Shown here: positions 1 through 57,585 of the stretch, one piece after another
Numbering within the stretch: position 1 is the stretch's first letter
How the letters are laid out: every line of letters begins with the position of its first letter
Source of the DNA: Escherichia phage vB_EcoS_SP8
Length of the DNA: 57,585 nt
Sequence record: MT682705.1
Reading direction: 5' to 3' (one strand)
Notes under the pieces: model-generated
What the model was told of the DNA's origin: nothing
The model's database searches: none
Seen by the model: the letters and a program-made list of their open reading frames with translations, nothing else
Translations under genes and position numbers: made by a program

Positions 1-10517: not shown

Positions 10518-10985
10518 TTATATCCTCTGTTTAGGCTCACGTGCGAGCCAGTAGATTGTTACATATTGAGCATCCCAAACACCTTCAACACCACCGCGAG
10601 TGAAGTCTGCAATTGACGTCTGCCCGCCCTGGGAAAACGTCTTTCTTGTCAGTCTTAACATGCAGCCGTCCGGTGCCTGGAGCTGTCTTGGTACACTAAA
10701 GATTTTACTCACATGCCCAAGAACAGCGTTAGATTCTTCAATACCGATATTCAACTGTGAATATACACCAATCTGTAAAAACCCACGCATTTCATTATCG
10801 CCATAAGGGCCTAACGTTACAGGGTCTTCACTGGATGGGGTATTGATAATCTTTAACCACACTTTAAAGCCGCTGGCATCAAATGTCAAGTTCTTCCACG
10901 CCATAGCGTGTGACATTTCAGCATAGTTATTCACTAAGTGTGATTTCAGGGTATCTTCGACCCAATGAAACGGATACGGGATCAT
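10518..10985 (-). CDS. hypothetical head-tail joining / tail completion protein
   Basis: ORF in the connector region between capsid and tail genes; translationally coupled overlaps. Confidence 0.35.
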   Translation of the reverse strand: MIPYPFHWVEDTLKSHLVNNYAEMSHAMAWKNLTFDASGFKVWLKIINTPSSEDPVTLGPYGDNEMRGFLQIGVYSQLNIGIEESNAVLGHVSKIFSVPRQLQAPDGCMLRLTRKTFSQGGQTSIADFTRGGVEGVWDAQYVTIYWLAREPKQRI

Positions 10986-11401
10986 TTATCAAAGCTCCCA
11001 AGTTTAAATCCACTGAATGCTTCTCCACCTCTTGCGATGTTCTTACGCAACATCCCGTTAGGCGCCTGCTTACTGTAACCTTCATATTCAATCTTCTGAG
11101 CATAAGGCTTACCGTTACCAAAATAAATATCCCAATCTTGATGGATTGGGAGATATCTTATTTTAGTAAACAATCTTTGTTTCGTAGCAGCTCCGGACGG
11201 GTCTTCCGGCAGATTGTCCTGAATAAGGTCTGGTGATTTTTGTATCTGCCAACTTCCGCGTAATCCACCGTCCTTAACAGGAGTGTCATCAACAACAGCA
11301 CTAACGAAGCCATAAAGTCTTTGTTTTACCTCACCTGCGGCTTTTTGCATGGCTCTTAATTGAGCACTGGTAAACTGATCACGGAAGCTCTTCTTAGCCA
11401 T
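10982..11401 (-). CDS. hypothetical head-tail joining protein
   Basis: ORF in connector region; ATG overlaps upstream stop. Confidence 0.35.
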   Translation of the reverse strand: MAKKSFRDQFTSAQLRAMQKAAGEVKQRLYGFVSAVVDDTPVKDGGLRGSWQIQKSPDLIQDNLPEDPSGAATKQRLFTKIRYLPIHQDWDIYFGNGKPYAQKIEYEGYSKQAPNGMLRKNIARGGEAFSGFKLGSFDK

Positions 11402-11775
11402 TAGGAACCAACTTTAACGTAACTAATGATTGTAGTTCCACCCGCACCGATAGGCTCAACAGCATTAACGACGAACGAGCGCCCTTTGTGGTCAATAAAT
11501 TTAAAACTAATGCAATCTTCCAGACTAATACCGTCCGGTTCGTAAGTGATAAAGACCTTTTCACCTTGAAGAACTATACTACCGTTTACGTTAGTCTTTG
11601 ACTGCTCGTCATAGAACAAACGCAGTGGTATTTCTTGTTCTTTAAAAGTCGGAGCCCAAGGCTTTGATTCACTTCCATCTTCTTTTACTTTAACAATGAG
11701 TGTTCCATCAAAACCAATTTCTTGGTCGTTCAACATCTCATGTGCCATTGCAATAAATTCTGAAGCAATTGTCAT
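11401..11775 (-). CDS. hypothetical head-tail joining protein
   Basis: ORF in connector region; overlapping start/stop with neighbours. Confidence 0.35.
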   Translation of the reverse strand: MTIASEFIAMAHEMLNDQEIGFDGTLIVKVKEDGSESKPWAPTFKEQEIPLRLFYDEQSKTNVNGSIVLQGEKVFITYEPDGISLEDCISFKFIDHKGRSFVVNAVEPIGAGGTTIISYVKVGS

Positions 11776-12275
11776 CGCATTACTCCTTGTGAGCTAGAGC
11801 TTCGCAGGTAGTCATTAATCAAAGCCCAGAAACGCTGGTGTGGTGTCGCGCTTTCTAATACAGCACTCTGACCAACTGCATATTCAAGCGTCAGCGGTCC
11901 AAGAACACGCTTTTTCAGTGCATAACTGGTACTGTTACTTAATAACGGCTTACCGCTCTGCACCGTATCCGCGACCAGTTGGGCCTGTGCTCGCTTAATT
12001 GCTACGGGTATGGTGTTACCTGGAATCTCTACACCGTCGCTGTATAAGCCGCTGCGCGGGAACTGTAGTTCCTGATCTTGGTTGGTGCGCTTGCCCTTAT
12101 AACGGTTAAGACTTTCCATAAAATCCATCGCGTTGATAAGCATAGGTTTCAACTTATCTTCCGACGGGACAGTAACTCCACGGTCTTCCAAATATTGCGT
12201 AGCATATTCGACATCAATATAGCTATTTGCGTTAGGCACACAAGACCCATCTTCAACAATGATAGTTATAGTCAT
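11772..12275 (-). CDS. hypothetical head-tail adaptor protein
   Basis: ORF in connector region; track start is GTG, ATG two codons downstream preceded by GAGGTG. Confidence 0.35.
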   Translation of the reverse strand: MTITIIVEDGSCVPNANSYIDVEYATQYLEDRGVTVPSEDKLKPMLINAMDFMESLNRYKGKRTNQDQELQFPRSGLYSDGVEIPGNTIPVAIKRAQAQLVADTVQSGKPLLSNSTSYALKKRVLGPLTLEYAVGQSAVLESATPHQRFWALINDYLRSSSSQGVMR

Positions 12276-12282
12276 ATGCACC

Positions 12283-12612
12283 TCAAGCGATATCTATTGT
12301 AGCATTAAGAATTTGACCGTCTGCACTTATAATTTTAATGTCATACCTTGCAGCAGACGATTCGTTAATTGTGAAGGTCTGCAAATCAGACTGATTCTGT
12401 GAGACCAATTCTTTATCTTTAAAGACCTGTACAACGTAAGGTGTTTGTCCATTCTGCCACGTTGTAACGTAATCGGTATCTACCACACCTGTCGACGGGG
12501 GCGGCGTCACCCACCCCAGGACACCGCTTACAGGGTTCAACGTGGCATCTCGACGACGTCTGTTACGTTGTATCATATGAAACAAGAACTTTTTGTCTGT
12601 TCGAAATGCCAT
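12283..12612 (-). CDS. hypothetical protein
   Basis: 109-aa ORF in structural block. Confidence 0.3.
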   Translation of the reverse strand: MAFRTDKKFLFHMIQRNRRRRDATLNPVSGVLGWVTPPPSTGVVDTDYVTTWQNGQTPYVVQVFKDKELVSQNQSDLQTFTINESSAARYDIKIISADGQILNATIDIA

Positions 12613-12620
12613 ATGTCACC

Positions 12621-13292
12621 TTAGCGAGTGCGAATACCGTTACGAACAACCATACGAGGCTGATTGACCACATGTGGGACTTGTACCATCTGCTCGCGGA
12701 AAGATGCTAACGTGTGAGCCAGCTCGGTCTTAGGCTTGCGACGTTCAATTTCAGTGTTGACTTTTGCGTACAGTTTAGCACGAGATTCAACAAGTTCGTG
12801 CATTGCAGATAACATCTGGTTGTCTGCATTGACTTGTTCCGAAAGAACTTTTTCATATTCTTTAAGCTCTTCCACAGAAACAGTGTCAAAGTCAATATCT
12901 GGAATATCTTTGAGCATTGCTTTAACTGCATCGCTCACGTTGACTTCTAAAGCTACTCGCGTAGTGACAATCGATTTACCGTTAACAGTTTCCTTATCTG
13001 CTTCAGCCTTAGATAAGGACTCATATTGTGCATTGTCGGTATCTGCAACAATTTCCGTCTGTTCGGTTTCCTGCAATGAGGAAGTGTCATGCTTTTCTTC
13101 ATGTTCGACGTCCTCAATTACAGGATTTGAACGAGTGAACCCAGGCGCAACAGAATTGACATCTTCTCGCGTGACGGACGGGCCAACTGTAAACTTTAAT
13201 GCTTCAATTTTAGGCAGGCCATCGGCAGTCCAATGATTGTCATTCTCAACGTTGAGTTTACGAAGCCCTTCAATGATCTTGTCTTTCATCAT
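12621..13292 (-). CDS. hypothetical acidic structural-module protein
   Basis: 223-aa Glu/Asp-rich ORF; RBS GAGGAA before ATGATG. Confidence 0.35.
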   Translation of the reverse strand: MMKDKIIEGLRKLNVENDNHWTADGLPKIEALKFTVGPSVTREDVNSVAPGFTRSNPVIEDVEHEEKHDTSSLQETEQTEIVADTDNAQYESLSKAEADKETVNGKSIVTTRVALEVNVSDAVKAMLKDIPDIDFDTVSVEELKEYEKVLSEQVNADNQMLSAMHELVESRAKLYAKVNTEIERRKPKTELAHTLASFREQMVQVPHVVNQPRMVVRNGIRTR

Positions 13293-13304
13293 TCATTCCT
13301 CAAA

Positions 13305-13335
13305 ATAAAAGGTGTTACAAGCGAAGTGTAACACC
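13305..13335 (-). terminator. intrinsic terminator after capsid-associated gene
   Basis: 9-bp stem GGTGTTACA / TGTAACACC with 7-nt loop, followed on the minus strand by UUUUAUUUUG. Confidence 0.5.
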
Positions 13336-13361
13336 CTTTAAAACATCTAGCAATTTAACGT

Positions 13362-13796
13362 TTATGCTGCGGGAGCTGTGGACCAGGCTTGTGTTAATGC
13401 AGTTCCCGTAACTTCCGTCCCGTAACTGTCTTCAACTGTACAGTTGACACTGAACGTTTTACTCAGCATACCTTCCGGAGCCGTACCAGAGATTTTTGCT
13501 TTGTTGACGCCCGTATTTTGAAGGGACAACGCATCACCAGTTCCAGTAGCAATCTGGAACTTATAAACATAAGAACCATCATCCTCTGGATCTACTTCTT
13601 TAGCACGAATATAGAAAGTCAGTGGTGTACTTACTTTCATAAGACCTTCAGGGATTGTATCTTGCCAACCACTTTCACCGTCAGCTGAATACTGAACTTT
13701 ACCTACAGTCTTAATCTTCGCTTTAGGTGTTGCATCTGAACCGTGACGTTCATGACGTACATAACGACGATGTCTTGAATGACGTTGATAACGCAT
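13362..13796 (-). CDS. hypothetical capsid-associated protein with Ig-like C-terminal region (possible decoration protein)
   Basis: ORF immediately downstream of the major capsid gene; strong RBS AGGAGGAAA before the ATG of MRYQRH...; His/Arg-rich N-terminus. Confidence 0.4.
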   Translation of the reverse strand: MRYQRHSRHRRYVRHERHGSDATPKAKIKTVGKVQYSADGESGWQDTIPEGLMKVSTPLTFYIRAKEVDPEDDGSYVYKFQIATGTGDALSLQNTGVNKAKISGTAPEGMLSKTFSVNCTVEDSYGTEVTGTALTQAWSTAPAA

Positions 13797-13853
13797 GTTT
13801 CCTCCTAACAAAAAAGGGACCATATAGGCCCCTTTAATTACATGGCTAAAGCA

Positions 13854-14957
13854 TTAAGCGTGTTCGCGAGTGATCAGGCGAGCAATCTTAATCTGTTTAC
13901 GCTCAGGGAATACACGAGCCCAGTTGGTAGCAGTTTTCAGAGCGGCGTTATCCGGACCACCTTCAGCAGCAGTACCAACCCATGCGTGACCGACAGGGTG
14001 AATGATGTTTTCCCAGCGGTGGAACAGGATTTCAGAACCGCCACCTTTGTAGGATGCAGGTTTACGTTCAGTTTCAACAGGAACTTTCGGTGAACCAACA
14101 CCTAACTGGAATGCACCACGGCCGACCAGCCAAGTTTCGTACTTACCGCCGTCGTGAGGCATCATATCGTCAACGATAACTTCACGGCCCATGTAGGTCG
14201 GGATCATTACTTCAGCACGAGCATCCGGGATGAAGTCGATCAGGTTCATCAGCTGCATACGCTGGTAGACCACACTGTGTACCATCATCATGGTCAGGTC
14301 GTTCAGGGAGTCACCCATAGTACCAGCAGCCAGGATAACACCAGCCGGGTTGAAGTTAGTGACACCATCAACGAAAGATGAACCAGAAATGTCGTGGGTC
14401 ATATCGTTCTGAACGTGAGTAGACTTCTTATCACCGGAACCAGTCGGAGCAGCGGCGTTCATAGCAAACACACCACCGACAGTTGCAACGAATGCACGTT
14501 GCAGACGGCTCTGACGGTAGCTTGCCACTAAGTTAATGATAGCGTCCAGCGGGTCAGTGGAGATCAGGCTGTCCAGCAGGTCTGCAGAACCCCATGAATG
14601 GTTACGGGACAGACGGATCTGGATTTCACGCCCAGATTTGATACCACCAGGAGTAGAATCGGTTGAATCGCTTGCGCTTGAAACGTTTTCTTCGTCACGA
14701 TCCAGGTCTTTGAAGAAACGCTGGTTAAAGGTAGTACCTTCACCCATCAATGCAGCGTTAAGACGCTCAGAAATCTCAATAGCACCAGACTGGATCAGTC
14801 GGGACTTTTCAGTTGTGCGGTTCTGCACATACGGTACGAAGATCTCTGGAACGATAACATCTGCAAGTTGAGTGATTGCACCACGACGAACAGCAGACAG
14901 AAGAATTGAATCGGTAGCTCGCAAATTAAGCATCGGAGCTGACAGAATTTTAGACAT
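13854..14957 (-). CDS. major capsid protein
   Basis: 368-aa ORF between scaffold and decoration-like genes; start at ATG (MSKILSAP) preceded by GGAGA; track ORF extends further upstream without an ATG. Confidence 0.55.
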   Translation of the reverse strand: MSKILSAPMLNLRATDSILLSAVRRGAITQLADVIVPEIFVPYVQNRTTEKSRLIQSGAIEISERLNAALMGEGTTFNQRFFKDLDRDEENVSSASDSTDSTPGGIKSGREIQIRLSRNHSWGSADLLDSLISTDPLDAIINLVASYRQSRLQRAFVATVGGVFAMNAAAPTGSGDKKSTHVQNDMTHDISGSSFVDGVTNFNPAGVILAAGTMGDSLNDLTMMMVHSVVYQRMQLMNLIDFIPDARAEVMIPTYMGREVIVDDMMPHDGGKYETWLVGRGAFQLGVGSPKVPVETERKPASYKGGGSEILFHRWENIIHPVGHAWVGTAAEGGPDNAALKTATNWARVFPERKQIKIARLITREHA

Positions 14958-15095
14958 GGTAGTCTCCGCAAAGTTAATCGATTTACTTTGGAACTCTACC
15001 GCCGTGGGAGGCTCCAATAATCCTTGATTGATCGGAGCCCGTGCTCCGGTTGATGTAAAACTAGCACCAACCGGAGGGAGTGTCAACAAATTTTA

Positions 15096-15986
15096 TTATT
15101 TTTTAACTGGACGTACTGGACGCTTCAAGTCCACGCCAACCATGGCTGCCAGACGGCCTGCTTTTTCAGGATTTTCACGAAGAATTTTACCCTGTTCAGT
15201 AAGGTTCCAACCGTCAGCACTCCACGGGTTCTTACCAGCCGCGCCAGGAGTACGGGAGCCACCAGCACCACCGCCGACGTTTCCAGGGAACCAGTGAGGT
15301 TTCTTATCCTGGATGTCCTGTAACCACATTTCTGGAGTAATGCCAGGAGTTACGCCCACACCGTCGCGTGTTACAACCTGACCGTCTTCGGTGAGCTCAA
15401 ACAAACGAGAACCAATCAGTTCCACGTCGTCAATAGCTTCCGTGATCACTTTAGCAGACATTGCAGCCTTGCTCAGAGCGGTCTTAACGATGCGGTTCTT
15501 CTCTTTTGTGGTCAACTCTTCTACTTGCTTCTCATATGTAGAAAGTTTGTTTTTCAGCTCGTCACGTTCACGCTCAAGCGGAGTTAACTTGTTACGGATT
15601 CGCACGTTAATGATCTGCTCCAACTTTTCATCATCAACTTTATCCGCACGCAGTTTAAGCTCTTCGTATTCAGCGTCGCGCTGCAAGAGTTCGTCAATAT
15701 CACGTCCGTTCAGCTTACTTAGCTTACTCTTGACCGCTTTATGATCGTTGCGTTCTTTTTCAAGTGCAGATTGCAACCTGTCAATATTCTGTTTGCCACC
15801 ACCCTTTACACCAGTGAGGATCCACTTATCACCTTCTTGGGAATAATACTCACGCGCGTTTTCCGGGATTTCATCCTCAGAAGTATATTCAAGTTCCAAT
15901 GCACCAAAACGAGGCATGGACTGGAAGAAGCCAGCGGAATAAGCTACCGCTAGATGAATGTGATATTTGTTCATAAAATTCTCCAT
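15096..15986 (-). CDS. putative capsid scaffolding protein
   Basis: charged coiled-coil-like central region (ELKNKLSTYEKQVEELTTKEK) and Gly-rich C-terminus; sits between portal and major capsid; start ambiguous between two ATGs. Confidence 0.4.
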   Translation of the reverse strand: MENFMNKYHIHLAVAYSAGFFQSMPRFGALELEYTSEDEIPENAREYYSQEGDKWILTGVKGGGKQNIDRLQSALEKERNDHKAVKSKLSKLNGRDIDELLQRDAEYEELKLRADKVDDEKLEQIINVRIRNKLTPLERERDELKNKLSTYEKQVEELTTKEKNRIVKTALSKAAMSAKVITEAIDDVELIGSRLFELTEDGQVVTRDGVGVTPGITPEMWLQDIQDKKPHWFPGNVGGGAGGSRTPGAAGKNPWSADGWNLTEQGKILRENPEKAGRLAAMVGVDLKRPVRPVKK

Positions 15987-16105
15987 TGTGGACCGTTCCA
16001 CTAAAAAGCGCGATAGACCGTTCTACCGCGCTATAAAGACTAATACATCATTAAGAATGAAGCAACTATTTTTTACTCTTGTCTTTTGCTTTACGTTGCA
16101 CGCCT

Positions 16106-17632
16106 TTACTTAGCGGCATTTTCATTCCCCGTCTGTTCTCCAGTTGTTTGCTGGATATGGTTCTGATCGTTTTTAACTTGAGGTAAAAGGAACGGGTATT
16201 CTTTGCGCTCTTCCTCAAGCCGTTTCATCTCCTCTTCAAACGTCAAAGAGGTCATTCCCTTATCCTGCAACCAGTTGTGCATAGACTCAGCACATAACGG
16301 AGCACCAAGATTCTTGGCAGTCTGCACCTGCACCAATTCCTGGCCTTCAATATTAGCTTTGCTGAAGTCAAGGTTAGGTGTAACTTTAACTTCGTCTGGA
16401 TTTAATCCCATCCATATAGCACAAATACGAAGGATTTTTTCTAACGCAGCAGCGCCAGTCTTAGCAATACCAACTAATGAAGCAGTTTTAGTGATAAGAC
16501 GTGTTTCCAGTGCGTCACCAGACTCTTGAGCAGCACTTTCTGCACTGGTTAAATGCCCAGAACGAGTCTGAGCGTCTTTATGGTCAGCTTCAAGTGCTTT
16601 ACGTTGCTCCGGTAAACCTTGTGAATTAGTACCAATGTATTTGGCATCACCGTCCGGAGATACATCAATACGAGCACCAGCACCGACACGAACAGGAGCT
16701 TTATCATCAACTGCGTCACTGTTCGTAATACCACCACGAACAACCAGCGTATCCTGGCTCTGCATAAACAAAGCCTGTCGATAATCAGCTTCACCCTGAT
16801 AAATGGAAATACATCTGTTTGCTAATGCGAGTAGCGGTGGTTTATCTGGTTCTGGGACTAAGTCCATAGCGTTACAAAATACGAAAGGTATCTGCTCAAG
16901 CGGAGTACCTTTATACTGAGGGACTACAACGTCAGAGCTCACCTCTTCTGGTTCGTCATCTTCACCAGGAAGCACTTCTGTCATGTACTGCCCATACACG
17001 TAACCGCTATCTGATGTTTCATCTACGCTGGCGCTTCCAAGAACAAGAACTCGATATTGAACTTTATAAGTCCAATCAAATGAAGTCTTGTCCATTACTT
17101 CTTTGGACTCATCCAGAACAACTAGGTTAAGGTTAAGTGAACCAAGATCATCCTCACCGTCGTCCCAGTTTCGTATACTTAACGCTTCGTATACCGCGAT
17201 GTACGGCAGCGTGTCACGGGTACTTCCCGCTGGCAGCTCCAACAGAAGGCCAAGACGACCATCGCGTAGCTGTAGCTCGTTTATGCGGCGTAGCAACTGG
17301 TCTAAACTTTCGCGCTTGCTGGTAGCAGCTTGACGAAGTGGTTCCATTGCTGAAGGCAACTGGATAATAGCTGCCTTACTATGCAACATACCACCGTGGT
17401 TGATTACTGCATCCGCCACATATTCCGGGAACACTGCACGGTCTTTATAATCATTATAACGAGTATAGCCATCTTCGCCTGGTTTCATACCGTCATAACG
17501 CATAGCAGGTGTCGGTGGAAGATACAAAGTACCTTGAGCCTTGATGTGGTCAGCTCCAAGGAAACAGTCCCGCATCTTCAACCATAATGCACTAAACTGT
17601 AAATATTTAGGATGAACCGAAGAAATGGCCAT
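16106..17632 (-). CDS. portal protein
   Basis: 508-aa ORF directly downstream of large terminase; conserved gene order. Confidence 0.6.
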   Translation of the reverse strand: MAISSVHPKYLQFSALWLKMRDCFLGADHIKAQGTLYLPPTPAMRYDGMKPGEDGYTRYNDYKDRAVFPEYVADAVINHGGMLHSKAAIIQLPSAMEPLRQAATSKRESLDQLLRRINELQLRDGRLGLLLELPAGSTRDTLPYIAVYEALSIRNWDDGEDDLGSLNLNLVVLDESKEVMDKTSFDWTYKVQYRVLVLGSASVDETSDSGYVYGQYMTEVLPGEDDEPEEVSSDVVVPQYKGTPLEQIPFVFCNAMDLVPEPDKPPLLALANRCISIYQGEADYRQALFMQSQDTLVVRGGITNSDAVDDKAPVRVGAGARIDVSPDGDAKYIGTNSQGLPEQRKALEADHKDAQTRSGHLTSAESAAQESGDALETRLITKTASLVGIAKTGAAALEKILRICAIWMGLNPDEVKVTPNLDFSKANIEGQELVQVQTAKNLGAPLCAESMHNWLQDKGMTSLTFEEEMKRLEEERKEYPFLLPQVKNDQNHIQQTTGEQTGNENAAK

Positions 17633-17644
17633 CTGTTGAACTCC

Positions 17645-19243
17645 TTATGTCCCCACAGTCTTACCGATACTACCGCCACGCGCTTCGTTGGCTACGCGAT
17701 AACGAGCTTCGTCAGCAATGTGGTCTTCAGAATCAGTATCGACATCATCAAGATCATCTTCGTCTCTGGCAAGAGTTGGAACAAGATCTATAAAGTGATG
17801 ACAGTTGTCAAAAATAAACATAGAAGGTCTTTCACGTAAAGCGGCAACCTTAGGATCCGGAATTGAAGCAGCTAAGTATTCCCGCATTCGTTTCCAACCT
17901 GCTTTACGAGATCCAGGGGATTTATCACTTCGAATCCACTGTACACCAGGATAAGACCGACCATTGATAGTTATTGGTTTAGACATTGTTGCTGCGGTAC
18001 TGTTACCATCCTTAACGTCCCAAATGCTGTTATCAGCAGGGCCTGGAACTACACGACCGTATAAACCAGCTTCAATTTCCCTGACGATGATACCACGAGC
18101 AATTTCAGAATCCAATAATCTTAAACCTTCGTTCGGTTTCCCGTTAGTACCATACCACTCCATGATCCTAAATAAGTCACCTCGTACTGTTCGTACACGA
18201 CGCCCGTTTGGATACACGATATCGCTACCATCACTTCTTGCCCACCAACCAACAGAAAACGGTTTACTTGAGCCCCAGTCAAATGATCTATCAATTCTCC
18301 AGGAGTGAGGTATTGGGAATGGTTTGACCACATGTATATTCTGGCGCCACAGGTCATCGAACATACCACCGGACGTAATATCCCAGCTACCACCGAGCCA
18401 CGCCATGCGGAGGTTAGGATCGTCAATGTTTACAAGCTGTGCAACATACTCAGGTGTTAAGTTGCGGTTCTCTCTGTATGAACCAAATATATGACAGCGA
18501 GTGCGAACTACGTCTTCCCGTTTCTGTGTACGCGGGTTGAATACGTTCGTTACTTCCTTCTTCATTGACCCAAGCGGGCAAGAGTTAATAAAATACTTCT
18601 TGACCCAGTTATGCCCAACTCCAAATGGGTTAGTCGTAGAAAAGATTTGCAACGGTAAAGGTGGCAGTATGAACTGCATTGCGTATTCGTGGTCCGGTTG
18701 AACAAGCACAAGACGCCCAGTTCTCCGATACACATCACCGTCAATAATTATCGGGTTTTCTTCTGCAACAAAGGATGTACGGTTACAGGACTTCATTGCT
18801 TCATAAAGCCCACTGTCAGGATATTTAGTTAATTCGTTCCATCCAATAAATGGAAATTCCTGACCGTGGTACAGCCAGTAATCCTTAGGCTTTTTAGCAA
18901 CACGGAACATTAGTTCTTCGCCGCTAGGCCATACCCATTTATAATCTGACTTGGAAGATAAGAACTTACAACCGTCATTAAATTCAGGAAACCAACGCTG
19001 TGACTTTGCAACTAAGTCATCTAAGTTTTTGTATTCTCGGTCAAAAATGATACCGCGCCAATGTTTACCGTACCCCATACCAACATAACGACGAAAACGC
19101 ATCAACTGAGCATCGGTCTTTCCAGGGCCACGAGTACCATGATATAAAATCTCATCTGCTGGACAACTCAGTGCCAGTACCTGAGATCCTGGATGTGGTT
19201 TCCATACTACCTTAGTGGACGGTGTTTGAATCATTGAGTCCAT
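17645..19243 (-). CDS. terL: terminase large subunit
   Basis: 532-aa ORF with N-terminal P-loop-like segment (LYHGTRGPGKTDA) and position upstream of portal. Confidence 0.75.
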   Translation of the reverse strand: MDSMIQTPSTKVVWKPHPGSQVLALSCPADEILYHGTRGPGKTDAQLMRFRRYVGMGYGKHWRGIIFDREYKNLDDLVAKSQRWFPEFNDGCKFLSSKSDYKWVWPSGEELMFRVAKKPKDYWLYHGQEFPFIGWNELTKYPDSGLYEAMKSCNRTSFVAEENPIIIDGDVYRRTGRLVLVQPDHEYAMQFILPPLPLQIFSTTNPFGVGHNWVKKYFINSCPLGSMKKEVTNVFNPRTQKREDVVRTRCHIFGSYRENRNLTPEYVAQLVNIDDPNLRMAWLGGSWDITSGGMFDDLWRQNIHVVKPFPIPHSWRIDRSFDWGSSKPFSVGWWARSDGSDIVYPNGRRVRTVRGDLFRIMEWYGTNGKPNEGLRLLDSEIARGIIVREIEAGLYGRVVPGPADNSIWDVKDGNSTAATMSKPITINGRSYPGVQWIRSDKSPGSRKAGWKRMREYLAASIPDPKVAALRERPSMFIFDNCHHFIDLVPTLARDEDDLDDVDTDSEDHIADEARYRVANEARGGSIGKTVGT

Positions 19244-19763
19244 TTAAAGTATCCTCTTGCAGCTTAGTCTGAGACTCCCCAGCAACTTTTTCCCAATCAT
19301 CCATAGAACCAACCATAGGAACCAGCATAACACCAGTAGATACACCAACATCCATCTTCTGTTGCTTAGGAGCTTCAAATCCAAAGATGCTACATAATTG
19401 TTTATATGCAGCAACACGAGCAGCTTGAGAAGATCCAGGTCCACGATAAGTGGATTCAAATCTAAGACCTTCAATAATGCGCTGGCGCTCTTGTTCTATT
19501 TCATATTTGCGGTCACGTTCAGCACTTCTTGCTTTCTGCTGTTGAAGTTCTTTAATTCGCCTTTGGCAATAGCTATCATCCTGAAAACGTTTAGCATAAT
19601 CAAACGCCATTGCGGAGCTCATGCCTACACGTTTACACGCATTAACCCAATCATAATCGAACAGATATTCTTCAACGACAGAGTCACGTATAGCCATCTC
19701 GTCTTTAGTGAGATCAGCTTCGTATTCAATGCTACGTGTCCAAGGTAGAATAGGCTTTACCAT
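19212..19763 (-). CDS. putative terminase small subunit
   Basis: ORF immediately upstream of and overlapping terL; start at ATG (MVKPILPW) preceded by GGGAG. Confidence 0.4.
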   Translation of the reverse strand: MVKPILPWTRSIEYEADLTKDEMAIRDSVVEEYLFDYDWVNACKRVGMSSAMAFDYAKRFQDDSYCQRRIKELQQQKARSAERDRKYEIEQERQRIIEGLRFESTYRGPGSSQAARVAAYKQLCSIFGFEAPKQQKMDVGVSTGVMLVPMVGSMDDWEKVAGESQTKLQEDTLNGLNDSNTVH

Positions 19764-19892
19764 AACGTTACTCCCGTCGATTCTTGACACGAATATAAGC
19801 GGTGGATTAATTAATTGCAAGGGTTATAACAAATGTCAATAAAAAGCCCGCTCGATATAAATTCAAGGAGCGGGCTTTACTTATAAACCAAT

Positions 19893-20135
19893 CTACATTT
19901 CCGCTTTAGGAATGTACGTTATCTCCCGGATGTCTTGTTTGATTTGTTCAACCTTATTGACCACATAAACAGGTGGTGTTGAAGGTTGCAGGTTTGCCCT
20001 GTGTTTCTTGTGCATCTGATCAATTGCGATAGCACTGACTCCAATTTGTGCAAGTCCAATCATCATATAGATGAAAAGCAATCGCGGTTTCTTACACAAT
20101 ATAAGAAGATCATTGATGAAGTGACGCATAATCAA
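19893..20135 (-). CDS. small membrane protein, lysis-associated (possible antiholin or spanin-like)
   Basis: 80-aa ORF with one hydrophobic segment (LLFIYMMIGLAQIGVSAIAI) adjacent to holin-like gene. Confidence 0.3.
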   Translation of the reverse strand: MIMRHFINDLLILCKKPRLLFIYMMIGLAQIGVSAIAIDQMHKKHRANLQPSTPPVYVVNKVEQIKQDIREITYIPKAEM

Positions 20136-20440
20136 CCTCTTTCCTTTTCTCGGTCACATGCTTCTGTCTTTCTCCGTAGAAACTTTAGCATGGTTCTTGA
20201 ACCGGACCAAGATAACACGCCTATGAACGCCCCACTGAGCCCAAGTGAGACACCATGTTCCACGTTAATTACACCTATCAAGAAACCAAAGAATGCAGAA
20301 AAAGCACCCTCTTGAATGAAGACACTAAGTCTGAACCTTTCTTTAGCATCATGGGTTCTTGCAGCGTAGCCAAGGGAACCCCCTACCATCGCAATGGCAG
20401 TGAGAATAAAAACTATATTCCAATCCCAGTTCGGCGACAC
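20132..20440 (-). CDS. putative holin
   Basis: 102-aa ORF with three hydrophobic segments and a charged C-terminal tail (KFLRRKTEACDREKERG); adjacent to endolysin-like gene. Confidence 0.45.
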   Translation of the reverse strand: MSPNWDWNIVFILTAIAMVGGSLGYAARTHDAKERFRLSVFIQEGAFSAFFGFLIGVINVEHGVSLGLSGAFIGVLSWSGSRTMLKFLRRKTEACDREKERG

Positions 20441-20453
20441 TTATAACCTCTTA

Positions 20454-20888
20454 CTATGCCATGTGAATACCCGCGAGCAAAACTTCATCAGAATAAGGTT
20501 GCACACCGTTCTCATGTTTGATAATCGCTTTCACGATCGCAAGCATGATTTTATCATCGGTCACTGAAATCGGCTGTTCTGCACCAACACCACAAGCCTT
20601 AGACACAGATTGAATATAGGCTTCAGTGTTATTTTCATTCGGCGGAGCCCAGCGCGAAATAATTTCCCGTACAGTGTCAATCCCTTTATTTCCGACACGC
20701 TTCATCCCTTCGCGGTTGCGGTAGTTTAGTAAAATACGCGCAATGGCGCGAATACCGTATTTTACATCGATAAATTGACAAAAAGAACGATCGGTCCGTT
20801 TGTCTTCAGGAACAAGACCTTTCCAATTATCACCCCAACGAATATTTCCCGGATTGTTATTCCGGATACCTCGTGGTTGCACAGTCAT
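20454..20888 (-). CDS. putative endolysin (peptidoglycan hydrolase)
   Basis: about 144-aa ORF between spanin and holin genes; start at second ATG (MTVQPRG) preceded by GGAG; family not identifiable by eye. Confidence 0.4.
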   Translation of the reverse strand: MTVQPRGIRNNNPGNIRWGDNWKGLVPEDKRTDRSFCQFIDVKYGIRAIARILLNYRNREGMKRVGNKGIDTVREIISRWAPPNENNTEAYIQSVSKACGVGAEQPISVTDDKIMLAIVKAIIKHENGVQPYSDEVLLAGIHMA

Positions 20889-20978
20889 AAAAAGCTCCAT
20901 TCAGTTAAACCGAATAGAGTATAGTTGAATTATCACATGCACACAATCAATTATGTGCAATTAAGATTGAATGTTTAG

Positions 20979-21323
20979 TTACGCAACCCGGCAAGGACTT
21001 TGCAGTTTATCACTTTTCTTTACGCGGATTTCGCATTGCATCATACTGTAGTTCGCACTGCTCTCCGGCAATACGATACTTTTCAGCCTCTTCTGCCACT
21101 TGTCTGTATTCTGTGACGCTTTCTGAATACAGCTCGGTGAGCACACGGGCGATCTGGGCGGTTGTCTTGCTGTCGGGCTGAGGGCCGGTAGCGTCACCGA
21201 GGTACTTACGGACGGTTGCGATTTCGTTGTGCAACCTGTCATTAGTAGCGCGATAATTATTAAGATCGGCAACCAAAGATTCAATACGAGATCTGTACTG
21301 ACGTTCGATAGTGTCTTTCTCAT
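20979..21323 (-). CDS. putative o-spanin (outer-membrane lipoprotein, Rz1-like)
   Basis: ORF in alternative frame overlapping the 3' part of the i-spanin gene; lipobox-like LLMTGC after a hydrophobic stretch; Pro/Ser-rich mature part. Confidence 0.45.
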   Translation of the reverse strand: MRKTLSNVSTDLVLNLWLPILIIIALLMTGCTTKSQPSVSTSVTLPALSPTARQPPRSPVCSPSCIQKASQNTDKWQKRLKSIVLPESSANYSMMQCEIRVKKSDKLQSPCRVA

Positions 21324-21510
21324 ACACTCTTCGTTTCTCCTCCTCGAAATCAACCTCTTTCTGAGTTTCTTTTTGGTACGACACACCGGCATCGAAACCC
21401 TCCTTTCTAGCTGATTCTATGGCATTGTCATAAGCCCAGTTGGCTAGAATAACAATTATGACAAGTGGTATCCAAGGTGCAACAATACCAATTATTCTTC
21501 TAAGGAACAT
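21010..21510 (-). CDS. putative i-spanin (Rz-like)
   Basis: 166-aa ORF with N-terminal transmembrane segment and charged helical remainder; overlapped by lipoprotein ORF. Confidence 0.5.
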   Translation of the reverse strand: MFLRRIIGIVAPWIPLVIIVILANWAYDNAIESARKEGFDAGVSYQKETQKEVDFEEEKRRVYEKDTIERQYRSRIESLVADLNNYRATNDRLHNEIATVRKYLGDATGPQPDSKTTAQIARVLTELYSESVTEYRQVAEEAEKYRIAGEQCELQYDAMRNPRKEK

Positions 21511-21719
21511 ACTTTGTCACCAACCCCCATAGACAAGTATTGGATAGCAAGAAGAAAGGCTATAGCATCTTTCGTATCCCCTAGATCTTTAAGAGTCTTA
21601 AATTTATCTTCAAGTTGCTGTACATGCTTTTCAAATTGTGGCAAAGCATCAATCTCAGCGGCAGCTCCGCGCATATACACTCTTGCAGCGGCTAATTGCT
21701 CATTTGTAGGATCGCTCAC
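21492..21719 (-). CDS. hypothetical protein
   Basis: 75-aa ORF, overlapping start/stop arrangement with neighbours. Confidence 0.3.
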   Translation of the reverse strand: MSDPTNEQLAAARVYMRGAAAEIDALPQFEKHVQQLEDKFKTLKDLGDTKDAIAFLLAIQYLSMGVGDKVCSLEE

Positions 21720-21907
21720 GATGTTCTCCAGATTACACTGTTTCGAATTTCATCATTCCAAACGTACTTCCCCTTCTCACCGTTTTTATAGGATGGAACA
21801 GAGAAAACGGAGGAACTTGGATACAAATCCGATGTTGTTAAGCGTATACGCTTACCGTCAAAAGGTCCACCAACACAAAGGAACAGACCGGTCTTAGGTT
21901 TCTTCAA
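21716..21907 (-). CDS. hypothetical protein
   Basis: 63-aa ORF in minus-strand operon. Confidence 0.3.
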   Translation of the reverse strand: MKKPKTGLFLCVGGPFDGKRIRLTTSDLYPSSSVFSVPSYKNGEKGKYVWNDEIRNSVIWRTS

Positions 21908-22368
21908 AATGGTTTCTCCTCGATTTTACACTGCGCCACTTTAAGAGTATAGGCTACGTCATAGAACTTAACCCCTTGACCACAACTGTCGCAATATACG
22001 CACGCCAGTCGTACTGCCTCTTCGGCGGTGCAACCTCCCGCCATTGCACCCATCAAGAACTCAAACGCACCACCTTCTGCAATAAATTCGTTAGTGTCCG
22101 GTAGACCTAATTTACCATCCCCGTAAATAGGATATACGACAAGTTCCTGCGTCACGGCAATACCATAACGGGAATCCGGATTTAAGTCCGAAAAAGGTTC
22201 TTTACGTCCACGAACCGTAGTCTTCAGATGGTCTATAATATCAGTTACAGGACGTAGTTTACCAGACATCGCAACAAGACAAAGTCCAATTCCTGGAATA
22301 TTGACAGTATGAACTTTATCCGTAGTTGTTGCAATATTACCCCATGTAACCTGACGATCTACAGCCAA
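21904..22368 (-). CDS. hypothetical protein with Ntn-hydrolase (HslV/proteasome)-like C-terminal pattern
   Basis: segment FIAEGGAFEFLMGAMAGGCTAEEAVRLACVY resembles the Gly-rich region of HslV-type Ntn hydrolases; weak by-eye similarity only. Confidence 0.3.
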   Translation of the reverse strand: MAVDRQVTWGNIATTTDKVHTVNIPGIGLCLVAMSGKLRPVTDIIDHLKTTVRGRKEPFSDLNPDSRYGIAVTQELVVYPIYGDGKLGLPDTNEFIAEGGAFEFLMGAMAGGCTAEEAVRLACVYCDSCGQGVKFYDVAYTLKVAQCKIEEKPF

Positions 22369-22754
22369 TATACCATTACGATAAGCAATTGCGGTCGTAT
22401 TAGACGCCCATATATGTGATAAATTTTATAAGCAGTGGAAAGACCGATATTAAACTCTTTCGCTGCAACCTGAAATCTATTCTCTTTACCAGTGTAATTC
22501 CTAAGAAATTGATAAATTTCCTCTTTATCCAAGTGCCTGTTTCGCACAAGTGTAGGGGACCCAAGCCGGCGCATTTCGGGCGTAGTCGCGAATCTCCGCT
22601 TGATCTGAGCTACTGTACCAACGTACCAATACTTTGCCCCATTTTGCCCAATAGCCGCGTGTACGCATCGCGGCGTACCTGTTTTAGCGAACTTACGCTT
22701 TGCAAATTCACACGCGAGTTCTGCATTGTCAAAACGTTGCAAGCTCATAATCAA
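22359..22754 (-). CDS. hypothetical protein
   Basis: 131-aa ORF in minus-strand operon. Confidence 0.3.
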   Translation of the reverse strand: MIMSLQRFDNAELACEFAKRKFAKTGTPRCVHAAIGQNGAKYWYVGTVAQIKRRFATTPEMRRLGSPTLVRNRHLDKEEIYQFLRNYTGKENRFQVAAKEFNIGLSTAYKIYHIYGRLIRPQLLIVMVYWL

Positions 22755-23191
22755 CCCGGCAATATAATTTCGTAATCAATCAGGAAAGACCGCAGAGGAT
22801 ACGCCAGATCATTACCCTCTGCAACGTGGTCATAGGAATAGTATTGTTTCCCTTGCAGACCTTTACATGGGTCATATACCTTAACATCGCCGAAGCGAGC
22901 GTCAATAATGATCTGATGGAAAAGCCCAGGTAACTGCAAAGAGGGTACAGTCGCAAGATACAAGCGCCCAGGTCGGATCTGGTGCATACCGGCAGTGATA
23001 TGCGGCTGCGCAAAGACACCGTATCGATATAGATAACTAGCAACATCAATATGTCCATGAATATAATCATTTGTGAACTCGTCATATACCTGCTCAGGAT
23101 CTTTGTCAAGAAGCATAGCAAGGCAGGTAGGAATGCAAGCCATTATGCTTTTCTGAGTTTTATGCTTGATTGGATCGTTGATAGTAATCAT
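22751..23191 (-). CDS. hypothetical protein with papain/C39-like cysteine peptidase motif
   Basis: KSIMACIPTCLAMLL resembles the catalytic Cys context of C39-type peptidases; downstream His residues present. Confidence 0.35.
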   Translation of the reverse strand: MITINDPIKHKTQKSIMACIPTCLAMLLDKDPEQVYDEFTNDYIHGHIDVASYLYRYGVFAQPHITAGMHQIRPGRLYLATVPSLQLPGLFHQIIIDARFGDVKVYDPCKGLQGKQYYSYDHVAEGNDLAYPLRSFLIDYEIILPG

Positions 23192-23529
23192 TAGAACACT
23201 TCCTTAAACAAATCAAATTTAACATGCTCGTAGATTTTATTCAGCTGAGTTAGCTTGCGAATAAACTCTTTACTGGTATTCTCGTCAATTGCACAAGTAT
23301 CGGTCTGGATCTTCCATGTGTCGGAGCGCAAACGAAGCAAGAATGACCCGTTCGGATAAACCGTCTTCGCTTCGGGCATATAGTGCAAAATGCAGGATAT
23401 CGTTCCATCAGGTGGTATAAGAACAATATAAGTGTCATTCACATCTGTGTGACTAATAATCCAACCACTTTGTAATAAAGCATCACGAAGCTGGCAATAC
23501 ATTTTCGGAATAACGATATCTTTGGCCAT
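23191..23529 (-). CDS. hypothetical protein
   Basis: 112-aa ORF. Confidence 0.3.
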   Translation of the reverse strand: MAKDIVIPKMYCQLRDALLQSGWIISHTDVNDTYIVLIPPDGTISCILHYMPEAKTVYPNGSFLLRLRSDTWKIQTDTCAIDENTSKEFIRKLTQLNKIYEHVKFDLFKEVF

Positions 23530-23894
23530 TATTGCACTTCCACAATTAACAATTCACCATGACGTTCACGAGCGAGATTATATAACTCTTGTTTCTGCCC
23601 AATACTTAATTCGCAGTCAAGAATCGCAATATCACAATGGAAGCCGCTCGTACGAATAACAGTGTCTTCATACGAATCCCTGCGATGAGCGACCAAACGA
23701 AGATGGAAACGATCAAACTGTACCACAGATGACTCGCGCGACAATTGTACACACCGAACAAACTCAGCATCTTCGCGCAACACTTCTTCGAGCTTCCGGC
23801 GATATTCGTTAGCAGGACATAAAACAAAAGCGACACGATCGTCTTTCAGCTGTGGTCGTAAGATAGACCAGACTTTAACTATATTCTTGTTCAT
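23529..23894 (-). CDS. hypothetical protein
   Basis: 121-aa ORF. Confidence 0.3.
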   Translation of the reverse strand: MNKNIVKVWSILRPQLKDDRVAFVLCPANEYRRKLEEVLREDAEFVRCVQLSRESSVVQFDRFHLRLVAHRRDSYEDTVIRTSGFHCDIAILDCELSIGQKQELYNLARERHGELLIVEVQ

Positions 23895-23979
23895 ATAAAC
23901 CCCTTTAACGTTAACGGAATAACTATAACAGGATACGCAAGTTGATTAACATAGCCGGCCGCAACAATTAGTGACCACA

Positions 23980-24267
23980 TTAAGGCAACGTGAACCAACC
24001 TAAGTTCTGCGCACCGAGCAACCATGCGTACACAATCAGTGAACCTAAAATAAGTACACTAAAGAAGTTCGCTTTCTTGCGTTTGATGTTTGCAGCTTGT
24101 GGGTTGCATACACACCATACGAAGAAATGTTTAACAACTAAATATGCAAGCGAAATGATAACAGCGTAACGCATAAACGGTACATACCAGATCACAAGAC
24201 CTAATATAATTGCAAGGATCCAGTTGATACCTAGCCATATTGCACTACTGAAGGCCAAAACGAACAT
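23980..24267 (-). CDS. small multi-pass membrane protein
   Basis: 95-aa ORF, almost entirely hydrophobic segments; strong RBS GAGGAG; first gene of the minus-strand block. Confidence 0.4.
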   Translation of the reverse strand: MFVLAFSSAIWLGINWILAIILGLVIWYVPFMRYAVIISLAYLVVKHFFVWCVCNPQAANIKRKKANFFSVLILGSLIVYAWLLGAQNLGWFTLP

Positions 24268-24415
24268 AATAGATCTCCTCTCGAGTATTTACATACGGAA
24301 TTAACTTTATACGAACAATATAGGGCAGGTGAGGTGAGGATATAAAGTGTCTAGTGACGAGATAATCTACAAATGATGAATCCTTGGCAGAGATCTAAGA
24401 GCCGCCCCGCGGCGT

Positions 24416-24488
24416 TACTATAACGTCCCGTGATCGTCAGTGAGGTGATTGTTACGTCATGTGACTGTCATGCGCTCTACTATAACGT
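24416..24488. repeat. direct repeat TACTATAACGT (2 copies about 62 bp apart) in divergent control region
   Basis: read directly in the 24.27-24.87 kb non-coding region; GTGAGGTGA also occurs twice nearby. Confidence 0.5.
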
Positions 24489-24620
24489 TGTTTATTGTTA
24501 CACGCGTTATTATTTTTTATTTGATTAGTGTGCTATCTATTACATGACTATACTATACCGTCCAGTGTAATTACATCTGTTACTATCCACCTGCCCACTA
24601 TATGCTGTCTATGTATGTGC

Positions 24621-24690
24621 TACCTGGTATTTCCGGCGTGTGCTGTTACCTGGTATTTTCAGCACGCTCGCGCTACCTGGTATTTCCGGC
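24621..24690. repeat. three direct repeats TACCTGGTATTTCCGGC at 26-27 bp spacing
   Basis: copies at about 24621, 24647 and 24674 (middle copy with 3 mismatches); upstream of the early promoter. Confidence 0.6.
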
Positions 24691-24768
24691 ACACCATCTA
24701 CTGCATAGTCCCGGATGTTATTATTATGAAACACAACTAAAAAAGTTCTAAAATATTGCAGATAATAG

Positions 24769-24797
24769 TTGCATCTGATACCCTGCTGTCATATTAT
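24769..24797 (+). promoter_or_regulatory. candidate sigma70-type early promoter
   Basis: TTGCAT, 17-bp spacer, TATTAT; followed by a 5' UTR hairpin (AAGCGGG...CCCGCTT) and RBS GGGAGA before the ATG at 24873. Confidence 0.45.
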
Positions 24798-24872
24798 AAA
24801 TGCGTAGGGTAAAGGGGGTTTTAAAGCGGGACACGGGTTCCGCGCCCGCTTCACCCGAAGGGAGATTGCATT

Positions 24873-25178
24873 ATGTCCATTATCTACTTACCGCGTTCTA
24901 TGTCCCAGTCCATGATCACCAAACGTATTATCGGCAAGCGCCTGTATCAGCTGGACCTTACTGCGGAAAAAGTCGACGGGGATTGGGGTTTCGACGAGTA
25001 TTTAGTAATGCTCCCGGGCAACGAAAAGTATTCCAGCACCCCGTTATATATTCGCATTAATGAGGACGGTACTGTTAGCTCTCACGCTGTAATGTACGGC
25101 CGAGCAGTATGCCAAGCGAATAGTCTTTGGTCTGTGTTCTGCTTTATTACAATGATAGCGAAGGCCATTCAACAATAA
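24873..25178 (+). CDS. hypothetical early protein
   Basis: 101-aa ORF, first plus-strand gene; RBS GGGAGA. Confidence 0.45.
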   Translation: MSIIYLPRSMSQSMITKRIIGKRLYQLDLTAEKVDGDWGFDEYLVMLPGNEKYSSTPLYIRINEDGTVSSHAVMYGRAVCQANSLWSVFCFITMIAKAIQQ

Positions 25179-25192
25179 TAGCGTGCTAATGG

Positions 25193-25233
25193 TTGCCCAT
25201 TGTAACAGTGGGCTCCCACTAGCAATCCGCTAG
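25193..25233 (+). promoter_or_regulatory. conserved intergenic hairpin element, copy 1
   Basis: TTGCCCATTGTAACAGTGGGC then GCAATCCGCTAG; near-identical copy at 26738-26779. Confidence 0.4.
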
Positions 25234-25254
25234 AACAACATGGAGATATTCACA

Positions 25255-25734
25255 ATGGTTACTATCACCCGTGTAGCAAAAGACGCTCGCTTCTTCGCCA
25301 CTATGTCTAACGCTCGCCGCGCCTTGAAAAAGGTTCTGGATGTAGACACAGCGACAGCTAACAGCTTTATTCACCAGGAACCGCACGAAGACGGTGGCCG
25401 CTACTGGTTCAGCGAAAGCGCCGTTAATAAGGCGGCTAGCGATCTGGTTGAAGCTGATAAAGCAACTGTCGTGGAAGTGACCACACAACAAGCTCCGGTC
25501 GCTCCCGCTAAAAGTAAAACGCGCAGCGAAACGCGCAACGGGGTCCGTCGCCCGATCAAAGGTAAATGCGCAGACGTTTGGAACGCTCTGGATAACATGT
25601 TACCTAATGGTGTGCCAACTATTGGTAACGTCCGTGACCTTGCGAAAGCTAATGGCTGGAATATTAATAACGCAACGATTGAATTCTACGCATGGCGTAA
25701 ATTCAACGGGCTCAATAATAAAGAGGGCAATTAA
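25255..25734 (+). CDS. hypothetical early protein
   Basis: start at ATG (MVTITRV) preceded by GGAGA. Confidence 0.4.
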   Translation: MVTITRVAKDARFFATMSNARRALKKVLDVDTATANSFIHQEPHEDGGRYWFSESAVNKAASDLVEADKATVVEVTTQQAPVAPAKSKTRSETRNGVRRPIKGKCADVWNALDNMLPNGVPTIGNVRDLAKANGWNINNATIEFYAWRKFNGLNNKEGN

Positions 25735-25812
25735 TTATGTTCTACTTATTAGCGTTCTTGATATTCGGAGCTCCAATAGTTGCGGGTCTGTATTATACGG
25801 AGGGTAAATAAT

Positions 25813-25998
25813 ATGGAAACTATCGTTCTGACTTGTTGGGTTGACCTGGACGATCACGAATATTGCGTGAATATTAACAACGGACCAGTCCCGGACGCAA
25901 CTTTCGCATCCTATGACGAAATGGATGCGTATGTAAAAGGTTTCCGCGAATGCGCTCGCACTGCAAATATTAACGTGACTGTAATTTTACCGGAGTGA
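25813..25998 (+). CDS. hypothetical small early protein
   Basis: start at ATG (METIVL) preceded by GGAGGG. Confidence 0.4.
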   Translation: METIVLTCWVDLDDHEYCVNINNGPVPDATFASYDEMDAYVKGFRECARTANINVTVILPE

Positions 25999-26003
25999 TT
26001 ATC

Positions 26004-26270
26004 ATGCGTAAAGCTAACAAGAATTCTTTCGTTGAAATGGCTCGTGTTGTTCTCAACCGTCAGTCCTTCTACCTGTACCACCGTCACGAATTTGATCTGT
26101 GGACTGAAGAGGAAACGTGCTGCCAGTACGAGATCCATACACGGAATGGTGTAATATTCACTTCCAGTAATTATCCGGAAGTTAAAGAATACTGGGACAA
26201 GCTGATCGCTGAAGCGTATGCTGAATTCCAGAAGCAAACTATTTACCTGATGGGCCTTCGCGCTGAGTAA
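26004..26270 (+). CDS. hypothetical small early protein
   Basis: start at ATG (MRKANK) preceded by GGAGTGA. Confidence 0.4.
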   Translation: MRKANKNSFVEMARVVLNRQSFYLYHRHEFDLWTEEETCCQYEIHTRNGVIFTSSNYPEVKEYWDKLIAEAYAEFQKQTIYLMGLRAE

Positions 26271-26305
26271 TTATTAACGTCAACATAATTTAAGGAGTGA
26301 CTATC

Positions 26306-26554
26306 ATGGCACAAGCAATTATCACCAAATTCCTGGCTCCAACTATGTCCCGTGGCGATCGTGTAAAAGCAACATGTTGGAATAGTTCCGTGACTATTGC
26401 CTGGAGTTACCAGTTGGACACATACGGAAACCACCGCGCCGCAGTGGAAGAGCTGGTCAAAAAGTTAAACGCTAAAATGGACGCCGAGTTTAAGATCGTA
26501 GCTGGTGGAGAGCTCCCGGATCAAAGCGGTTACGCGTTCATCATCACTGCATAA
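26306..26554 (+). CDS. hypothetical small early protein (paralogue-like to 26798..27043)
   Basis: start at ATG (MAQAII) preceded by AAGGAG; similar length and residue pattern to the 26798 gene product. Confidence 0.4.
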   Translation: MAQAIITKFLAPTMSRGDRVKATCWNSSVTIAWSYQLDTYGNHRAAVEELVKKLNAKMDAEFKIVAGGELPDQSGYAFIITA

Positions 26555-26564
26555 GGGGATAATT

Positions 26565-26729
26565 ATGGAACGCAACTATTTCCAGTTTATTTATCGCGGT
26601 CGTTGCTATCACATCCGTAACAAGTTTCGCAACCTGACCCGCGATCAACTTGAGTACGCTATTAATCTGGTGAGTGATGGTCACTTCGCTACACTATCAG
26701 AAGCGTTAGAATATCTGTCCGCTGAGTGA
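26565..26729 (+). CDS. hypothetical small early protein
   Basis: 54-codon ORF starting at ATG (MERNYF) preceded by AAGGGG. Confidence 0.35.
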   Translation: MERNYFQFIYRGRCYHIRNKFRNLTRDQLEYAINLVSDGHFATLSEALEYLSAE

Positions 26730-26737
26730 CATATACA

Positions 26738-26779
26738 TTGCCCATAGTAACAGTGGGCAATAATATGCAATCCGCATAG
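26738..26779 (+). promoter_or_regulatory. conserved intergenic hairpin element, copy 2
   Basis: TTGCCCATAGTAACAGTGGGCAA then GCAATCCGCATAG upstream of the 26798 gene. Confidence 0.4.
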
Positions 26780-26797
26780 TTAACTGAGGAAATTATT

Positions 26798-27043
26798 ATG
26801 CAAGCTATCCATGTAAAAACACTGTCCGCCACCGAAACGAAATGTCGTCGCTATAAAGCTGTTGGCCTTGATATGTGTGTTGTCACCCCCATCGACTACA
26901 GACTCAACAGCGAAGCGAATGCAGCTTATGCAGCGCAAGAGCTTGTGGACCGGTACAACGCTCGCGCCCAGTGGAAGGTTCGCATTGTTGGTATCGGTAC
27001 GCTTCCAGATAATACCTGGGCGGTACTATTAGATAACAAATAA
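26798..27043 (+). CDS. hypothetical small early protein
   Basis: 81-aa ORF with RBS GAGGAAA; followed by a strong intrinsic terminator. Confidence 0.45.
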   Translation: MQAIHVKTLSATETKCRRYKAVGLDMCVVTPIDYRLNSEANAAYAAQELVDRYNARAQWKVRIVGIGTLPDNTWAVLLDNK

Positions 27044-27066
27044 CTTCTAAACCATTATACAATCCG

Positions 27067-27102
27067 CGCCCTGTTGAAGTCCAACGGGGCGTTTTTGTTT
27101 TT
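27067..27102 (+). terminator. rho-independent terminator ending the early operon
   Basis: 10-bp stem CGCCCTGTTG / CAACGGGGCG (one G-U pair), 5-nt loop, followed by TTTTTGTTTTTG. Confidence 0.7.
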
Positions 27103-27596
27103 GTACCCGCACCACCTCCCGCGCTACCCTGCTGACCACATATTCCTCACCCATAACTCCACCATTCGCGCTCTAAGAACCTGAATCCCTCTTCCGTACA
27201 TTACCATTGACTCCAATTCAGTCGCCTTATACGCCCTTACAGTGATCCACTCCCTGCTTCCCTGTACGCGATTTTGCGGCATTTTCGCCCCTCACCGCCA
27301 CCCTTACACCGATCCAACCAGTTAATCGCGCTACGCGCCCCGTTTTCGCGGCTATTTTCGCTTTATGGGCGACCCGTTACCCCGATCTCAGCTACCCAAC
27401 CTCACCGAAAAGCCGGCTTTGCCCGAAAAATCCGGCATTTATACCATAAAATAGAATCGTTTTCGGGCTACAAAATTTCAAACTCGCAAATCGCTTTCAC
27501 TTCGAGAGTTACCTCAGCAAAAATCGCTTGCAATCCACTTTTCTTTTGTGTTAGACGCGCGGACGCGCATTATGCGCAGGCGCCAGGCTCTGCCCT

Positions 27597-28018
27597 GTCT
27601 ACTGACGAGCCAGATTTATAAAGTTAATAAATTCGTATATTTTCGCGTAATGTACGAAATGAAAGGGGGTAAGTGCATGAAAAATAAGGTAAAAAATGTG
27701 TGTATGTGTGTATTTATATAAATTTTATAAAGATTTTTTGTTTTTTTAGTTGTCTACTGACGACCCTACGAGACCCCTTTATAAAATTTATAAATTCCCA
27801 CGTTCCCCCCAACTCTCGAAATTTTCCCTTATTTTTCATACACTTCGCTTCGCCGTTTCGTATGTTGCTGGATCTTTATAAATTGTGCATTTTTTCACCG
27901 ATCTTTATAAATTTGCAATTTCTCACCTTCAGACTGCTGTAATTTTTGCAAAAGCAAAAACTTTGCATATACAAACACCGCAAAATGTCACAATTGCAAA
28001 TAGCAAAAACTTCGCATA
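27597..28018. repeat. cluster of direct repeats in a 1-kb non-coding region
   Basis: GTCTACTGACGA at about 27597 and 27752; GATCTTTATAAATT at about 27871 and 27900; AGCAAAAACTT(T/C)GCATA at about 27953 and 28002; TTTATAAA recurring at least 5 times. Confidence 0.6.
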
Positions 28019-28079
28019 AATTAAAACTTGGCAACTGAATTTCAAAATTAATCGATTTTATTTAGTCAAGGGTGAGGTT

Positions 28080-28700
28080 ATGCGCAATCGTAATATTGAA
28101 ATAACGCACGCACACGTACAGGAAATGTTCGGTTATGACGAACAAATGTATGCCAAAGCGGTAGCCATATTAGAACAGCACAAAGACAGCCTAAGTAATG
28201 TGGTCAAAGCGTGGAAGGAGGCTGGCCTCGTGTTGCGGCCGAATGCGGTCAAGAAGTTAGATGACGGGCGGATGTATATGTGCTGGTCGGCTCCGATGTT
28301 GGGTATGATGTTTACTGTCGACATCTACTTCGGGTACTGGTTGTTAGAGGTGGATTGTGTGATTCCGCTCGACAAGTATATGCACAGTAAAGGATTCAAC
28401 AGTTGCTTTGACGTGTGTCCTGATACGGAAGGCAACGCTGTTATGATCCTGGGCTTTAAGTGGGTCGGCGATAAGTGTGAAATTAGGCCGTTGCGATACC
28501 CGCGTGGTAAAGCCCGTCGTGCATATATTGAAGATGGTGTTGTTGGCTGGTGTGATGTACAGAAGCGTCGGATGGGTGCTAACCACATTGCGCATATCAA
28601 GGAGTGCCTCGTTAGACTTCAGGCGAATAATAGTGGTAATGTGCAGTTACAGCAAGAACTGCAAGAGCTCATTGAATACATTGATCAGTTTGGAGCGTAA
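28080..28700 (+). CDS. hypothetical protein
   Basis: 206-aa ORF, first gene after the repeat-rich non-coding region; RBS GGGTGAGG. Confidence 0.45.
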   Translation: MRNRNIEITHAHVQEMFGYDEQMYAKAVAILEQHKDSLSNVVKAWKEAGLVLRPNAVKKLDDGRMYMCWSAPMLGMMFTVDIYFGYWLLEVDCVIPLDKYMHSKGFNSCFDVCPDTEGNAVMILGFKWVGDKCEIRPLRYPRGKARRAYIEDGVVGWCDVQKRRMGANHIAHIKECLVRLQANNSGNVQLQQELQELIEYIDQFGA

Positions 28701-28701
28701 G

Positions 28702-28971
28702 ATGATTGGCGAACAAGATGTTCTTCCTAAATGGTATCCTGATTATCGTAAGTCGGATACTTTGATGCGTATTCAGTTTATCTTAGATCACCAGACTGAC
28801 TTTTCATTGTATTTAAGGGAGGAGCTACAACGAACGGATATGAAGAACCTGTGGGCCATTAAGAAACGTCTTCGTTTACGGAAACATCTTGATGACCTGC
28901 ATAAAGTTATGCAACAACTTATACGGTATAACATCCGTATTAAAGAATCGCGTGATATCTGGAGGAAGTGA
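28702..28971 (+). CDS. hypothetical protein
   Basis: start at ATG (MIGEQD) just after the upstream stop. Confidence 0.4.
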   Translation: MIGEQDVLPKWYPDYRKSDTLMRIQFILDHQTDFSLYLREELQRTDMKNLWAIKKRLRLRKHLDDLHKVMQQLIRYNIRIKESRDIWRK

Positions 28972-28979
28972 TAGTGGGA

Positions 28980-29312
28980 ATGATCAAGTTAAAATGGTAC
29001 GTGGATCCTGAGCCAACAGGACCATACAGGTCTTTCCAACGTAGAGGGTGGCCGACTTGTTACAACGGCAATCCTGATAAAGAAGATTGTGATGTGCTTG
29101 CAATAATTGTCAGTCTTAATCGTGATGGATATGAAGGTCATTACGCAAAGGCAACAGACTTACGTCTGAAAGTCCGTATATACTTCAAGATTGGAGGAGA
29201 ACACCGTACAGGACTCTCTAAGGAAGAGTTCAGTAGCATTGCCGAAGCAAAGTTATGGCTTAAAGACTTCTACAAGAAGAACCCTCAATACTATCCATTT
29301 AAGGAGAAGTGA
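28980..29312 (+). CDS. hypothetical protein
   Basis: start at ATG (MIKLKW). Confidence 0.4.
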   Translation: MIKLKWYVDPEPTGPYRSFQRRGWPTCYNGNPDKEDCDVLAIIVSLNRDGYEGHYAKATDLRLKVRIYFKIGGEHRTGLSKEEFSSIAEAKLWLKDFYKKNPQYYPFKEK

Positions 29313-29662
29313 TGCAAACAGTAAGCAATTCGCCTTTATATAAAGCAAAGGTGCGACTTCTTGAACAAGCTAAGCAGGTAGACCCGAATACAAATCCGGA
29401 TTTACTTGACGCTATTGTCAATGCGATGGAAGTTATGGACTTTGCGGACTTTCTGTTCCATCGCGTGTCGCACGTCGCCAAGGCTTTAGGTTACACGGGT
29501 AATGTCGAAGATTTTCAAAGTGCGTTCGAATACCTTATGCGTAACCGCGAGAAGGCGCTGGTGGTGGATCGTCAATATCAGCTTATCAAAAATAAATCGA
29601 AGGTCGAACGTCTACTTCGTGAGACTTTGGAAATAGTAACGGGAGGTGAAGATGCAAATTAA
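29312..29662 (+). CDS. hypothetical protein
   Basis: start at ATG (MQTVSN) preceded by AAGGAGAAG. Confidence 0.4.
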   Translation: MQTVSNSPLYKAKVRLLEQAKQVDPNTNPDLLDAIVNAMEVMDFADFLFHRVSHVAKALGYTGNVEDFQSAFEYLMRNREKALVVDRQYQLIKNKSKVERLLRETLEIVTGGEDAN

Positions 29663-29780
29663 TCTTACTCAGAAGGCTGTGCGATACTTCGGCGAAGTGT
29701 TCTTTGTTCCAGTGTGGGCGAAATACCTTGCGGTTGACGAGGACGGAACTTTAACTGCATTCGAGAATGAGCCTCAGTAG
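29652..29780 (+). CDS. small ORF ending at an in-frame TAG that is followed by 86 further sense codons
   Basis: ATG preceded by GGGAGGTGA; 42 codons then TAG; the downstream ORF (to 30038) is in the same frame. Confidence 0.3.
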   Translation: MQINLTQKAVRYFGEVFFVPVWAKYLAVDEDGTLTAFENEPQ

Positions 29781-30030
29781 TGCGAATGTATTGATGGCGA
29801 TGGTTTTTGGGTATTGACCGAGCCAGGTATTGAAATCGATATCTGTTATAACGTGGACCTGGAAGGTATGGATTTCAAAGAAACGTGTGTTAATATTGAC
29901 TATAAAGTAAGCGACAACCCACACGACCACACTGAATGGTTCGAACGTATGCGCAAAGACGATTATAAGCGAACATTAAACGGACAATGGACTCCAGCAT
30001 GTGGTCAACTGAATAAAGAAGGTGGCAAAG

Positions 30031-30246
30031 ATGAGTAAAGAACTCCAAACTGCGTTAACTCAAGAAGAAATTGATATTCTTCAAACCGACATCCTTACTT
30101 TGTGCAAGCGTATTAAAGACGCTTATGAAGAAGGTTTATTTGACAAGCAATTGAACCAGGAAGTTCAGACTGACGAACAACTGTGGAACGCGTCTAGTGC
30201 GAAATGTATCTATGACGCATTGATGAAACAAGCTATGGAGCAATAA
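30031..30246 (+). CDS. hypothetical protein
   Basis: start at ATG (MSKELQ) preceded by GAAGGTGG. Confidence 0.35.
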   Translation: MSKELQTALTQEEIDILQTDILTLCKRIKDAYEEGLFDKQLNQEVQTDEQLWNASSAKCIYDALMKQAMEQ

Positions 30247-30248
30247 TC

Positions 30249-30518
30249 ATGATTACAGCACAAGAAGCTCGTACAAATAGTGAAAACTTGGATACCAGTG
30301 CATATCTTGATGATTTGGATAAATGGATTACTAAAGCATCTCTAGATGGCAGGGATCATATTAAATTATTTAAAAAGCCATATAGTGAAATCGGTAGTCC
30401 TAATGCACGTCCTGTAATGAGAAAGGTGACTGAACAACTGGTATCATTTGGATATACAATCTCATATACGCAACCATTAAGCCAGCTGGATACTGAAAGT
30501 GTAGAAATTTTATGGTAA
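30249..30518 (+). CDS. hypothetical protein, low-GC island gene 1
   Basis: 89-aa ORF; visibly AT-rich relative to flanking genes. Confidence 0.4.
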   Translation: MITAQEARTNSENLDTSAYLDDLDKWITKASLDGRDHIKLFKKPYSEIGSPNARPVMRKVTEQLVSFGYTISYTQPLSQLDTESVEILW

Positions 30519-30533
30519 TTGTGAAGGTAATAT

Positions 30534-30947
30534 ATGCTAGTCAAACTCGTTGTCGATGTTAAATTTGAAGAACCAATTAAAGGTCAGAATATTCATACTT
30601 TGGAAATTGGTTCTTTTGATGTAAGTAAATTTTTTAATGGTAGGAGTAAATTCTTTAAAGATAAATCCTTAGATTTACCATGTGATATTAACCACAAATT
30701 ACCATCTCGATCTTCTGCGAAAGTCCGTGGAAATGGGCGTATCCTGTCTTTTGCTGATTCTATGAAAGATTGGGAAGATTTAAAATTTATTGTTAGCGCA
30801 CGTATATTAAAGACCGAATATAAAGTAGCTTCTGATAATTATATGAAACACTTTTATCCGAGAATAATTTTTAAAGATCGTATAAACATCTCTAAAGAAG
30901 AGATAATGTGTAAACCTATCACCTGTCGTTGGGTCATAGTACCGTAA
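30534..30947 (+). CDS. hypothetical protein, low-GC island gene 2
   Basis: 137-aa ORF, AT-rich; followed by hairpin GCAGGGG...CCCCTGC. Confidence 0.4.
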   Translation: MLVKLVVDVKFEEPIKGQNIHTLEIGSFDVSKFFNGRSKFFKDKSLDLPCDINHKLPSRSSAKVRGNGRILSFADSMKDWEDLKFIVSARILKTEYKVASDNYMKHFYPRIIFKDRINISKEEIMCKPITCRWVIVP

Positions 30948-31021
30948 TTTGCAGGGGGTTAGACCCCTGCCGATCCATCAGTATATACTAGGTGTGTCCT
31001 AATGGATCGTAGGAGAATAAC

Positions 31022-31258
31022 ATGTCAGATTTAATTACCGTTCACTATTATGGTTCAGATGTAGAAGTACCAAAAGACACAAGATATATTGCAACAGATT
31101 CTGATGGTTGCGTGTACGCATTTAATAATGACAAGCCCGTCTTTAATGAAAAAGTCGGTACATGGTGTGTTTACACGAATTCTTTTAAGCTGGTAGATGT
31201 CAACTTTAATGTTGTACCATCACGTTCGTTATTTGAAATTAATCCCGCTACGTTTTAA
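31022..31258 (+). CDS. hypothetical protein, low-GC island gene 3
   Basis: 78-aa ORF, AT-rich; RBS AGGAGAA. Confidence 0.4.
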   Translation: MSDLITVHYYGSDVEVPKDTRYIATDSDGCVYAFNNDKPVFNEKVGTWCVYTNSFKLVDVNFNVVPSRSLFEINPATF

Positions 31259-31267
31259 GGTAATGAC

Positions 31268-33817
31268 ATGCTGGAACTTTTTCCTCAAGAAATTAAACAA
31301 TACGAACAGTGGGCTGTCTGCGGTTTCCATCCAGGTACATCATCAGAAAAACAACCTTATGTATGGGACGATGATTTAGGGGATATGGTCCCACTTCGTA
31401 AAGACGGTAATGATAAGAAACCGTCTAACCTGCATTTACTTATGTCTTTTGAAGATGCTGAACGCTGCATTCGTTATTATAACGAGATTGGCCATAACTT
31501 GCGTTTAGGTTTCTATTTACTTCCAAGTGACCCGTTCTGTTGTATTGACATGGACATTAAAGATACCATGTCTGAAATGGAAAAGAAAGTTGCTGGTGAG
31601 CGATATAAGAAGATTGTTGAATCGTTCCATAGCTATACGGAAATTTCCAGAAGCGGTGATGGGTTGCACACATGGATTTATTCTATCCCTCAAGCTGGTA
31701 AGCGCCGTGATGGTGTGGAAGTGTATTCACAATATCGTTTTATTATCTGTACAGGCGATCACTGGGATGTTACTCCGCGCACTGTGTCTGGTGCTCCAGG
31801 CAGTGAAAGCGAAGGGTATATTGCTAATCTCATTCATCAGCTTATGTCTGAGATGAGTGAGATTAATGAGTCTGATGGCTTCCAAATGCTGGAACTTACT
31901 GAAGAAGATTTTAGTAACGACCCATATGCAATGGAAGATCAGGATGTCTATATTCAGTTGTGTGAACAAGAAAACGGGACATTGTTTAAGCAGCTATGGG
32001 AAGGTCGTTGGAGAGCTGAAGAAGTTGATACTTCTATCGGTGAACGCTGTTTCCCTTCTCAGTCTGAAGCAGAATTTGCATTAATTGACTTTCTTTGCTT
32101 TAAGAGCAAGTATAATTTCCAGGTAAGACGCCTATTCATGTATTCACCAATGAGTAGTCGTTACGATGATTCCCGTCGTCTGCCTGGTGAAAAAATCAAA
32201 CGTCCGTATCACCTGGATAGAATGATTCGTAACTACCGCTATGATGCCCATGTTAAATCTATGGGACTTATGCAGATAGTTCAGAATAACGTTAATGCAG
32301 CTATAGAGCGCACGGAGAAACTGCGTCAAGCAACTACACCAGAACGCCCACCTGAAGAAGTGTTGACCACAGATGGCAATTACACTGAAGAGCAGGCAGA
32401 CGGTTTGGCTTGGCCTCCGGGCTTTATGGGCGAGGTTGCGCGTAACATGTATAAAGCGAGCTTGTTGCCTATTAAAGACATTAGTATTCTGTCTGCTCTT
32501 GCTTTATTTAGTGGTATGTGCGGTAAGGCGTGGAACACAGTCACACGAAGTGGTCTGAATAACTACTTTGTATTAATTGCACGTTCTGGTATTGGTAAAG
32601 AAGCGTTTCGCTCTAACATTGAAACTATTCTTTCTCAAGTATCCAATTATGGCGGCCAGGACGGTCAGCAGATATTTGGTATTGAACGTGTTTTGGATAC
32701 AAGTACCTATGCGTCTGATGCTGCATTGCGCAAGGATGTCATAATGGATACGTCCGTTATGTCTTGTGGCTCATCCATCAACTATAAGACTGAAGTCGGT
32801 GCATTTTTCCGTAACGGTAAGATGGAAGTTGGTAAAGCTAAAGACATTATGGATGAAATGCTTTCCCTTTATGACAAGGGGCATTTCTATGCTTTCTCTG
32901 GTGGTTCAAAACACTCTAGTAAAGATAATACGACTGCTGGAGGTAAGGTTAAGGCGTATAGTTTTGCAGGTGAAACAACACCAGATGAATTTTATGGCAA
33001 CGTAGACGACCGTATGATGTCGAGTGGCTTCATGTCCCGCATTATCGCATGGGAATGTACAGCTAACCGCCCATTGATGAATAAGAGTATGCTCCTGGAA
33101 TATCCAGAAGCAATTCTGCGCACTATTGGAGCTATCTATAAACAAGCTGTGCGCATTATGTCAGGGACTGCCCCATGCTATGTTGAAATGGAAGCAGAGG
33201 TACACGAAGCATTTGATAATCTTGATAATGTTGTTGCGAAGTTCCTGAACAGCGGCAATGATGGTGAGCAGGTACAAGACGAAGTAATTCGTCAGATGTA
33301 CACAAGGAAGGCGTTGAAGGTATTGCGTATCGCTTCTCTTCTTGCTGTAGCGGATAACAGTGAGCGTCCTGTTGTTACTATGGAACATTATCGTTGGGCT
33401 GAGTCATTTATTGATCAGGGTAACGAGCGTTTCTTAGAGAAGCGTAATAGTGGGCAGATTGGGTCTACAGATAGTACCAGTCGTGAGAAAATAATGCTCA
33501 ACTCTATCAAGAAGTTCTTGGATGGGGAAGTTAAAGCTGGTGTGTATAAACGGTTCCCAATGTTTAAGGGCGCGTTTATTGTCACACGGAGTGACTTATG
33601 TACTTATTGTAGACAATTTAAAGCGTTCAAGCAGACAAGAAATGACAACATCTTGCAGGTCATAGACAACACAATTTATGGTTTGATGTCTATGGAAGTT
33701 CTTACTGAAATGAGGCCAATGGACTTTTCAAGTTTCTTCGGTGCAGAGTTTACACCACCGAGGATGAAGTGTTATTTGGTAGACATTGAGAGAATGAACG
33801 AAGTTATTAAGTTATAA
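31268..33817 (+). CDS. DNA primase-polymerase (AEP-like) fused to a helicase-like C-terminal domain
   Basis: 849-aa ORF; N-terminal CCIDMDIKD (DxD) and SGDGLHTW motifs typical of archaeo-eukaryotic primase folds; Walker A-like SGIGKE in the C-terminal half. Confidence 0.55.
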   Translation: MLELFPQEIKQYEQWAVCGFHPGTSSEKQPYVWDDDLGDMVPLRKDGNDKKPSNLHLLMSFEDAERCIRYYNEIGHNLRLGFYLLPSDPFCCIDMDIKDTMSEMEKKVAGERYKKIVESFHSYTEISRSGDGLHTWIYSIPQAGKRRDGVEVYSQYRFIICTGDHWDVTPRTVSGAPGSESEGYIANLIHQLMSEMSEINESDGFQMLELTEEDFSNDPYAMEDQDVYIQLCEQENGTLFKQLWEGRWRAEEVDTSIGERCFPSQSEAEFALIDFLCFKSKYNFQVRRLFMYSPMSSRYDDSRRLPGEKIKRPYHLDRMIRNYRYDAHVKSMGLMQIVQNNVNAAIERTEKLRQATTPERPPEEVLTTDGNYTEEQADGLAWPPGFMGEVARNMYKASLLPIKDISILSALALFSGMCGKAWNTVTRSGLNNYFVLIARSGIGKEAFRSNIETILSQVSNYGGQDGQQIFGIERVLDTSTYASDAALRKDVIMDTSVMSCGSSINYKTEVGAFFRNGKMEVGKAKDIMDEMLSLYDKGHFYAFSGGSKHSSKDNTTAGGKVKAYSFAGETTPDEFYGNVDDRMMSSGFMSRIIAWECTANRPLMNKSMLLEYPEAILRTIGAIYKQAVRIMSGTAPCYVEMEAEVHEAFDNLDNVVAKFLNSGNDGEQVQDEVIRQMYTRKALKVLRIASLLAVADNSERPVVTMEHYRWAESFIDQGNERFLEKRNSGQIGSTDSTSREKIMLNSIKKFLDGEVKAGVYKRFPMFKGAFIVTRSDLCTYCRQFKAFKQTRNDNILQVIDNTIYGLMSMEVLTEMRPMDFSSFFGAEFTPPRMKCYLVDIERMNEVIKL

Positions 33818-33845
33818 AAAATGGGCGCTATATGCGCCAATTATA

Positions 33846-34070
33846 TTATTCGTGCAACTCTAAGAACCCACATACAACGTATTCAAACATCTCGTCGTAA
33901 TCTGGTGTTGAAAAATCTCCAACGTGATACTCATCTTTCTCAAATGTGACCACAGTTGAGGATCCCATATATTCATATTTTATTATCGAACTACCTTGCT
34001 CAAATAAGAATTCCTCTGATTTGTTCATTGCAGTTCTGATGTTTCTTTTTATAAGATCTTGGTGAGTCAT
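33846..34070 (-). CDS. hypothetical protein on the opposite strand within the plus-strand block
   Basis: 74-aa AT-rich ORF with RBS GGAGGAACAC before ATG; flanked downstream by hairpin GGCGC...GCGCC. Confidence 0.4.
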   Translation of the reverse strand: MTHQDLIKRNIRTAMNKSEEFLFEQGSSIIKYEYMGSSTVVTFEKDEYHVGDFSTPDYDEMFEYVVCGFLELHE

Positions 34071-34168
34071 TTTGTGTTCCTCCGCTTACAAACTGTATAA
34101 TACATACTATAGAGCATTTCCTTAGGAATGCAATAGGTATCAAGAATTATTTTACGTCCGAGGGTCAA

Positions 34169-34447
34169 ATGTCCAGTTACAATCTAGCAGCTATTAAAAT
34201 TGTGTACGGTGCTCTATACCAGGATGAGGAGTTCCCAGGCATTGAGCAGGCAATTAAAAGAATCAAGTCTAATCGTGTTGACTCGGAACAACTGTTCGAC
34301 TATGCTTTAGCCATAAGTAAGAACGAGGTCCGTCCTTACTATGAAACGCTGTCACGCCAGTTACGAAGTGTAATAGAAGAACGTGACTTAATGCGGCACT
34401 GTGGATATACCTTCTTAACCGGCAGAGCCATGCGTGTCAGCAAATAA
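34169..34447 (+). CDS. hypothetical protein
   Basis: 92-aa ORF; upstream TATAAT -10-like element. Confidence 0.4.
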   Translation: MSSYNLAAIKIVYGALYQDEEFPGIEQAIKRIKSNRVDSEQLFDYALAISKNEVRPYYETLSRQLRSVIEERDLMRHCGYTFLTGRAMRVSK

Positions 34448-34464
34448 ATGAAAGGAGTTAAAAC

Positions 34465-34662
34465 ATGCAAAAGCATCAACCTCTATATAAAGTCCGTCGT
34501 CTTGGTGGTGGTCTCTACGCAGTAGAGCGCAATAAACGTTCTATTACAATAGTAAGTGTTAAAGTGGGATCACGTAAATTCTACAGCGTTCCTAATTGTT
34601 CACCTTTGTTGCCAACACTGCGCGACGCTGTGCTGTATGTGCTGACTGGTACGTTCTTTTAA
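34465..34662 (+). CDS. hypothetical protein
   Basis: 65-aa ORF with RBS AAAGGAG. Confidence 0.35.
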   Translation: MQKHQPLYKVRRLGGGLYAVERNKRSITIVSVKVGSRKFYSVPNCSPLLPTLRDAVLYVLTGTFF

Positions 34663-34698
34663 CTTCCAGTTTGTCATTAAAGATTTAAGGAGTGGGCG

Positions 34699-34920
34699 AT
34701 GGGTAAATTAAAAACGACAATTTATACTAAAAAATCTCTTGAAGGATTCATGCAACATCTGGCTGAGTTGGGTCTGAGTGTGTATGGGCCTTGTATGAAG
34801 GATGAGGTCGAGTACCCTTCCTTGATGGACTACAATGTCGACGATATTATCAATCGACGTAAATGTATCCAGAATGATAGCTTATTTTTTGTGGATGATA
34901 TCACATTAATTGATGATTAG
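34699..34920 (+). CDS. hypothetical protein
   Basis: 73-aa ORF with RBS AAGGAG. Confidence 0.35.
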   Translation: MGKLKTTIYTKKSLEGFMQHLAELGLSVYGPCMKDEVEYPSLMDYNVDDIINRRKCIQNDSLFFVDDITLIDD

Positions 34921-34937
34921 GACACTGGAGAAATAAT

Positions 34938-35171
34938 ATGTGTAATAAATGTGAAGAAATGATGAAAATGATGACAATGATAGACGAAAGAGTATTAGTG
35001 TCTCTGGCAATCATTGAAGCAGCCCAGAATTCATTCATGGAAGCCTATCGCTTATGTAAACCAGAATCCTCGTTAGATGAAATTGAGAAAGCCTGGCAGA
35101 AATCAAACACATGTAGTGTATTAGCTCATCTTATGACGAGCGAAGAACAACCTAAAGAGAATCTACACTAA
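34938..35171 (+). CDS. hypothetical protein
   Basis: 77-aa ORF with RBS GGAGAA. Confidence 0.35.
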   Translation: MCNKCEEMMKMMTMIDERVLVSLAIIEAAQNSFMEAYRLCKPESSLDEIEKAWQKSNTCSVLAHLMTSEEQPKENLH

Positions 35172-35479
35172 TGCCTAGCAAAATATACAAGGTGTTAGGA
35201 TGGAAGCCTTATACTTTTCGCTCAAACTACGACAAGGAAATGAAGTGTATAAGATGCCCAAAGTGTGGTCACACTGAGTTTACAGAGACTGTGGTAGATC
35301 AAGTTGATGGCTACTATTCGCCTGTATGTGAGTCAAAGATTAATTGTAATCATTGTGGGCAAGAGGTAAACTATTGGGCATACGGTTACTACGAACCACA
35401 TCATATGATTGCAGATCGTAGTATGTCGATGTTGATTAATCGTATTGAAGCTAAATTAAGGAGAATTAGTTTACCATGA
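35171..35479 (+). CDS. hypothetical Cys-rich (zinc-ribbon-like) protein
   Basis: CIRCPKCGH and CNHCGQ CxxC pairs. Confidence 0.4.
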   Translation: MPSKIYKVLGWKPYTFRSNYDKEMKCIRCPKCGHTEFTETVVDQVDGYYSPVCESKINCNHCGQEVNYWAYGYYEPHHMIADRSMSMLINRIEAKLRRISLP

Positions 35480-35655
35480 GTAAGAAAACCGATATCCGCA
35501 ATCGCAATGCCGCTATCACTGCTTATCGTATGCGGGAGAAAGGTTTTACTTATAACCACATTGCTGAACATCTTGGTAAGAAACCGCATCAAATTAAATC
35601 GCTCATTTTGTTAGGTGAGCGCCTGGAATCTTTAAATGAGGGGACGACACAATGA
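35476..35655 (+). CDS. small putative helix-turn-helix DNA-binding protein
   Basis: 59-codon ORF not in the ORF track; ATG overlaps upstream stop; segment FTYNHIAEHLGKKPHQIKSLIL looks HTH-like. Confidence 0.3.
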   Translation: MSKKTDIRNRNAAITAYRMREKGFTYNHIAEHLGKKPHQIKSLILLGERLESLNEGTTQ

Positions 35656-35921
35656 ATGTAACTGTACGCCAACCTAATAAGAAAGAGAAGGACCTAATGA
35701 TCGGCTTTACTATGCCCGCTCCACTTGTGCATATCGGAGCGTTATTACGCTGCACAAACGCGAACACGCGGCGCTTTACGCATAACTCTGTGTATAGAGT
35801 ACATCGCACTGTACATAACGCCCGTAGCGGCTTAGCTTTGCCTGTTACACGAGACGATTATGGTGAAGAAGTGGTGTGTACGTCTTTATCTTTCGCATTA
35901 GGTCATTGGAAGAAAGTATAG
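35652..35921 (+). CDS. hypothetical protein
   Basis: 89-aa ORF; ATGA overlap with upstream ORF. Confidence 0.35.
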   Translation: MNVTVRQPNKKEKDLMIGFTMPAPLVHIGALLRCTNANTRRFTHNSVYRVHRTVHNARSGLALPVTRDDYGEEVVCTSLSFALGHWKKV

Positions 35922-35927
35922 TGTATT

Positions 35928-36404
35928 ATGGATTGGAATCACTATTTTCAATATAGATGCGGAAAACTTTATTGGAAAATCAATAAAGGACGTTCTAAGG
36001 TAGGTGATGAAGCTGGATATATTCATAAATCACATGGATATATTTGTATCACACTTAATCGTAAGGAGTATTATGCCCACCGCATCATTTGGGAAATGCA
36101 CTATGGGCCAATACCAGAAGGAATGGAAATCGATCATATCTGGCATGATCGTCAAGATAACCGCATTGAGAATTTACGGTTAGTGAGTAAATCAGGTAAT
36201 GCTAGAAATCAGTCTAAGTTTAAGAATAATAGTAGTGGCGTGACTGGTGTCAGTTTTGACAAATCAGTTGGTAAATGGATAGTTCAAATTGGAGTAAATG
36301 GAATTAATAAAACTCTTGGATGTTTCGAAGAGTTTAATAAAGCTGTTGAAATTCGTCGTAAAGCAGAGATTAAATACGGTTATCATGTAAATCATGGTAA
36401 GTAA
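35928..36404 (+). CDS. HNH homing endonuclease with AP2-like DNA-binding domain
   Basis: EIDHIWHDRQDNRIENLRLVSKSGNARN (HNH) followed by SGVTGVSF...KWIVQIGVNG...FEEFNKAVEIRRKAEIKYGY (AP2-like); AT-rich. Confidence 0.6.
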   Translation: MDWNHYFQYRCGKLYWKINKGRSKVGDEAGYIHKSHGYICITLNRKEYYAHRIIWEMHYGPIPEGMEIDHIWHDRQDNRIENLRLVSKSGNARNQSKFKNNSSGVTGVSFDKSVGKWIVQIGVNGINKTLGCFEEFNKAVEIRRKAEIKYGYHVNHGK

Positions 36405-36583
36405 TAGCTGACGAATTCGTGTATTGTAATCAAACACGTAAACAGGTTAACATTATTTGCGAGAGTGGTTGGTAGATTACCCCTTTTCGAAGGCTGTCTC
36501 TCGCTGACATGTTATTATCTATTATATGCTTCGCTTTCTGGGGTACTTGTGTACCCCCTATTTTTTGGATGGAGATTTATAAC

Positions 36584-37045
36584 ATGGGAGCTAATCCTCG
36601 TACCAAAGGTCAAACAGGTGAGCGTGAAATTTGTAAATTCTTTAATGATATCTACGAAGAAGTTTACGCCGCTCTTGGAATGACTTATCCGGAAAAGCCC
36701 ATAGCACAACGTAACCAGAATCAGAGTGCTGTAGGTGGTTGTGATATCACAAATACCTGTTTCTATGCGGTGGAAGTTAAACGCCAGGAACAGTTATCAA
36801 TTAATACATGGTGGGCACAGTGTGTTAAGAGTGCATTAGAAGCAGACAAGTTTCCAGTTCTTATGTACCGTCAGAATAAAAAGCCCTGGCGCGTAGTCCT
36901 GTATATGAACCCTATCATGCTTTTCGCGGATGAAGCGAAACATCACAAAGAAGATCCCCCAAGATGTGAAATATCCCTGGAAGATTTTCGGATAATCTTT
37001 AAATCACATGCTTATGAATATATCAAGAGGAATGGTCACGCTTAG
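36584..37045 (+). CDS. putative PD-(D/E)xK family nuclease
   Basis: GQTGERE ... GGCDITN ... FYAVEVKRQE arrangement resembles E / D / E-x-K catalytic residues; start at ATG (MGANPR). Confidence 0.35.
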   Translation: MGANPRTKGQTGEREICKFFNDIYEEVYAALGMTYPEKPIAQRNQNQSAVGGCDITNTCFYAVEVKRQEQLSINTWWAQCVKSALEADKFPVLMYRQNKKPWRVVLYMNPIMLFADEAKHHKEDPPRCEISLEDFRIIFKSHAYEYIKRNGHA

Positions 37046-37193
37046 GAGGTGCAAGAAGTGAGTTGTGAGGAAAGTCCTGTTCAATGGTGTGAACGTATGC
37101 AACGGGAAGCTGAAACTGGTGAGGACGCTTATCGTTATTATTAGTTAAAGCAACAGTGGGAACAACGTCTGTCTGATAAAGAGAGTGAAAAAC

Positions 37194-37703
37194 ATGACTA
37201 ACAAAGACGATATGTCTAATATCATCAAAGATGTAACTGTCAAAGGTACTATTGCGGTTCAAGATCGCGCTGTGCAACAGCTAATCGTGGAGCTCCTTAC
37301 GGATACTGCTCAAATGCCGCGATTTGCCACTCCAGGTTCTATGTGCTTTGATATCTATGCGGATGAACCAGAGCCCGTAACTATCTATGCAGGTCGTGCG
37401 TATACGTTCAGCACGGGTATTAAGCTACAGATCCCTCATGGTTACGGCCTGGAAGTTTATTCGCGTAGCGGTCACGGGTTTAAACACGGGATTCGTTTAG
37501 GTAACTGTACTGGTATCATTGATCATGATTACCGTGATGAGTTGAAGATACGTCTACATAACGACTCTTGTGAACCTTATACAGTCCAGGTTGGCGAACG
37601 TATTGCACAGGCGCGTCTTGTGGAGTTGGTTCGTACGCGTATTGTTTCTGGTATTGTAGAAGAAACAGGCCGCGGAGGTTTTGGTTCTACTGGTAAGTTG
37701 TAA
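37194..37703 (+). CDS. dut: dUTP diphosphatase (dUTPase)
   Basis: trimeric dUTPase motifs: SRSG, GIIDHDYRDE, GERIAQ, C-terminal RGGFGSTG. Confidence 0.75.
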   Translation: MTNKDDMSNIIKDVTVKGTIAVQDRAVQQLIVELLTDTAQMPRFATPGSMCFDIYADEPEPVTIYAGRAYTFSTGIKLQIPHGYGLEVYSRSGHGFKHGIRLGNCTGIIDHDYRDELKIRLHNDSCEPYTVQVGERIAQARLVELVRTRIVSGIVEETGRGGFGSTGKL

Positions 37704-37778
37704 TCATATTTAGGGGTATTTACAAGGAATTTAATTCTAAGTATTATACCCCTGTTAGCAAACAACGAGGGCAATAAC

Positions 37779-38204
37779 ATGGTCCAACTACCAGAAATGA
37801 ACTTAACTGAAGAGCAGAAGTACGAACTCCTTTACAAGTGGTATTCTAAGAAAGAAGAATTGGCCAAAGTGCAAGCGCAAGAACGCGCACTGCGCCAAAG
37901 TGTGGTTAGCGTCTTCTTTCCAGATGGTCTTAACGAAAATACTAACAAGATCAAACTTGATACAGGTGATGACCTTGTTGTAACTCAACCTTATACGCGT
38001 AAAGTTGATAAGGCTATCTTTAGTCAAATCCTTCCAGATCTTGTAAAAGCTGGAGTTGACGTCAACGAAGTTACTGAAACTAAAGTGGAACTTCGAGTTG
38101 CTAAATACCGTCAGTTAACACCGGAACAGTTGGCAATCTTTGATGAATGTGTGACCACAACTCCAGGTTCTCCACAGGTTAAGATCGCTGTTAAGAAGGG
38201 TTAA
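37779..38204 (+). CDS. hypothetical protein
   Basis: 141-aa ORF. Confidence 0.4.
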   Translation: MVQLPEMNLTEEQKYELLYKWYSKKEELAKVQAQERALRQSVVSVFFPDGLNENTNKIKLDTGDDLVVTQPYTRKVDKAIFSQILPDLVKAGVDVNEVTETKVELRVAKYRQLTPEQLAIFDECVTTTPGSPQVKIAVKKG

Positions 38205-38795
38205 ATGCTCATCACGATAATATCGGATGCATCGTTTTGTCACCGTACTAAATGTGGAGGCTATGGGATTTGGGTAGCCTCCAAGCGGGGTAAGAAGGCT
38301 TTTGGTGGTCCTGCTCATGGCCACACGGATAATACCGTAGTTGAATGTATTGCAGTAGCTAACGGTTTATATCACGGTATAGAGGCTGGACTTATCTACA
38401 CAAACGACGTTATATTGTTCCAGACGGATTGCAAAGCAGCTATCCATATGTTCGAAGGTAAACGTCCACCGAGAGGAGAAGAGCAACAAGTATATAAATG
38501 GTTCATGGATACTATTGTCGAGAATAGGCTTAGTTTCCAATTTCGTCATGTTAAAGGTCATTCAGGTAGGATGGATTCCCGTAGTCTTGCACAAGACAAG
38601 TGTGATGAAATTGCGGGTATGCACATGCGAACAGGTAGACGACGCACGGACTACGATAAATTAAAAGTAGATACAGCAAAATCCGTTATTCCTAAACCGA
38701 AGAAAGTTAACATTGAGAAACAGCAATCTTGGGTTAGGAAGTTAAAACTTCTTGTTCGGGAACACACAAAGGTAAATTTCAATGGCTCGATTTAA
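38205..38795 (+). CDS. ribonuclease H
   Basis: collinear with E. coli RNase HI motifs: IISDAS...GGYG, TDCKAA, VKGHSG, CDEIA. Confidence 0.65.
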   Translation: MLITIISDASFCHRTKCGGYGIWVASKRGKKAFGGPAHGHTDNTVVECIAVANGLYHGIEAGLIYTNDVILFQTDCKAAIHMFEGKRPPRGEEQQVYKWFMDTIVENRLSFQFRHVKGHSGRMDSRSLAQDKCDEIAGMHMRTGRRRTDYDKLKVDTAKSVIPKPKKVNIEKQQSWVRKLKLLVREHTKVNFNGSI

Positions 38796-39726
38796 ACCAT
38801 TTCTCGCGATAGATTGGGATTCAGCTAAACAGAAATATCCTGTAGGCATTATGCCTAAAATTGACGGCGTTCGTGGAATGAAGCCGTTTGGGGAACTTGT
38901 TGGACGAAGTCTTAAATCTTTTGCAAATAAGCAGGTCGCAAAGGTATTTGGATCTCCCATCTATGATGGTATGGACGGTGAGCTTGCCGTTGGGGACGAA
39001 ACGGACTTTGACTTATGTCGCAAGACAAGTAGTGCAACATCTAAAATTGAAGGTGAATACGTTTGGACGTGGCATGTATTCGATTTGTGCGAACCAAGCG
39101 TTGCACATCTGCCGTACAAAGAGCGGTACGACATGCTTAAGAAGTATGTGGACGAATGCCATGCTAACGGCGAGTTGATGGACGTGAAGGTTGTGCCGCT
39201 GTATGTGGTCAACAACGAACAAGAACTCCTGGAGTGGGAAAATATTTGGCTTGATATGGGATACGAAGGTGTAATCATTCGTGACCTTGAAGCAAAATAT
39301 AAATGGGGTCGTAGTACGCAGCGTGAAGGCGGTTATCTCCGCATTAAACGTTTTACTGATGGTGAAGGTGAAATCATTCGTATCATCGAAGGTTGCACCA
39401 ACGAGAATGAAGCGCAGATTAATGAATTGGGGCAAACTTATCGTTCAAGCCATCAAGCCAATATGATACCGAATGGTATGGTTGGTTCATTTGATGTGCG
39501 CGTTCTTACAGTACCTGAAGGTCTTGAAGGTCTTATTGAAGTTGGACAAGAAATGCGTGTAGGTGCTGGTCGTCTTACACATGAAGAACGTAAATATTAC
39601 TTTGAGCATCCTGATGAATTCATCGGGAAGATTTCTAAATGGAAATTCTTTGCTCACGGTATGAAGGACAAGTTGCGTATTCCTACGCATCAAAGTTTCC
39701 GTGATTCAACGGATATTAGTGAATAA
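38782..39726 (+). CDS. ATP-dependent DNA ligase
   Basis: adenylation motif KIDGVRG (KxDG) near the N-terminus; size about 314 aa. Confidence 0.65.
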   Translation: MARFKPFLAIDWDSAKQKYPVGIMPKIDGVRGMKPFGELVGRSLKSFANKQVAKVFGSPIYDGMDGELAVGDETDFDLCRKTSSATSKIEGEYVWTWHVFDLCEPSVAHLPYKERYDMLKKYVDECHANGELMDVKVVPLYVVNNEQELLEWENIWLDMGYEGVIIRDLEAKYKWGRSTQREGGYLRIKRFTDGEGEIIRIIEGCTNENEAQINELGQTYRSSHQANMIPNGMVGSFDVRVLTVPEGLEGLIEVGQEMRVGAGRLTHEERKYYFEHPDEFIGKISKWKFFAHGMKDKLRIPTHQSFRDSTDISE

Positions 39727-39790
39727 TCACGTTTTCATTCAGGGTAATTGGGTCCTAGTATTGCAGCCGTAACCACACAAGAGGTAACTT

Positions 39791-40537
39791 ATGCAATTTA
39801 CAACTACCGCTCAAGCAGTTTTGGACACTGGTGTCAAGATGCTTGTGTATGGTGAATCCGGTATGGGTAAGACCATGCTTACAGCAACTCTTCCAAGACC
39901 GTTGCTGATTTCTGCGGAGTCTGGGCTTTTATCTTTAACACCGAATAACATTGCTCGTGTATTTGGTGAAAACAGACCAGATATCTGCTACGATATTCCA
40001 ACCATCACGGTTGAAAATATCCAGGATGTAGAGCAGGCTTATGTTTGGGCGACTAACCCTGCAAACAATCCTGTAGGTGAAGATGGTTTACCGCGCTTTC
40101 AGTCTCTTGCGCTGGATTCACTTACTGAGATTGCTGAAAAGTGCCTTAACAATGCGAAGCGTACTGTGAAAGATCCGCGTCAGGCTTATGGGGATCTTAT
40201 TGAGAAGATGCAAACTTTAGTTCGCGCTTTTCGAGATATCCCTGGACTTAACGTGTACATGGCAGCTAAAATGTCCCGTAACAAGGACGAGTTGACAGGT
40301 ATTACGTCTTACGGTCCTTCTATGCCTGGTGCAAAATTAGGTCCAGAATTACCATACTTTTTTGACGAAGTGTTCAAAATTAGTGTTGGTAAAGACCAAA
40401 ATACTCAAGCAGATTTTCGTTATCTGCTGACCAGACCAGATCTGTCAAATGTATGTAAAGATCGTTCTGGTTCGTTAGAACAGATGGAATATCCACATCT
40501 TGGTGCAATCATTAACAAAATCAAAGGGGTACAATAA
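39791..40537 (+). CDS. RecA-like ATPase (Sak4-like recombination protein)
   Basis: Walker A YGESGMGKT near N-terminus; about 248 aa; followed by SSB-like and nuclease genes. Confidence 0.45.
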   Translation: MQFTTTAQAVLDTGVKMLVYGESGMGKTMLTATLPRPLLISAESGLLSLTPNNIARVFGENRPDICYDIPTITVENIQDVEQAYVWATNPANNPVGEDGLPRFQSLALDSLTEIAEKCLNNAKRTVKDPRQAYGDLIEKMQTLVRAFRDIPGLNVYMAAKMSRNKDELTGITSYGPSMPGAKLGPELPYFFDEVFKISVGKDQNTQADFRYLLTRPDLSNVCKDRSGSLEQMEYPHLGAIINKIKGVQ

Positions 40538-41457
40538 TGGCCGGTTTAGGAATGCAATTTAACGCTGGACAACACGCAGAGCGTCAACACAATAGCTTGA
40601 TGCCAGCTGGTTGGTATGTTGTTCAGATTGTAAACTCTGAGATCAAACCGACTAAAACTCCAGGCGGTGCGCGTCTGAATCTTCAGTTTAAGATTATGCA
40701 GGGTGATTTTGCTGGTCGTGTAATGTTTGGCGGTTACAACGTCAAAAACGCAAACCCTGTCGCTGTACAGATTGCAATGGAAGAACTGGCAGAGCTGTCC
40801 CGTGCTGTTAAAGTTCCAGTCTGGAACGATACTGAACAACTGCACGGTATTCCGTTCAACCTGAAAGTGAAAGTTCGTCAGCAACCTGGCTATGAGCCAA
40901 ACAACGAACCTCAGATTTATCAAGCAATTGATAATATGGAAGGTGTTGTATACGCAACTAAAGCGGATATGGCTAACCTGCCTAAATCAACTCCAGCAGC
41001 GGCAGCACAGTCTCCAGCATTTGGTGGCGGTGCGTTCGGTGGTACTCAGCAGCCACAGCAGCAACCGCAGCAGGGTTTCCCGGGCGCATTTGGGCAGCAG
41101 CCGCAGCAACAGCAGCAGCAACCTCAGACTCAGGGGTTCCAGCAGCAACAACAGCAACAACAGCCGCAGCAGCCGGTACAGCAACAGCAGCAACCGCAGC
41201 AGTCTGGAACAGTTGATTTTAACAGTGCGGCACAATCTCAACCGTGGGCTAATGGTGCGCAGAAGCAGACTCAGCAGCAACCTAACTGGGCAACTCAGCA
41301 GGTACAGCCTGGAGCAGAGCAACCGCAAACTCAAGCTCAGAATACTGGTACTGCTAACCATGCAGAACCTGAAGTCCAGGATGATATCGCTAAAGCAGCT
41401 CAGACCAAGACTCCACCGTGGAAACGTTCCACTGAAGGCGATGACGCTGCACAGTAA
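40537..41457 (+). CDS. putative ssDNA-binding protein with Gln/Pro-rich tail
   Basis: position after Sak4-like gene; internal 50-residue Q/P-rich low-complexity tract; function inferred from context only. Confidence 0.3.
   Translation: MAGLGMQFNAGQHAERQHNSLMPAGWYVVQIVNSEIKPTKTPGGARLNLQFKIMQGDFAGRVMFGGYNVKNANPVAVQIAMEELAELSRAVKVPVWNDTEQLHGIPFNLKVKVRQQPGYEPNNEPQIYQAIDNMEGVVYATKADMANLPKSTPAAAAQSPAFGGGAFGGTQQPQQQPQQGFPGAFGQQPQQQQQQPQTQGFQQQQQQQQPQQPVQQQQQPQQSGTVDFNSAAQSQPWANGAQKQTQQQPNWATQQVQPGAEQPQTQAQNTGTANHAEPEVQDDIAKAAQTKTPPWKRSTEGDDAAQ
41044..41202 (+). repeat. CAG/CAA-rich simple sequence tract encoding poly-Gln/Pro
   Basis: cagcagccacagcagcaaccgcagcag... read directly. Confidence 0.6.
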
Positions 41458-41476
41458 TTAAAAATCATGTTATAAT

Positions 41477-41504
41477 AAAGCTCCTCCGGGAGCTTTATTT
41501 TTCT
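41477..41504 (+). terminator. rho-independent terminator
   Basis: stem AAAGCTCC / GGAGCTTT with 4-nt loop, followed by ATTTTTCT. Confidence 0.6.
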
Positions 41505-41519
41505 ATATAGGATTATGAT

Positions 41520-42470
41520 ATGCCACATTTTTATCCTGCTACTAAGACAATGGAGTTATTCAATGACTGTATTGAACGAGATCAAGGATCCGCTTACAGA
41601 GTATGGCTCGGAAAAGTATTACCGCATATTGAAGACGCATATCGAGAGGGGGATGGCGGATTCCGTTCGCATCTTGGGATTAGTCTTATTGGACAAGAAT
41701 GTAGTAGAGCAATCTTCTACGGATGGAGATGGGCAACTAAACCACACTTTAACGGTAAAACCTTACGTCTATTCAATCGCGGGCATCTTGAAGAAGGTCG
41801 CTTCGTGGCCTTACTACTTACCGCCGGTATGCAAGTCATCCAACAAGACGAAAATGGCAGCCAGTATCGAGTCAGCTATCTCAACGGGCACTTTGGCTCT
41901 GCGATAGATGGTATTGTCATTGGTTGCCCCGACATGCCGCAACCTTCTACACCAATCTTGACGGAAATGAAAACGCACAATAACGATTCGTTCAAGAAAC
42001 TTGTCGTTAATGGTGTGAAGGAATCTAAGTGGGAGCACTATGTCCAGATGCAGGAATACATGTTGTATTATGGACTTCCAGCCGCTCTTTATATTGCAGT
42101 TAACAAGAACACAGATGAGATTTGGGCAGAGCTTGTACCGTTTGACAGTGAGACCGCAGAACGTTACAAGGACCGTGGATTTGTAATTGCATTGGCAGAA
42201 TGTCCACCGCCTAAACTCAATGAAAGTAAATCTTACTATAAATGCAAATGGTGTGATCACAAGGCGGTGTGCCATAACAACAAAATGCCTGAAGTTAACT
42301 GCCGCACATGTAAGCACTCATACCCACTTGAAGATGGAACCTGGAGATGTGCAATTAAAGTAGCTTCCGCTACTGCATACATCACTGATGGAACCGAAGG
42401 TGTATTAACGAAGGAAGATCAGATGGCAGCATGTGGTCAATACGAAGCAGCAGATTATTACGGTGAGTAA
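41520..42470 (+). CDS. PD-(D/E)xK exonuclease with C-terminal Cys cluster (Cas4/RecB-like)
   Basis: AIDGIV ... ILTEMK (D, E-x-K) and C-x13-C-x2-C-x5-C (CPPPK...YYKCKWCDHKAVC) typical of Fe-S-containing Cas4/AddB-type nucleases. Confidence 0.5.
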   Translation: MPHFYPATKTMELFNDCIERDQGSAYRVWLGKVLPHIEDAYREGDGGFRSHLGISLIGQECSRAIFYGWRWATKPHFNGKTLRLFNRGHLEEGRFVALLLTAGMQVIQQDENGSQYRVSYLNGHFGSAIDGIVIGCPDMPQPSTPILTEMKTHNNDSFKKLVVNGVKESKWEHYVQMQEYMLYYGLPAALYIAVNKNTDEIWAELVPFDSETAERYKDRGFVIALAECPPPKLNESKSYYKCKWCDHKAVCHNNKMPEVNCRTCKHSYPLEDGTWRCAIKVASATAYITDGTEGVLTKEDQMAACGQYEAADYYGE

Positions 42471-44474
42471 ATGTTCAAACTACGTGATTATCAGCAAGAA
42501 GCTGTAAACAGTACATTGCGCTATTTCATCAAGCATGGTGAAAAGTCAGGAAATCCTGTTATCTTGTTGCCTACAGGGACTGGTAAGTCCCTTGTAATTG
42601 CTGGTCTATTAAAGACAATTCACGATAATTGGGGTAGTACCCGCATGATGGTAATTACTCACGTAAAAGAATTGATAGACCAGAACCACGATAAATTTAA
42701 GAAGTTGTGGCCTGAAGCACCGACTGGTATTTATAGTGCTGGTATGGGTCGCAAGGATAAGAATGCAATGATAACGTTCGCAGGTATTCAGTCTGTTGCA
42801 AAACAAGCTAAATACTTTGAGGACGTTGATATTATTATAGTGGACGAATGTGACCTTATTAGTCCAAATCAGCAAACAAGTTATCAGAAGTTCTTTGCAC
42901 ATATCCGTGAAAAGAACCCATATGTAAAGATTATCGGTCTTACTGCTACAAGCTGGCGTCTTGGTTTTGGTTCTATTATCAAAGATGACTATGCTCCTAA
43001 TGCTCTATTTGATGAAATCGTATTTAACGCGTGTACTGTAGAGTGCTTCAACTGGTTTATTGATGAAGGTTATCTGGTTCCGTTAGTACCACGTAAAACA
43101 AAGAAAGAGTATGATGTAAGTGGTGTTCATACTCGAGGCGGTGAGTTCATTGAAAGTGAACTTCAGAAGGTTGTAAACGACCCTGATGTAACACGCCATT
43201 TGTTAGATGATGCGATTAGTATTGCGGAAGAAGAGAATAGAATGAGTTGGCTTATCTTTTGTGCTGGTGTAGACCATGCAAAAGATGTAAAAGACTATCT
43301 TAATGAACGCGGTATTAGTTGCGAAGTTGTAACTGGTGACACACCAAAAGCCTTGCGTGACCAGTACCTCATTGACTTTAAAGCTGGTCGTTTGCAGGCA
43401 ATAGCGAACAACAACGTATTGACGACAGGCTTTGACCATCCTGGTCTTGACTTGATAATTGGTATGCGCCCGTCCCAATCTTCCCGCTTATGGGTTCAGA
43501 TGCTTGGACGTGGTACTCGACCTGATTATGCTGATGGTTTTGATTTGACCACAACGGAAGGTCGTTTGCAAGCTATCTCCGCTTCACATAAACAGAACTG
43601 TCTTGTACTAGACTATGCAGGTAATACAAGACGTCTTGGGCCTATTAACGATCCTGTAATTCCTAAGCGTCCAGGGCAGAAAGGAAAGTCCGCTGCACCT
43701 GTTAAAGAATGCCCGGTATGTAAGACCTGGAACCATGCGTCAGTTCGCTATTGTGGTGGGTTAAAACCATTCGATACAAGCAGTATGTCTCATGAAGAAA
43801 TACTCTATCTACAAGGATTAGGATATACCATTACGAATAATAAAGCGTGTCGTGCTGGTTATTGCGGTCATGAGTTTACTTTTGAGAAGAAACTAATGGC
43901 GAGTGCAAGTACGAAAGCTATTATCAAGAATGATTTACCAGTTACAGAAGTGTTGAAAGTTGATATGGTGAGTTACTATCGTCACGAGAACAGAGGTGAC
44001 CGTTCTAAGCCACCAACACTTCGTGTTGACTATCTTTGTGGCTCACAAACTATTCAACAATATATTTGCCTATTCCATACTGGCTTTGCAGGTAAGAAAG
44101 CGCGTAACTGGTGGCGTGAGCATTGCAGCTTGGCAATCCCAGCTAACATTGACGAAGCTCTCAATGTGGTTAGCCAGCTTCGTGTACCGACGCACATTTA
44201 TGTCAACTTGAAGGGTAAGTTCCCCGAAGTGTTGAATAGTTGTTATGACGGTAGTGAGTTCGGTAAGAAAGAAGCAACAAACGAACGTCCGGTTGTACAA
44301 ATTGCAGCAATGAATGGTCTGTCCCAGTTTGGTGGAAGTTATACGAATAAGTTTGATGAAGATGAGCAGACTGATTCCCGTACGACAGTATTGCATTCTA
44401 CGTTTAATCAACCTATTCTTACTGGTAACGGTAAAGAACTACCACCAGACTTTGATGACGACATTCCGTTTTGA
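42471..44474 (+). CDS. SF2 DNA helicase (DEAD/DEAH-like)
   Basis: motif I LPTGTGKS, motif II IVDECD; 667 aa. Confidence 0.7.
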   Translation: MFKLRDYQQEAVNSTLRYFIKHGEKSGNPVILLPTGTGKSLVIAGLLKTIHDNWGSTRMMVITHVKELIDQNHDKFKKLWPEAPTGIYSAGMGRKDKNAMITFAGIQSVAKQAKYFEDVDIIIVDECDLISPNQQTSYQKFFAHIREKNPYVKIIGLTATSWRLGFGSIIKDDYAPNALFDEIVFNACTVECFNWFIDEGYLVPLVPRKTKKEYDVSGVHTRGGEFIESELQKVVNDPDVTRHLLDDAISIAEEENRMSWLIFCAGVDHAKDVKDYLNERGISCEVVTGDTPKALRDQYLIDFKAGRLQAIANNNVLTTGFDHPGLDLIIGMRPSQSSRLWVQMLGRGTRPDYADGFDLTTTEGRLQAISASHKQNCLVLDYAGNTRRLGPINDPVIPKRPGQKGKSAAPVKECPVCKTWNHASVRYCGGLKPFDTSSMSHEEILYLQGLGYTITNNKACRAGYCGHEFTFEKKLMASASTKAIIKNDLPVTEVLKVDMVSYYRHENRGDRSKPPTLRVDYLCGSQTIQQYICLFHTGFAGKKARNWWREHCSLAIPANIDEALNVVSQLRVPTHIYVNLKGKFPEVLNSCYDGSEFGKKEATNERPVVQIAAMNGLSQFGGSYTNKFDEDEQTDSRTTVLHSTFNQPILTGNGKELPPDFDDDIPF

Positions 44475-44481
44475 GGCTTAT

Positions 44482-44721
44482 ATGGCAAAGATGACGTTTA
44501 GAAGTGACGACTATTCACCGGAAGATGGTGAATGGAAGACTTTTAAAGAGTGGGAGGCGTTAGGTTACGGTGTAATTAAAGGAGAAAGAGCTAAACGATT
44601 TATTCATGGTGTAGCAGTTTTTCACGAAAGTCAAGTAATCAATATTGAAGACGAGTTTGAAAATTACATGCGTGAAGAACTACGTGGAATGTATTGTGGG
44701 CCCGAATGGTGGAAGGATTAA
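44482..44721 (+). CDS. hypothetical protein
   Basis: 79-codon ORF starting at ATG (MAKMTF). Confidence 0.35.
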   Translation: MAKMTFRSDDYSPEDGEWKTFKEWEALGYGVIKGERAKRFIHGVAVFHESQVINIEDEFENYMREELRGMYCGPEWWKD

Positions 44722-44722
44722 T

Positions 44723-45445
44723 ATGTACGTCTTAATTGATTACGATCGGATGCAGGTATTAGCCAAACATCCAAACTTCCAACGTCTTCATGAGTATGGA
44801 ATTCTATGCTGTAGCGAAAGTTCTGTAGTTCTTCCGTTAGAAGTTGAAGAACTGTATAAAGAGTTTGATGATGTGCAAATGCAGCTTTTGTACATCAACT
44901 TAACGGGTAATAAGCAAGGTGCTTTATATCCAAAGAAAATGATCAGTAAGATCATCCATTACTTTTTAAATGAAATACCGGAGACAGTAATAGATGCGGA
45001 TGTGGCTGAACAAGCGGACTGGGCAATTGCTAGTAATAAAGAGGGTGAGTGCATGTACCGCGAAGGCAGCTCTGTTCCAGATTTGGGGGAGGAGCCTAAT
45101 ATTCAAGTACGGAATGATAGTTCATTGGAATCCGCCATCATTGACGGCCCAACCGTACAAACAAATATGGGCATACAAGGGGCATGGACACCGACAAGAG
45201 AGCGGCAAGGTACTAGCACACCGGCAAACGAAAAACGTGCCGCAACGTCGCGTACAGCCGGCACTCGCGATATTATTTTCGCTGTTGCTGACGAAATGTG
45301 GAAAGAAGCTGGTGAACCTCGTGACAAGAAGGAAATCCTTCAGCTTAGAAAACAAATGATGGATCGTTTAGAGGCACAAGGTGTGAAGCGTAATACATCA
45401 AGTAATACATTAGGGGTCTGGGTAAAAGAACGTGGCTTAAATTAA
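44723..45445 (+). CDS. hypothetical protein
   Basis: 240-codon ORF starting at ATG (MYVLIDYD). Confidence 0.35.
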   Translation: MYVLIDYDRMQVLAKHPNFQRLHEYGILCCSESSVVLPLEVEELYKEFDDVQMQLLYINLTGNKQGALYPKKMISKIIHYFLNEIPETVIDADVAEQADWAIASNKEGECMYREGSSVPDLGEEPNIQVRNDSSLESAIIDGPTVQTNMGIQGAWTPTRERQGTSTPANEKRAATSRTAGTRDIIFAVADEMWKEAGEPRDKKEILQLRKQMMDRLEAQGVKRNTSSNTLGVWVKERGLN

Positions 45446-45457
45446 TTAACTAAAATA

Positions 45458-45486
45458 TTGCATAGTTCTTTTAGAGGGGTTATAGT
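45458..45486 (+). promoter_or_regulatory. candidate sigma70-type promoter
   Basis: TTGCAT, 17-bp spacer, TATAGT; shares the AATATTGCA context with the early promoter at 24769. Confidence 0.5.
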
Positions 45487-45541
45487 GCAACCACTTAGAA
45501 CGTAGTTCACAACCAATAACCACACTGTGAGGATTTAAATC

Positions 45542-46366
45542 ATGGCTAAAGAGAAAACTCCAGAGCAACTGGAAGCAGAAGAAGCAGCAAAGAAAGCAGC
45601 AAAAGAAGCTGAAGCAAAGAAAAAACGTGAAGCTGAAGAAAAAGCAGCACGTGAATTGCAGGCTAAAGTTGATGCCGCAATGAACGAAGCCACTGCCGGT
45701 TACAATGTGATCGAAGGTGTTGTGTCCGCTGTTAAAGAACAGTTTGACACTCTGCACGAAGGTTCGTTGCTGGACGAAGTTAAAGCAGTTGAGAGCGTAG
45801 TTACCGCTCAACTGAAGACCGCTAAAGAAGGTCTGAAAGCTGTTAAAGCAGCAGTACGTAAAGTTAAAGACAACGATCAACTGAAAACTGCCGTTGCAGC
45901 ATCTGAAGATCTGGTTTCCGGTGTTGAAGCCACTCTGAAAGATGTTAAAGGTCGTGTATCCGCTGCCCGCGAAGCCACTAAAGCCGCTGAAAAAGCGAAA
46001 CTTGACGCTGAACGCGCTGAGAAGAAACGTCTGCAGGACGAAGAGCGTGCTCGTAAAGCAGTAGAACGCGAAGCTAAGAAAGAGCCTGAACAGAACGGTA
46101 TTCGCAAGCCTGGTGTTGGTACTCTGTGCCGTGCTGCATGGGATATCTTTGACGCTGTGACCCTGGAGCTGGGTCAGACTGCACCGATCAGCTACGTTCT
46201 GCCTGTTGCACTGGACAAAGGCCTGAACGAAGCGAACGTTAAAGCGGAATATGCTCGCTGGAAGAAATACATGGGCATTACTGGTCGCGTATCCGTTCCA
46301 GTACCTGCTAATATTGCACAAGCGGCCGCTAACGTAGAAATTCCGTCTCAGAAAACTGCAGAGTAA
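45542..46366 (+). CDS. hypothetical Lys/Ala/Glu-rich helical protein, predicted highly expressed
   Basis: own promoter, RBS GAGGA, strong downstream terminator; codon choice biased to CTG, CGT, GGT, GAA, AAA. Confidence 0.5.
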   Translation: MAKEKTPEQLEAEEAAKKAAKEAEAKKKREAEEKAARELQAKVDAAMNEATAGYNVIEGVVSAVKEQFDTLHEGSLLDEVKAVESVVTAQLKTAKEGLKAVKAAVRKVKDNDQLKTAVAASEDLVSGVEATLKDVKGRVSAAREATKAAEKAKLDAERAEKKRLQDEERARKAVEREAKKEPEQNGIRKPGVGTLCRAAWDIFDAVTLELGQTAPISYVLPVALDKGLNEANVKAEYARWKKYMGITGRVSVPVPANIAQAAANVEIPSQKTAE

Positions 46367-46390
46367 TCTGTAGATACTTCGGAAACTCAG

Positions 46391-46411
46391 AAGGGGCATT
46401 TACTGCCCCTT
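46391..46411 (+). terminator. rho-independent terminator
   Basis: stem AAGGGGCA / TGCCCCTT with 5-nt loop followed by TGTT. Confidence 0.55.
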
Positions 46412-46434
46412 TGTTATCTTACCCCGAGGTTCAA

Positions 46435-47199
46435 ATGTTTGCACAAGCCATTATCGCCCACCACTGGGCTCAAGCCAAATTTGGAAATCATATGAAAATT
46501 ATTAATACTCAGGAACCTGAGAAGTTAGTTCGTGAACGTGGTATTCTTGATGTACATTCCATTTTTCATACCATTCAAGGCGAAGGCCCGTTTTGTGGTC
46601 AACCTGCCGTGTTTGTTCGTTTAGCTGGTTGTAACCTGCAATGCCCAGGATGTGATACAAACTATACGTCCAATCGTAAGAAGATGAGTCATAACGATAT
46701 CTGGCAAGAGATTGTCCGTGTTACTGGCGAAGCTAAGACTGAGTTAGTTGTTATCACTGGTGGCGAACCTTTCCGCCAACCTGAGGTTGCTAATTTTATC
46801 AATTACCTTATTGATATGAAAGGTTATCGCGTACAGGTTGAAACTAACGGAACTATGCCTATCCCGCGTGAACTCAACTATAACTGTGTGGTAGTATGTA
46901 GTCCTAAGGCGGCAAAGATACACCCTAGCGTTTCAGCTCGAGCAGATGCTTTCAAATATGTAATGAAAAGTGGAAACGTCAACGAGGAAGATGGGTTGCC
47001 GTTGCAGGCACTGGATCACCGTGCAACACCATTTATCGCACGTCCGCCTGTACACTTTAAAGGTAAAATTTATCTTCAACCTATGGATGAACAGGACGAC
47101 GATGCTAATAAAGCAAACGCTCAAGCTGTCGTTAAATACGCAATGAAGCACAATTATATCGTGCAATTGCAGATTCACAAATATTTAGGTGTAGAGTGA
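46435..47199 (+). CDS. queE: 7-carboxy-7-deazaguanine synthase (QueE, radical SAM)
   Basis: radical-SAM cluster motif CNLQCPGC (Cx3Cx2C) after FHTIQGEGPFCGQP; start at ATG (MFAQAI) preceded by GAGGT. Confidence 0.7.
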   Translation: MFAQAIIAHHWAQAKFGNHMKIINTQEPEKLVRERGILDVHSIFHTIQGEGPFCGQPAVFVRLAGCNLQCPGCDTNYTSNRKKMSHNDIWQEIVRVTGEAKTELVVITGGEPFRQPEVANFINYLIDMKGYRVQVETNGTMPIPRELNYNCVVVCSPKAAKIHPSVSARADAFKYVMKSGNVNEEDGLPLQALDHRATPFIARPPVHFKGKIYLQPMDEQDDDANKANAQAVVKYAMKHNYIVQLQIHKYLGVE

Positions 47200-47311
47200 A
47201 GTTATACATATTTAAAAACGCATGGATGATTGCTGTGGCTAATGATCATTATGCTGGTGACGGTCAACGCGCTAAAAGACACGGTATGTTCAACTAATAA
47301 GGTAAATCGTT

Positions 47312-48070
47312 ATGAATAAGCATATTCAATTACTCGGTCAAATTGTTCCACAAAATGTGTTAAACCAGTGTCTGTTTGATGAAGACGGATTTGTAAAACA
47401 TTATGTGACCACAGTTTCTCAGGCGGCGTCCAATACAGCTCTTGCATCTGTAATTCGAGAAGGGTATTTAGTAGATGTCTTGAACGATATCAGTCCCGAA
47501 CTCACTGTCTTTGTTGAAGGTATGGATGGACATGATCTTATGAACTTAAAGACAGTCTACAATACGCATGTAACGCCTCCACGTAACGCACTTTACAAAT
47601 GGCGCATTAGTGCTTCTGTTAGCGGAACACAGAAAGTGGAAGAAGTGGAAGAGATGGTTAAAAATCATAAAACTTCTTCTGAAAAATTAGCTGGTATCAT
47701 GGAAGATGTACTTTCGAGCGTGTTTAAAGTTGATCGTAACAAAGAAGGCGAGCCGGAACTATTCGTTAATGACGCGTTTGTTAATAAGGATTGCATTCAG
47801 GAGATTAAAGCTCCACGTCCGAATAAATATATGCGCAAAATCAAAAGTTTTGAATCACATGACATTAACGGTAGCCCGATTGAAATTGATGTGTGGGTTG
47901 ACGTGTACGATGTAATTAAAGCATTCAATGTAACCAGTGGACCTATGCAACACGCACTGAAGAAAGTGTTGTGTGCTGGTGAGCGCGGTCATAAAGACTT
48001 ACTGGAAGACCTCAACGATATTATTGCATCCGTTGAGCGTGAAATTGAAATGGTTAAAGAAGGTAAATAA
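47312..48070 (+). CDS. hypothetical protein embedded in the deazaguanine cluster
   Basis: 252-aa ORF between queE and gat-queC; no motif recognised. Confidence 0.45.
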   Translation: MNKHIQLLGQIVPQNVLNQCLFDEDGFVKHYVTTVSQAASNTALASVIREGYLVDVLNDISPELTVFVEGMDGHDLMNLKTVYNTHVTPPRNALYKWRISASVSGTQKVEEVEEMVKNHKTSSEKLAGIMEDVLSSVFKVDRNKEGEPELFVNDAFVNKDCIQEIKAPRPNKYMRKIKSFESHDINGSPIEIDVWVDVYDVIKAFNVTSGPMQHALKKVLCAGERGHKDLLEDLNDIIASVEREIEMVKEGK

Positions 48071-48071
48071 T

Positions 48072-49487
48072 ATGTGCTCCATCTTTGGTGTTATTACTAA
48101 TGGTCAACCTGAACGTGAAATTATTCGTAACGATGTCAGTGATCTTATTAAAGCTAGTATCAGCCGTGGTCGGGATGGTCTTGGTGTACGCTTTACGCAT
48201 GGTGACCACAGTATACACCCGCAACGTATCGTTCGTGTCGGTAAGGGAACAACTCAGGAACGTCTTGTTAAAATTGAGCGCATTGCGTCCCGTGCTGGGG
48301 ACATTGGTAGCTTCACAATGATTGGTAACGCTCGTGCTGAACCGACTACAGAGTGGGTCGTTGACAAGAACGAGTGGGACCAGCAACCGTATCATATGGA
48401 TGGTTGGACTATTGTTCATAACGGTACTATTGCGAACGATAAAGACCTTCGTACCTATGCACTACAGACTAAAATTGATAGTGCTGCGATTGTTGAACAG
48501 TTAGCAGAATGTACACTTTCAGCGGATGAAATGTGTTTGTCTGACTTCAATTACCTGTACAGTGTATTTCATGAAGTTATTCGCAAATTGAAAGGTAGCT
48601 TCGCAATTCTTGCAACACATGATTCCTTTCCAGGATGTGTGTTTGCAGCATGTAATTATCGTCCAATTTGGATTGGTAAGACTCAGACTGGTATGTATTT
48701 TGCCAGCCAAGAAGATATGCTTCCAACCCGTGCCATTAAACAGATGCTGAAACCTTACACCTGCAATGTGGTCACATCTACTGATGTATGCAATGAAGTT
48801 GATCTTATTCCAAATAAGCAGACTCAACGCGCGTTAGTTGTCGCCAGTGGTGGTATGGACAGTACGGTTGCAGCTCAGATGTGTAAGTCCAATGGTTTAG
48901 ATGTCACTTTAATTAACTTCCAGTATGGTTGTCGTGCAGAAACTAATGAGCTGTATGCTATTCGTAAGATTGCGGAGGTGATGGGGGTTCCATTAATTGA
49001 ATTTCCAATCCCGATTTATGATAAGAAAGATAGTCCATTATTTGATCAAGATGCTACAATTGCTGGCGGTGAAGAAGGAGCTGAGTTCGCGCATGAATGG
49101 GTTCCAGCTCGTAACCTTGTGATGCTTTCTGTTGCTACTGCATACGCAGAAGCTAACGGTTTCGACTATATTGTTCTTGGTAACAACTTAGAAGAAGCTG
49201 GAGCCTATCCGGACAACGAGCCTGAGTTCATTAATCGCTTTAATCAAGTGTTACCGTTCGCTGTAGGCGACGGTAAGCGCGTTGAAGTGCTCATGCCAGT
49301 AGGTAACTTAATGAAGCACGAAATTGTCGCTACAGGTCTGCGTTTAGGGGCCCCGTTGGAGCACACCTGGAGCTGTTACCGTAACGGTGATCTGCATTGC
49401 GGTACTTGTGGCCCTTGCATGATGCGTCGGACTGCGTTTAATATTAATAACGCACAAGAAGTTATTAAATACGAAAGCGAGGAATAA
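48072..49487 (+). CDS. gat-queC: glutamine amidotransferase-QueC fusion (Gat-QueC)
   Basis: N-terminus MCSIFGV (Cys2 nucleophile of class II amidotransferases, as in AsnB); PP-loop SGGMDS; C-terminal zinc motif WSCYRNGDLHCGTCGPC; track ORF starts upstream at a non-ATG codon. Confidence 0.8.
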   Translation: MCSIFGVITNGQPEREIIRNDVSDLIKASISRGRDGLGVRFTHGDHSIHPQRIVRVGKGTTQERLVKIERIASRAGDIGSFTMIGNARAEPTTEWVVDKNEWDQQPYHMDGWTIVHNGTIANDKDLRTYALQTKIDSAAIVEQLAECTLSADEMCLSDFNYLYSVFHEVIRKLKGSFAILATHDSFPGCVFAACNYRPIWIGKTQTGMYFASQEDMLPTRAIKQMLKPYTCNVVTSTDVCNEVDLIPNKQTQRALVVASGGMDSTVAAQMCKSNGLDVTLINFQYGCRAETNELYAIRKIAEVMGVPLIEFPIPIYDKKDSPLFDQDATIAGGEEGAEFAHEWVPARNLVMLSVATAYAEANGFDYIVLGNNLEEAGAYPDNEPEFINRFNQVLPFAVGDGKRVEVLMPVGNLMKHEIVATGLRLGAPLEHTWSCYRNGDLHCGTCGPCMMRRTAFNINNAQEVIKYESEE

Positions 49488-49488
49488 A

Positions 49489-50010
49489 ATGGGTTACACT
49501 GTCATTCGTTCACATGAAATTTGCGCTGGGCATCGTGTCGTAGGGCATGAAAGTAAGTGTCGTCACCTTCACGGTCACAATTATAAGTTTCACTTTAAGG
49601 TTGCGCCGAAGCGCGTAGAGAGCGAAAACTACATCCCGGGCTCGAAAGGTTTCTCGTCTGAAGGTAAACTGGATGATGTTGGTCGCGTTATTGACTTTAG
49701 TGTGGTTAAAACTACGCTTTGCCAGTGGTTGGAAGATAATTGGGATCATAAATTCCTGCATTGGAGTCGTGATAACTTGATTGACGCTTTGAAAATTGCA
49801 GCAAGTCGCCCGAGTTGTCCTCTGGAACATGAAGACCATGAGCATTTCTTAGGCTCATTGGTAGCTTTGCCATTCAACCCAACTGCGGAAAACTTAGCTG
49901 CGTATATGGTTGACGTGATTGGTCCACAACTGCTTGACCAATATGGTGTTGAATTGGTAGAATGCACCATTGAAGAAACGTCCAAATGCCATGTTAACTA
50001 TTGCAAATAA
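49489..50010 (+). CDS. queD: 6-carboxytetrahydropterin synthase (QueD)
   Basis: CRHLHGH zinc-binding motif typical of QueD/PTPS; about 173 aa; RBS GAGGAA. Confidence 0.7.
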   Translation: MGYTVIRSHEICAGHRVVGHESKCRHLHGHNYKFHFKVAPKRVESENYIPGSKGFSSEGKLDDVGRVIDFSVVKTTLCQWLEDNWDHKFLHWSRDNLIDALKIAASRPSCPLEHEDHEHFLGSLVALPFNPTAENLAAYMVDVIGPQLLDQYGVELVECTIEETSKCHVNYCK

Positions 50011-50036
50011 TTGACCACACAAGGAAACTGCAAACC

Positions 50037-50651
50037 ATGAATGAATTTACAAAGATGACAAACCGAGCAGAAATTTCACACAGTATTGAAAAGATTTTAA
50101 AGTTGATTGAAGGTGGCGATGAATTGCGTGAAGGTTTAGTAGAAACTCCAGATCGTGTAGCTAAGGCTTATGCTACATGGTTCGGGGGTTATTCTGTCGA
50201 TATCGCATCCCTGTTCAAGACATTTGAAGATGGTGGGGAAGACTGCGATGAAATGGTCATCGTGCGTGATATCCCTGTATATAGTCATTGTGAGCATCAC
50301 ATGGCTCCTATTATTGGTCATGCGGTGGTTGGATATGTTCCAAATGGAAAAATTGTCGGTCTCAGCAAGTTATCTCGGGTAGTTGATGCTTTCGCTCGAC
50401 GTTTGCAAGTCCAAGAACGTCTAACTAACCAGATTGCGGACGCTATCCGTGACCATTTAGAGCCGAAAGCTGTGTGCGTCTACATCGATGCAAAACATAT
50501 GTGCATGGAGTCGCGCGGTATTAAACAGGTATGCGGTAGCTCAACTATCACTAAGGCATTCCGCGGGCGTACTGCATTGGGCGATGGTGTGTTACCGGAC
50601 GTAACTGGTGACACATGGCGTCGGGAATTTCTTGAAGCGTGTAAAAAGTAA
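50037..50651 (+). CDS. folE: GTP cyclohydrolase I (FolE)
   Basis: YSHCEHHMAPI motif and overall collinearity with FolE; start at ATG (MNEFTKM) preceded by AAGGAAA. Confidence 0.75.
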   Translation: MNEFTKMTNRAEISHSIEKILKLIEGGDELREGLVETPDRVAKAYATWFGGYSVDIASLFKTFEDGGEDCDEMVIVRDIPVYSHCEHHMAPIIGHAVVGYVPNGKIVGLSKLSRVVDAFARRLQVQERLTNQIADAIRDHLEPKAVCVYIDAKHMCMESRGIKQVCGSSTITKAFRGRTALGDGVLPDVTGDTWRREFLEACKK

Positions 50652-50720
50652 CTGATTTGCGAATCATACATTATCTTTAATATAATAAGCGCCTACGGGC
50701 GCTTATTTGTTAGGTGAACA

Positions 50721-51209
50721 ATGCACATTATATCTAGAAAACAAGCTATAGAGAAGGGGCTAAAACGTTATTATACTGGTAAACCTTGTAAGAGAGGTCA
50801 TATAGCAGAAAGACATGTCACTGGTGGATGTGTAGTTTGTGCTAACGAAGACCAGATTAAATATTATCAACAAAATCCTGAAAAATACAGGAGAGCTAAC
50901 AGAGATTATTTTCAAAGACCAGATGTTAAAGAGAGAAATAGAATTAGACAATCTCAATTCTATGAAGATAATAAACATTTATGTAGAAGTATATCGTCCC
51001 ATTGTAGAGCACAACGTTTATTAAGAGTTCCAGCATGGTCAGAGAAAGAAGAGATTAAACGATTCTACGAAAATTGCCCAGATGGGTATGAAGTGGATCA
51101 TATAATACCTCTACTTGGCGAGTTGGTAAGTGGACTTCATGTAATGTGTAATTTACAGTATTTACCAAAGCACGAGAACAGATCGAAAGGAAATAAGTTC
51201 GATGTATAG
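50721..51209 (+). CDS. HNH endonuclease inserted in the modification cluster
   Basis: Cys-rich N-terminus (CKRGH...CVVC) and EVDHIIPL...H...N HNH core; AT-rich; overlaps dpdA start. Confidence 0.55.
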   Translation: MHIISRKQAIEKGLKRYYTGKPCKRGHIAERHVTGGCVVCANEDQIKYYQQNPEKYRRANRDYFQRPDVKERNRIRQSQFYEDNKHLCRSISSHCRAQRLLRVPAWSEKEEIKRFYENCPDGYEVDHIIPLLGELVSGLHVMCNLQYLPKHENRSKGNKFDV

Positions 51210-52155
51210 AGAAGATATAGATTATACATTCAATTTATATTTAGCGGCTGTATACACAAACAGTTATAAACCTGGAATGAATCGCTTTGTAAAATTGACA
51301 CCGCATGAACAAAAACTTGTCATGGGAGTTCCTAATATATTGGAGTCCTACCATTACGTTGGAAAGCAATCCTATGTTGATGCCATGCGTGCCGATGGGG
51401 CCAAGATATTCCTCGACTCCGGGGCGTTCTCAGCTTACACTTTGGGAGTTACGTTATCGGTTAAAGAATACTGTGATTACATCCAACGAAACATAGATAT
51501 CATTCGTGTAGAGGATGGTTCGCTTATGGCTTCTGTACTCGATGGTATCGGAGATCCACTTCAAACGTGGCGCAACCAGGAAGAGATGGAAGCCAGGGGT
51601 GTAAGACCTTTACCATGCTTCCACGCCGGTGAACCTTTTGAATACCTGGACCATTATGTGCGAAATTATGAATATATCACTCTCGGTGGTCTTGTTGGAG
51701 CGAGTACACAACAACTTCAAGTATGGCTGGACAGGGTATGGGATAAACACCTTGTAGACGGTAGTGGACGCGCTAAGATTAAAGTCCATGGCTTTGGTAT
51801 TACGTCCCGCCCGCTTATGGAGCGTTACCCGTGGTACTCCTGTGACTCATCCTCCTGGATTCAATCTGCAGCATTTGGCGCTATTGAAACTCCTAAGTGG
51901 GGTCCAATGCAGGTATCTGAAAAGTCCCCGTCACGCCATTATCAAGGGCAGCATATCTGTAACCTTTCAGAAATAGAACAGAATAACGTTCTACGCTACT
52001 TAGAGGAGTCAGGTTTCACATACGAACGACTTTCAACGATATACGAATCACGCGCTGCATACAATTTATGGGCGTATGGTGTGGTCAACGCTATGATTCT
52101 TGCTAACCACAATGGGAAGTTCAACGAACGTCTCCAGGATTTATTTGACGAATAA
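51202..52155 (+). CDS. dpdA: DNA-guanine transglycosylase (DpdA-like, TGT superfamily)
   Basis: FLDSGAF resembles the TGT DSGG motif; about 317 aa; located with folE/queD/queE/queC. Confidence 0.55.
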   Translation: MYREDIDYTFNLYLAAVYTNSYKPGMNRFVKLTPHEQKLVMGVPNILESYHYVGKQSYVDAMRADGAKIFLDSGAFSAYTLGVTLSVKEYCDYIQRNIDIIRVEDGSLMASVLDGIGDPLQTWRNQEEMEARGVRPLPCFHAGEPFEYLDHYVRNYEYITLGGLVGASTQQLQVWLDRVWDKHLVDGSGRAKIKVHGFGITSRPLMERYPWYSCDSSSWIQSAAFGAIETPKWGPMQVSEKSPSRHYQGQHICNLSEIEQNNVLRYLEESGFTYERLSTIYESRAAYNLWAYGVVNAMILANHNGKFNERLQDLFDE

Positions 52156-52163
52156 GGTTACTT

Positions 52164-53156
52164 ATGGATTTGCTTGATGCTTTAAAGTTTGTTCAAGGCT
52201 CCGTCGCGAAGAAAGAACTCCAGGAAGGTTTGACTCACTTCCGTATTGTTGATGGTACTGTGCGCGGGTTCAACGGAACTATTTCATTGTGTAGTCCAGT
52301 GCCGCTGAATATTGACTGTACACCTAAAGCTGAACCAATGTTGAAGGCTATTGCAGCATGTGATGAAGCTGTACAGATGACAATGTTGGCGAACGGTAAG
52401 TTGAGCATTAAGTCTGGTGGCTTTAAGGTTAGTGTAGATACTCTTCAGAAACCAACTGCACACGTAGAGCCAGAAGGAACAATTCACGAAATAGACGGTC
52501 AGCTTTTTCTCAACGGTTTAAGCCGTGTAACGCCGTTTATAAGCGACGATGCTTCCCGCCCGTGGTCTTGCGGCGTGCTGGTAAAACAGGGCAGCATGTA
52601 CGCGACCAACAACGCTAGTATTATACAGTATTGGTTCGGTGCTGTATTCCCTGTAGATTGTGTTGTGCCACGTATGGCCATCAAAGAATTATTGCGTATT
52701 AAAAAGCCACCAGTAAGAATTCAATGTACAGATACCAGTATGACATTTCACTACGAAGACGGTTGCTGGTTGCGTACCCAATTACTGGAATTAAAATGGC
52801 CCAATATTGACAAGATAATTGAGCGTACAGAAAAGGGGTCTAACGTCTATACGCTTGATACTGAGCTTTTTAACTGCTTAGAAAAGATAAAACCGTTCTG
52901 TGAACGTGATGGGCGTATTTACATGGAAAATGGTGTTGTGCGTACCCATTACAACGAGCTGGACGGCGCTAGTGCAATGTTCCGGGAATCTAAGTCGATT
53001 GGTGTGTATAATATAGATCTTATTATGCAGTTGAAAGGACTTGCAACGGATTGGGACGCTTCTCGTTTCAATGAAAAGGACGAAAGGGGTCTTTCAACTC
53101 CTATTATTTTTTATGGTGAAAATCTACGTGGGGTAATTGTAGGATTTCGTCTATGA
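52164..53156 (+). CDS. hypothetical protein, possible sliding clamp (DnaN-like pattern)
   Basis: by-eye collinearity with E. coli beta clamp segments (e.g. CVVPRMAIKELLRI vs VIVPRKGVIELMRM); immediately upstream of the DNA polymerase gene; weak. Confidence 0.3.
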   Translation: MDLLDALKFVQGSVAKKELQEGLTHFRIVDGTVRGFNGTISLCSPVPLNIDCTPKAEPMLKAIAACDEAVQMTMLANGKLSIKSGGFKVSVDTLQKPTAHVEPEGTIHEIDGQLFLNGLSRVTPFISDDASRPWSCGVLVKQGSMYATNNASIIQYWFGAVFPVDCVVPRMAIKELLRIKKPPVRIQCTDTSMTFHYEDGCWLRTQLLELKWPNIDKIIERTEKGSNVYTLDTELFNCLEKIKPFCERDGRIYMENGVVRTHYNELDGASAMFRESKSIGVYNIDLIMQLKGLATDWDASRFNEKDERGLSTPIIFYGENLRGVIVGFRL

Positions 53157-55126
53157 GAAAAGACGCGATTGGGTTTTTCTGGACGGATTTACCTCCCGCT
53201 AAGAAAGAGAAGAAACAGAAAGTAAAACGTCAACCAGTTGAAAGGGTATGGGAACGCCCAGACTACCTTCCAGGTCTTGATGCAGCAATGCGTTTTGCAG
53301 CTAATGATCCGCGTATGACAGACGGTGAATTAGTGGAAATGTATTTTGCACAAGAAACGTTCGTATACGATATCGAATGTTATAAGAATTATTTTCTTGT
53401 GGCGTTTAAAGGGGTTAAGTTCGGTAAGGTTTATTATCTAGAAATGACTGCCGGTCAGACACTTGACACGGAAAAATATGAATGGATAATGAAGAACTTT
53501 CGTACCGTTGGTTTCAACTCAAGAAACTACGATAATACGATGACATTCCTTGCCATTGCTGGTTTAACTGTTGACAAGCTAAAAGAAGCAAGTGACAGGA
53601 TGATCCAGGAAGAGTGGGCTCCGTGGGACATTCTTAACAGTTTTGGGGTAAAACAGTTTTGGATTGACCACATTGACGTTCAAGAAGTAGCTCCGGGCTT
53701 CGGTTCGTTGAAGCTGTATGGTGGCCGTATGCACATGCAGAAGCTCCAGGACTTACCATTCCCACCACATTGGGCGTTATCCGTAGAACAGATTGCTATT
53801 GTGCGCTTCTACTGTATTAACGACCTTGATACAACAATGGCTCTGTTTAACTCACTGGAAGAGCAAATCCATCTACGTGAGATTATGAGTGAAGAGTATA
53901 AAGTAGATCTTCGCTCTAAATCCGATGCACAGATTGCAGAAGCTGTAATCCGCCATGAAATGAAGGAAATGCTGGGCTTCGTACCACAGAAGGGTATGGT
54001 GGAAGTTGGCAGAACCTTTAGGTACAATCCTCCAGTGTGGTTAGGTTTCCAAACGCCACTAATGAAGTCCGTATTTCAGGTTGTGCTTGATAGTTACTTC
54101 CGAGTCGCAGAGGATGGTAAAATTAAGCAACCATCGACAATGAACTCTCTGAAGTTTACAATCAATCAGACAACTTACAACATGGGTATCGGTGGTCTGC
54201 ACTCATGCGAAGAGTTAATGGAGATTGTACCATCTGAAGATGAAGAGATGTGGGATGCTGACGTAACGTCATACTACCCGATCTGTATCATTAACCAGCG
54301 ACTATATCCTGAGCACCTGGGCCCGCGCTTTATAGATATTTTCGTTAAGATCGTAGAACGACGTATTGCAGCTAAGATGGCTCATGACGATAAGACCTCA
54401 CAGACTCTTAAGATCGTTATTAACGGTTCTTATGGTAAGTTCGGTTCACCGTTCTCTATTCTGTATGCACCGCATCTTATTATTCAGACCACATTGACAG
54501 GTCAGTTGGCTCTGCTTATGCTCATTGAAACACTAGAGCTTAACGGCATTCAGGTCGTTAGTGCTAACACGGATGGTATCGTTATTAAGCCTTGCAAAGC
54601 TAAGAAGCAATTAATGACGGATATCATTAAGTGGTGGGAAGAAACAACTGGCTTTGAAATGGAGTTGAACCAATACCTGCGTCTTAACTCTGCAAACGTC
54701 AACAACTACGTCGCAATCAAAGCAGATGGTAAAGCCAAGCGTAAAGGTTGGTTCGCAGAGACAGGTCTAGCTAAGAACGCGGAAGGTGAGATTATTATGG
54801 ATGCTGTGGTCAACCTTCTCCGTGACGGTACACCAATTGCTAAAACTATCACAGAGTGTCAGGACATTCGTAAGTTTGTTTGTATCAAGACAGCTAACGG
54901 TGGCGCTGCATGGAATAGTGAGCCATTGGGTAAAGTCGTTCGCTGGTATTATACAAAAGAGGAAGTACCTGAGATACTAATAGTCAAGAGTGGTGGTCGT
55001 GTCGGTAAGACAGCAGGGGGTAAACCTATGATGGAACTCACTGACCAGTTACCGCCGGATCTCAACCACGAAGTGTACATAGCTAAAGCGGAAAAATTGC
55101 TGGAAAAACTCGCATACGCCGCTTAA
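53153..55126 (+). CDS. DNA polymerase, family B-like
   Basis: Exo I-like YDIECY; motif A DVTSYYP; motif B KIVINGSYGKFG; motif C SANTDGIVI. Confidence 0.7.
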   Translation: MRKDAIGFFWTDLPPAKKEKKQKVKRQPVERVWERPDYLPGLDAAMRFAANDPRMTDGELVEMYFAQETFVYDIECYKNYFLVAFKGVKFGKVYYLEMTAGQTLDTEKYEWIMKNFRTVGFNSRNYDNTMTFLAIAGLTVDKLKEASDRMIQEEWAPWDILNSFGVKQFWIDHIDVQEVAPGFGSLKLYGGRMHMQKLQDLPFPPHWALSVEQIAIVRFYCINDLDTTMALFNSLEEQIHLREIMSEEYKVDLRSKSDAQIAEAVIRHEMKEMLGFVPQKGMVEVGRTFRYNPPVWLGFQTPLMKSVFQVVLDSYFRVAEDGKIKQPSTMNSLKFTINQTTYNMGIGGLHSCEELMEIVPSEDEEMWDADVTSYYPICIINQRLYPEHLGPRFIDIFVKIVERRIAAKMAHDDKTSQTLKIVINGSYGKFGSPFSILYAPHLIIQTTLTGQLALLMLIETLELNGIQVVSANTDGIVIKPCKAKKQLMTDIIKWWEETTGFEMELNQYLRLNSANVNNYVAIKADGKAKRKGWFAETGLAKNAEGEIIMDAVVNLLRDGTPIAKTITECQDIRKFVCIKTANGGAAWNSEPLGKVVRWYYTKEEVPEILIVKSGGRVGKTAGGKPMMELTDQLPPDLNHEVYIAKAEKLLEKLAYAA

Positions 55127-55160
55127 TAAAAAGTGGGCCAATACGTTTGTACTGGCCCAC
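55124..55160 (-). terminator. intrinsic terminator for the tail-fibre gene (minus strand)
   Basis: stem GTGGGCCA / TGGCCCAC; followed on the minus strand by UUUUUAUU; lies between convergent pol and fibre genes. Confidence 0.45.
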
Positions 55161-55279
55161 AATAAAATGCCCTAAAATGCCGCACGTTGCCTCTGCTTAT
55201 TCTTCTTTTTCTTGTTTTTTATTTGATTCTTGGATGCCTAGCACAGCAATACGTTGTGCAATATCAACTTGTTGCTGAG

Positions 55280-57469
55280 TTAACTTTCCAGCGTTGTTGG
55301 TTTGTTGAGTAACGCCGCTACCGCCGCCTTAAGATCTGCAATTTCAGATTTCAGTGTTTCGATCTCCTCTTGTTGCTTGTCAACTTGATCACTTATTTCG
55401 TTGAATGCGTTAACCAAAAGAGCAGTAACCCCGCCATAGCTAACACCTAAATATTCAGAATCTGAAACCTTGTAAACCGCTTCCGGCAGAACTGTTTGCA
55501 CATCTTGAGCGATTACACCAGCCTCCTCCGAATATATAGAATGTTCATCTTCATAAAGATTACTGCGCTTAAAGTAAGTGTAACCCTTGATTGACTTCAC
55601 TTTTTCTCTAGCGCTCTTAATCTCCTTCAAGTTTGCTTTCAGTCTAATATCTGACGTACTGACCCATTGAACACATGAGGCGTAACCAGCTCCATTAAAT
55701 GTGTAAATCGCACTCCTTACATTAAAACGAGCCTCGCAATCTCCACTGCTATATCTGGCAACATCAAGACCAGCAACCCAATCATAACCCCACCGAACGG
55801 CCTTAAAGATGTTTGAGGCTGTATCATCGCCTGGCAACTCAACAAGAAGACCAGACGCTCGATCCCTCCATTCAACAAAAGCACCTCCAGATACTTGACC
55901 GCCAATTAGAGCATTACCGCCACCAATTCTAGATCCTGAAACTCTAATGCCATTTGCATTATTATCAATAGGCCATATGTTTAAAAGACCGTTAAGATGA
56001 AGGTTTTGATGATCAAATGAGGCAACATTTGTACCATTACAAAAAACCTGCAACACTCCGTTACCGCCTTGCTTAAATCCAGTGCCGCTATCACCTATAA
56101 CTAACGAATTAGTCCCAAGTGAATTTGTAATGCCTCTACCAATTGTTATTGTATTGTAATTTATGGCGTTTCCGCTTTCGTCAAATTGATAATAGTTTGT
56201 GTCTCCACCTTCTCTTGTTACATGTATTGTTGCATAAGCAGTACCACCTAGAATTTCATTGTAGATCCTTGAGTATGAAAGTTGCACACCTTCTGCGTTC
56301 TTATTTCTAAGGTAAAGAATGCCTGATGATTCGCCGTTGTTGTTATCAAGATGTACACCCAAGAACACAGGAATATGATTTGTCGCAAGCCCTAAAATGT
56401 GCCTTACTCCATCTGGAGTTGTTGCACCTGTACCACCTGAAGATATAGGAAGTGGAATAAATCCAACATTACCTTCTTCCGTTGAATAAACACCCCAAGA
56501 CGATTCACTTATTGTTATGTATTTTTCTCTTCCGGGAGAGAATAACACAGTTTCATTAGGATACTGCTCCAACCTGTCTACACGAATATTTTTTCTGGAG
56601 ATTTCTACGTTAAAAAGATCCGAAAGATTATTTTCTTTTAGCAATGATTTACCAATAATACCTTCAGCTTTTCCAGCAGCCACTTCAGCACGACCAGCGT
56701 CTGTAGATGCACTTTGTGCGCTACCAGCGGCATTGCCAGCCTGTTGTCCTGCTTCGGTAGCACTATTACTTGCTTGTACAGCGGAAGCAGCAGCAGCGTC
56801 TTTTAGCGCGGTAGTTTCGGACACAGCAGCGTCTTTAATTGCTTGCGTCTCGCTTACTGCGCTATTCTTAATACCCTGTGTGTCTACTTTTAACTGCTCA
56901 ACGTTAGATTTTAAACCTTGAATTGTGGTTACAGCTTGTGATGCAGTGTTAGCAGAACCGGCAGCGCCCGCCTGTGCTTGTCTAGCAGCGTCTTCACTAG
57001 CTTTAGCATCATTTTTATAGACAAGTGCATCCGAAGCGGATTGAGCAGCTGAAGCCTTACTATTGCGAGCGTCAGTAGCATCCGCGTTTGCTGCCGCAGC
57101 AGAGCGGCCAGCTTGCAAAGAGTATTCTTCAGAAGCAGCCACAAGTTGTTGAACTTGTTTGATAACATCTGGTGTTAGTTCTTCTTCCACCCAATTAACA
57201 AGATAACCATTAAGTGACCCATCTGGACTATCTGCATATAGCACAATTTCTCCAGCCTTATATGGTTCTTTTCCTTGAGGGCCCACTATAACCACATAGT
57301 GTCCTGGGTTCACTGTGATATTATATGCACCTTGAGAATCTGTACGGAATATCGCTTCGCTACTACCTAACACTATGAGTGTATTACTTCTTGCTATCAA
57401 GGATACGGTTGCATTAACAATAGGTTTATTCAAACCATCTGTTAGGATACCATATAGACGAATTGTCAT
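55280..57469 (-). CDS. tail fibre protein with C-terminal intramolecular chaperone (peptidase S74-type) domain
   Basis: 729-aa ORF; Ala/Ser/Gln-rich repetitive central region; C-terminal STSDIRLKANLKEIKS... matches the self-cleaving chaperone module of phage fibres; RBS AGAGGTAAA. Confidence 0.6.
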   Translation of the reverse strand: MTIRLYGILTDGLNKPIVNATVSLIARSNTLIVLGSSEAIFRTDSQGAYNITVNPGHYVVIVGPQGKEPYKAGEIVLYADSPDGSLNGYLVNWVEEELTPDVIKQVQQLVAASEEYSLQAGRSAAAANADATDARNSKASAAQSASDALVYKNDAKASEDAARQAQAGAAGSANTASQAVTTIQGLKSNVEQLKVDTQGIKNSAVSETQAIKDAAVSETTALKDAAAASAVQASNSATEAGQQAGNAAGSAQSASTDAGRAEVAAGKAEGIIGKSLLKENNLSDLFNVEISRKNIRVDRLEQYPNETVLFSPGREKYITISESSWGVYSTEEGNVGFIPLPISSGGTGATTPDGVRHILGLATNHIPVFLGVHLDNNNGESSGILYLRNKNAEGVQLSYSRIYNEILGGTAYATIHVTREGGDTNYYQFDESGNAINYNTITIGRGITNSLGTNSLVIGDSGTGFKQGGNGVLQVFCNGTNVASFDHQNLHLNGLLNIWPIDNNANGIRVSGSRIGGGNALIGGQVSGGAFVEWRDRASGLLVELPGDDTASNIFKAVRWGYDWVAGLDVARYSSGDCEARFNVRSAIYTFNGAGYASCVQWVSTSDIRLKANLKEIKSAREKVKSIKGYTYFKRSNLYEDEHSIYSEEAGVIAQDVQTVLPEAVYKVSDSEYLGVSYGGVTALLVNAFNEISDQVDKQQEEIETLKSEIADLKAAVAALLNKPTTLES

Positions 57470-57585
57470 TTTTACCTCTTATCTGTAAAATTAATAGATA
57501 TTTCAGGGCATACAAATATGGTAAATTAAATTAGAATATAAAACAATATTATCTATCGTCTTTAACCACATTATTTGGAGTGATT

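Follow-up and report, generated by a model that had tools for sequence, protein, structure and literature searches.

The question raised by the locus at positions 30,249–31,258 is whether three small AT-rich genes lying together in an early region of a phage genome were acquired as an accessory cassette, or whether they belong to the ancestral operon in which they are found. The window in which they were analyzed is the whole 57,585-nucleotide stretch of DNA from Escherichia phage vB_EcoS_SP8 (MT682705.1). The 4-kb neighborhood of the block shows 92–96% identity with Nonagvirus genomes (phage 9g-like, Queuovirinae), and the window can be assigned by sequence to a 9g-like coliphage of the genus Nonagvirus. 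[quoted passage not shown] The three genes, orf89 (30,249–30,518, 89 aa), orf137 (30,534–30,947, 137 aa), and orf78 (31,022–31,258, 78 aa), are all carried by the plus strand at exactly the positions given in the initial annotation. They are directly followed on the same strand by a gene encoding an 849-aa AEP-type primase/DUF3987 helicase (31,268–33,817; Pfam DUF3987, E = 4e-7, and AEP-TOTE, E = 1.5e-5), the annotation of which in the relatives is DNA primase/helicase. The junctions read from the sequence measure 2 nt between g74 and orf89, 15 nt between orf89 and orf137, and 9 nt between orf78 and the primase gene, and their tightness indicates that the genes of the block are co-transcribed; the 74-nt spacer between orf137 and orf78 is the only junction of the block that is not tight. 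The dN/dS values calculated on the window and 12 GenBank Nonagvirus genomes (0.23 for orf89, 0.16 for orf137, and 0.12 for orf78) indicate that all three are genuine coding genes under purifying selection.

We consider, with moderate confidence, that the block forms an ancestral segment of the early/replication operon throughout the genus Nonagvirus, with three unrelated small genes packed directly upstream of the primase-helicase gene. It is a defined set of conserved hypothetical genes and not a new system. The products of orf89 and orf137 would be non-essential or host-facing accessory proteins.

Base composition and distribution of the block

The initial annotation described the block as markedly more AT-rich than the surrounding genes, and GC and codon-position profiling confirmed this point. 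The GC content of the block is 0.345, as compared with a mean of 0.433 in the window (SD 0.026 in 1,010-bp windows), which amounts to a deviation of −3.4 SD; 0.1% of the 1,010-bp windows are equally low in GC, every one of these overlaps the block, and the window (57.6 kb) reaches its GC minimum at this locus. The deficit is located at the third (synonymous) codon positions: the GC3 values of orf89, orf137, and orf78 (0.222, 0.239, and 0.278, respectively) rank first, third, and sixth lowest among the 79 ORFs (median 0.396). In the 12 GenBank Nonagvirus genomes, the GC content of the island ranges from 0.347 to 0.375 and that of the flanks from 0.42 to 0.44. The low GC content was shown to be heritable and to reside at the synonymous sites of these particular alleles.

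The block is present, with an identical gene order and a similarly low GC content, in all 12 GenBank Nonagvirus genomes examined, the only missing gene being orf89 in phage 9g. The genes of the block were also identified on nine IMG/VR contigs, and the IMG/VR scans gave matches on Nonagvirus contigs only. Neither an empty site nor a patchy presence of the whole block was observed among the 12 genomes and these nine contigs. The block has no match in 5,426 complete Escherichia coli genomes, and a host or prophage origin is not supported. These comparisons show that the block is not a recent insertion but is old and common to the whole genus Nonagvirus. They also show that each of the three genes has an evolutionary regime of its own: the genes do not co-vary as a unit, and their nucleotide identity to the window amounts to 75–98% in the case of orf89 (deleted in 9g), 80–95% in that of orf137, and 97–99.6% in that of orf78. 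An evolutionary pattern like that of accessory host-interaction genes is seen only in orf89 and orf137, while orf78 is core-like.

The Pfam, NCBIfam, and PADLOC scans yielded no family for any of the three proteins, and the PHROG scans yielded only PHROGs of unknown function. The PDB sequence and profile searches performed with the three proteins and with a wider orf89 profile gave either nothing or chance matches at E > 0.3, and no homology with the solved anti-defense proteins (Acb1/2/4, Tad1/2, Ocr, and others) was detectable in them. Transmembrane segments are absent, the maximum 19-residue Kyte-Doolittle hydropathy being at most 0.62 in all three proteins. Within these searches, none of the proteins was found to belong to a known anti-defense, toxin, exclusion, or replication family, and no paper linking orf89, orf137, or orf78 to a phenotype was found in the literature. 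The absence of any recognizable motif, as previously stated, holds for the Pfam, NCBIfam, PADLOC, and PDB matches, but not for the invariant Cys/His quartet of orf137 or the phrog_1972 motif of orf78 described below. The suggestion that toxin-like or superinfection-exclusion proteins might be encoded here finds no backing in these searches, which revealed neither transmembrane segments nor PADLOC, Pfam, or PDB matches.

The reading toward which the initial annotation leaned, namely that of a three-gene anti-defense, exclusion, or toxin cassette acquired recently by horizontal transfer, draws on the fact that the block has the lowest GC and GC3 of the window, on the lack of family assignments, and on the finding that orf89 demonstrably moves between genera. 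It is nevertheless very unlikely, and is already largely refuted by the presence/absence data: the block is fixed, with matching composition, in every Nonagvirus examined; a resident gene is paralogous to orf78; orthologues of orf89 occur throughout the subfamily; the genes do not vary together; and membrane segments and PADLOC matches are lacking. The compositional anomaly, the location in a predicted early region, and the accessory hallmarks of orf89 and orf137 survive from that proposal, whereas recent acquisition and the idea of a single unit do not. Conservation with matching composition in all the relatives, together with clear homology to core replication functions, had been named as grounds for abandoning it; the former was found in 12 of 12 relatives, and no homology to core replication functions was detected. 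An anti-defense role of the genes is a hypothesis backed by their evolutionary behavior and by one grey-zone fold resemblance.

The genes might also be ordinary small early genes encoding generic host-takeover or replication helpers, the low GC3 being due to AT-biased mutation and weak codon selection. The stability of the low GC content across the genus, the lack of family matches, and the presence of further low-GC small genes downstream (33,846–34,070 and 34,699–35,171; GC 0.35–0.37) are all consistent with this explanation. We regard it as unlikely, however, since the GC3 values of the small genes that precede the block in its operon are normal (0.40–0.54), the Seurat orthologue of orf89 is normal in composition whereas the Nonagvirus allele keeps its low GC content even when carried by a Seuratvirus, and the allele classes of orf137 are older than the core genome. 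The block has features in common with those small early genes of lytic phages that are accessory or hypervariable: its ORFs are small, tightly packed, and close to the beginning of the early operon, one isolate has lost one of the genes (orf89), the allele of a single gene has been replaced across genera, and the allele classes are ancient. It differs from them in that the whole block is fixed and orf78 is among the most conserved sequences of the region.

Several other low-GC features were observed in the window. An isolated gene with a GC3 of 0.25 (35,928–36,404, plus strand) encodes an HNH_3 homing endonuclease (Pfam, E = 1e-23) and belongs to a truly mobile type of low-GC gene, unlike the island. 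A 162-aa ORF without any Pfam match (50,721–51,209, plus strand) has a GC content of 0.348 and the second lowest GC3 in the window (0.233). A strong intrinsic terminator with an 11-bp stem and a T-run (27,066–27,092) is followed by an AT-rich stretch of about 460 bp (within 27,400–28,080; GC about 0.33), the sole ORF of which is an unannotated one of 80 aa (27,700–27,942). This stretch, which ends at the first gene of the island-containing block, is probably an internal promoter or regulatory region.

Evolution and relatives of orf89 and orf78

The product of orf89 is an acidic protein (pI 5.0, 89 aa) of a small alpha/beta type. Full-length orthologues showing 30–37% identity were detected by tblastn throughout Seuratvirus and the related Queuovirinae, which indicates that the family is old; orf89 is the Nonagvirus-type allele of this Queuovirinae-wide family, phrog_5321, and a widened orf89 profile matched no other family and no PDB entry. 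Seurat's own orthologue is compositionally normal (GC 0.43, GC3 0.37), whereas the Nonagvirus-type allele is low in GC wherever it resides. In the Seuratvirus SA126VB, the resident allele has been replaced by one of the Nonagvirus type (87% nucleotide identity to the window, GC 0.34), the Seurat-like flanks stopping about 60 nt into orf89 and resuming at the stop codon. Judging from these sequence limits, orf89 of SA126VB is a single-gene allelic replacement across genera, and the locus provides a clean example of allele exchange of this kind between phage genera. In phage 9g, orf89 has been cut down to an in-frame remnant of 24 codons, and since 9g is viable, the gene is dispensable. The orf89 protein would be a dispensable modulator, the alleles of which may pass from one Queuovirinae genus to another through homologous recombination at the ends of the gene.

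Frameshifted variants were also encountered on metagenome/Logan contigs. Two of these (P0044 and P0045, up to 11 contigs) have −1 frameshifts in A5 runs that truncate orf89, and another (P0047, four contigs) has a −1 frameshift in an A5 run that truncates orf78. These variants may be either real losses of function or homopolymer sequencing errors, and count weakly towards dispensability. The gene following the orf89 homologue in SA126VB (4,338–4,730) encodes a YAcAr/SLOG-family domain (Pfam, E = 9e-19), which belongs to a family often tied to nucleotide-signal biology; orf137 was compared with this protein (SA126VB_83) and is unrelated to it.

The acidic 78-aa product of orf78 is nearly invariant (97–99.6% nucleotide identity), and its gene is the most conserved sequence of the neighborhood; it is present in 9g (97% identical), where it lacks an annotation. 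The protein matches residues 28–77 of phrog_1972 (E = 7.3e-12), with which it has the motif Y[IL]A[TV]D.DG....F.N.P in common, and a paralogue forms the N-terminal domain of the product of a 128-aa gene (g128) located 1.3 kb upstream (35% identity, E = 6e-7 with BRET_64). Domains of the phrog_1972 type were identified in 89 phage records belonging to several families, always as hypothetical proteins and often in several copies per genome. As compared with the proteins carrying this domain in Nonagvirus (the 128-aa gene), Seuratvirus, Klebsiella T1-like, phiEco32-like, and jumbo phages, orf78 aligns with the N-terminal half, but is a stand-alone short version with a C-terminal tail of its own. 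In unrelated phages, the domain occurs among early and nucleotide-metabolism genes; it is not consistently located beside primases, and no association with primases was found in these phages. The Shine-Dalgarno sequence of the primase gene overlaps the orf78 stop codon, and orf78 may be a conserved small factor that is translated just before the primase and probably coupled to it. The window's homologue of the 128-aa gene (29,652–30,038, plus strand) has an in-frame TGA at 29,778–29,780 where the relatives, in all of which the gene is intact, have TGG (Trp43); the gene may be a pseudogene, or else the stop may be due to a sequencing error or be leaky, with tRNA-Trp reading the UGA.

orf137 and the resemblance of its model to the 2H phosphoesterase fold

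The product of orf137 is a basic protein of 137 aa (pI 9.5), which was identified by tblastn in 17 Nonagvirus records and nowhere else. Nonagvirus sequences were the only ones recovered in a word-seeded search of 5.8 billion proteins and when 1.84 billion representatives were searched exhaustively with an HMMER profile: orf137 gave 15 clusters in the former, all at least 71% identical, and its own cluster alone in the latter. From these searches, orf137 can be described as a genus-restricted orphan. The variation is unevenly distributed along the protein. The protein has an invariant N-terminal beta-hairpin, and residues 1–28 do not vary at the protein level (pN 0.005, pS 0.22), while the loop formed by residues 29–46 is hypervariable, with a 5-residue indel and a pN/pS of 0.60, and the alleles of the segments are shuffled among genomes in a modular manner. 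The pS values of orf137 (0.36–0.49) exceed that of the adjacent primase gene (0.23), which indicates that the allele classes predate the divergence of the core genome. The alignment also revealed four invariant residues, C50, H54, C126, and C131, which suggest a putative zinc site, as well as the conserved basic strand residues K63, R65, R69, R110, and R116. A sub-threshold match with TmcA_N (18.3 bits, the cut-off being 22.7) was treated as noise.

The medium-confidence model of orf137 shows a weak but coherent resemblance to the 2H phosphoesterases (Acb1/LigT/VP3 fold). The 2H-like entries listed for it are AKAP18 and CPDase, MHV ns2, penguinpox cGAMP PDE, and Usb1; the heterogeneous match list obtained with orf89 served as a specificity control for these fold matches. 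Both of the catalytic H-x-[ST]-x motifs are absent, however. The equivalent strands read QNIHTLEIG and FYPRIIFKDR: in the first motif, His is directly followed by Thr, and in the second one, Arg and Ile replace His and Thr, while the reference motifs are KIHSTI and TPHITL in T4 Acb1 (57B) and NLHLTL and HPHITL in E. coli ThpR. H21 is not invariant, being replaced by Tyr in the homologue P0015, and position 106 varies between His and Tyr; the sole invariant His, H54, is located in a loop. No 2H Pfam family was matched at E ≤ 1, the hhalign comparisons with T4 Acb1 and E. coli ThpR gave a probability of less than 1%, the PDB profile search gave no matches, and nothing significant was obtained when the model was compared with BFVD using Foldseek.

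These data bear directly on the possibility that orf137 might be an active Acb1/LigT-like 2H phosphodiesterase, degrading cyclic (oligo)nucleotide immune signals or repairing RNA ends. Acb1 is a 2H-family anti-CBASS nuclease (PMC9117128; PMC11722364). In orf137, neither motif is present (the equivalents being IHTLEI and YPRIIF), H21 and H106 are not conserved, and there is no profile similarity; we therefore take an active enzyme to be extremely unlikely. As compared with the 2H superfamily as a whole (phage Acb1, bacterial LigT/ThpR, rotavirus VP3-CTD, coronavirus ns2, and poxvirus cGAMP PDE), orf137 is shorter, the catalytic motifs are missing, the model has no helix between strands 1 and 2, sequence and profile similarity are lacking, and the invariant Cys/His quartet is not characteristic of 2H proteins. 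Based on the model, orf137 may be at most a degenerate, probably non-catalytic derivative of the 2H fold, and we have not filed it as a 2H enzyme.

Since both catalytic histidine motifs have been lost, binding rather than hydrolysis would be expected. The protein can be pictured as basic, possibly zinc-stabilized, with a conserved beta-sheet core resembling the 2H fold of viral immune antagonists; it would most likely bind, without hydrolysis, either a host protein or a ligand that carries a phosphate (the end of an RNA or a nucleotide signal), and the variable loop and helices would track a diversifying partner. Binding without catalysis is the mode of action of the sponges Tad1, Tad2, Acb2, and Acb4, which are likewise small early phage proteins, and a catalytically dead orf137 is proposed to act in this way. 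Nucleotide-signal sponge families are also phage-restricted and diversify rapidly, as orf137 does (PMC11722364), but orf137 has no sequence match with any solved sponge structure, and the known sponge folds are not 2H. The more specific idea that the model inspires, namely that a 2H fold has lost catalysis and captures with high affinity, as a decoy or sponge, either a nucleotide immune signal or an RNA end bearing a 2′,3′-cyclic phosphate, with a Cys3His zinc cross-brace and a hypervariable loop and helices driven by an arms race, is in our opinion very unlikely. If it is true, it would be the first enzyme-to-sponge transition among the phage anti-signaling proteins, and orf137 would become a candidate determinant of the broad but unexplained resistance to CBASS that the Nonagvirus Bas20 is reported to have. 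More generally, should orf137 or orf89 prove to be an immune antagonist, it would constitute a new orphan family in the phage counter-defense repertoire, and orf137 might then show how the fold of a degrading enzyme evolves into a non-catalytic binder.

The BASEL-collection phages Bas19 and Bas20 already serve as standard probes of the defense systems of E. coli. AbiA restricts Bas20 but not Bas19 (PMC11077055), and the two phages differ in their sensitivity to both AbiA and CBASS (PMC11077055; 10.1101/2023.05.21.541620). Their orf137 alleles are similar, so that the genes of the block do not obviously explain the published phenotypes.

Hairpins and reduced synonymous variation upstream of the primase gene

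The GC hairpin reported after the second ORF is real, but what is present in the orf137-orf78 spacer is actually a pair of abutting hairpins without a U-tract. The first (30,951–30,970, plus strand; GCAGGGG-GTTAGA-CCCCTGC) has a GC-rich stem of 7–8 bp and a loop of 4–6 nt, and is the single match to its pattern in the window. The second (30,971–31,009, plus strand) is a 39-nt imperfect stem-loop ending 1 nt before the Shine-Dalgarno sequence AGGAG of orf78 (31,011–31,015). Together they fold at −31.8 kcal/mol (z = −4.3), none of 200 shuffled sequences being as stable. The first hairpin is conserved in all the relatives, the changes being confined to the loop and the closing pair; in the second, two of the 39 columns vary across 13 genomes (G/T at 30,991 and a 1-nt deletion at 30,997 in Bas20). 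The region has no match in Rfam. The structure is not a canonical intrinsic terminator: the hairpins are not followed by a U-tract, the downstream sequence, CGATCCATCAG, contains no T run, and the terminator scan did not call them; nor are they marked in the ARNOLD-based terminator annotation of HdSG1. Since the density of matches in the promoter scan is equal to that in shuffled sequences, we make no claim that TAGACC-18-TATACT, located inside the hairpin spacer, is a promoter.

The second hairpin may be an element involved in RNA processing, stability, or translational control. The intergenic RNase III processing hairpins of T7 consist of one bipartite, longer stem. The hairpins described here resemble them in that they are intergenic, conserved, stable, free of any U-tract, and located between early genes directly upstream of a ribosome-binding site, and differ from them in that the stems are shorter and there are two separate hairpins instead of one bipartite stem. 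By analogy with T7, the two hairpins might form an RNase III-style point of mRNA processing or stabilization, and they would separate the variable genes from the orf78-primase unit.

The second hairpin is also the starting point of a zone of about 420 bp (30,971–31,390) comprising this hairpin, the ribosome-binding site, orf78, and the first 40 or so codons of the primase gene, in which synonymous variation is reduced 5- to 10-fold. Synonymous-codon differences amount to 0.01–0.04 in this zone as compared with 0.1–0.3 in the flanks, the pS of orf78 is 0.039 as compared with 0.234 for the primase gene, and the variants are almost all singletons. RNA structure was rejected as the cause because the zone is less structured than shuffled sequences (z = +1.0 to +1.6), and an overlapping ORF was also rejected. 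No iterons or significant repeats were found in the zone. A DNA-level element (an origin or a control region) and a gene-specific recombinational sweep are both possible explanations.

In phages, plasmids, and PICIs, an initiator gene often contains or adjoins the origin. The frozen sites and the AT-richness might accordingly reflect an origin or DNA-unwinding region that is recognized by the adjacent primase-helicase and overlaps both orf78 and the 5′ end of the gene encoding this enzyme: the zone of reduced variation adjoins the initiator gene, is AT-rich, and is unstructured as RNA (z > +1). We find this explanation quite unlikely, since iterons and significant repeats are lacking; the most AT-rich part (30,446–30,845) lies within orf89 and orf137, where it coincides with the most variable DNA and is thus not constrained in sequence; and a gene-specific recombinational sweep would give an identical singleton-only pattern. 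The stretch beside the primase gene could mark the Nonagvirus replication origin or a control region. As regards the block itself, the ancestral operon segment is the reading we retain.

Other observations were made on the primase gene and its surroundings. Apart from the intergenic hairpins, the most structured RNA segment of the scanned 2.7 kb lies inside this gene (31,775–31,999; z = −3.65 and −2.5). Between the primase-helicase gene and a convergent 74-aa gene, a perfect GC palindrome (33,824–33,838; GGCGC-TATAT-GCGCC) was scored as a terminator on both strands, and the ARNOLD annotation in HdSG1 and HdK1 places a terminator just after the primase gene. Lastly, the primase-helicase is annotated as two to four separate CDS in SE1 (4,019–6,570 of L005), HdK1 (4,002–6,568 of L012, with gaps), and 9g (3,769–6,317 of L001), which points to frameshifts, insertions, or annotation artefacts.

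What the first reader, a model, noticed from the sequence alone, without database searches (positions are those of the whole stretch)
33846..34070. Opposite-strand AT-rich gene inserted in the plus-strand replication block
A 74-aa ORF with a strong RBS (GGAGGA) runs against the direction of all neighbouring genes, between the primase-polymerase gene and the next plus-strand gene, and is bracketed by a hairpin. Its composition is AT-rich. This has the hallmarks of an independently transcribed moron.
Basis: seen in the sequence. Interest (0 to 1): 0.5.

Follow-up and report, generated by a model that had tools for sequence, protein, structure and literature searches.

The report
Conserved reversed small acidic phage gene
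This is a real small gene of 9g-like coliphages with its own start and stop signals, pointing against its 45 neighbours and encoding a very acidic 74-residue protein of unknown function, but it is an old fixed part of the genome, not a recent insertion.

Summary
The window is a Nonagvirus (phage 9g-like) genome. ORF 33846-34070(-) has 74 codons, with GGAGGA 7 nt before the ATG and a GC hairpin with a U-tract at its 3' end. It is the only reversed gene in the 46-gene early/replication block. It is the already annotated hypothetical gene 9g gp24 (phrog_17131).

The frame is under purifying selection (pN/pS 0.19; above 1 in the other frames). A sigma-70-type promoter (TTGCAT-N16-TATAGT) and the terminator are conserved into a sister clade whose protein is only about 30% identical.

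The "moron" reading is only half right. The gene looks like an autonomous transcription unit. But it is present in all 17 GenBank and 9 IMG/VR Nonagvirus genomes. Similar small acidic reversed genes occupy the same position in Seuratvirus, Vidquintavirus and Craquatrovirus. Its AT-richness is modest (6th lowest GC of 71 genes).

The protein (pI 4.6) is confidently predicted (pLDDT 90) as a compact alpha-beta5-alpha fold with no convincing structural or sequence relative. It carries a two-allele beta-hairpin segment, evolves faster than its neighbours, and has been frameshifted three independent times.

Best inference, at low to moderate confidence: a dispensable protein-binding inhibitor of a host or defence protein. 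Interest is modest.

The parts
33846..34070 (-). Protein-coding gene, 74 aa, orthologue of phage 9g gp24 (phrog_17131). Product has pI 4.6 and net charge about -9, with a predicted alpha-beta5-alpha fold.
   Evidence: ORF; phrog_17131 E 2.1e-49 over the full length; pN/pS 0.19 in frame; AF2 pLDDT 90.2; charge.
34078..34083 (-). Shine-Dalgarno GGAGGA, 7 nt upstream of the ATG.
   Evidence: Sequence; invariant in 13 Nonagvirus genomes; G(A/G)GGA retained in the sister clade.
34106..34133 (-). Predicted sigma-70 promoter of the small gene. The -35 TTGCAT is at 34133-34128, followed by a 16-nt spacer and the -10 TATAGT at 34111-34106. Predicted start is near 34099.
   Evidence: Read from sequence. 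It falls below the scan's threshold because the -35 matches only 3 of 6. TTGCA and TATA(G/A/C)T at identical spacing are conserved in the sister clade. The -10 and leader are alignable in Seuratvirus and Vid5. The start site is not mapped.
34072..34101 (+). Predicted restart promoter for the downstream plus-strand genes. The -35 TTGTGT is at 34072-34077, followed by an 18-nt spacer and the -10 TATAAT at 34096-34101. Predicted start is near 34108. Together with the minus-strand promoter it forms a bidirectional promoter with starts about 9-10 bp apart.
   Evidence: Sequence. The opposite-strand -10 (TATAAT/TATACT) is conserved in the sister clade. The whole 98-bp spacer is nearly invariant in 13 genomes. 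The 10-bp class of bidirectional promoters is described in PMC12825309. Inferred, not measured.
33816..33845 (.). Bidirectional intrinsic terminator shared by the primase gene (+) and the small gene (-). The stem-loop is at 33824-33838, with an A6 tract on its plus-strand 5' side (read as U6 after the stem on the minus strand) and a U-rich tail on the plus strand.
   Evidence: Scan hits on both strands; fold; annotated as a terminator in HdSG1 and HdK1; analogous hairpins of different sequence in L038, SHIN8, Vid5 and PSTCR4.
33972..34010 (-). Two-allele segment, residues about 21-33 (end of beta1, turn, beta2). The short allele FLFEQGSSIIKY is in this window, BRET and JenP2. The long allele FSHNCTDGTHKIRY (+2 aa) is in the other ten genomes.
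   Evidence: Alignments. Between alleles pN is 0.355 and pS 0.558. Within each allele pN/pS is 0.08 or lower. Secondary structure.
33964..33966 (-). G3 run where a +1 G frameshift has arisen independently in two allele backgrounds (Bas20; Logan ERR11534445).
33911..33915 (-). T5 run where a -1 T frameshift is found in ENA assemblies (variant P0005, seen on 6 contigs).

Best explanation
**What it is.** A genuine, ancient small gene (9g gp24 family). It is fixed in Nonagvirus and in an uncultured sister clade.

**How it is expressed (inferred).**
- It is its own monocistronic unit on the strand opposite to the early/replication operons.
- Host RNA polymerase starts at a TTGCAT-N16-TATAGT promoter.
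- The -10 box of that promoter interlocks with the TATAAT of the promoter that restarts plus-strand transcription after the primase terminator. Polymerase can therefore load in either direction from one AT-rich core.
- Translation uses a strong GGAGGA site.
- Transcription stops at a hairpin that also terminates the primase gene.

**What the product does (inferred).** The product is a 74-residue, very acidic, compact alpha-beta5-alpha protein with no enzymatic, membrane or DNA-binding signature. The most likely mechanism is stoichiometric binding and inhibition of a host protein, either a defence component or a housekeeping target found in Enterobacterales. The variable beta1-beta2 hairpin and the invariant acidic-aromatic T-x-DYD-x-MF patch would form the interaction surface. 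The gene is dispensable for plaque growth on laboratory hosts.

**Shown versus inferred.**
- Shown here: the gene is real, constrained, conserved and confidently foldable.
- Inferred: promoter use, early timing and the inhibitor function.
For: **Real, constrained gene.** pN/pS is 0.19 in frame against above 1 out of frame. It is present in all 26 Nonagvirus genomes and contigs. A homologue exists in the sister clade (BLASTP E 9e-6 over the full length; about 20 clusters).

**Expression signals.** They are conserved across clades. The spacer is almost invariant while the coding region varies. The terminator is conserved in form, not sequence.

**Protein-binding inhibitor.**
- Net charge is about -9 and pI 4.6, the most acidic per residue of 25 small proteins in this genome.
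- All positional counterparts in other genera are also small and acidic, pI 4.2-4.9.
- It evolves faster than its neighbours: 82-96% amino-acid identity against 93-100% for the adjacent genes.
- It has two old alleles of a surface hairpin, each conserved within itself.
- Three independent frameshifts occur in otherwise complete phages, including Bas20, which is in routine laboratory use.
- The position is occupied in phages of Enterobacterales and empty in the Pseudomonas, Stenotrophomonas, Acinetobacter and Vibrio relatives examined.
Against: - There is no direct evidence of any partner or phenotype.
- Published data on Bas19 (intact gene) and Bas20 (frameshifted) show no reported difference that could be assigned to this gene.
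- Acidity and small size are common among phage early proteins of many functions (one search lists others).
- The promoter matches are weak by consensus (the -35 matches 3 of 6), and the generic scan found no excess of promoter-like sites.
- Constant adjacency to the primase gene could instead mean a replication-linked role.
- The frameshifts lie in homopolymer runs, so some could be assembly errors. Against that, one is seen on 6 contigs.
Confidence: 0.4

Rival explanations
1. A recently acquired moron. This would be a foreign AT-rich gene with its own promoter and terminator, inserted between the primase gene and the next gene, and variably present among relatives.
For: The unit has an autonomous promoter, SD and terminator. 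GC is 0.351 against 0.433 for the genome. More distant relatives (Nipunavirus, Siaravirus, HD01, BA3) have nothing at this position.
Against: The gene is present in every Nonagvirus genome examined and in the sister clade. The position is filled in three further genera, with an alignable promoter and leader in two of them, Seuratvirus and Vidquintavirus. Its composition is matched by neighbouring plus-strand genes. No homologue was found outside these phages among 5.8 billion proteins. The phage is virulent (PMC4276943).
Confidence: 0.08
2. A replication accessory factor. The small acidic protein would bind the AEP-type primase-helicase encoded next to it, for example to modulate loading or activity or to shield it from defence sensors. 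That would explain the constant adjacency.
For: A small reversed gene lies immediately after the primase gene in five clades whose primases are only 30-52% identical. Helicases of phage families that include Nonagvirus are reported as triggers of a retron defence (PMC12746101, seen; I read only the abstract).
Against: Homologous primases in Nipunavirus, Siaravirus, HD01 and BA3 function without such a neighbour. Frameshifted variants are viable. Adjacency may simply reflect overall synteny and the operon boundary at this point.
Confidence: 0.15
3. A small transcription regulator. It would bind the near-invariant spacer, for example the imperfect palindrome GCATTTCCTTAGGAATGC at 34114-34131, to autoregulate and to control the divergent plus-strand operon.
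For: - The gene pair is divergent and shares an almost invariant 98-bp spacer.
- The palindrome lies in the spacer of the minus-strand promoter, just downstream of the predicted plus-strand start.
- The Seuratvirus counterpart has a weak AP2 (DNA-binding) match, E 1.3e-3, below the Pfam cut-off.
Confidence: 0.1
4. The main role is in cis. Leftward transcription from the shared core competes with the rightward restart promoter to tune expression of the downstream operon, and the peptide is secondary.
For: The -10 boxes interlock, with predicted starts about 9-10 bp apart. RNA polymerase competition at such bidirectional promoters is documented in E. coli (PMC12825309).
Against: The protein sequence itself is under purifying selection, and the fold is confidently predicted. 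The same paper reports that basal activity of the bidirectional promoters it tested is too low for competition.
Confidence: 0.05

Closest known systems
Phage 9g gp24 / JenK1 gp57 / PHROG phrog_17131 (annotated hypothetical proteins)
   Same: Orthologous. Amino-acid identity is 82-96% with the same position and orientation.
   Different: Nothing of substance. This window carries the rarer 74-aa allele of the central segment. No function has been published.
Morons of lambdoid phages: extra genes with their own promoter and terminator between conserved genes. The concept is taken from my own knowledge of the HK97/lambda comparative literature.
   Same: A single gene flanked by a sigma-70-type promoter and an intrinsic terminator, somewhat AT-rich, lying between genes of another transcription unit.
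   Different: It is not variably present. It is conserved for as long as the genus and its sister clade have existed. It is in a virulent phage, so there is no lysogen in which to express it. It shares its promoter core and its terminator with the flanking operons instead of bringing separate ones.
Small acidic phage or plasmid inhibitor proteins: T7 gp1.2 (dGTPase inhibitor), AcrIIA11, PsiB, and toxin immunity proteins such as TriTu
Bacterial bidirectional promoters (PMC12825309 and work cited there)
   Same: There are two -10 hexamers on opposite strands of one AT-rich core, with predicted divergent starts about 9-10 bp apart. The paper lists 10 bp as a common spacing. Each -35 lies in the other transcript's leader.
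   Different: The starts are predicted, not mapped. One arm drives a single small gene that ends 250 bp away at a shared terminator. It is in a phage genome whose DNA carries deazaguanine modification.
Free-standing AP2-like small proteins (the Seuratvirus counterpart in this position) and YkuJ/DUF1797

Membership tests
phrog_17131 / 9g gp24 family | Full-length profile match | tested here: met
   hmmscan E 2.1e-49, residues 1-74 against profile positions 1-76 of 76. tblastn identity is 82-96% to 17 Nonagvirus records.
Moron | Own promoter and own terminator flanking a single gene | tested here: met
   TTGCAT-N16-TATAGT and a GC hairpin with U6 are present, and both are conserved across clades. 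This is sequence evidence only. Transcription was not measured.
Moron | Present in some and absent from other closely related, otherwise syntenic genomes | tested here: not met
   Present in 17 of 17 GenBank and 9 of 9 IMG/VR Nonagvirus genomes and in the sister clade. Absent only in relatives whose primase is 30% identical or less.
Moron | Composition distinct from the surrounding genome | tested here: inconclusive
   GC is 0.351 against 0.433, ranking 6th lowest of 71 genes. Plus-strand neighbours at 0.35-0.38 are similar.
Moron | Expressed from a prophage to the benefit of the lysogen | not testable with these tools
   No integrase has been reported for 9g, which is described as virulent or pseudolysogenic (PMC4276943). 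No expression data exist.
AP2 DNA-binding domain (PF00847) | Profile match at or near the Pfam gathering score; three-stranded sheet followed by a helix | tested here: not met
Known anti-defence / DNA-mimic proteins (Ocr, ArdA, Acr families) | Sequence or structural homology to a characterised member | tested here: not met
Known anti-defence / DNA-mimic proteins | Binds and inhibits a defined host protein | not testable with these tools
   This requires pull-down, genetic or structural experiments.
Bidirectional promoter (10-bp class) | Opposite-strand -10 hexamers arranged so that divergent starts lie about 10 bp apart | tested here: met
   TATAAT is at 34096-34101 (+) and TATAGT at 34111-34106 (-), giving predicted starts at 34108 and 34099. 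Both hexamers are conserved in the sister clade. The class is defined in PMC12825309.
Bidirectional promoter (10-bp class) | Mapped divergent transcription start sites | not testable with these tools
   No transcriptome of any Nonagvirus was found.
Bidirectional intrinsic terminator | GC-rich stem-loop flanked by an A-tract and a T-tract | tested here: met
   The sequence is A6-T-G-GGCGC-TATAT-GCGCC followed by AATTATATTATT. The scan scores it on both strands. The stem is 6 bp in relatives and 5 bp here because of a G-to-T change. The plus-strand tail is U-rich but is not a clean U-run.

The most novel reading that the evidence does not exclude
The position directly behind the primase gene may be a conserved expression cassette: a bidirectional promoter, an alignable leader, an SD with ACAAAATG, and a shared bidirectional terminator. 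Inside it the coding body turns over. Within Nonagvirus it exists as two old alleles of a surface hairpin. Between genera the proteins can no longer be aligned, yet all are 59-97 aa with pI 4.2-4.9. This cassette is found in Queuovirinae-like siphophages of Enterobacterales. On this reading it would be a dedicated counter-defence or host-takeover locus, and the Nonagvirus protein would be a new inhibitor family with a previously undescribed fold and an Enterobacterales-specific target.
Probability: 0.22. Interest if true: 0.6.

Novelty: new member of a known kind. Interest (0 to 1): 0.3.

Why it matters
If the inhibitor reading is right, this would be a new counter-defence or host-takeover protein family, and one that is easy to test. 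It sits in phages already used in defence-system panels (BASEL Bas19 and Bas20), and Bas20 is a natural frameshift mutant. The interlocked promoter core and shared terminator are a compact example of how a virulent phage places one opposite-strand gene at an operon boundary. For annotation, the practical lessons are these:
- The gene is real and should be called as a single 74-76-aa CDS. It is split into two CDSs in the Bas19 and Bas20 records.
- It is not evidence of recent horizontal acquisition.

Tried and rejected
1. **Exhaustive HMMER search of 1.84 billion representatives.** Beyond the family itself, the hits were long FG-GAP repeat proteins and one zinc-ribbon repeat protein. They matched through a short repeated motif, WHIGDFNGDGKDDIFRY against YHVGDFSTPDYDEMFEY. 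I rejected them as repeat-inflated chance matches.
3. **Homology between the Nonagvirus family and the Vid5, Seuratvirus and PSTCR4 counterparts.** BLASTP, a local HMM search against 2633 ORFs, and hhalign were all non-significant. A shared Y-x-V-G-[DE]-x-F-x-T-DYD motif with Vid5 remains only a hint.
4. **Replication origin.** I found no iterons or meaningful repeats in 33700-34300.
5. **Known RNA families.** None matched.
6. **Protein libraries.** PADLOC, NCBIfam, Pfam and a PDB sequence profile gave nothing.
7. **Generic promoter scan.** It showed no enrichment over shuffles, so it is uninformative on its own. The alternative minus-strand promoter it flagged (TGGACA-N18-AATAAT, 34175-34146) is not conserved in the sister clade.
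8. **Literature.** I found no transcriptome or functional data for this gene. Bas19 and Bas20 behave alike in the one study that reports both.
9. **Functional link to the divergent 92-aa neighbour (34169-34447, called "protease" in some records).** It co-occurs in the sister clade but has no detectable homologue in Vid5, SHIN8 or PSTCR4. Its Pfam and NCBIfam searches gave nothing credible.

Full report
**Identity of the window**

The 2 kb around the finding matches 17 GenBank phage records at 93-95% nucleotide identity. All are Nonagvirus (phage 9g, JenK1, JenP1, JenP2, BRET, HdK1, HdSG1, SE1, Bas19, Bas20 and others; Queuovirinae). The window has a minus-strand structural block (about 1000-24300) and a plus-strand early/replication block (about 24500-55100).

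**Observation check**

- The ORF at 33846-34070(-) exists: ATG start, 74 codons, TAA stop.
- GGAGGA lies 7 nt before the ATG.
- In the RefSeq annotation of JenK1, all 46 genes of the early block (gp29-gp74) are on one strand except gp57, the orthologue of this ORF. A longer minus-strand ORF in the window (45446-46399) is an antisense shadow of a plus-strand gene.
- There is one hairpin, at the 3' end. GGCGC-TATAT-GCGCC (33824-33838) fills most of the 28 nt between the primase stop and the ORF stop, and it scores as terminator-like on both strands. Its energy alone is not exceptional.
- GC is 0.351 against 0.433, the 6th lowest of 71 genes. Several plus-strand neighbours have similar values.

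**It is a real gene**

- It matches phrog_17131 over its full length (E 2e-49).
- It is annotated as a hypothetical protein in every relative, for example 9g gp24.
- In a 13-genome codon alignment, pN/pS is 0.19 in the ORF's frame and 1.2-1.6 in the other two frames. Of the variable columns, 35 of 61 are third codon positions.

**It is not a recent insertion**

- tblastn finds it in 17 of 17 Nonagvirus records and nowhere else among 50,697 phage records. IMG/VR adds 9 more contigs.
- A search of 5.8 billion proteins finds only the same phages.
- A contig whose primase is 52% identical (L038) carries a 97-aa reversed ORF in the same place. It aligns end to end with the window protein (28% identity, E 9e-6).
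- A profile search then recovers about 20 clusters of this 95-97-aa form, all on roughly 60-kb phage contigs with the same gene order.
- Further out, Seuratvirus (SHIN8, SD04), Vidquintavirus Vid5 and Craquatrovirus PSTCR4 each have one small reversed gene (59-74 aa) directly after the primase gene, followed by a GC hairpin with flanking A/T tracts.
- Nipunavirus JG054, Siara, Acinetobacter phage HD01 and Vibrio phage BA3 have none.
- By contrast, the HNH endonuclease gene at 35928-36404 in this window is missing from all 17 relatives. That is what a real insertion polymorphism looks like in this block.

**Expression signals**

The 98-bp spacer between the small gene and the next plus-strand gene (34071-34168) is almost invariant in 13 genomes, more so than the coding sequence. 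Read on the minus strand it contains TTGCAT (34133-34128), a 16-nt spacer and TATAGT (34111-34106).

In the sister clade the corresponding boxes are TTGCAA-N16-TATAAT or TATACT, at the same spacing. The SD and the ACAAAATGAC start context are also conserved, while the sequence between these islands has diverged. The -10 box, an ATAAACA-type leader, GGAGGA and ACAAAATG can also be aligned in Seuratvirus and Vid5.

On the plus strand a perfect TATAAT (34096-34101) lies 4 bp from the minus-strand -10 box. It is likewise conserved (TATACT or TATAAT) in the sister clade. With the usual 7-nt distance from -10 to start, the predicted starts are about 34099 (-) and 34108 (+). They are divergent and 9-10 bp apart. 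That corresponds to one of the common spacings of bacterial bidirectional promoters, at which RNA polymerase can bind in either orientation but not both at once (PMC12825309).

The -35 matches are weak, the generic scan is uninformative, and no Nonagvirus transcriptome was found. All of this is therefore inference supported by phylogenetic footprinting.

The terminator is conserved in form but not in sequence across five clades, which argues for function. It is also annotated as a terminator in two GenBank records.

**The protein**

- Net charge is about -9 and pI 4.6. It is the most acidic per residue of the 25 small proteins of this genome.
- With a 26-sequence alignment AlphaFold gives pLDDT 90.2 and pTM 0.75. 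The elements are helix 3-14, strands 16-22, 27-34, 37-44, 47-50 and 53-55, and helix 58-73.
- In BFVD only the sister-clade homologue passes E 1e-3.
- Pfam, NCBIfam, PADLOC and a PDB sequence profile give nothing.
- The exhaustive HMMER search yields only repeat-inflated FG-GAP matches.
- Residues invariant across both clades include K17, E19, E44 and a T-x-DYD-x-MF motif at the start of the C-terminal helix.

**Evolutionary behaviour**

- Among Nonagvirus genomes the protein is 82-96% identical, while the flanking proteins are 93-100% identical.
- Most of that difference lies in one segment, residues about 21-33 (the beta1-turn-beta2 region). It exists as two alleles: FLFEQGSSIIKY (74-aa form, found here and in BRET and JenP2) and FSHNCTDGTHKIRY (76-aa form).
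- Between the alleles pN is 0.355 and pS 0.558. Within each allele pN/pS is 0.08 or lower. These are old alternative versions of a surface hairpin, exchanged by recombination.
- Three independent frameshifts occur in otherwise complete genomes. A +1 G at the G3 run (33964-33966) is found in Bas20 (long allele) and in a Logan assembly (short allele). A -1 T at the T5 run (33911-33915) is seen on six ENA contigs.
- Bas20 is used routinely, so the gene is dispensable on laboratory hosts, provided these frameshifts are not assembly errors.

**Relation to the counterparts in other genera**

All are small and acidic, with pI 4.2-4.9. BLASTP, a local HMM search and hhalign give no significant similarity between the Nonagvirus family and the Vid5, Seuratvirus or PSTCR4 proteins. 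The Seuratvirus protein has a sub-threshold AP2 match. The window protein has none.

Whether these are extremely diverged orthologues or replacements inside a conserved expression cassette remains open.

**Mechanism**

The best-supported reading has three parts:
- The gene is a monocistronic unit driven by host polymerase from one arm of a bidirectional promoter at an operon boundary.
- The unit is closed by a terminator shared with the primase gene.
- It produces a small acidic protein that acts by binding another protein, most plausibly a host or defence protein specific to Enterobacterales.

The features behind this reading are acidity, an orphan fold, rapid evolution, the two-allele surface hairpin, dispensability, and the host distribution of the occupied position. 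These are typical of such inhibitors but do not prove it.

The rival explanations are:
- a partner of the neighbouring primase-helicase;
- a DNA-binding regulator of the shared spacer, which the charge disfavours;
- a mainly cis-acting promoter-competition role, which purifying selection on the protein disfavours;

**Verdict**

The gene is already annotated as hypothetical, and its kind (a small accessory early protein with its own signals) is familiar. Only the function and the possible cassette logic are new, and both are unproven. Interest is modest.

Noticed in passing
window 35928-36404 (+): An HNH endonuclease gene (HNH_3 E 1e-23, plus a weak AP2 tail), GC 0.346, lies between 35652-35921 and the RusA-like gene at 36509-37045. 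It is absent from all 17 GenBank Nonagvirus records: a 1501-nt query is covered only 63%, in two pieces spanning about 1031 bp. This is a genuine insertion polymorphism and probably a homing endonuclease.
   Followed up: partly
window 34071-34168: The 98-bp spacer is nearly invariant in 13 genomes and more conserved than the flanking coding sequence. It contains interlocked opposite-strand -10 boxes and an imperfect palindrome, GCATTTCCTTAGGAATGC (34114-34131), that is unique in the window. The sister clade has a different inverted repeat at the same place in L038, but a weaker one in L056. It could be an operator or a 5' hairpin of the plus-strand mRNA.
   Followed up: partly
window 33964-33966 and 33911-33915 (minus-strand G3 and T5 runs): Recurrent frameshifts inactivate the small gene. 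A +1 G occurs independently in Bas20 and in Logan ERR11534445. A -1 T occurs in ENA ERZ24909961 and five other contigs.
   Followed up: yes
L005 1428-1717 (Bas19) and L006 1428-1732 (Bas20): The BASEL records annotate this locus as two short CDSs. In Bas19 the 76-aa frame is intact (locus 1501-1731), so the split there is an annotation artefact. In Bas20 it reflects the frameshift.
   Followed up: yes
L038 (IMGVR_UViG_3300033072_000248) and L056 (Logan SRR17866111_3): An uncultured sister clade of Nonagvirus has roughly 60-kb genomes and a primase 52% identical to this one. No record with intermediate primase identity (60-80%) was found in the GenBank phage collection searched. It carries 95-97-aa homologues of the small gene and of the 92-aa neighbour.
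   Followed up: partly
L009 1760-3228 (HdK1) and L011 1760-3228 (SE1): The primase gene is annotated as two CDSs split at the same point in HdK1 and SE1, whereas it is a single 849-aa ORF in this window. This may be a frameshift or a sequencing difference. I did not examine it.
   Followed up: no
window 45446-46399 (-): A 317-aa minus-strand ORF overlaps the plus-strand 274-aa gene at 45542-46366 (the JenK1 gp37 orthologue). It is most likely a spurious antisense ORF.
   Followed up: partly
window 34169-34447 (+): The divergent 92-aa neighbour is called "protease" or "cysteine protease, calpain domain" in several records and in PHROGs. It has no credible Pfam or NCBIfam match here (best E 0.011, below cut-off), so the name looks unsupported.
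   Followed up: partly

What the first reader, a model, noticed from the sequence alone, without database searches (positions are those of the whole stretch)
35928..37045. HNH-AP2 homing endonuclease followed by a PD-(D/E)xK nuclease
The HNH core is fused to an AP2-like DNA-binding domain, an architecture typical of phage homing endonucleases, and is AT-rich. The next gene encodes a small protein whose residue arrangement suggests a PD-(D/E)xK nuclease, possibly a Holliday-junction-resolvase-like enzyme. Two nucleases in tandem just upstream of dUTPase may be a mobile insertion plus a replication or recombination nuclease.
Basis: partly seen in the sequence, partly recalled or inferred. Interest (0 to 1): 0.4.

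Follow-up and report, generated by a model that had tools for sequence, protein, structure and literature searches.

The report
Mobile HNH-AP2 endonuclease beside Hjc-like nuclease
In this 9g-like coliphage, a selfish homing-endonuclease gene has recently inserted just upstream of a conserved phage nuclease that resembles archaeal Holliday-junction resolvases; both are ordinary, already-known kinds of phage gene.

Summary

**Host genome.** The window is a Nonagvirus, a phage 9g-like member of the Queuovirinae.

**ORF1 (35928-36404, 158 aa).**
- It is an intact HNH_3 nuclease (Pfam 1.1e-23; D69, H70, N91 and N94 invariant).
- Its GC content is 34.6% against 43.3% for the window.
- The site is empty in 13 related loci aligned or read here; 17 related GenBank/RefSeq records all show the same two-piece match.
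- One Logan contig (L003) carries the same gene at the same site.
- Window and L003 differ at 4 of 565 bases in the cassette but at 58 of 948 bases in the flanks (p = 2e-8). This indicates recent horizontal spread.
- The cassette includes about 80 bp of the upstream gene's 3' end, recoded mostly at synonymous positions.

**ORF2 (true start 36584, end 37045, 153 aa).**
- It belongs to Pfam PDDEXK_15.
- E13, D54, E64 and K66 are invariant in 50 homologues.
- The database label "RusA-like" is not supported.
- Resolvase activity is inferred, not shown.

**Verdict.** A new member of known kinds; low interest.

The parts
35652..35921 (+). Upstream gene of unknown function (89 aa, PHROG 20894). It was found only in Nonagvirus and close relatives. 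The homing endonuclease gene (HEG) sits 6 nt after its stop codon.
   Evidence: 20 phage records; 88-94% aa identity within Nonagvirus
35843..35921 (+). Recoded 3' end of the upstream gene that travels with the HEG. It is about 63% identical at the DNA level to HEG-less alleles, against 95-99% further upstream. Of codons 64-87, 20 of 24 differ from phage 9g, and 14 of those changes are synonymous. The tract also contains the GGAAGAAAG Shine-Dalgarno-like sequence for the HEG. I infer that it is a co-converted foreign allele and probably the site of target immunity.
   Evidence: the tract was not found in INPHARED, IMG/VR or the JGI metagenomes
35922..36407 (+). Segment present here and in L003 but absent from HEG-less relatives. 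In those relatives it replaces two extra codons, the stop codon and about 10 nt of spacer. It has no terminal inverted repeats and no target-site duplication.
35928..36404 (+). Free-standing HNH(N)-AP2 homing endonuclease gene (158 aa, 34.6% GC)
36069..36206 (+). HNH_3 beta-beta-alpha-metal nuclease core (aa 48-93). The invariant residues are D69-H70 (36132-36137), N91 (36198-36200) and N94 (36207-36209).
36228..36377 (+). AP2-type DNA-binding domain: three-stranded sheet plus helix, aa ~101-150
36408..36583 (+). Intergenic region, 96-100% identical in every 30-bp block across 11 HEG-less Nonagvirus loci (two blocks reach 100%). Homology with the HEG-less genomes resumes exactly at 36408 (CTGACGAATTCG).
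   Evidence: no Rfam match; RNA fold z-score -1.6, not significant
36540..36567 (+). Terminator-like hairpin GGGGTAC-ttgt-GTACCCC followed by a T-run, 17 nt upstream of the ORF2 start. HdK1 annotates it as a terminator.
36584..37045 (+). PDDEXK_15 nuclease (153 aa), Hjc-like and conserved in all Nonagvirus relatives. The catalytic candidates are E13 (36620-36622), D54 (36743-36745), E64 (36773-36775) and K66 (36779-36781).
37194..37703 (+). dUTPase, given as downstream context only

Best explanation
The interval holds two unrelated nuclease genes.

(1) 35928-36404 is a free-standing homing endonuclease gene (HEG) of the phage HNH(N)-AP2 family.
- It has an I-HmuI-type beta-beta-alpha-metal nuclease and a C-terminal AP2 DNA-binding domain.
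- It sits at the end of an early or middle transcription unit. It lies directly behind the stop codon of a small Nonagvirus gene and ahead of a terminator-like hairpin.
- Inferred mechanism: in a mixed infection the enzyme nicks or cuts the HEG-less allele near this site. Recombinational repair from the HEG-carrying genome then copies in the gene together with about 80 bp of the recoded 3' end of the upstream gene.
- That recoded tract also supplies the HEG's ribosome-binding site. It probably also makes the carrier immune to cleavage.
- Shown here: the domain architecture, intact catalytic residues, presence/absence at a fixed site, and movement of a near-identical cassette between different backbones.
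- Inferred: the cleavage itself, the position of the target, and the immunity.

(2) 36584-37045 is a resident, vertically inherited core gene of the replication/recombination module.
- The module order is primase ... PDDEXK_15, dUTPase, DUF7173, RNase H, ligase, AAA_24/Sak4-like ATPase, DUF669, helicase.
- The gene encodes a PD-(D/E)xK nuclease of Pfam family PDDEXK_15.
- Its predicted fold and motifs (KGxxxERE helix, D, xEVK strand) are closest to archaeal Hjc.
- It most likely cuts branched (four-way) DNA that arises from recombination-dependent replication, before packaging. This role is inferred from fold and context only.

The single confidence value of 0.75 combines three separate estimates: about 0.85 that ORF1 is a recently mobile homing endonuclease gene, about 0.85 that ORF2 is an active PD-(D/E)xK nuclease, and about 0.55 that ORF2 is specifically a junction resolvase.
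For: HEG:
- Pfam HNH_3 1.1e-23.
- D69, H70, N91 and N94 are invariant in 56 homologues.
- 39 of 56 homologues hit Pfam AP2.
- The family occurs in 3646 phage records; the best match is only 60% identical and sits elsewhere in HdK1.
- The site is empty in L001, L002, L007-L015, FritzHoffmann and PD328. All 17 GenBank/RefSeq records show the same two-piece match.
- The same gene lies at the same site in L003.
- Window against L003: 4 of 565 mismatches in 35843-36407 against 58 of 948 in the flanks, Fisher p = 2e-8. The right flank of L003 is 99.8% identical to the HEG-less L007.
- GC is 34.6% against 43.3%.
- The recoded tract has 20 of 24 codons changed, 14 of them synonymously.
- There are no inverted or direct terminal repeats.

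Nuclease:
- PF24608 at 52.7 bits against a cut-off of 27; all 120 listed homologues (of 440) carry it.
- K8, G9, E13, R14, D54, E64 and K66 are invariant.
- The model has pLDDT 89.3.
- The top 15 Foldseek hits are all Hjc, with probability 0.82-1.0.
- hhalign against P. furiosus Hjc gives E = 0.004 and aligns KGxxxERE, IEVK and PVL..WR.
- The gene is conserved at 98-100% aa identity in all Nonagvirus relatives.
- A recombination module lies downstream.
Against: HEG:
- No cleavage data exist.
- Only two carriers are known, the window and L003.
- The donor lineage of the recoded tract was not found in any collection searched.
- The right-hand limit of co-conversion cannot be seen, because 36408-36540 is nearly invariant in all genomes.

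Nuclease:
- No PDB or Pfam Hjc match at the sequence level. This holds for the protein, for the profile, and for any of the 50 members.
- Foldseek TM-scores are low, 0.29-0.55.
- hhalign probability is only 8%.
- Many PD-(D/E)xK enzymes with similar cores are restriction or repair nucleases (ranks 4-14).
- No paper on PDDEXK_15 or PF24608 was found.
Confidence: 0.75

Rival explanations
1. ORF2 is a PD-(D/E)xK DNase with a role other than junction resolution. Candidates include degradation of unmodified host DNA (the phage DNA itself is presumably protected by 7-deazaguanine modification), a restriction-like or nicking activity, or a flap/repair nuclease.
For: - No sequence-level link to Hjc was found in Pfam or PDB.
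- The window encodes a 7-deazaguanine pathway: Gat-QueC, QueD, FolE and a QueE-like protein.
- The family has a long, invariant QRNQNQSAVGG loop that Hjc lacks.
Against: - Hjc and Hje are the top hits by two independent structure-comparison methods.
- The Hjc-specific N-terminal KGxxxERE motif and the IEVK strand align.
- The protein is small (153 aa), with no extra recognition domain.
- The gene lies in a replication/recombination module that has no other recognisable resolvase in the ORFs scanned.
- The family occurs in many phage groups. Whether they all modify their DNA was not tested.
Confidence: 0.3
2. The HNH gene is an ancestral resident that most Nonagvirus genomes have lost by deletion, or a domesticated accessory nuclease. 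On this view it is not a currently mobile homing element.
For: - Only two carriers are known.
- Cleavage has not been demonstrated.
- HNH-AP2 genes are reported to decay after insertion (PMC2248197, read).
Against: - The cassette is 99.3% identical between two backbones that differ by 5-7% in both flanks.
- Each backbone is closer to HEG-less genomes than to the other carrier.
- GC content is 8.7 points below the genome average.
- The adjoining 80 bp is a foreign allele saturated with synonymous changes.
- All catalytic residues are intact.
- Relatives 60-67% identical sit at other sites in sister genomes.
Confidence: 0.07
3. The 486-bp insertion arrived by transposition or by illegitimate 'moron' recombination, not by endonuclease-driven homing.
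For: The right junction is abrupt. The empty site contains a short direct repeat, GAATTC-TGAY-GAATTC, that could support illegitimate recombination.
Against: - There is no transposase, no terminal inverted repeat and no target-site duplication.
- The left junction is a homologous but diverged tract of the same gene. This is what gene conversion produces and what transposition does not.
- The insert encodes a complete homing-type nuclease.
Confidence: 0.03

Closest known systems
Free-standing HNH(N)-AP2 homing endonucleases of phages. Examples are the genes described in Xanthomonas phages Xp10/OP1/Xop411, T1, Rtp, T5, RB16 and RB43 (PMC2248197; Magnani et al. 2004, as cited there and in PMC10448857). 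The structural prototype of the nuclease half is I-HmuI (PDB 1u3e).
   Same: - An N-terminal HNH_3 core with the D-H...N...N motif and no Cys4 zinc site.
- The conserved HR(I/L)xW, DNR and NLR boxes.
- A C-terminal AP2 domain.
- About 160 aa, low GC, intergenic and sporadic among close relatives.
   Different: - The closest sequenced relative in GenBank phages is only 60% identical and sits at another locus.
- This insertion site, between the PHROG 20894 gene and the PDDEXK_15 gene of Nonagvirus, is not occupied in any related GenBank/RefSeq record matched.
- I-HmuI is intron-encoded and uses a different C-terminal DNA-binding module.
- The target and the cut type (nick or double-strand break) are unknown here.
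T4 free-standing homing endonucleases that cut at a distance and co-convert flanking markers (SegG, SegE, MobE). I know these from the literature; the SegG reference is cited in PMC10448857.
   Same: A free-standing gene lies between conserved genes. A tract of donor polymorphisms next to the gene is inherited with it.
   Different: Seg enzymes are GIY-YIG nucleases, not HNH-AP2. Here co-conversion is inferred from two natural genomes and was not measured in crosses.
Archaeal Holliday junction resolvases Hjc/Hje (PDB 1gef, 1ob8, 2wcw, 1hh1) and the Hjc-type resolvase of Thermus phage 15-6 (7bgs)
   Same: - A predicted PD-(D/E)xK core with E (helix 1), D, and ExK (strand 3).
- The KGxxxERE N-terminal motif, the IEVK strand and the PVL...WR strands align.
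- These are the best structural matches.
   Different: - No Pfam Hjc hit.
- About 30 residues longer, with an invariant QRNQNQSAVGG loop before the catalytic Asp and an extra C-terminal helix.
- Identity is 14-22%.
- Dimerisation and junction cleavage are untested.
RusA (lambdoid-phage/E. coli resolvase). This is the name given to the family by PHROG 244 and in RefSeq phage annotation.
   Same: Only the presumed biological role, as a small phage-encoded junction nuclease.
   Different: - No Pfam RusA match for any of the 50 family members.
- The predicted fold is PD-(D/E)xK. To my knowledge RusA has an unrelated fold.
- The label is a misnomer.

Membership tests
HNH(N)-AP2 free-standing homing endonuclease | HNH_3 / beta-beta-alpha-metal nuclease core with conserved D-H ... 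N ... N | tested here: met
HNH(N)-AP2 free-standing homing endonuclease | C-terminal AP2 DNA-binding domain | tested here: met
HNH(N)-AP2 free-standing homing endonuclease | Free-standing gene (not inside an intron or intein), sporadically present at a fixed site among close relatives | tested here: met
   It is a separate ORF between two genes. The site is empty in 13 related loci examined here, and 17 GenBank/RefSeq records show the same two-piece match. It is occupied in the window and in L003.
HNH(N)-AP2 free-standing homing endonuclease | Evidence of horizontal movement with co-conversion of flanking sequence | tested here: met
   4 of 565 mismatches in the cassette against 58 of 948 in the flanks, p = 2e-8. 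The two backbones are each closer to HEG-less genomes than to each other. The recoded 79-bp tract is shared by both carriers.
HNH(N)-AP2 free-standing homing endonuclease | Site-specific cleavage of the HEG-less allele and biased inheritance in mixed infection | not testable with these tools
   This needs enzyme assays and phage crosses.
Pfam PF24608 PDDEXK_15 | Score above the family gathering threshold | tested here: met
   52.7 bits against 27. All 50 aligned homologues match.
PD-(D/E)xK nuclease superfamily | alpha-beta-beta-beta-alpha-beta core with conserved E / D / (D/E)xK residues | tested here: met
Hjc-type Holliday junction resolvase | Closest structural and sequence relationship to Hjc | tested here: inconclusive
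Hjc-type Holliday junction resolvase | Homodimer that makes paired nicks in four-way junctions | not testable with these tools
   This needs biochemistry.
RusA resolvase (the label used by PHROG 244 and RefSeq) | Match to the RusA family model or fold | tested here: not met

The most novel reading that the evidence does not exclude
PDDEXK_15 may be an experimentally uncharacterised, Hjc-derived family of Holliday-junction resolvases. It is widespread in ~55-62 kb tailed phages of Proteobacteria (211 phage records) and is currently mislabelled 'RusA-like'. Its invariant QRNQNQSAVGG loop could be a family-specific DNA-contact element. Because many carriers, including Nonagvirus and Seuratvirus, are groups known to carry 7-deazaguanine-modified DNA, the enzyme might be adapted to work on such DNA. 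Separately, the HEG's target may lie in the recoded last 80 bp of the upstream gene. That would give a natural pair of cleavable and immune alleles for an HNH-AP2 enzyme acting on modified DNA.
Probability: 0.4. Interest if true: 0.35.

Novelty: new member of a known kind. Interest (0 to 1): 0.2.

Why it matters
This matters mainly for annotation and housekeeping.

- It documents a clean natural example of a free-standing HNH-AP2 homing gene caught in two different Nonagvirus backbones. The cassette has a sharply bounded co-converted tract, which predicts where the enzyme cuts.
- It shows that the conserved neighbour is an Hjc-like PD-(D/E)xK nuclease and not a RusA homologue. That corrects a label propagated through PHROG and RefSeq.
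- It flags PDDEXK_15 as an untested candidate resolvase family.

None of this overturns current understanding. HNH-AP2 homing genes and phage junction nucleases are both well known.

Tried and rejected
- **PDB sequence searches for ORF2.** Neither the single sequence nor the 50-sequence profile gave a meaningful hit. The relationship to Hjc could only be reached through predicted structure and one hhalign comparison.
- **Pfam scan of all 50 PDDEXK_15 homologues for a bridging Hjc, RecU or RusA hit.** None was found.
- **Searches for the recoded 80-bp tract.** These were meant to find the donor lineage or HEG-less immune alleles.
  - An exact 30-mer in IMG/VR gave 0 hits.
  - A codon-degenerate pattern in JGI metagenomes gave 0 hits.
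  - blastn in 'distant' mode against INPHARED gave 0 hits.
- **Rfam and RNA folding of the conserved intergenic region.** There was no family match, and the fold z-score of -1.6 is not significant. I therefore make no RNA claim.
- **Repeat search for transposon-like ends around the insert.** Only short chance repeats turned up.
- **tblastn of the HNH protein against the whole window.** No second copy or remnant was found.
- **Literature search for PDDEXK_15 / PF24608.** No paper was found.
- **Considered and rejected: the HNH as a terminase-associated packaging HNH.** It lies in the replication module, far from the terminase, and close relatives lack it.
- **Not used:** the third homologue search and the representative-library search. 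They would not have changed the verdict.

Full report
**Context.** The window is a near-complete genome of a Nonagvirus (phage 9g-like, Queuovirinae).
- The 2.4 kb around the finding is 93-97% identical to HdK1, 9g, JenP1/P2, JenK1, BRET and others.
- The window carries the 7-deazaguanine gene set typical of the group: a QueE-like radical SAM protein, Gat-QueC, QueD and FolE at 46411-50651.
- The finding lies in the replication/recombination module. The order is primase (31268-33817), small genes, the two ORFs in question, dUTPase, DUF7173, RNase H, ligase, AAA_24 ATPase, DUF669 and helicase.

**Observation.**
- ORF1 (35928-36404, 158 aa) hits Pfam HNH_3 at 1.1e-23 and PHROG 99 at 1.6e-66.
- Its own Pfam AP2 hit is sub-threshold at E = 0.025.
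- ORF2 ends at 37045, but its real start is the ATG at 36584, giving 153 aa. This is the start annotated in 9g (gp20) and HdK1. It is preceded by GGAG and by a terminator-like hairpin at 36540-36557 plus a T-run.
- The 36509 start is only the longest mechanical ORF.
- ORF2 hits PF24608 PDDEXK_15 at 52.7 bits against a cut-off of 27.
- The HNH gene is AT-rich as claimed: 34.6% GC against 43.3%, in the lowest 1.4% of windows of its size.

**ORF1 is an intact HNH(N)-AP2 enzyme.**
- In an alignment of 56 homologues at 46-67% identity, H51, R52, W55, G60, D69, H70, R84, N91, N94, G107, A139 and G157 are invariant. These include the D-H...N...N residues of the I-HmuI-type active site.
- The AlphaFold model is confident, with pLDDT 93.9.
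- 39 of the 56 homologues reach Pfam AP2 on their own.
- The HNN-AP2 architecture is a described class of free-standing phage endonucleases (PMC2248197; PMC10448857).
- The family is very large, with 3646 phage records. The nearest GenBank phage copy is only 60% identical and sits at a different locus of HdK1.
- The window holds no second copy.

**ORF1 is a mobile insertion.**
- Homology to 9g and HdK1 stops at 35842 and resumes at 36408.
- Thirteen related loci have the site empty, with about 195 bp between the upstream gene and the PDDEXK gene. They are L001, L002, L007-L015, FritzHoffmann and PD328.
- All 17 related GenBank/RefSeq records give the same two-piece match.
- One Logan contig, L003 from ERR14033266, has the same gene at 98.7% aa identity in the same place.
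- Window and L003 are different backbones. Their left flanks are 92.6% identical and their right flanks 95.0%. Each is closer to HEG-less genomes than to the other, and the right flank of L003 is 99.8% identical to the HEG-less L007.
- Across 35843-36407, however, they differ at only 4 of 565 positions, against 58 of 948 in the flanks (Fisher p = 2e-8).
- No inverted or direct terminal repeats flank the insert.
- Relatives 66% identical occupy another site in sister genomes. In L004-L006 the gene sits inside a partly duplicated hairpin equivalent to window 30955-30969, which is empty here.
- This is the pattern expected of homing endonuclease genes, not of transposons or vertical inheritance with loss.

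**The recoded tract.**
- The last 79 bp of the upstream gene (35843-35921) still encode a homologous C-terminus. They are only about 63% identical to the HEG-less alleles, against 95-99% further upstream.
- Of codons 64-87, 20 of 24 differ from 9g, and 14 of those changes are synonymous.
- The tract is shared by the window and L003. The switch of haplotype lies at about 35833-35842.
- The tract also contains the Shine-Dalgarno-like GGAAGAAAG for the HNH gene.
- I read it as a piece of a divergent donor allele that is co-converted with the gene. I also read it as the likely location of the enzyme's target, with these substitutions making carriers immune. Both readings are inferences.
- The donor lineage was not found in IMG/VR, JGI metagenomes or INPHARED.
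- On the right, 36408-36540 is almost invariant in all genomes, so the extent of conversion there cannot be seen.

**ORF2 is a conserved PD-(D/E)xK nuclease that looks like Hjc.**
- Of 440 homologues found, all 120 listed carry PF24608.
- In 50 of them, down to 42% identity, K8, G9, E13, R14, R43, Q45, Q47, A49, V50, G51, G52, D54, E64, K66, W76 and W77 are invariant.
- The model (pLDDT 89.3) has the canonical core. E13 is in helix 1, D54 lies before strand 2/3, and E64-V-K66 is in strand 61-67.
- The first 15 Foldseek hits are all Hjc (probability 0.82-1.0), although TM-scores are low at 0.29-0.55.
- A profile-sequence comparison with P. furiosus Hjc used a sequence verified as 1gef. It gives E = 0.004 and lines up KGxxxERE, IEVK and PVL...WR.
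- Against membership: there is no PDB or Pfam Hjc hit by sequence, and the hhalign probability is only 8%.
- There is no support at all for the 'RusA-like' name used by PHROG 244 and RefSeq.
- The family occurs in 211 phage records from several groups. No paper mentions it.
- The Vid5 paper lists a 'putative endonuclease' (ORF54) at the corresponding place in its gene order, and the Vid5 homologue P0022 is named 'endonuclease' in NCBI.
- The phage encodes a Sak4-like AAA_24 ATPase and DUF669 nearby, and no other resolvase was recognised among the ORFs scanned. Junction resolution before packaging is therefore the most likely role. It remains an inference, at about 55%. The main rival is a different DNase role, at about 30%.

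**Verdict.**
- The HNH gene is a new member, at a new insertion site, of the well-known phage HNH-AP2 homing endonucleases.
- The neighbour is a member of an existing but uncharacterised Pfam family that is best described as Hjc-like.
- The two genes are functionally unrelated neighbours. A terminator-like hairpin lies between them.
- Interest is low. The useful by-products are a predicted target region for the endonuclease, a corrected family label, and a testable candidate resolvase.

Noticed in passing
window 37058-37201 (stop at 37142-37144): The small ORF between the PDDEXK gene and the dUTPase is 47 aa in HdK1 and L003 and is Pfam DUF8272 in L003. In the window it carries a CAG->TAG change, which truncates it to 28 codons. 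9g, HdK1 and L003 all have CAG. This could be a real amber mutation or a sequencing error.
   Followed up: partly
window 36408-36583: The 176-bp intergenic region upstream of the PDDEXK gene is 96-100% identical in every 30-bp block across 11 Nonagvirus loci, with two blocks at 100%. That is at least as conserved as the flanking coding DNA. It ends in a terminator-like hairpin only 17 nt before the start codon. I found no Rfam family, no significant RNA fold (z = -1.6) and no good sigma-70 promoter match. The reason for the conservation is unexplained.
   Followed up: partly
window 30955-30969; L004 2979-3485: Sister Nonagvirus contigs (L004-L006) carry a 66%-identical HNH-AP2 gene (P0125) between the 137-aa gene and the 78-aa gene upstream of the primase. 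It is inserted inside a GC-rich hairpin that is partly duplicated on both sides. The window has this site empty. No diverged flank is seen there, unlike at the site studied.
   Followed up: partly
ORF1 aa 153-157 (window 36384-36398): The HNH-AP2 family has a nearly invariant C-terminal motif, (F/Y)HxNHG(K), after the AP2 helix (H153, N155 and H156 nearly invariant, G157 invariant). Neither Pfam model covers it, and its role is unknown.
   Followed up: no
ORF2 aa 42-52 (window 36707-36739): The most conserved stretch of PDDEXK_15 is an invariant loop, QRNQNQSAVGG, just before the catalytic Asp. It is longer than the corresponding Hjc segment. It is also the least confidently modelled internal part of the protein (block pLDDT 76).
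   Followed up: no
L016 1247-1582; L020 3864 onward; L012 4771-5136: The neighbourhood is a hotspot for variable genes in relatives. L016 has an unrelated 111-aa ORF between the upstream-gene homologue and the PDDEXK gene, and a MazG-like pyrophosphatase in place of the dUTPase. FritzHoffmann has an annotated homing endonuclease after RNase H. L012 has a distant HNH (37% identity) about 1.8 kb downstream.
   Followed up: no
window 39791-41457: An AAA_24 ATPase followed by a DUF669 protein lies downstream of the ligase. I recognise this pairing as a Sak4-type single-strand-annealing/recombination module. It is relevant context for a resolvase but was not examined further.
   Followed up: no
public annotation (PHROG 244; RefSeq NC_024146 gp20 and others): The family is named 'RusA-like Holliday junction resolvase' in PHROGs and RefSeq, although it has no detectable RusA similarity and is a PD-(D/E)xK protein. 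The label appears to be a propagated misnomer.
   Followed up: yes

What the first reader, a model, noticed from the sequence alone, without database searches (positions are those of the whole stretch)
39791..42470. Sak4-like ATPase, Q-rich SSB-like protein and Cas4-like Fe-S nuclease module
Three consecutive genes form a recombination-type module: a RecA-like ATPase with Walker A YGESGMGKT, a putative SSB with a long Gln/Pro tract, and a PD-(D/E)xK nuclease with a C-x13-C-x2-C-x5-C cluster characteristic of Cas4/AddB-type Fe-S nucleases, followed by an SF2 helicase. A Cas4-family nuclease in a phage is notable because such proteins can act in recombination-dependent replication and have also been linked to interference with CRISPR adaptation.
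Basis: partly seen in the sequence, partly recalled or inferred. Interest (0 to 1): 0.5.

Follow-up and report, generated by a model that had tools for sequence, protein, structure and literature searches.

The report
Known phage recombination gene module

Summary
The window is a Nonagvirus (phage 9g/JenP1/SE1-like) genome, 95-97% identical to known phages over 39791-44474. RefSeq already names these genes [quoted passage not shown]. The ATPase is homologous to Sak4 of phage PA73, which has annealing activity in vivo. The Q-rich protein is a DUF669 SSB with a predicted OB fold, a Q/P/G-rich linker and a conserved PPW tip. The nuclease has a RecB/Cas4/lambda-Exo fold with invariant D130, E149-x-K151 and Q176-x3-Y180.

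One correction: the first cluster cysteine is invariant N-terminal C61, the canonical Cas4/AddB layout.

The order Sak4-SSB-nuclease-helicase recurs in unrelated phage genera, including PA73. The best reading is an end-resection and annealing system for recombination-dependent replication. There is no sign of a CRISPR role.

Side observations, apparently undescribed:
- A second invariant Cys4 site in the nuclease.
- The helicase is a RadD homolog ending in DFDDDIPF, the E. coli SSB C-terminal tip, conserved in 116 of 120 homologs.

Verdict: real, correctly interpreted, already known.

The parts
39791..40537 (+). Sak4-like RecA-core ATPase (248 aa), predicted single-strand annealing protein
   Evidence: Pfam AAA_24 6.8e-23 and phrog_124 1.4e-54. 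BLASTP 8e-25, 28% identity over the full length, to PA73 ORF032. The profile gives weak RadA/Rad51/KaiC hits in PDB.
39848..39874 (+). Walker A motif YGESGMGKT (aa 20-28). The Walker B motif LALDS lies at aa 106-110 (nt 40106-40120).
   Evidence: G26, K27, T28, D109 and S110 are invariant in the module alignment.
40537..41457 (+). DUF669-type SSB (306 aa): OB domain about aa 20-130, disordered linker, C-terminal tip
41014..41346 (+). Q/P/G-rich low-complexity linker (aa 160-270: 48 Q, 13 P, 12 G), encoded by CAG/CAA repeats
   Evidence: Its length varies among near-identical phages (261, 266, 303, 306 aa). The overlapping ORFs 40892-41461(+) and 40987-41361(-) are repeat artefacts.
41413..41421 (+). 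Conserved PPW motif (aa 293-295) near the SSB C-terminus, a candidate partner-binding tip
   Evidence: (P/A)PW is conserved in VpKK5, BP63, Yazdi-M, MiCath and metagenomic DUF669 homologs while the linkers differ. The function is inferred by analogy with the HK620 SSB tail NDYPPF (PMC5928155).
41474..41504 (+). Terminator-like hairpin plus T-run between the SSB and nuclease genes
   Evidence: 11-bp stem AAUAAAGCUCC/GGAGCUUUAUU followed by T5. Fold -17.1 kcal/mol, z -3.7. 100% identical in phage SE1. Function not shown.
41520..42470 (+). Cas4-like (iron-staple RecB-family) PD-(D/E)XK nuclease, 316 aa
41700..41702 (+). C61, the invariant N-terminal cysteine and predicted fourth ligand of the Fe-S cluster
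   Evidence: 146/146. It sits at the start of helix 62-69. Its position relative to motif II (69 aa upstream) resembles Pcal_0546 C64/D123 (PMC4176176).
41907..42059 (+). RecB catalytic motifs: D130 (II), E149-x-K151 (III), Q176-x3-Y180 (QhXXY)
   Evidence: D130, K151 and Q176 146/146; E149 145/146; Y180 137/146. Motif definitions from PMC4176176.
42243..42272 (+). C242-x2-C245-x5-C251, the C-terminal three cysteines of the Cas4/AddB-type cluster
   Evidence: 145-146/146 conserved. Same CX2CX5C spacing as SSO0001 C188/191/197 and Pcal_0546 C200/203/209 (PMC4176176).
42300..42434 (+). Second invariant cysteine quartet C261-x2-C264-x12-C277-x27-C305: an extra C-terminal metal-binding module, ligand unknown
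   Evidence: All four are 146/146 and also conserved in VpKK5, BP63, Yazdi-M and MiCath. Some members give weak zinc-ribbon Pfam hits. pLDDT 75-93.
42471..44474 (+). RadD-like SF2 helicase (667 aa)
   Evidence: PDB 6jde E. coli RadD 1.3e-64. BLASTP to MG1655 RadD 37% identity over 431 aa, 7e-74, including the CPxC zinc knuckle. Pfam ResIII/DEAD/Helicase_C.
44448..44471 (+). Helicase C-terminal tip PDFDDDIPF, identical to the E. coli SSB C-terminal tip motif DDDIPF
   Evidence: 95 of 120 homologs end in IPF and 21 more in xPF, after non-conserved linkers. E. coli RadD ends ...AHELRG with no such tip.

Best explanation
The four genes form a conserved phage homologous-recombination / recombination-dependent-replication module.

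Proposed sequence of events (gene identities are shown by homology; biochemical steps are inferred from characterised relatives):
1. The Cas4-like nuclease is a RecB-family PD-(D/E)XK enzyme stapled by an Fe-S cluster on C61/C242/C245/C251. It resects the 5' strand at double-strand ends or gaps, probably together with the translationally coupled RadD-like helicase.
2. The exposed 3' single strand is coated by the DUF669 OB-fold SSB.
3. The SSB's flexible Q/P/G linker presents a C-terminal tip (PPW) that recruits the Sak4 ATPase.
4. Sak4, a RecA-core-only protein, uses ATP to anneal the strand to a complementary single strand, for example at a fork or another resected end.
5. The RadD-like motor extends or branch-migrates the joint.
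6. The neighbouring PDDEXK_15 nuclease, RNase H and ATP-dependent ligase finish the products.

The outcome is repair of broken phage genomes and formation of concatemers for packaging.
For: Identity of the parts:
- Sak4.
- SSB.
- Nuclease.
- RadD-like helicase.

Linkage of the genes:
- The order Sak4-SSB-(0-2 inserted genes)-nuclease-helicase is conserved in Vibrio phage VpKK5, Salmonella phage BP63 (Rosemountvirus), Pseudomonas phages Yazdi-M and PA73 (Septimatrevirus) and MiCath.
- The window's three proteins match PA73 gp032, gp031 and gp030 at 8e-25, 7e-11 and 2e-54.
- tblastn finds the nuclease in 422 phage records and Sak4 in 448, with nearly identical genus counts: Pseudomonas 97/99, Escherichia 55/55, Salmonella 48/49, Stenotrophomonas 24/24, Xanthomonas 19/19, Moraxella 13/13.
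- Start and stop codons overlap or abut.
- The flanks carry RNase H, an ATP-dependent ligase, a PDDEXK_15 nuclease, dUTPase and a primase.

Literature on relatives:
- PA73 Sak4 anneals in vivo (PMC2896510).
- HK620 Sak4 is an ATP-dependent annealase stimulated by its DUF669 SSB through the SSB's last six residues (PMC5928155).
- phi11 Sak4 and its SSB are needed for phage replication and concatemer formation (PMC5499656).
- Cas4 is a 5'-3' exonuclease with an Fe-S cluster (PMC3466216, PMC4176176).
- RadD accelerates RecA strand exchange and binds SSB (PMC8887467, PMC10238739).
- An exonuclease plus Sak4 pair was already proposed as a conserved recombination system for KL1, PA73 and BcepGomr (PMC3483164).
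Against: - No biochemical or genetic data exist for these proteins in any nonagvirus.
- The window's Sak4 shows only Walker-A similarity to the best-characterised Sak4, that of HK620.
- The HK620 SSB is not detectably similar to this SSB by BLASTP or Pfam.
- The fold search cannot separate a Cas4-like from a lambda-Exo-like mode of action. LHK-Exo and lambda Exo score as high as Cas4.
- Nuclease polarity and Fe-S binding are inferred only.
- A terminator-like hairpin separates the Sak4-SSB pair from the nuclease-helicase pair, so the two pairs may be expressed differently.
- E. coli RadD has no demonstrated helicase activity on its own (PMC8887467).
Confidence: 0.75

Rival explanations
1. This is a replication-fork module rather than a recombination module. 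The nuclease and helicase act like Dna2 or AddAB-type flap and Okazaki-fragment processors at the phage replisome. The SSB is simply the replicative SSB. The AAA_24 ATPase serves as a loader or remodeller rather than an annealase.
Against: Two relatives of the ATPase family (PA73, HK620) have annealing activity (PMC2896510, PMC5928155). RadD is a recombination accessory factor (PMC8887467). The two readings are not mutually exclusive, because recombination-dependent replication uses both.
Confidence: 0.15
2. The Cas4-like nuclease is a counter-defence factor that perturbs host CRISPR adaptation, as reported for Campylobacter phages, or otherwise targets host defence DNA transactions.
For: [quoted passage not shown] 10 of 30 family members weakly match PF12705.
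Against: The gene is tightly syntenic and co-distributed with Sak4, SSB and a RadD-like helicase across phages of many hosts. No cas gene is annotated in the 22.7 kb around the module in phage SE1, which is 96% identical here, and the only tandem repeats in the window are short. The family does not reach the Cas4 model thresholds.
Confidence: 0.04
3. The nuclease, with the helicase, degrades unmodified host DNA to supply nucleotides, while the phage's own 7-deazaguanine-modified DNA is spared.
For: The window carries the queuosine/7-deazaguanine gene set: QueE-like radical SAM, with QueD, GTP cyclohydrolase and a tRNA-ribosyltransferase-like gene in the SE1 annotation. A dUTPase lies nearby.
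Against: In the record annotation fetched, the same module occurs in the Septimatrevirus phages PA73 and Yazdi-M and in the Rosemountvirus BP63 with no queuosine-pathway gene in the flanks shown (about 4.5 kb each side). The conserved partners are an annealase and an SSB, not nucleotide-salvage enzymes.
Confidence: 0.05

Closest known systems
Sak4 - SSB - exonuclease - SF2 helicase module of Pseudomonas phage PA73 / Burkholderia phage KL1 (Septimatrevirus)
   Same: Same four genes in the same order. All three core proteins are homologous, at 8e-25, 7e-11 and 2e-54. All eight nuclease cysteines are conserved in the PA73-like phage Yazdi-M. PA73 Sak4 has annealing activity in E. coli (PMC2896510). 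The pair was already proposed as a conserved recombination system (PMC3483164).
   Different: Identity is only 28-32%. The PA73-type nuclease has a roughly 47-aa insertion between motifs. The helicase of the PA73-like phage Yazdi-M lacks the DDDIPF tip; the C-terminus of the PA73 helicase itself was not read.
HK620 Sak4 (HkaL) + DUF669 SSB (HkaK)
   Same: A RecA-core ATPase of Pfam AAA_24 sits next to a non-canonical SSB. The SSB C-terminal tip drives Sak4 loading and annealing (PMC5928155).
   Different: Sequence similarity is limited to the Walker A motif. The HK620 SSB ends in NDYPPF, whereas here PPW lies 11 residues from the end. HK620 has no Cas4-like nuclease or RadD-like helicase and instead carries Abc2, which hijacks RecBCD (PMC5928155).
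Lambda Red (Exo/Beta) and RecET
   Different: The annealase here is an ATP-dependent RecA-core protein, not Rad52-like. The nuclease carries Fe-S-type cysteines that lambda Exo and RecE lack. A dedicated SSB and helicase are part of the set.
Cas4 (SSO0001, Pcal_0546) and other iron-staple nucleases (AddB, Dna2, Exo5)
   Same: [quoted passage not shown] Fold matches are.
   Different: There is no CRISPR context. The protein falls below the curated thresholds of the Cas4 HMMs. It has an extra N-terminal helical segment and an extra C-terminal module with a second invariant Cys4 site.
E. coli RadD
   Same: 37% identity over the SF2 core and zinc knuckle. RadD is a recombination accessory motor that binds the SSB C-terminus (PMC8887467, PMC10238739).
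   Different: The C-terminal 250 aa are unrelated. The phage protein itself ends in an SSB-type DDDIPF tip, which E. coli RadD lacks.
T7 gp4 helicase-primase and gp2.5 SSB acidic C-terminal tails ending in Phe (own knowledge, not checked here)
   Same: A phage helicase carries an acidic, aromatic-terminated tail of the same kind as an SSB tail, used for protein-protein docking in the replisome.
   Different: T7 gp4 is an SF4 hexameric helicase. Here the tail copies the host SSB tip exactly and sits on an SF2 RadD homolog. Its partners are unknown.

Membership tests
Sak4 family (RecA/Rad51-core-only phage annealases; Lopes 2010) | P-loop RecA-like core with Walker A and Walker B motifs | tested here: met
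   GESGMGKT at aa 21-28 and LALDS at aa 106-110, invariant in the module alignment. Pfam AAA_24 6.8e-23. Profile hits to RadA, Rad51 and KaiC in PDB are weak, E 0.013-2.
Sak4 family (RecA/Rad51-core-only phage annealases; Lopes 2010) | Core only: no extra N- or C-terminal DNA-binding domain, about 220-250 aa | tested here: met
   248 aa, with AAA_24 covering aa 14-226.
Sak4 family (RecA/Rad51-core-only phage annealases; Lopes 2010) | Sequence homology to an experimentally tested Sak4 | tested here: met
   PA73 ORF032: 28% identity over the full length, E 8e-25. phrog_124 1.4e-54. HK620 Sak4 shares only the Walker A motif by BLASTP, although both match AAA_24.
Sak4 family (RecA/Rad51-core-only phage annealases; Lopes 2010) | ssb gene adjacent (about 80% of sak4 genes; PMC5928155) | tested here: met
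   The SSB gene overlaps the Sak4 stop codon by 1 nt.
Sak4 family (RecA/Rad51-core-only phage annealases; Lopes 2010) | ATP-dependent ssDNA binding and annealing activity | not testable with these tools
   Needs purified protein or a recombineering assay.
DUF669 / N4-type phage SSB | Match to Pfam PF05037 above the gathering score | tested here: met
   35.4 bits against a cut-off of 21, E 1.4e-08, aa 14-116. phrog_6015 5.6e-93.
DUF669 / N4-type phage SSB | OB fold | tested here: met
DUF669 / N4-type phage SSB | Disordered linker followed by an acidic C-terminal tip ending in an aromatic residue | tested here: inconclusive
   A Q/P/G linker is present. The tip is not canonical: a conserved (P/A)PW lies 2-11 residues before the end and no terminal Phe is present.
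DUF669 / N4-type phage SSB | ssDNA binding | not testable with these tools
   Shown only for HK620 HkaK and the N4 SSB (PMC5928155, PMC4889955).
Cas4 / iron-staple RecB-family nucleases | RecB motifs II (D), III (ExK) and QhXXY | tested here: met
   D130, E149-x-K151 and Q176-x3-Y180 are invariant or nearly so in 146 sequences. Same order as Pcal_0546 D123/E136/K138/Q149/Y153 (PMC4176176).
Cas4 / iron-staple RecB-family nucleases | Four conserved Cys: one N-terminal and three C-terminal as C-x2-C-x5-C | tested here: met
C61 146/146, C242 145/146, C245 and C251 146/146.
Cas4 / iron-staple RecB-family nucleases | RecB-like PD-(D/E)XK fold similar to solved Cas4 structures | tested here: met
Cas4 / iron-staple RecB-family nucleases | Fe-S cluster actually bound | not testable with these tools
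   Needs spectroscopy or metal analysis.
Cas4 proper (PF01930 / TIGR00372, CRISPR-associated) | Score above the curated threshold of the Cas4 HMMs | tested here: not met
   The window protein has no Pfam or NCBIfam hit. Among 30 homologs, Cas_Cas4 matched 2 (best 0.024), TIGR00372 matched 1 (9e-4) and PDDEXK_1 matched 10 (best 2e-5). PDB sequence searches found no Cas4 or AddB.
Cas4 proper (PF01930 / TIGR00372, CRISPR-associated) | Association with cas1/cas2 or a CRISPR array | tested here: not met
   The neighbours are phage replication and recombination genes. Only four short tandem repeats occur in the window.
RadD (SF2 recombination accessory helicase) | Homology across the SF2 motor and zinc knuckle | tested here: met
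   E 1.3e-64 to PDB 6jde. 37% identity, E 7e-74, to MG1655 RadD aa 2-391 including CPxC.
RadD (SF2 recombination accessory helicase) | RadD C-terminal domain and SSB-Ct binding pocket | tested here: inconclusive
   The C-terminal 267 aa have no PDB sequence match and do not align to RadD. Pocket residues were not examined.

The most novel reading that the evidence does not exclude
The module may contain two undescribed features.

(a) The RadD-like helicase carries an exact copy of the host SSB C-terminal tip (DFDDDIPF) on a variable linker. This tip is conserved in about 97% of its 120 closest homologs, while the phage's own SSB uses a different PPW tip. The phage may therefore split the SSB 'hub' function. 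Its helicase would dock into, or compete for, the SSB-tip pockets of host proteins or of phage Sak4 or polymerase, while its SSB would address only cognate partners.

(b) The Cas4-like nuclease binds a second metal centre through an invariant extra Cys4 site. That would make it a two-centre variant of the iron-staple nucleases.
Probability: 0.3. Interest if true: 0.55.

Novelty: already known. Interest (0 to 1): 0.2.

Why it matters
As submitted, the finding adds little. It re-derives from raw sequence the annotation that near-identical RefSeq nonagviruses already carry, for a module recognised in the literature since 2010-2012. Its value is as confirmation and as a cleaner definition: which cysteines form the Cas4-type site, and that the helicase is a RadD homolog.

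If the side observations hold, they would give testable handles on two questions. One is how Sak4-type annealases, their SSBs and helicases talk to each other and to the host SSB interactome. The other is the role of a second metal site in phage Cas4-like nucleases. The module could also be tried as an ATP-dependent recombineering system.

Tried and rejected
- Direct sequence searches of the nuclease against PDB chains, as a single sequence and as a 30-sequence profile, found no Cas4, AddB or lambda Exo. They returned only spurious ankyrin/DARPin matches to the segment RGHLEE..QQDENG. The Cas4 link therefore rests on fold and motifs, not on sequence E-values.
- Pfam and NCBIfam gave nothing for the window nuclease itself.
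- BLASTP of the window Sak4 and SSB against the characterised HK620 proteins gave only the Walker A motif or nothing. HK620 HkaK did not match DUF669 in my Pfam scan despite the published assignment. I used PA73 as the experimental anchor instead.
- The word-indexed homolog search with the SSB OB domain returned only 8 proteins, so the SSB model rests on a shallow alignment (pLDDT 77).
- PDB sequence searches with Sak4 and SSB alone were uninformative.
- The ORFs overlapping the Q-tract, 40892-41461 (+) and 40987-41361 (-), were rejected as repeat artefacts.
- The sigma-70-like promoter scan was no better than shuffled sequence (15 found against 17.1 expected), so no promoter is claimed.
- Literature searches for a phage helicase with an SSB-Ct tip found nothing relevant. 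The library is not exhaustive, so this is not proof of novelty.
Full report
WHAT THE WINDOW IS. The stretch 39791-44474 is 95-97% identical over its full length to 17 records of Nonagvirus phages, including 9g, JenP1/P2/K1, SE1, BRET and the BASEL phages FritzHoffmann and ChristophMerian. In the RefSeq versions, the four genes under the match are already named [quoted passage not shown]. The window (57.6 kb) has structural genes on the minus strand and early, replication and 7-deazaguanine-pathway genes on the plus strand.

OBSERVATION CHECK. The first two genes overlap by one base. The nuclease stop codon abuts the helicase start. Each gene has a Shine-Dalgarno-like sequence. Walker A YGESGMGKT is at aa 20-28 and Walker B LALDS at aa 106-110. 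The second protein has 48 Gln, 13 Pro and 12 Gly in aa 160-270, encoded by imperfect CAG/CAA repeats. The literal pattern C-x13-C-x2-C-x5-C is at aa 228-251 of the third protein.

SAK4-LIKE ATPASE. It matches Pfam AAA_24 (6.8e-23) and phrog_124 "Sak4-like ssDNA annealing protein" (1.4e-54). By BLASTP it is 28% identical over its whole length (E 8e-25) to ORF032 of Pseudomonas phage PA73. That protein was shown by Lopes et al. to promote single-strand annealing in E. coli (PMC2896510). A six-sequence profile finds archaeal RadA, Rad51 and KaiC weakly in the PDB (E 0.013-2), in line with the published view of Sak4 as a Rad51/RadB-like core. Similarity to the best-characterised Sak4, that of HK620, is limited to the Walker A motif, although both match AAA_24.

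NUCLEASE. No Pfam, NCBIfam or PDB sequence hit was obtained for the window protein. It does match phrog_1990 "Cas4-domain exonuclease" (5.4e-115). Among 30 homologs, 10 weakly match PDDEXK_1 (best 2e-5), 2 match Cas_Cas4, 2 match Exo5 and 1 matches TIGR00372 cas4.

The motifs make that choice. The literature defines Cas4 by RecB motifs I, II, III and QhXXY plus four Cys, one N-terminal and three C-terminal. Examples are Pcal_0546 C64/C200/C203/C209 and SSO0001 C32/C188/C191/C197 (PMC4176176). A full HMMER scan of 1.84 billion representatives finds 3999 relatives. In an alignment of the window protein with 145 of the best ones (34-79% identity, median 40%), conservation is as follows:
- C61, C245, C251, D130, K151 and Q176: 146/146
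- C242 and E149: 145/146
- Y180: 137/146

The correct signature is therefore C61...C242-x2-C245-x5-C251.

A second quartet, C261-x2-C264-x12-C277-x27-C305, is also 146/146 and is conserved in all module-bearing genera examined. Canonical Cas4 and AddB domains end after CX2CX5C, so this is an extra metal-binding module. A few members give weak zinc-ribbon hits. Its ligand is unknown.

HELICASE. The downstream SF2 protein is a RadD homolog: E 1.3e-64 to PDB 6jde, and 37% identity over 431 aa to MG1655 RadD including the CPxC knuckle. RadD accelerates RecA-mediated strand exchange and binds the SSB C-terminus (PMC8887467, PMC10238739).

Its last residues, DFDDDIPF, reproduce the E. coli SSB C-terminal tip (DDDIPF; PMC5872125). 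Of the 120 closest homologs (44-99% identity), 95 end in IPF and 21 more in xPF, after linkers that are not conserved. A few carry two tips. E. coli RadD has no such tip, nor do the VpKK5, BP63 and Yazdi-M helicases. I found no paper describing this.

SYNTENY. The order Sak4 - SSB - (0-2 inserted genes) - nuclease - helicase recurs in five other phages:
- Vibrio phage VpKK5 (Queuovirinae)
- Salmonella phage BP63 (Rosemountvirus)
- Pseudomonas phages Yazdi-M and PA73 (Septimatrevirus)
- Pseudomonas phage MiCath

tblastn finds the nuclease in 422 phage records and Sak4 in 448, with almost identical genus counts. Upstream neighbours here are a PDDEXK_15 nuclease (called 'RusA-like' in RefSeq), dUTPase, DUF7173, RNase H and an ATP-dependent ligase. 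A terminator-like hairpin with a T-run lies between the SSB and nuclease genes (z -3.7) and is 100% identical in SE1. It may lower expression of the enzymes relative to the stoichiometric SSB, which is an inference.

MECHANISM. The shown parts are gene identities, motif conservation and linkage. The inferred pathway is as follows:
1. The nuclease, perhaps with the coupled helicase, resects 5' strands. Cas4 is a 5'-3' exonuclease (PMC3466216).
2. The SSB coats the 3' tail and its tip recruits Sak4, as in HK620 (PMC5928155).
3. Sak4 anneals the strand to complementary ssDNA using ATP.
4. The RadD-like motor extends the joint, and the nearby nuclease, RNase H and ligase finish it.

In phi11, Sak4 and its SSB are required for replication and concatemer formation (PMC5499656). 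That is the likely biological role here. Confidence is about 0.75.

RIVALS.
- A purely replisomal, Dna2-like role (0.15). This is not exclusive of the above.
- CRISPR-adaptation interference, as in Campylobacter phages (0.04). There is no cas context and the gene is tightly linked to recombination genes.
- Host-DNA degradation (0.05). The module also occurs in phages of other genera (PA73, Yazdi-M, BP63) where no queuosine-pathway gene is annotated in the roughly 4.5 kb fetched on each side.

COMPARISON AND NOVELTY. The closest known system is the PA73/KL1 Sak4-exonuclease module, already proposed as a conserved recombination system (PMC3483164). HK620 Sak4-SSB supplies the biochemistry. Lambda Red and RecET are functional analogues with a structurally related exonuclease but a different annealase.

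The nuclease meets the motif and fold definition of a Cas4-like iron-staple nuclease. It fails the curated Cas4 HMM thresholds and has no CRISPR context. It belongs with the PF12705-type, non-CRISPR phage nucleases discussed by Hudaiberdiev et al. (PMC5704561).

The finding is real and correctly read but already known. Interest is low (0.2). The second Cys4 site, the PPW tip of the SSB and the SSB-tip mimic on the RadD-like helicase are the only elements that may be new. They are unproven.

Noticed in passing
window 44448-44471 (end of helicase gene 42471-44474): The RadD-like helicase ends in DFDDDIPF, the E. coli SSB C-terminal tip. 116 of 120 homologs end in (D/E)(D/E)[IV]PF-like tips after non-conserved linkers, and a few have two tips in tandem. 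E. coli RadD and the VpKK5, BP63 and Yazdi-M helicases lack the tip. No description was found in the paper library.
   Followed up: partly
window 42300-42434 (nuclease aa 261-305): A second cysteine quartet, C261-x2-C264-x12-C277-x27-C305, is invariant in 146/146 family representatives. It lies beyond the point where canonical Cas4/AddB domains end. It could be a zinc site or a second Fe-S cluster; which one is unknown.
   Followed up: partly
window 41413-41421 (SSB aa 293-295): A (P/A)PW motif near the C-terminus is the only conserved element after the OB domain in DUF669 SSBs of this module across five phage genera and in metagenomic homologs. It replaces the usual acidic tip ending in Phe.
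   Followed up: partly
window 35928-36404: This gene encodes an HNH_3 endonuclease (Pfam 1.1e-23). It lies in a segment of about 470 bp that is absent from all 19 related nonagvirus records. This looks like a free-standing homing endonuclease insertion just upstream of the PDDEXK_15 nuclease gene.
   Followed up: partly
window 36509-37045: The gene annotated 'RusA-like Holliday junction resolvase' in RefSeq relatives matches Pfam PDDEXK_15 (9.8e-14), not RusA. It is a second PD-(D/E)XK nuclease near the module.
   Followed up: no
window 41474-41504: A strong terminator-like hairpin with a T-run lies between the SSB and nuclease genes. It is 100% identical in phage SE1, although the surrounding region is about 96% identical.
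   Followed up: partly
window 41014-41346: The SSB Q-tract is encoded by CAG/CAA repeats, and its length differs among near-identical phages (261, 266, 303 and 306 aa). It also generates spurious long ORFs in another frame and on the opposite strand.
   Followed up: partly
window 44482-44721: A small 79-aa protein directly after the helicase gives a sub-threshold match to the ArdC N-terminal ssDNA-binding domain (3.7e-4, 21.1 against 22.6 bits). RefSeq relatives call it 'ssDNA-binding domain-containing protein'.
   Followed up: no
window 54650-54723 (minus strand): ARAGORN calls a tRNA-Ala(tgc) inside, and antisense to, the 657-aa plus-strand ORF 53153-55126. It is probably a false positive.
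   Followed up: no
window 31268-33817: The primase (AEP-like domain plus DUF3987) is a single 849-aa ORF here. The SE1 RefSeq record annotates three consecutive 'DNA primase' CDSs in the corresponding region.
   Followed up: no

What the first reader, a model, noticed from the sequence alone, without database searches (positions are those of the whole stretch)
41044..41202. CAG/CAA repeat tract encoding a 50-residue poly-Gln/Pro segment
A simple-sequence tract lies within the putative SSB gene. Such tracts are prone to replication slippage and could produce length variants of the protein, or act as a flexible linker or low-complexity interaction region.
Basis: seen in the sequence. Interest (0 to 1): 0.35.

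Follow-up and report, generated by a model that had tools for sequence, protein, structure and literature searches.

The report
Glutamine-rich flexible linker in phage SSB
The CAG/CAA tract is real and encodes a glutamine/proline-rich stretch of the predicted disordered tail of a phage single-stranded-DNA-binding protein; its length differs between related phages, always in whole codons, which is the ordinary behaviour of such linkers and not a special switch.

Summary
Observation confirmed. Window 41044..41202 is 53 in-frame codons (residues 170-222) of ORF 40537..41457: 34 Gln (25 CAG, 9 CAA), 8 Pro, no charged residue. This is far above the proteome's Gln background (P~4e-33).

The window is the complete genome of Escherichia phage vB_EcoS_SP8 (Nonagvirus). 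The gene is a DUF669-type putative SSB. Residues ~20-150 form a confidently predicted OB-like fold; residues 153-306 are predicted disordered. It follows a Sak4-like gene, and ssDNA binding is inferred.

The tract is not a clean microsatellite: the longest perfect CAG run is 3 units. It is still the gene's indel hotspot. In 31 distinct Nonagvirus proteins it spans 39-59 residues (27 alleles), and a second short Gln tract spans 7-16. The other 244 residues never change length, and every indel keeps the frame.

Among 150 distant homologues, tails run 0-201 residues, are Ala/Pro/Gln-rich, and nearly all end in a [TV]PPW tip.

Best reading: a length-tolerant disordered spacer tethering conserved Trp motifs to the OB core, analogous to the E. 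coli SSB linker. New member of a known kind; low-to-moderate interest.

More surprising side finding: the neighbouring helicase ends in DFDDDIPF, the E. coli SSB tip.

The parts
39791..40537 (+). Context: Sak4-like ssDNA-annealing ATPase gene (AAA_24). Its TAA stop (40535-40537) overlaps the SSB ATG (40537-40539) by one base.
   Evidence: Pfam AAA_24 6.8e-23; PHROG 124 Sak4-like 1.4e-54; sequence read.
40537..41457 (+). DUF669-type putative single-stranded-DNA-binding protein gene (306 aa; GenBank QLF80478.1, SP8_0069, deposited as 'hypothetical protein').
   Evidence: Variation among relatives is mostly at third codon positions, which confirms this reading frame.
40537..40986 (+). N-terminal OB-like core (residues 1-150). 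Nearly invariant among Nonagvirus relatives.
   Evidence: AF2 pLDDT about 82-95 over residues 21-140 and 80 for 141-150, with topology strand-strand-strand-helix-strand-strand. Foldseek: PrgE E=9.6e-6, bacterial SSBs, PriB, RPA. 0 gap columns and 4 amino-acid-changing columns of 150.
40987..41043 (+). Ala/Gly-rich start of the disordered tail (STPAAAAQSPAFGGGAFGG, residues 151-169). Length-invariant.
41044..41202 (+). The finding: Gln/Pro tract 1 (residues 170-222; 34 Q, 8 P, no charged residue). The main indel hotspot of the gene.
41203..41250 (+). Conserved tail motif 1 (SGTVDFNSAAQSQPWA). P236 and W237 are invariant in homologues down to 39% identity.
41251..41283 (+). Gln tract 2 (NGAQKQTQQQP, residues 239-249). 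Second, smaller indel hotspot: 7-16 residues among relatives.
41284..41334 (+). Conserved tail motif 2 (NWATQQVQPGAEQPQTQ). W251 is invariant.
41335..41406 (+). Polar, mildly acidic segment of the tail (AQNTGTANHAEPEVQDDIAKAAQT). Length-invariant.
41407..41454 (+). C-terminal tip KTPPWKRSTEGDDAAQ. PPW (41413-41421) is the family-wide conserved tip motif.
   Evidence: 142 of 148 homologue representatives with tails of at least 15 residues have a Trp in the last 15 residues; consensus [TV]PPW[AQ][QRK]. P294 and W295 are invariant.
41474..41499 (+). Intrinsic-terminator-like hairpin followed by a T-run, directly after the SSB gene.
   Evidence: 11-pair stem. The equivalent site is annotated as a terminator in phage HdSG1.
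42471..44474 (+). Context: RadD-like SF2 helicase of the same module. Its last 8 residues, DFDDDIPF (44448-44471), equal the E. coli SSB C-terminal tip.

Best explanation
The tract encodes the central, uncharged Gln/Pro spacer of an intrinsically disordered C-terminal tail of a phage DUF669-type SSB.

Architecture: an OB-like core (residues 1-150), then a ~155-residue low-complexity tail. In the tail, two variable Gln-rich spacers (170-222 and 239-249) separate three conserved Trp-containing short motifs: ...SQPW237, ...QPNW251ATQQVQPG, and the tip TPPW295K.

Proposed mechanism. The spacer acts as a flexible, soluble tether. It lets the Trp motifs reach partner proteins or neighbouring SSB molecules while the core sits on ssDNA. 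The likeliest partner is the co-translated Sak4-like annealase, or another member of the Sak4-SSB-nuclease-helicase module. The spacer's Gln/Gly/Pro composition with sparse Phe residues probably also gives weak SSB-SSB contacts (cooperativity), as in the E. coli SSB linker.

Because function depends on composition and approximate length rather than on exact sequence, the imperfect (CAG/CAA/CCG)n DNA gains and loses whole codons by local duplication or deletion (slippage or unequal recombination). Variants within roughly 40-60 residues are tolerated.

Shown: the tract, its frame, its composition, its in-frame length polymorphism confined to the Gln tracts, the predicted OB core and disordered tail, the family-wide variable tail with conserved PPW tip, and the conserved Sak4 synteny.

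Inferred: ssDNA binding, the tether and cooperativity roles, the partner of the tip, and the mutational mechanism.
For: Gene identity: DUF669 35.4 bits against a cut-off of 21. PHROG 6015 SSB at 5.6e-93. AF2 OB-like core with pLDDT about 90, and pLDDT below 50 over residues 153-306. Foldseek hits to PrgE and bacterial SSBs. No canonical SSB OB domain anywhere in the genome by tblastn with E. coli SSB.

Module: Sak4 (AAA_24) lies immediately upstream with an overlapping stop/start. The order AAA_24 then DUF669 is kept in a long-tailed homologue at 61% identity. The order AAA_24, DUF669, helicase is kept in a short-tailed metagenomic homologue. In phage HK620, a Sak4-adjacent SSB that its authors assign to DUF669 binds ssDNA, and its last six residues are needed to stimulate Sak4 (PMC5928155).

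Length tolerance: in the alignment of 18 Nonagvirus genomes, all 42 codon columns with gaps fall in tract 1 (36) or tract 2 (6), and none in the other 242 codon columns. Every indel is a multiple of 3 and looks like a copy or loss of neighbouring units: CAGCAG, CAGCAGCAA, CAGCAACAA, GTACAGCAACAACCT. Among 31 distinct proteins there are 27 tract-1 alleles of 39-59 residues, while the other 244 residues are length-invariant with only 15 alleles. The sister Klebsiella/Escherichia phage clade shows the same pattern: 311, 330 and 337 aa, with gaps only in Gln tracts.

Family level: in 150 representatives at 50% identity or less, tails run 0-201 residues (median 108). Linker composition is A 22.5%, P 19.7%, Q 18.8%; 37 of 148 are at least 25% Gln; 142 of 148 have a Trp within the last 15 residues. 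W237, W251 and W295 with their flanking Pro are invariant across homologues of 39-68% identity, while the spacers between them are not alignable.

Analogy: the E. coli SSB linker has 56 residues with 17 Gly, 11 Gln, 16% Pro and two aromatic residues. Its length and composition control condensation and tip exposure (PMC12143593). With the low-complexity filter off, tblastn of E. coli SSB against the window places that linker on the tract.
Against: No experiment on this protein or its close relatives exists in what I could search. The link to the experimentally tested HK620 SSB could not be reproduced here: BLASTP E=17, profile-versus-sequence E=0.055 at 1% probability, and no Pfam hit for the HK620 protein.

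The AF2 model used only 7 sequences, and low pLDDT is a proxy for disorder, not proof of it.

24 of 31 proteins have a tract of 49-54 residues. This could reflect recent common ancestry rather than tolerance bounded by selection.

The tip is not the classical acidic tip ending in an aromatic residue; 11 residues follow the Trp. The analogy with SSB-Ct docking may therefore be wrong in detail.

The mutational mechanism (slippage versus recombination) is inferred from the form of the indels only.
Confidence: 0.75

Rival explanations
1. The tract is the active driver of phase separation or higher-order cooperativity. Here Gln/Gly/Pro 'spacers' with regularly placed Phe/Trp 'stickers' make the phage SSB form condensates on ssDNA. 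These might even co-condense with host SSB, whose linker has a similar composition. Tract length would then tune the threshold. This overlaps with the best explanation but gives the tract a primary function rather than a passive one.
For: Nine aromatic residues are spread through an otherwise polar tail, at spacings of 4-44 residues, and residues 170-222 carry no charge. The only PDB sequence match of the full protein is the FG-repeat region of Nup98; at E=0.031 it is compositional. In E. coli SSB, linker aromatics and Gly-rich segments are required for condensation, and 'IDL compatibility governs co-condensation' (PMC12143593). Gln-rich linkers with periodic F/W/Y/M recur in distant homologues, for example QQQFQQPV repeats in P0067. 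98 of 148 tails carry two or more Trp.
Against: No biophysical data exist. About three quarters of family members have Ala/Pro-rich, acidic or very short tails rather than Gln-rich ones, so Gln richness is not required for the family's core function. The natural range of 39-59 residues, with one allele lacking the GFPGAFG block altogether (L021), argues against tight tuning.
Confidence: 0.3
2. The tract is a hypermutable contingency locus. Frequent replication slippage would generate protein length variants within a phage population, and these would be selected, for example to escape a host defence that senses the SSB.
For: There are 27 alleles in 31 proteins. The closest relative found differs by one 9-nt deletion. 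CAG is over-represented in the tract. Substitution diversity is also highest there (pi 0.074 against 0.022 in the OB core).
Against: The longest perfect repeat is 3 units, interrupted throughout by CAA, CCG and other codons. From general knowledge of microsatellites, this is far below the run lengths that give high slippage rates. All changes keep the frame, so there is no on/off switching. Lengths cluster at 50-53 residues. No defence-related context is evident. The genomes compared differ by 2-7% elsewhere in the gene, so the indels could have accumulated slowly.
Confidence: 0.05
3. The tract is itself a specific docking site, for example PxxP/QQP-type motifs bound by OB folds or other domains of partner proteins, rather than a spacer.
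For: There are eight Pro in QQP/PQQ contexts. A PxxP-OB docking model has been proposed for the E. coli SSB linker; it is summarised in PMC10164576 and PMC7145534.
Against: The tract's sequence is not conserved even at 61-80% identity of the core, whereas the Trp motifs are. For E. coli SSB, peptides carrying increasing amounts of linker bound four partner proteins no better than the tip alone (PMC7145534 abstract).
Confidence: 0.1
4. The signal is at nucleic-acid level or on another frame or strand: an overlapping gene (minus-strand ORF 40987..41361, 124 aa, or + strand ORF 40892..41461, 189 aa), an RNA element or a regulatory site.
For: Long ORFs exist in other frames, and minus-strand terminator-like hairpins are called inside the tract.
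Against: (CAR/CCG)n and its reverse complement contain no stop codon in any frame, so these ORFs (Leu-, Ser- or Arg-rich) follow from composition alone. Outside the tracts, variation is at third positions of the annotated frame: 36 of 39 variable sites in the OB core. There is no Rfam match in the whole window. Promoter-like hits are at the shuffled expectation.
Confidence: 0.02

Closest known systems
Intrinsically disordered linker (IDL) of E. coli SSB (residues ~114-169) with its C-terminal tip
   Same: The position is the same: between an OB core and a short conserved C-terminal interaction motif. The character is the same: low complexity, uncharged, Gly/Gln/Pro-rich with sparse aromatic residues (17 G, 11 Q, 16% P, W136, F148; PMC12143593). 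Both are length-variable. With the low-complexity filter off, tblastn aligns the linker to the tract.
   Different: The core is not a PF00436 SSB domain. The phage tail is about three times longer, is Gln-dominated (33% Q) rather than Gly-dominated, and carries three internal or terminal Trp motifs. The tip is TPPWK..., not DDDIPF. The similarity is compositional: no DNA match to any E. coli genome was found.
Phage HK620 SSB (HkaK/Abc1), the Sak4-adjacent SSB that its authors assign to DUF669 (Hutinet et al. 2018, PMC5928155)
   Same: The gene sits directly next to sak4. The protein is a proven SSB, and its last six residues (NDYPPF, a Pro-Pro-aromatic ending) are needed for Sak4 binding and stimulation. 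The PPW tip here is formally similar.
   Different: It is 195 aa with a short, charged tail and no Gln tract. No significant sequence or profile similarity to the window protein could be reproduced, and the current Pfam gives no hit for it. In HK620 the aromatic residue is the very last one; here 11 residues follow it.
PrgE of plasmid pCF10 (PDB 8s4s/8s4t), an atypical OB-fold SSB
   Same: It is the best structural match to the predicted core: Foldseek E=9.6e-6, TM 0.58 on the target. It is described as a non-typical SSB (PMC11137577).
   Different: Sequence identity is 14-15%. A profile of the family finds no PDB relative by sequence. Whether PrgE has a comparable tail was not examined.
Acidic C-terminal tails of T7 gp2.5 (SSB) and gp4 (helicase-primase), each ending in Phe (my own knowledge, not checked here)
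   Same: This is a phage replication module in which short C-terminal tails on the SSB and the helicase mediate protein-protein contacts. Here the helicase carries ...DFDDDIPF and the SSB carries ...TPPWK.
   Different: The folds and families differ, and T7 gp2.5 has no long Gln-rich linker.
Eukaryotic CAG/CAA-encoded polyglutamine tracts (my own knowledge)
   Same: Mixed CAG/CAA codons encode Gln runs that are polymorphic in length, and CAA interruptions stabilise the repeat.
   Different: Here the runs are short (at most 8 Gln in the window, 11 in JenP1), broken by Pro, and the pure CAG runs are at most 3 units. There is no evidence of expansion dynamics.

Membership tests
Pfam DUF669 (PF05037) phage SSB-like proteins | The N-terminal domain matches the family model above its gathering score. 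| tested here: met
   35.4 bits against a cut-off of 21, residues 14-116. 5438 homologues at E<=1e-3 among representatives.
Pfam DUF669 (PF05037) phage SSB-like proteins | OB-fold-like core, as proposed by Kazlauskas et al. 2016 (PMC4889955). | tested here: met
   AF2 five-strand barrel plus helix with pLDDT about 90. Foldseek hits to PrgE, SsbA, PriB and RPA. This is a prediction, not a solved structure.
Pfam DUF669 (PF05037) phage SSB-like proteins | The gene is adjacent to a sak4 (AAA_24) gene, and the genome has no other known SSB. | tested here: met
   tblastn with E. coli SSB finds no OB-domain match in the genome. The small ORF 44482..44721 has only a sub-threshold ArdcN hit.
Pfam DUF669 (PF05037) phage SSB-like proteins | Acidic C-terminal tail (PMC4889955). 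| tested here: inconclusive
   The last 24 residues hold 4 acidic and 4 basic residues, and the tail overall is nearly uncharged. In this clade the conserved tip is [TV]PPW[AQ][QRK], not acidic.
Pfam DUF669 (PF05037) phage SSB-like proteins | Binds single-stranded DNA. | not testable with these tools
   The only experimental support is for the remote HK620 protein, to which no significant similarity was found here.
Bacterial-type SSB (PF00436: OB core + IDL + acidic DDDIPF tip) | PF00436 SSB domain. | tested here: not met
   No PF00436 hit at E<=0.01. There is no tblastn match of the E. coli SSB core.
Bacterial-type SSB (PF00436: OB core + IDL + acidic DDDIPF tip) | Low-complexity Gly/Gln/Pro-rich disordered linker after the core. 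| tested here: met
Bacterial-type SSB (PF00436: OB core + IDL + acidic DDDIPF tip) | C-terminal acidic tip ending in Ile-Pro-Phe. | tested here: not met
   The SSB ends ...TPPWKRSTEGDDAAQ. The DFDDDIPF ending is on the neighbouring helicase instead.
Trinucleotide microsatellite / contingency locus | A long uninterrupted run of one repeat unit. | tested here: not met
   The longest perfect run is 3 CAG units (9-11 nt). TRF gives period 3 at 60% matches.
Trinucleotide microsatellite / contingency locus | Length polymorphism among closely related strains. | tested here: met
   39-59 residues and 27 alleles in 31 proteins.
Trinucleotide microsatellite / contingency locus | A length change switches expression or reading frame. 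| tested here: not met
   All indels are multiples of 3, and all 31 proteins read through to the same C-terminus.
Gln-rich / FG-like phase-separating low-complexity domain | Composition: uncharged, Gln-rich, with distributed aromatic residues. | tested here: met
   64% Gln with no charge in 170-222; nine F/W in the tail. Compositional match to the Nup98 FG region.
Gln-rich / FG-like phase-separating low-complexity domain | Demonstrated condensation or self-association. | not testable with these tools

The most novel reading that the evidence does not exclude
The tract would be one tunable spacer of a multivalent tail, with three conserved Pro-Trp motifs separated by Gln-rich spacers. That tail would define a distinct class of SSB C-terminal organisation in Sak4-associated DUF669 SSBs. 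The SSB would use a PPW tip instead of the acidic tip. The canonical host-type tip (DFDDDIPF) would have moved to the module's RadD-like helicase. The host-like Gln/Gly/Pro linker would let the phage SSB co-assemble or co-condense with host SSB. Together these features would let the phage plug its recombination/replication module into, or compete with, the host SSB interaction hub. Natural tract-length variation would then modulate that assembly.
Probability: 0.2. Interest if true: 0.65.

Novelty: new member of a known kind. Interest (0 to 1): 0.3.

Why it matters
By itself the tract is an ordinary example of a disordered, indel-tolerant linker in an SSB. It tells annotators that SP8_0069 and its many 'hypothetical protein' homologues are OB-core plus linker plus tip proteins. 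It also tells them that length differences between isolates are benign.

It gives a natural series of linker lengths (39-59 residues, plus 0-201 across the family). Such a series could be used to test how linker length and composition affect SSB cooperativity, condensation and partner recruitment.

Two by-products matter more. Neither is described in the papers I could search. First, a near-universal [TV]PPW tip on this clade of DUF669 SSBs. Second, a host-SSB-type DD(I/V)PF tip on the adjacent RadD-like helicase in 116 of 120 homologues. Both are directly testable interaction motifs in a widespread phage recombination module, which is also of interest for recombineering.

Tried and rejected
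(1) Link to the experimentally tested HK620 SSB. BLASTP gave E=17, and a family profile against the HK620 sequence gave E=0.055 at 1% probability. Pfam finds nothing for the HK620 protein. The relationship rests on the authors' remote-homology claim only.

(2) PDB by sequence. The full protein hits only the Nup98 FG repeats and a calcium-receptor low-complexity tail, both compositional. A 32-sequence family profile finds no solved relative.

(3) The word-indexed homologue search with the core gave only 7 hits. The exhaustive representative search was needed.

(4) The search for related loci with a family alignment failed because no stretch was conserved enough. Family-wide synteny therefore rests on two look-ups.

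(5) Horizontal origin of the linker from host ssb. blastn ('distant' mode) of the window tail and of the Klebsiella-phage tail against 5,426 E. coli genomes gave no match. The low-complexity filter may hide weak matches.

(6) RNA element. There is no Rfam hit in the window.

(7) Overlapping or antisense ORFs were rejected as compositional by-products.

(8) Compensation between the two Gln tracts was not found: Pearson r = -0.05, p = 0.79.

(9) Literature on an SSB-tip mimic on phage helicases. Nothing relevant turned up in two searches.

Full report
**Observation**

The window is the complete 57,585-bp genome of Escherichia phage vB_EcoS_SP8. The exact protein is GenBank QLF80478.1, 'hypothetical protein SP8_0069'. 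The phage belongs to the genus Nonagvirus (9g-like, Queuovirinae); the gene is 94-97% identical to phages SE1, JenP1, 9g and others.

The interval 41044..41202 is in frame with the + strand ORF 40537..41457 (306 aa). It covers codons 170-222. It encodes TQQPQQQPQQGFPGAFGQQPQQQQQQPQTQGFQQQQQQQQPQQPVQQQQQPQQ. That is 53 residues: 34 Gln (25 CAG, 9 CAA), 8 Pro, 4 Gly, 3 Phe, 2 Thr, 1 Ala and 1 Val, with no charged residue.

Gln makes up 4.4% of the other long ORFs. No other protein in the genome exceeds 10 Gln in any 53-residue window. The binomial tail is about 4e-33.

At the DNA level the tract is only cryptically simple. The longest perfect trinucleotide run is three CAG units. TRF reports the period-3 array at 60% matches. 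CAG is moderately over-used relative to the rest of the genome: 74% against 51%, p = 0.013.

**What the gene is**

- Residues 14-116 match Pfam DUF669 (35.4 bits against a cut-off of 21).
- The whole protein matches PHROG 6015 'single strand DNA binding protein' (5.6e-93).
- AlphaFold2 with a shallow 7-sequence alignment gives a confident barrel over residues ~20-150 (strand-strand-strand-helix-strand-strand, pLDDT about 90). pLDDT is below 50 for residues 153-306.
- Foldseek against the PDB puts the OB-fold SSB-like protein PrgE of plasmid pCF10 first (E = 9.6e-6). Bacterial SSBs, PriB and RPA follow.
- tblastn with E. coli SSB finds no canonical SSB core anywhere in the genome.
- The gene follows a Sak4-like AAA_24 gene whose stop overlaps its start, TAATG at 40535-40539.
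- A Cas4-like nuclease and an SF2 helicase follow downstream.
- The AAA_24-then-DUF669 order recurs in a long-tailed homologue at 61% identity. With the helicase, it also recurs in a short-tailed metagenomic homologue.

Kazlauskas et al. inferred that DUF669 proteins are phage SSBs with diverged OB folds (PMC4889955). Hutinet et al. showed that the Sak4-adjacent protein of HK620, which they assign to DUF669, is a genuine SSB whose last six residues are needed to stimulate Sak4 (PMC5928155).

I could not reproduce any significant similarity between the SP8 protein and the HK620 protein. ssDNA binding by the SP8 protein is therefore inferred from fold, family and context. It is not demonstrated.

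**Variation among relatives**

I aligned the gene from 13 phage records and 5 further viral contigs, 18 genomes in all. Every gapped codon column lies in tract 1 (36 columns) or in a second short Gln tract at residues 239-249 (6 columns). The other 242 codon columns have none.

All indels are multiples of three. They look like gain or loss of neighbouring units: CAGCAG, CAGCAGCAA, CAGCAACAA, GTACAGCAACAACCT. Phage JenP2 carries a second copy of the GFPGAFGQQP block. One viral contig, L021, lacks that block.

Adding members of the 90%-identity clusters gives 31 distinct proteins. Tract 1 spans 39-59 residues in 27 alleles; 24 of the 31 proteins fall within 49-54 residues. Tract 2 spans 7-16 residues in 17 alleles. 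The remaining 244 residues are length-invariant with only 15 alleles.

The closest relative found, cluster-mate P0158, differs from the window tract by a single PQQ deletion. Outside the tracts, changes are almost all synonymous third-position changes. This includes the rest of the 'disordered' tail, which is therefore under purifying selection.

The sister clade of Klebsiella/Escherichia phages behaves the same way: 311, 330 and 337 aa, with gaps only in Gln tracts.

**Family-wide picture**

An exhaustive HMMER search with the core found 5438 homologue representatives. In the best 150, the core is followed by a tail of 0-201 residues, median 108. Linker composition is Ala 22.5%, Pro 19.7% and Gln 18.8%. 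By class, 37 of 148 are at least 25% Gln, 50 are Ala/Pro-rich and 14 are acidic.

Some distant members have even more extreme Gln tracts or tandem QQQFQQPV repeats.

Strikingly, 142 of 148 tails of at least 15 residues have a Trp within the last 15 residues. The consensus is [TV]PPW[AQ][QRK]. In SP8 this is TPPW295K.

Two further Pro-Trp motifs...SQPW237 and ...QPNW251ATQQVQPG, are invariant in homologues of 39-68% identity. The Gln-rich stretches between them cannot be aligned.

The tail is therefore a string of conserved short motifs separated by variable spacers. The finding is the largest of those spacers.

**Mechanism**

The best-supported reading is that the tract is a flexible, uncharged spacer of an SSB linker. 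It tethers the Trp motifs, which are probable docking sites for Sak4 or other module proteins by analogy with HK620, to the DNA-bound core. Its Gln/Gly/Pro-plus-aromatic composition may also contribute weak SSB-SSB contacts.

The analogy is the E. coli SSB linker. That linker has 56 residues, 17 Gly, 11 Gln, 16% Pro, W136 and F148. Its length and composition control condensation and exposure of the tip (PMC12143593). It does not itself add to partner binding (PMC7145534).

With the low-complexity filter off, the best window matches of E. coli SSB are its linker onto this tract and its tip onto the helicase C-terminus. This is compositional resemblance. No DNA similarity to E. coli genomes was found.

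Because such a spacer depends on composition rather than sequence, in-frame indels in the imperfect repeat are tolerated and accumulate.

**Rivals**

- An active condensation domain. This is plausible, not exclusive of the best reading, and untested.
- A hypermutable contingency locus. This is unlikely: at most 3 perfect units, only in-frame changes, and clustered lengths.
- A specific docking site. This is unlikely because the tract is not conserved.
- An overlapping ORF or RNA element. This is rejected: the ORFs follow from composition, the third-position pattern supports the annotated frame, and there is no Rfam hit.

**Comparison and novelty**

The protein works like a bacterial SSB (OB core, disordered linker, tip), but it is not a PF00436 member and lacks the acidic IPF tip. 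It is a member of DUF669.

Length-variable low-complexity linkers in SSBs are well known, so the finding is a new member of a known kind. Two things appear undescribed in the literature I could search (18 DUF669 papers):

- the PPW tip of this clade;
- the fact that the neighbouring RadD-like helicase ends in DFDDDIPF, identical to the last eight residues of E. coli SSB (PDB 1eqq/4mz9). A D(D/E)(I/V/L)PF or closely similar acidic-aromatic ending is present in 116 of its best 120 homologues, and in a distant metagenomic module.

**Verdict**

The tract is ordinary in kind: interest about 0.3. The side observations on the tips deserve a separate look.

Noticed in passing
window 44448..44471 (C-terminus of helicase ORF 42471..44474): The RadD-like SF2 helicase ends in DFDDDIPF, identical to the last 8 residues of E. 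coli SSB (PDB 1eqq/4mz9). Of its 120 best homologues (44-99% identity), 98 end in D(D/E)[IVL]PF and 18 more in a similar acidic-aromatic tip. A distant metagenomic module (L026) ends NDDIPF. The canonical SSB tip thus sits on the helicase, not on the phage SSB. No paper describing this turned up in two searches.
   Followed up: partly
window 41413..41421 (PPW, residues 293-295 of the SSB): A [TV]PPW[AQ][QRK] motif lies within the last ~15 residues in 142 of 148 DUF669 homologue representatives, whatever the tail length (15-201 residues). The published description of DUF669 tails is 'acidic'; this clade's tip is not.
   Followed up: partly
window 41203..41250 and 41284..41334: Two internal Pro-Trp motifs (SQPW237, QPNW251ATQQVQPG) are invariant in homologues down to 39% identity. 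They resemble the C-terminal tip, which suggests a multivalent or internally duplicated tail. 98 of 148 family tails contain two or more Trp.
   Followed up: partly
window 40524..40539: The Sak4 stop codon and the SSB start codon overlap (TAATG), with an AAGGGG ribosome-binding-like site 8 nt upstream. This suggests translational coupling of the two proteins.
   Followed up: no
L013 (Klebsiella phage vB_Kpn_K9PH25C2) SSB gene 1115..2128; also P0008: The sister-clade linker contains GWGQPQQPQ, identical to E. coli SSB residues 135-143. That sequence was recalled from memory; its Gly and Gln counts agree with PMC12143593. The linker also has a second GWGQPQQ copy. blastn against E. coli genomes found no DNA match, so this is convergence or similarity hidden by the low-complexity filter.
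   Followed up: partly
L012 (phage JenP2) and L021 (IMG/VR contig 3300000289_000015), SSB tract: JenP2 carries a second copy of the GFPGAFGQQP block within the tract. L021 lacks the block entirely (tract of 39 residues). Block-level duplication and deletion therefore occur in addition to codon-level indels.
   Followed up: yes
window 41448..41499: A strong intrinsic-terminator-like hairpin (11 pairs plus a T-run, 41474..41499) follows the SSB gene. It overlaps a good sigma-70-like promoter match (10 of 12, with extended TG) at 41448..41476, ahead of the Cas4-like nuclease gene.
   Followed up: no
window 40537..41457: In GenBank this gene (SP8_0069), and most of its Nonagvirus orthologues, are deposited as 'hypothetical protein'. 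Only the RefSeq and PHROG-based records call it an SSB.
   Followed up: yes
window 44482..44721: A small ORF (79 aa) lies after the helicase. It is annotated in phage SE1 as 'ssDNA-binding domain-containing protein'. It has only a sub-threshold match to the ArdC N-terminal domain (21.1 bits against a cut-off of 22.6).
   Followed up: partly
window 27696..27927, 24619..24692 and 45572..45655: TRF also reports an AT-rich cluster of short repeats with a 29-nt direct repeat (27871..27927), a 27-nt repeat of 2.8 copies (24619..24692), and a GAA/GCA-rich 9/12/24-nt repeat (45572..45655). None were examined.
   Followed up: no
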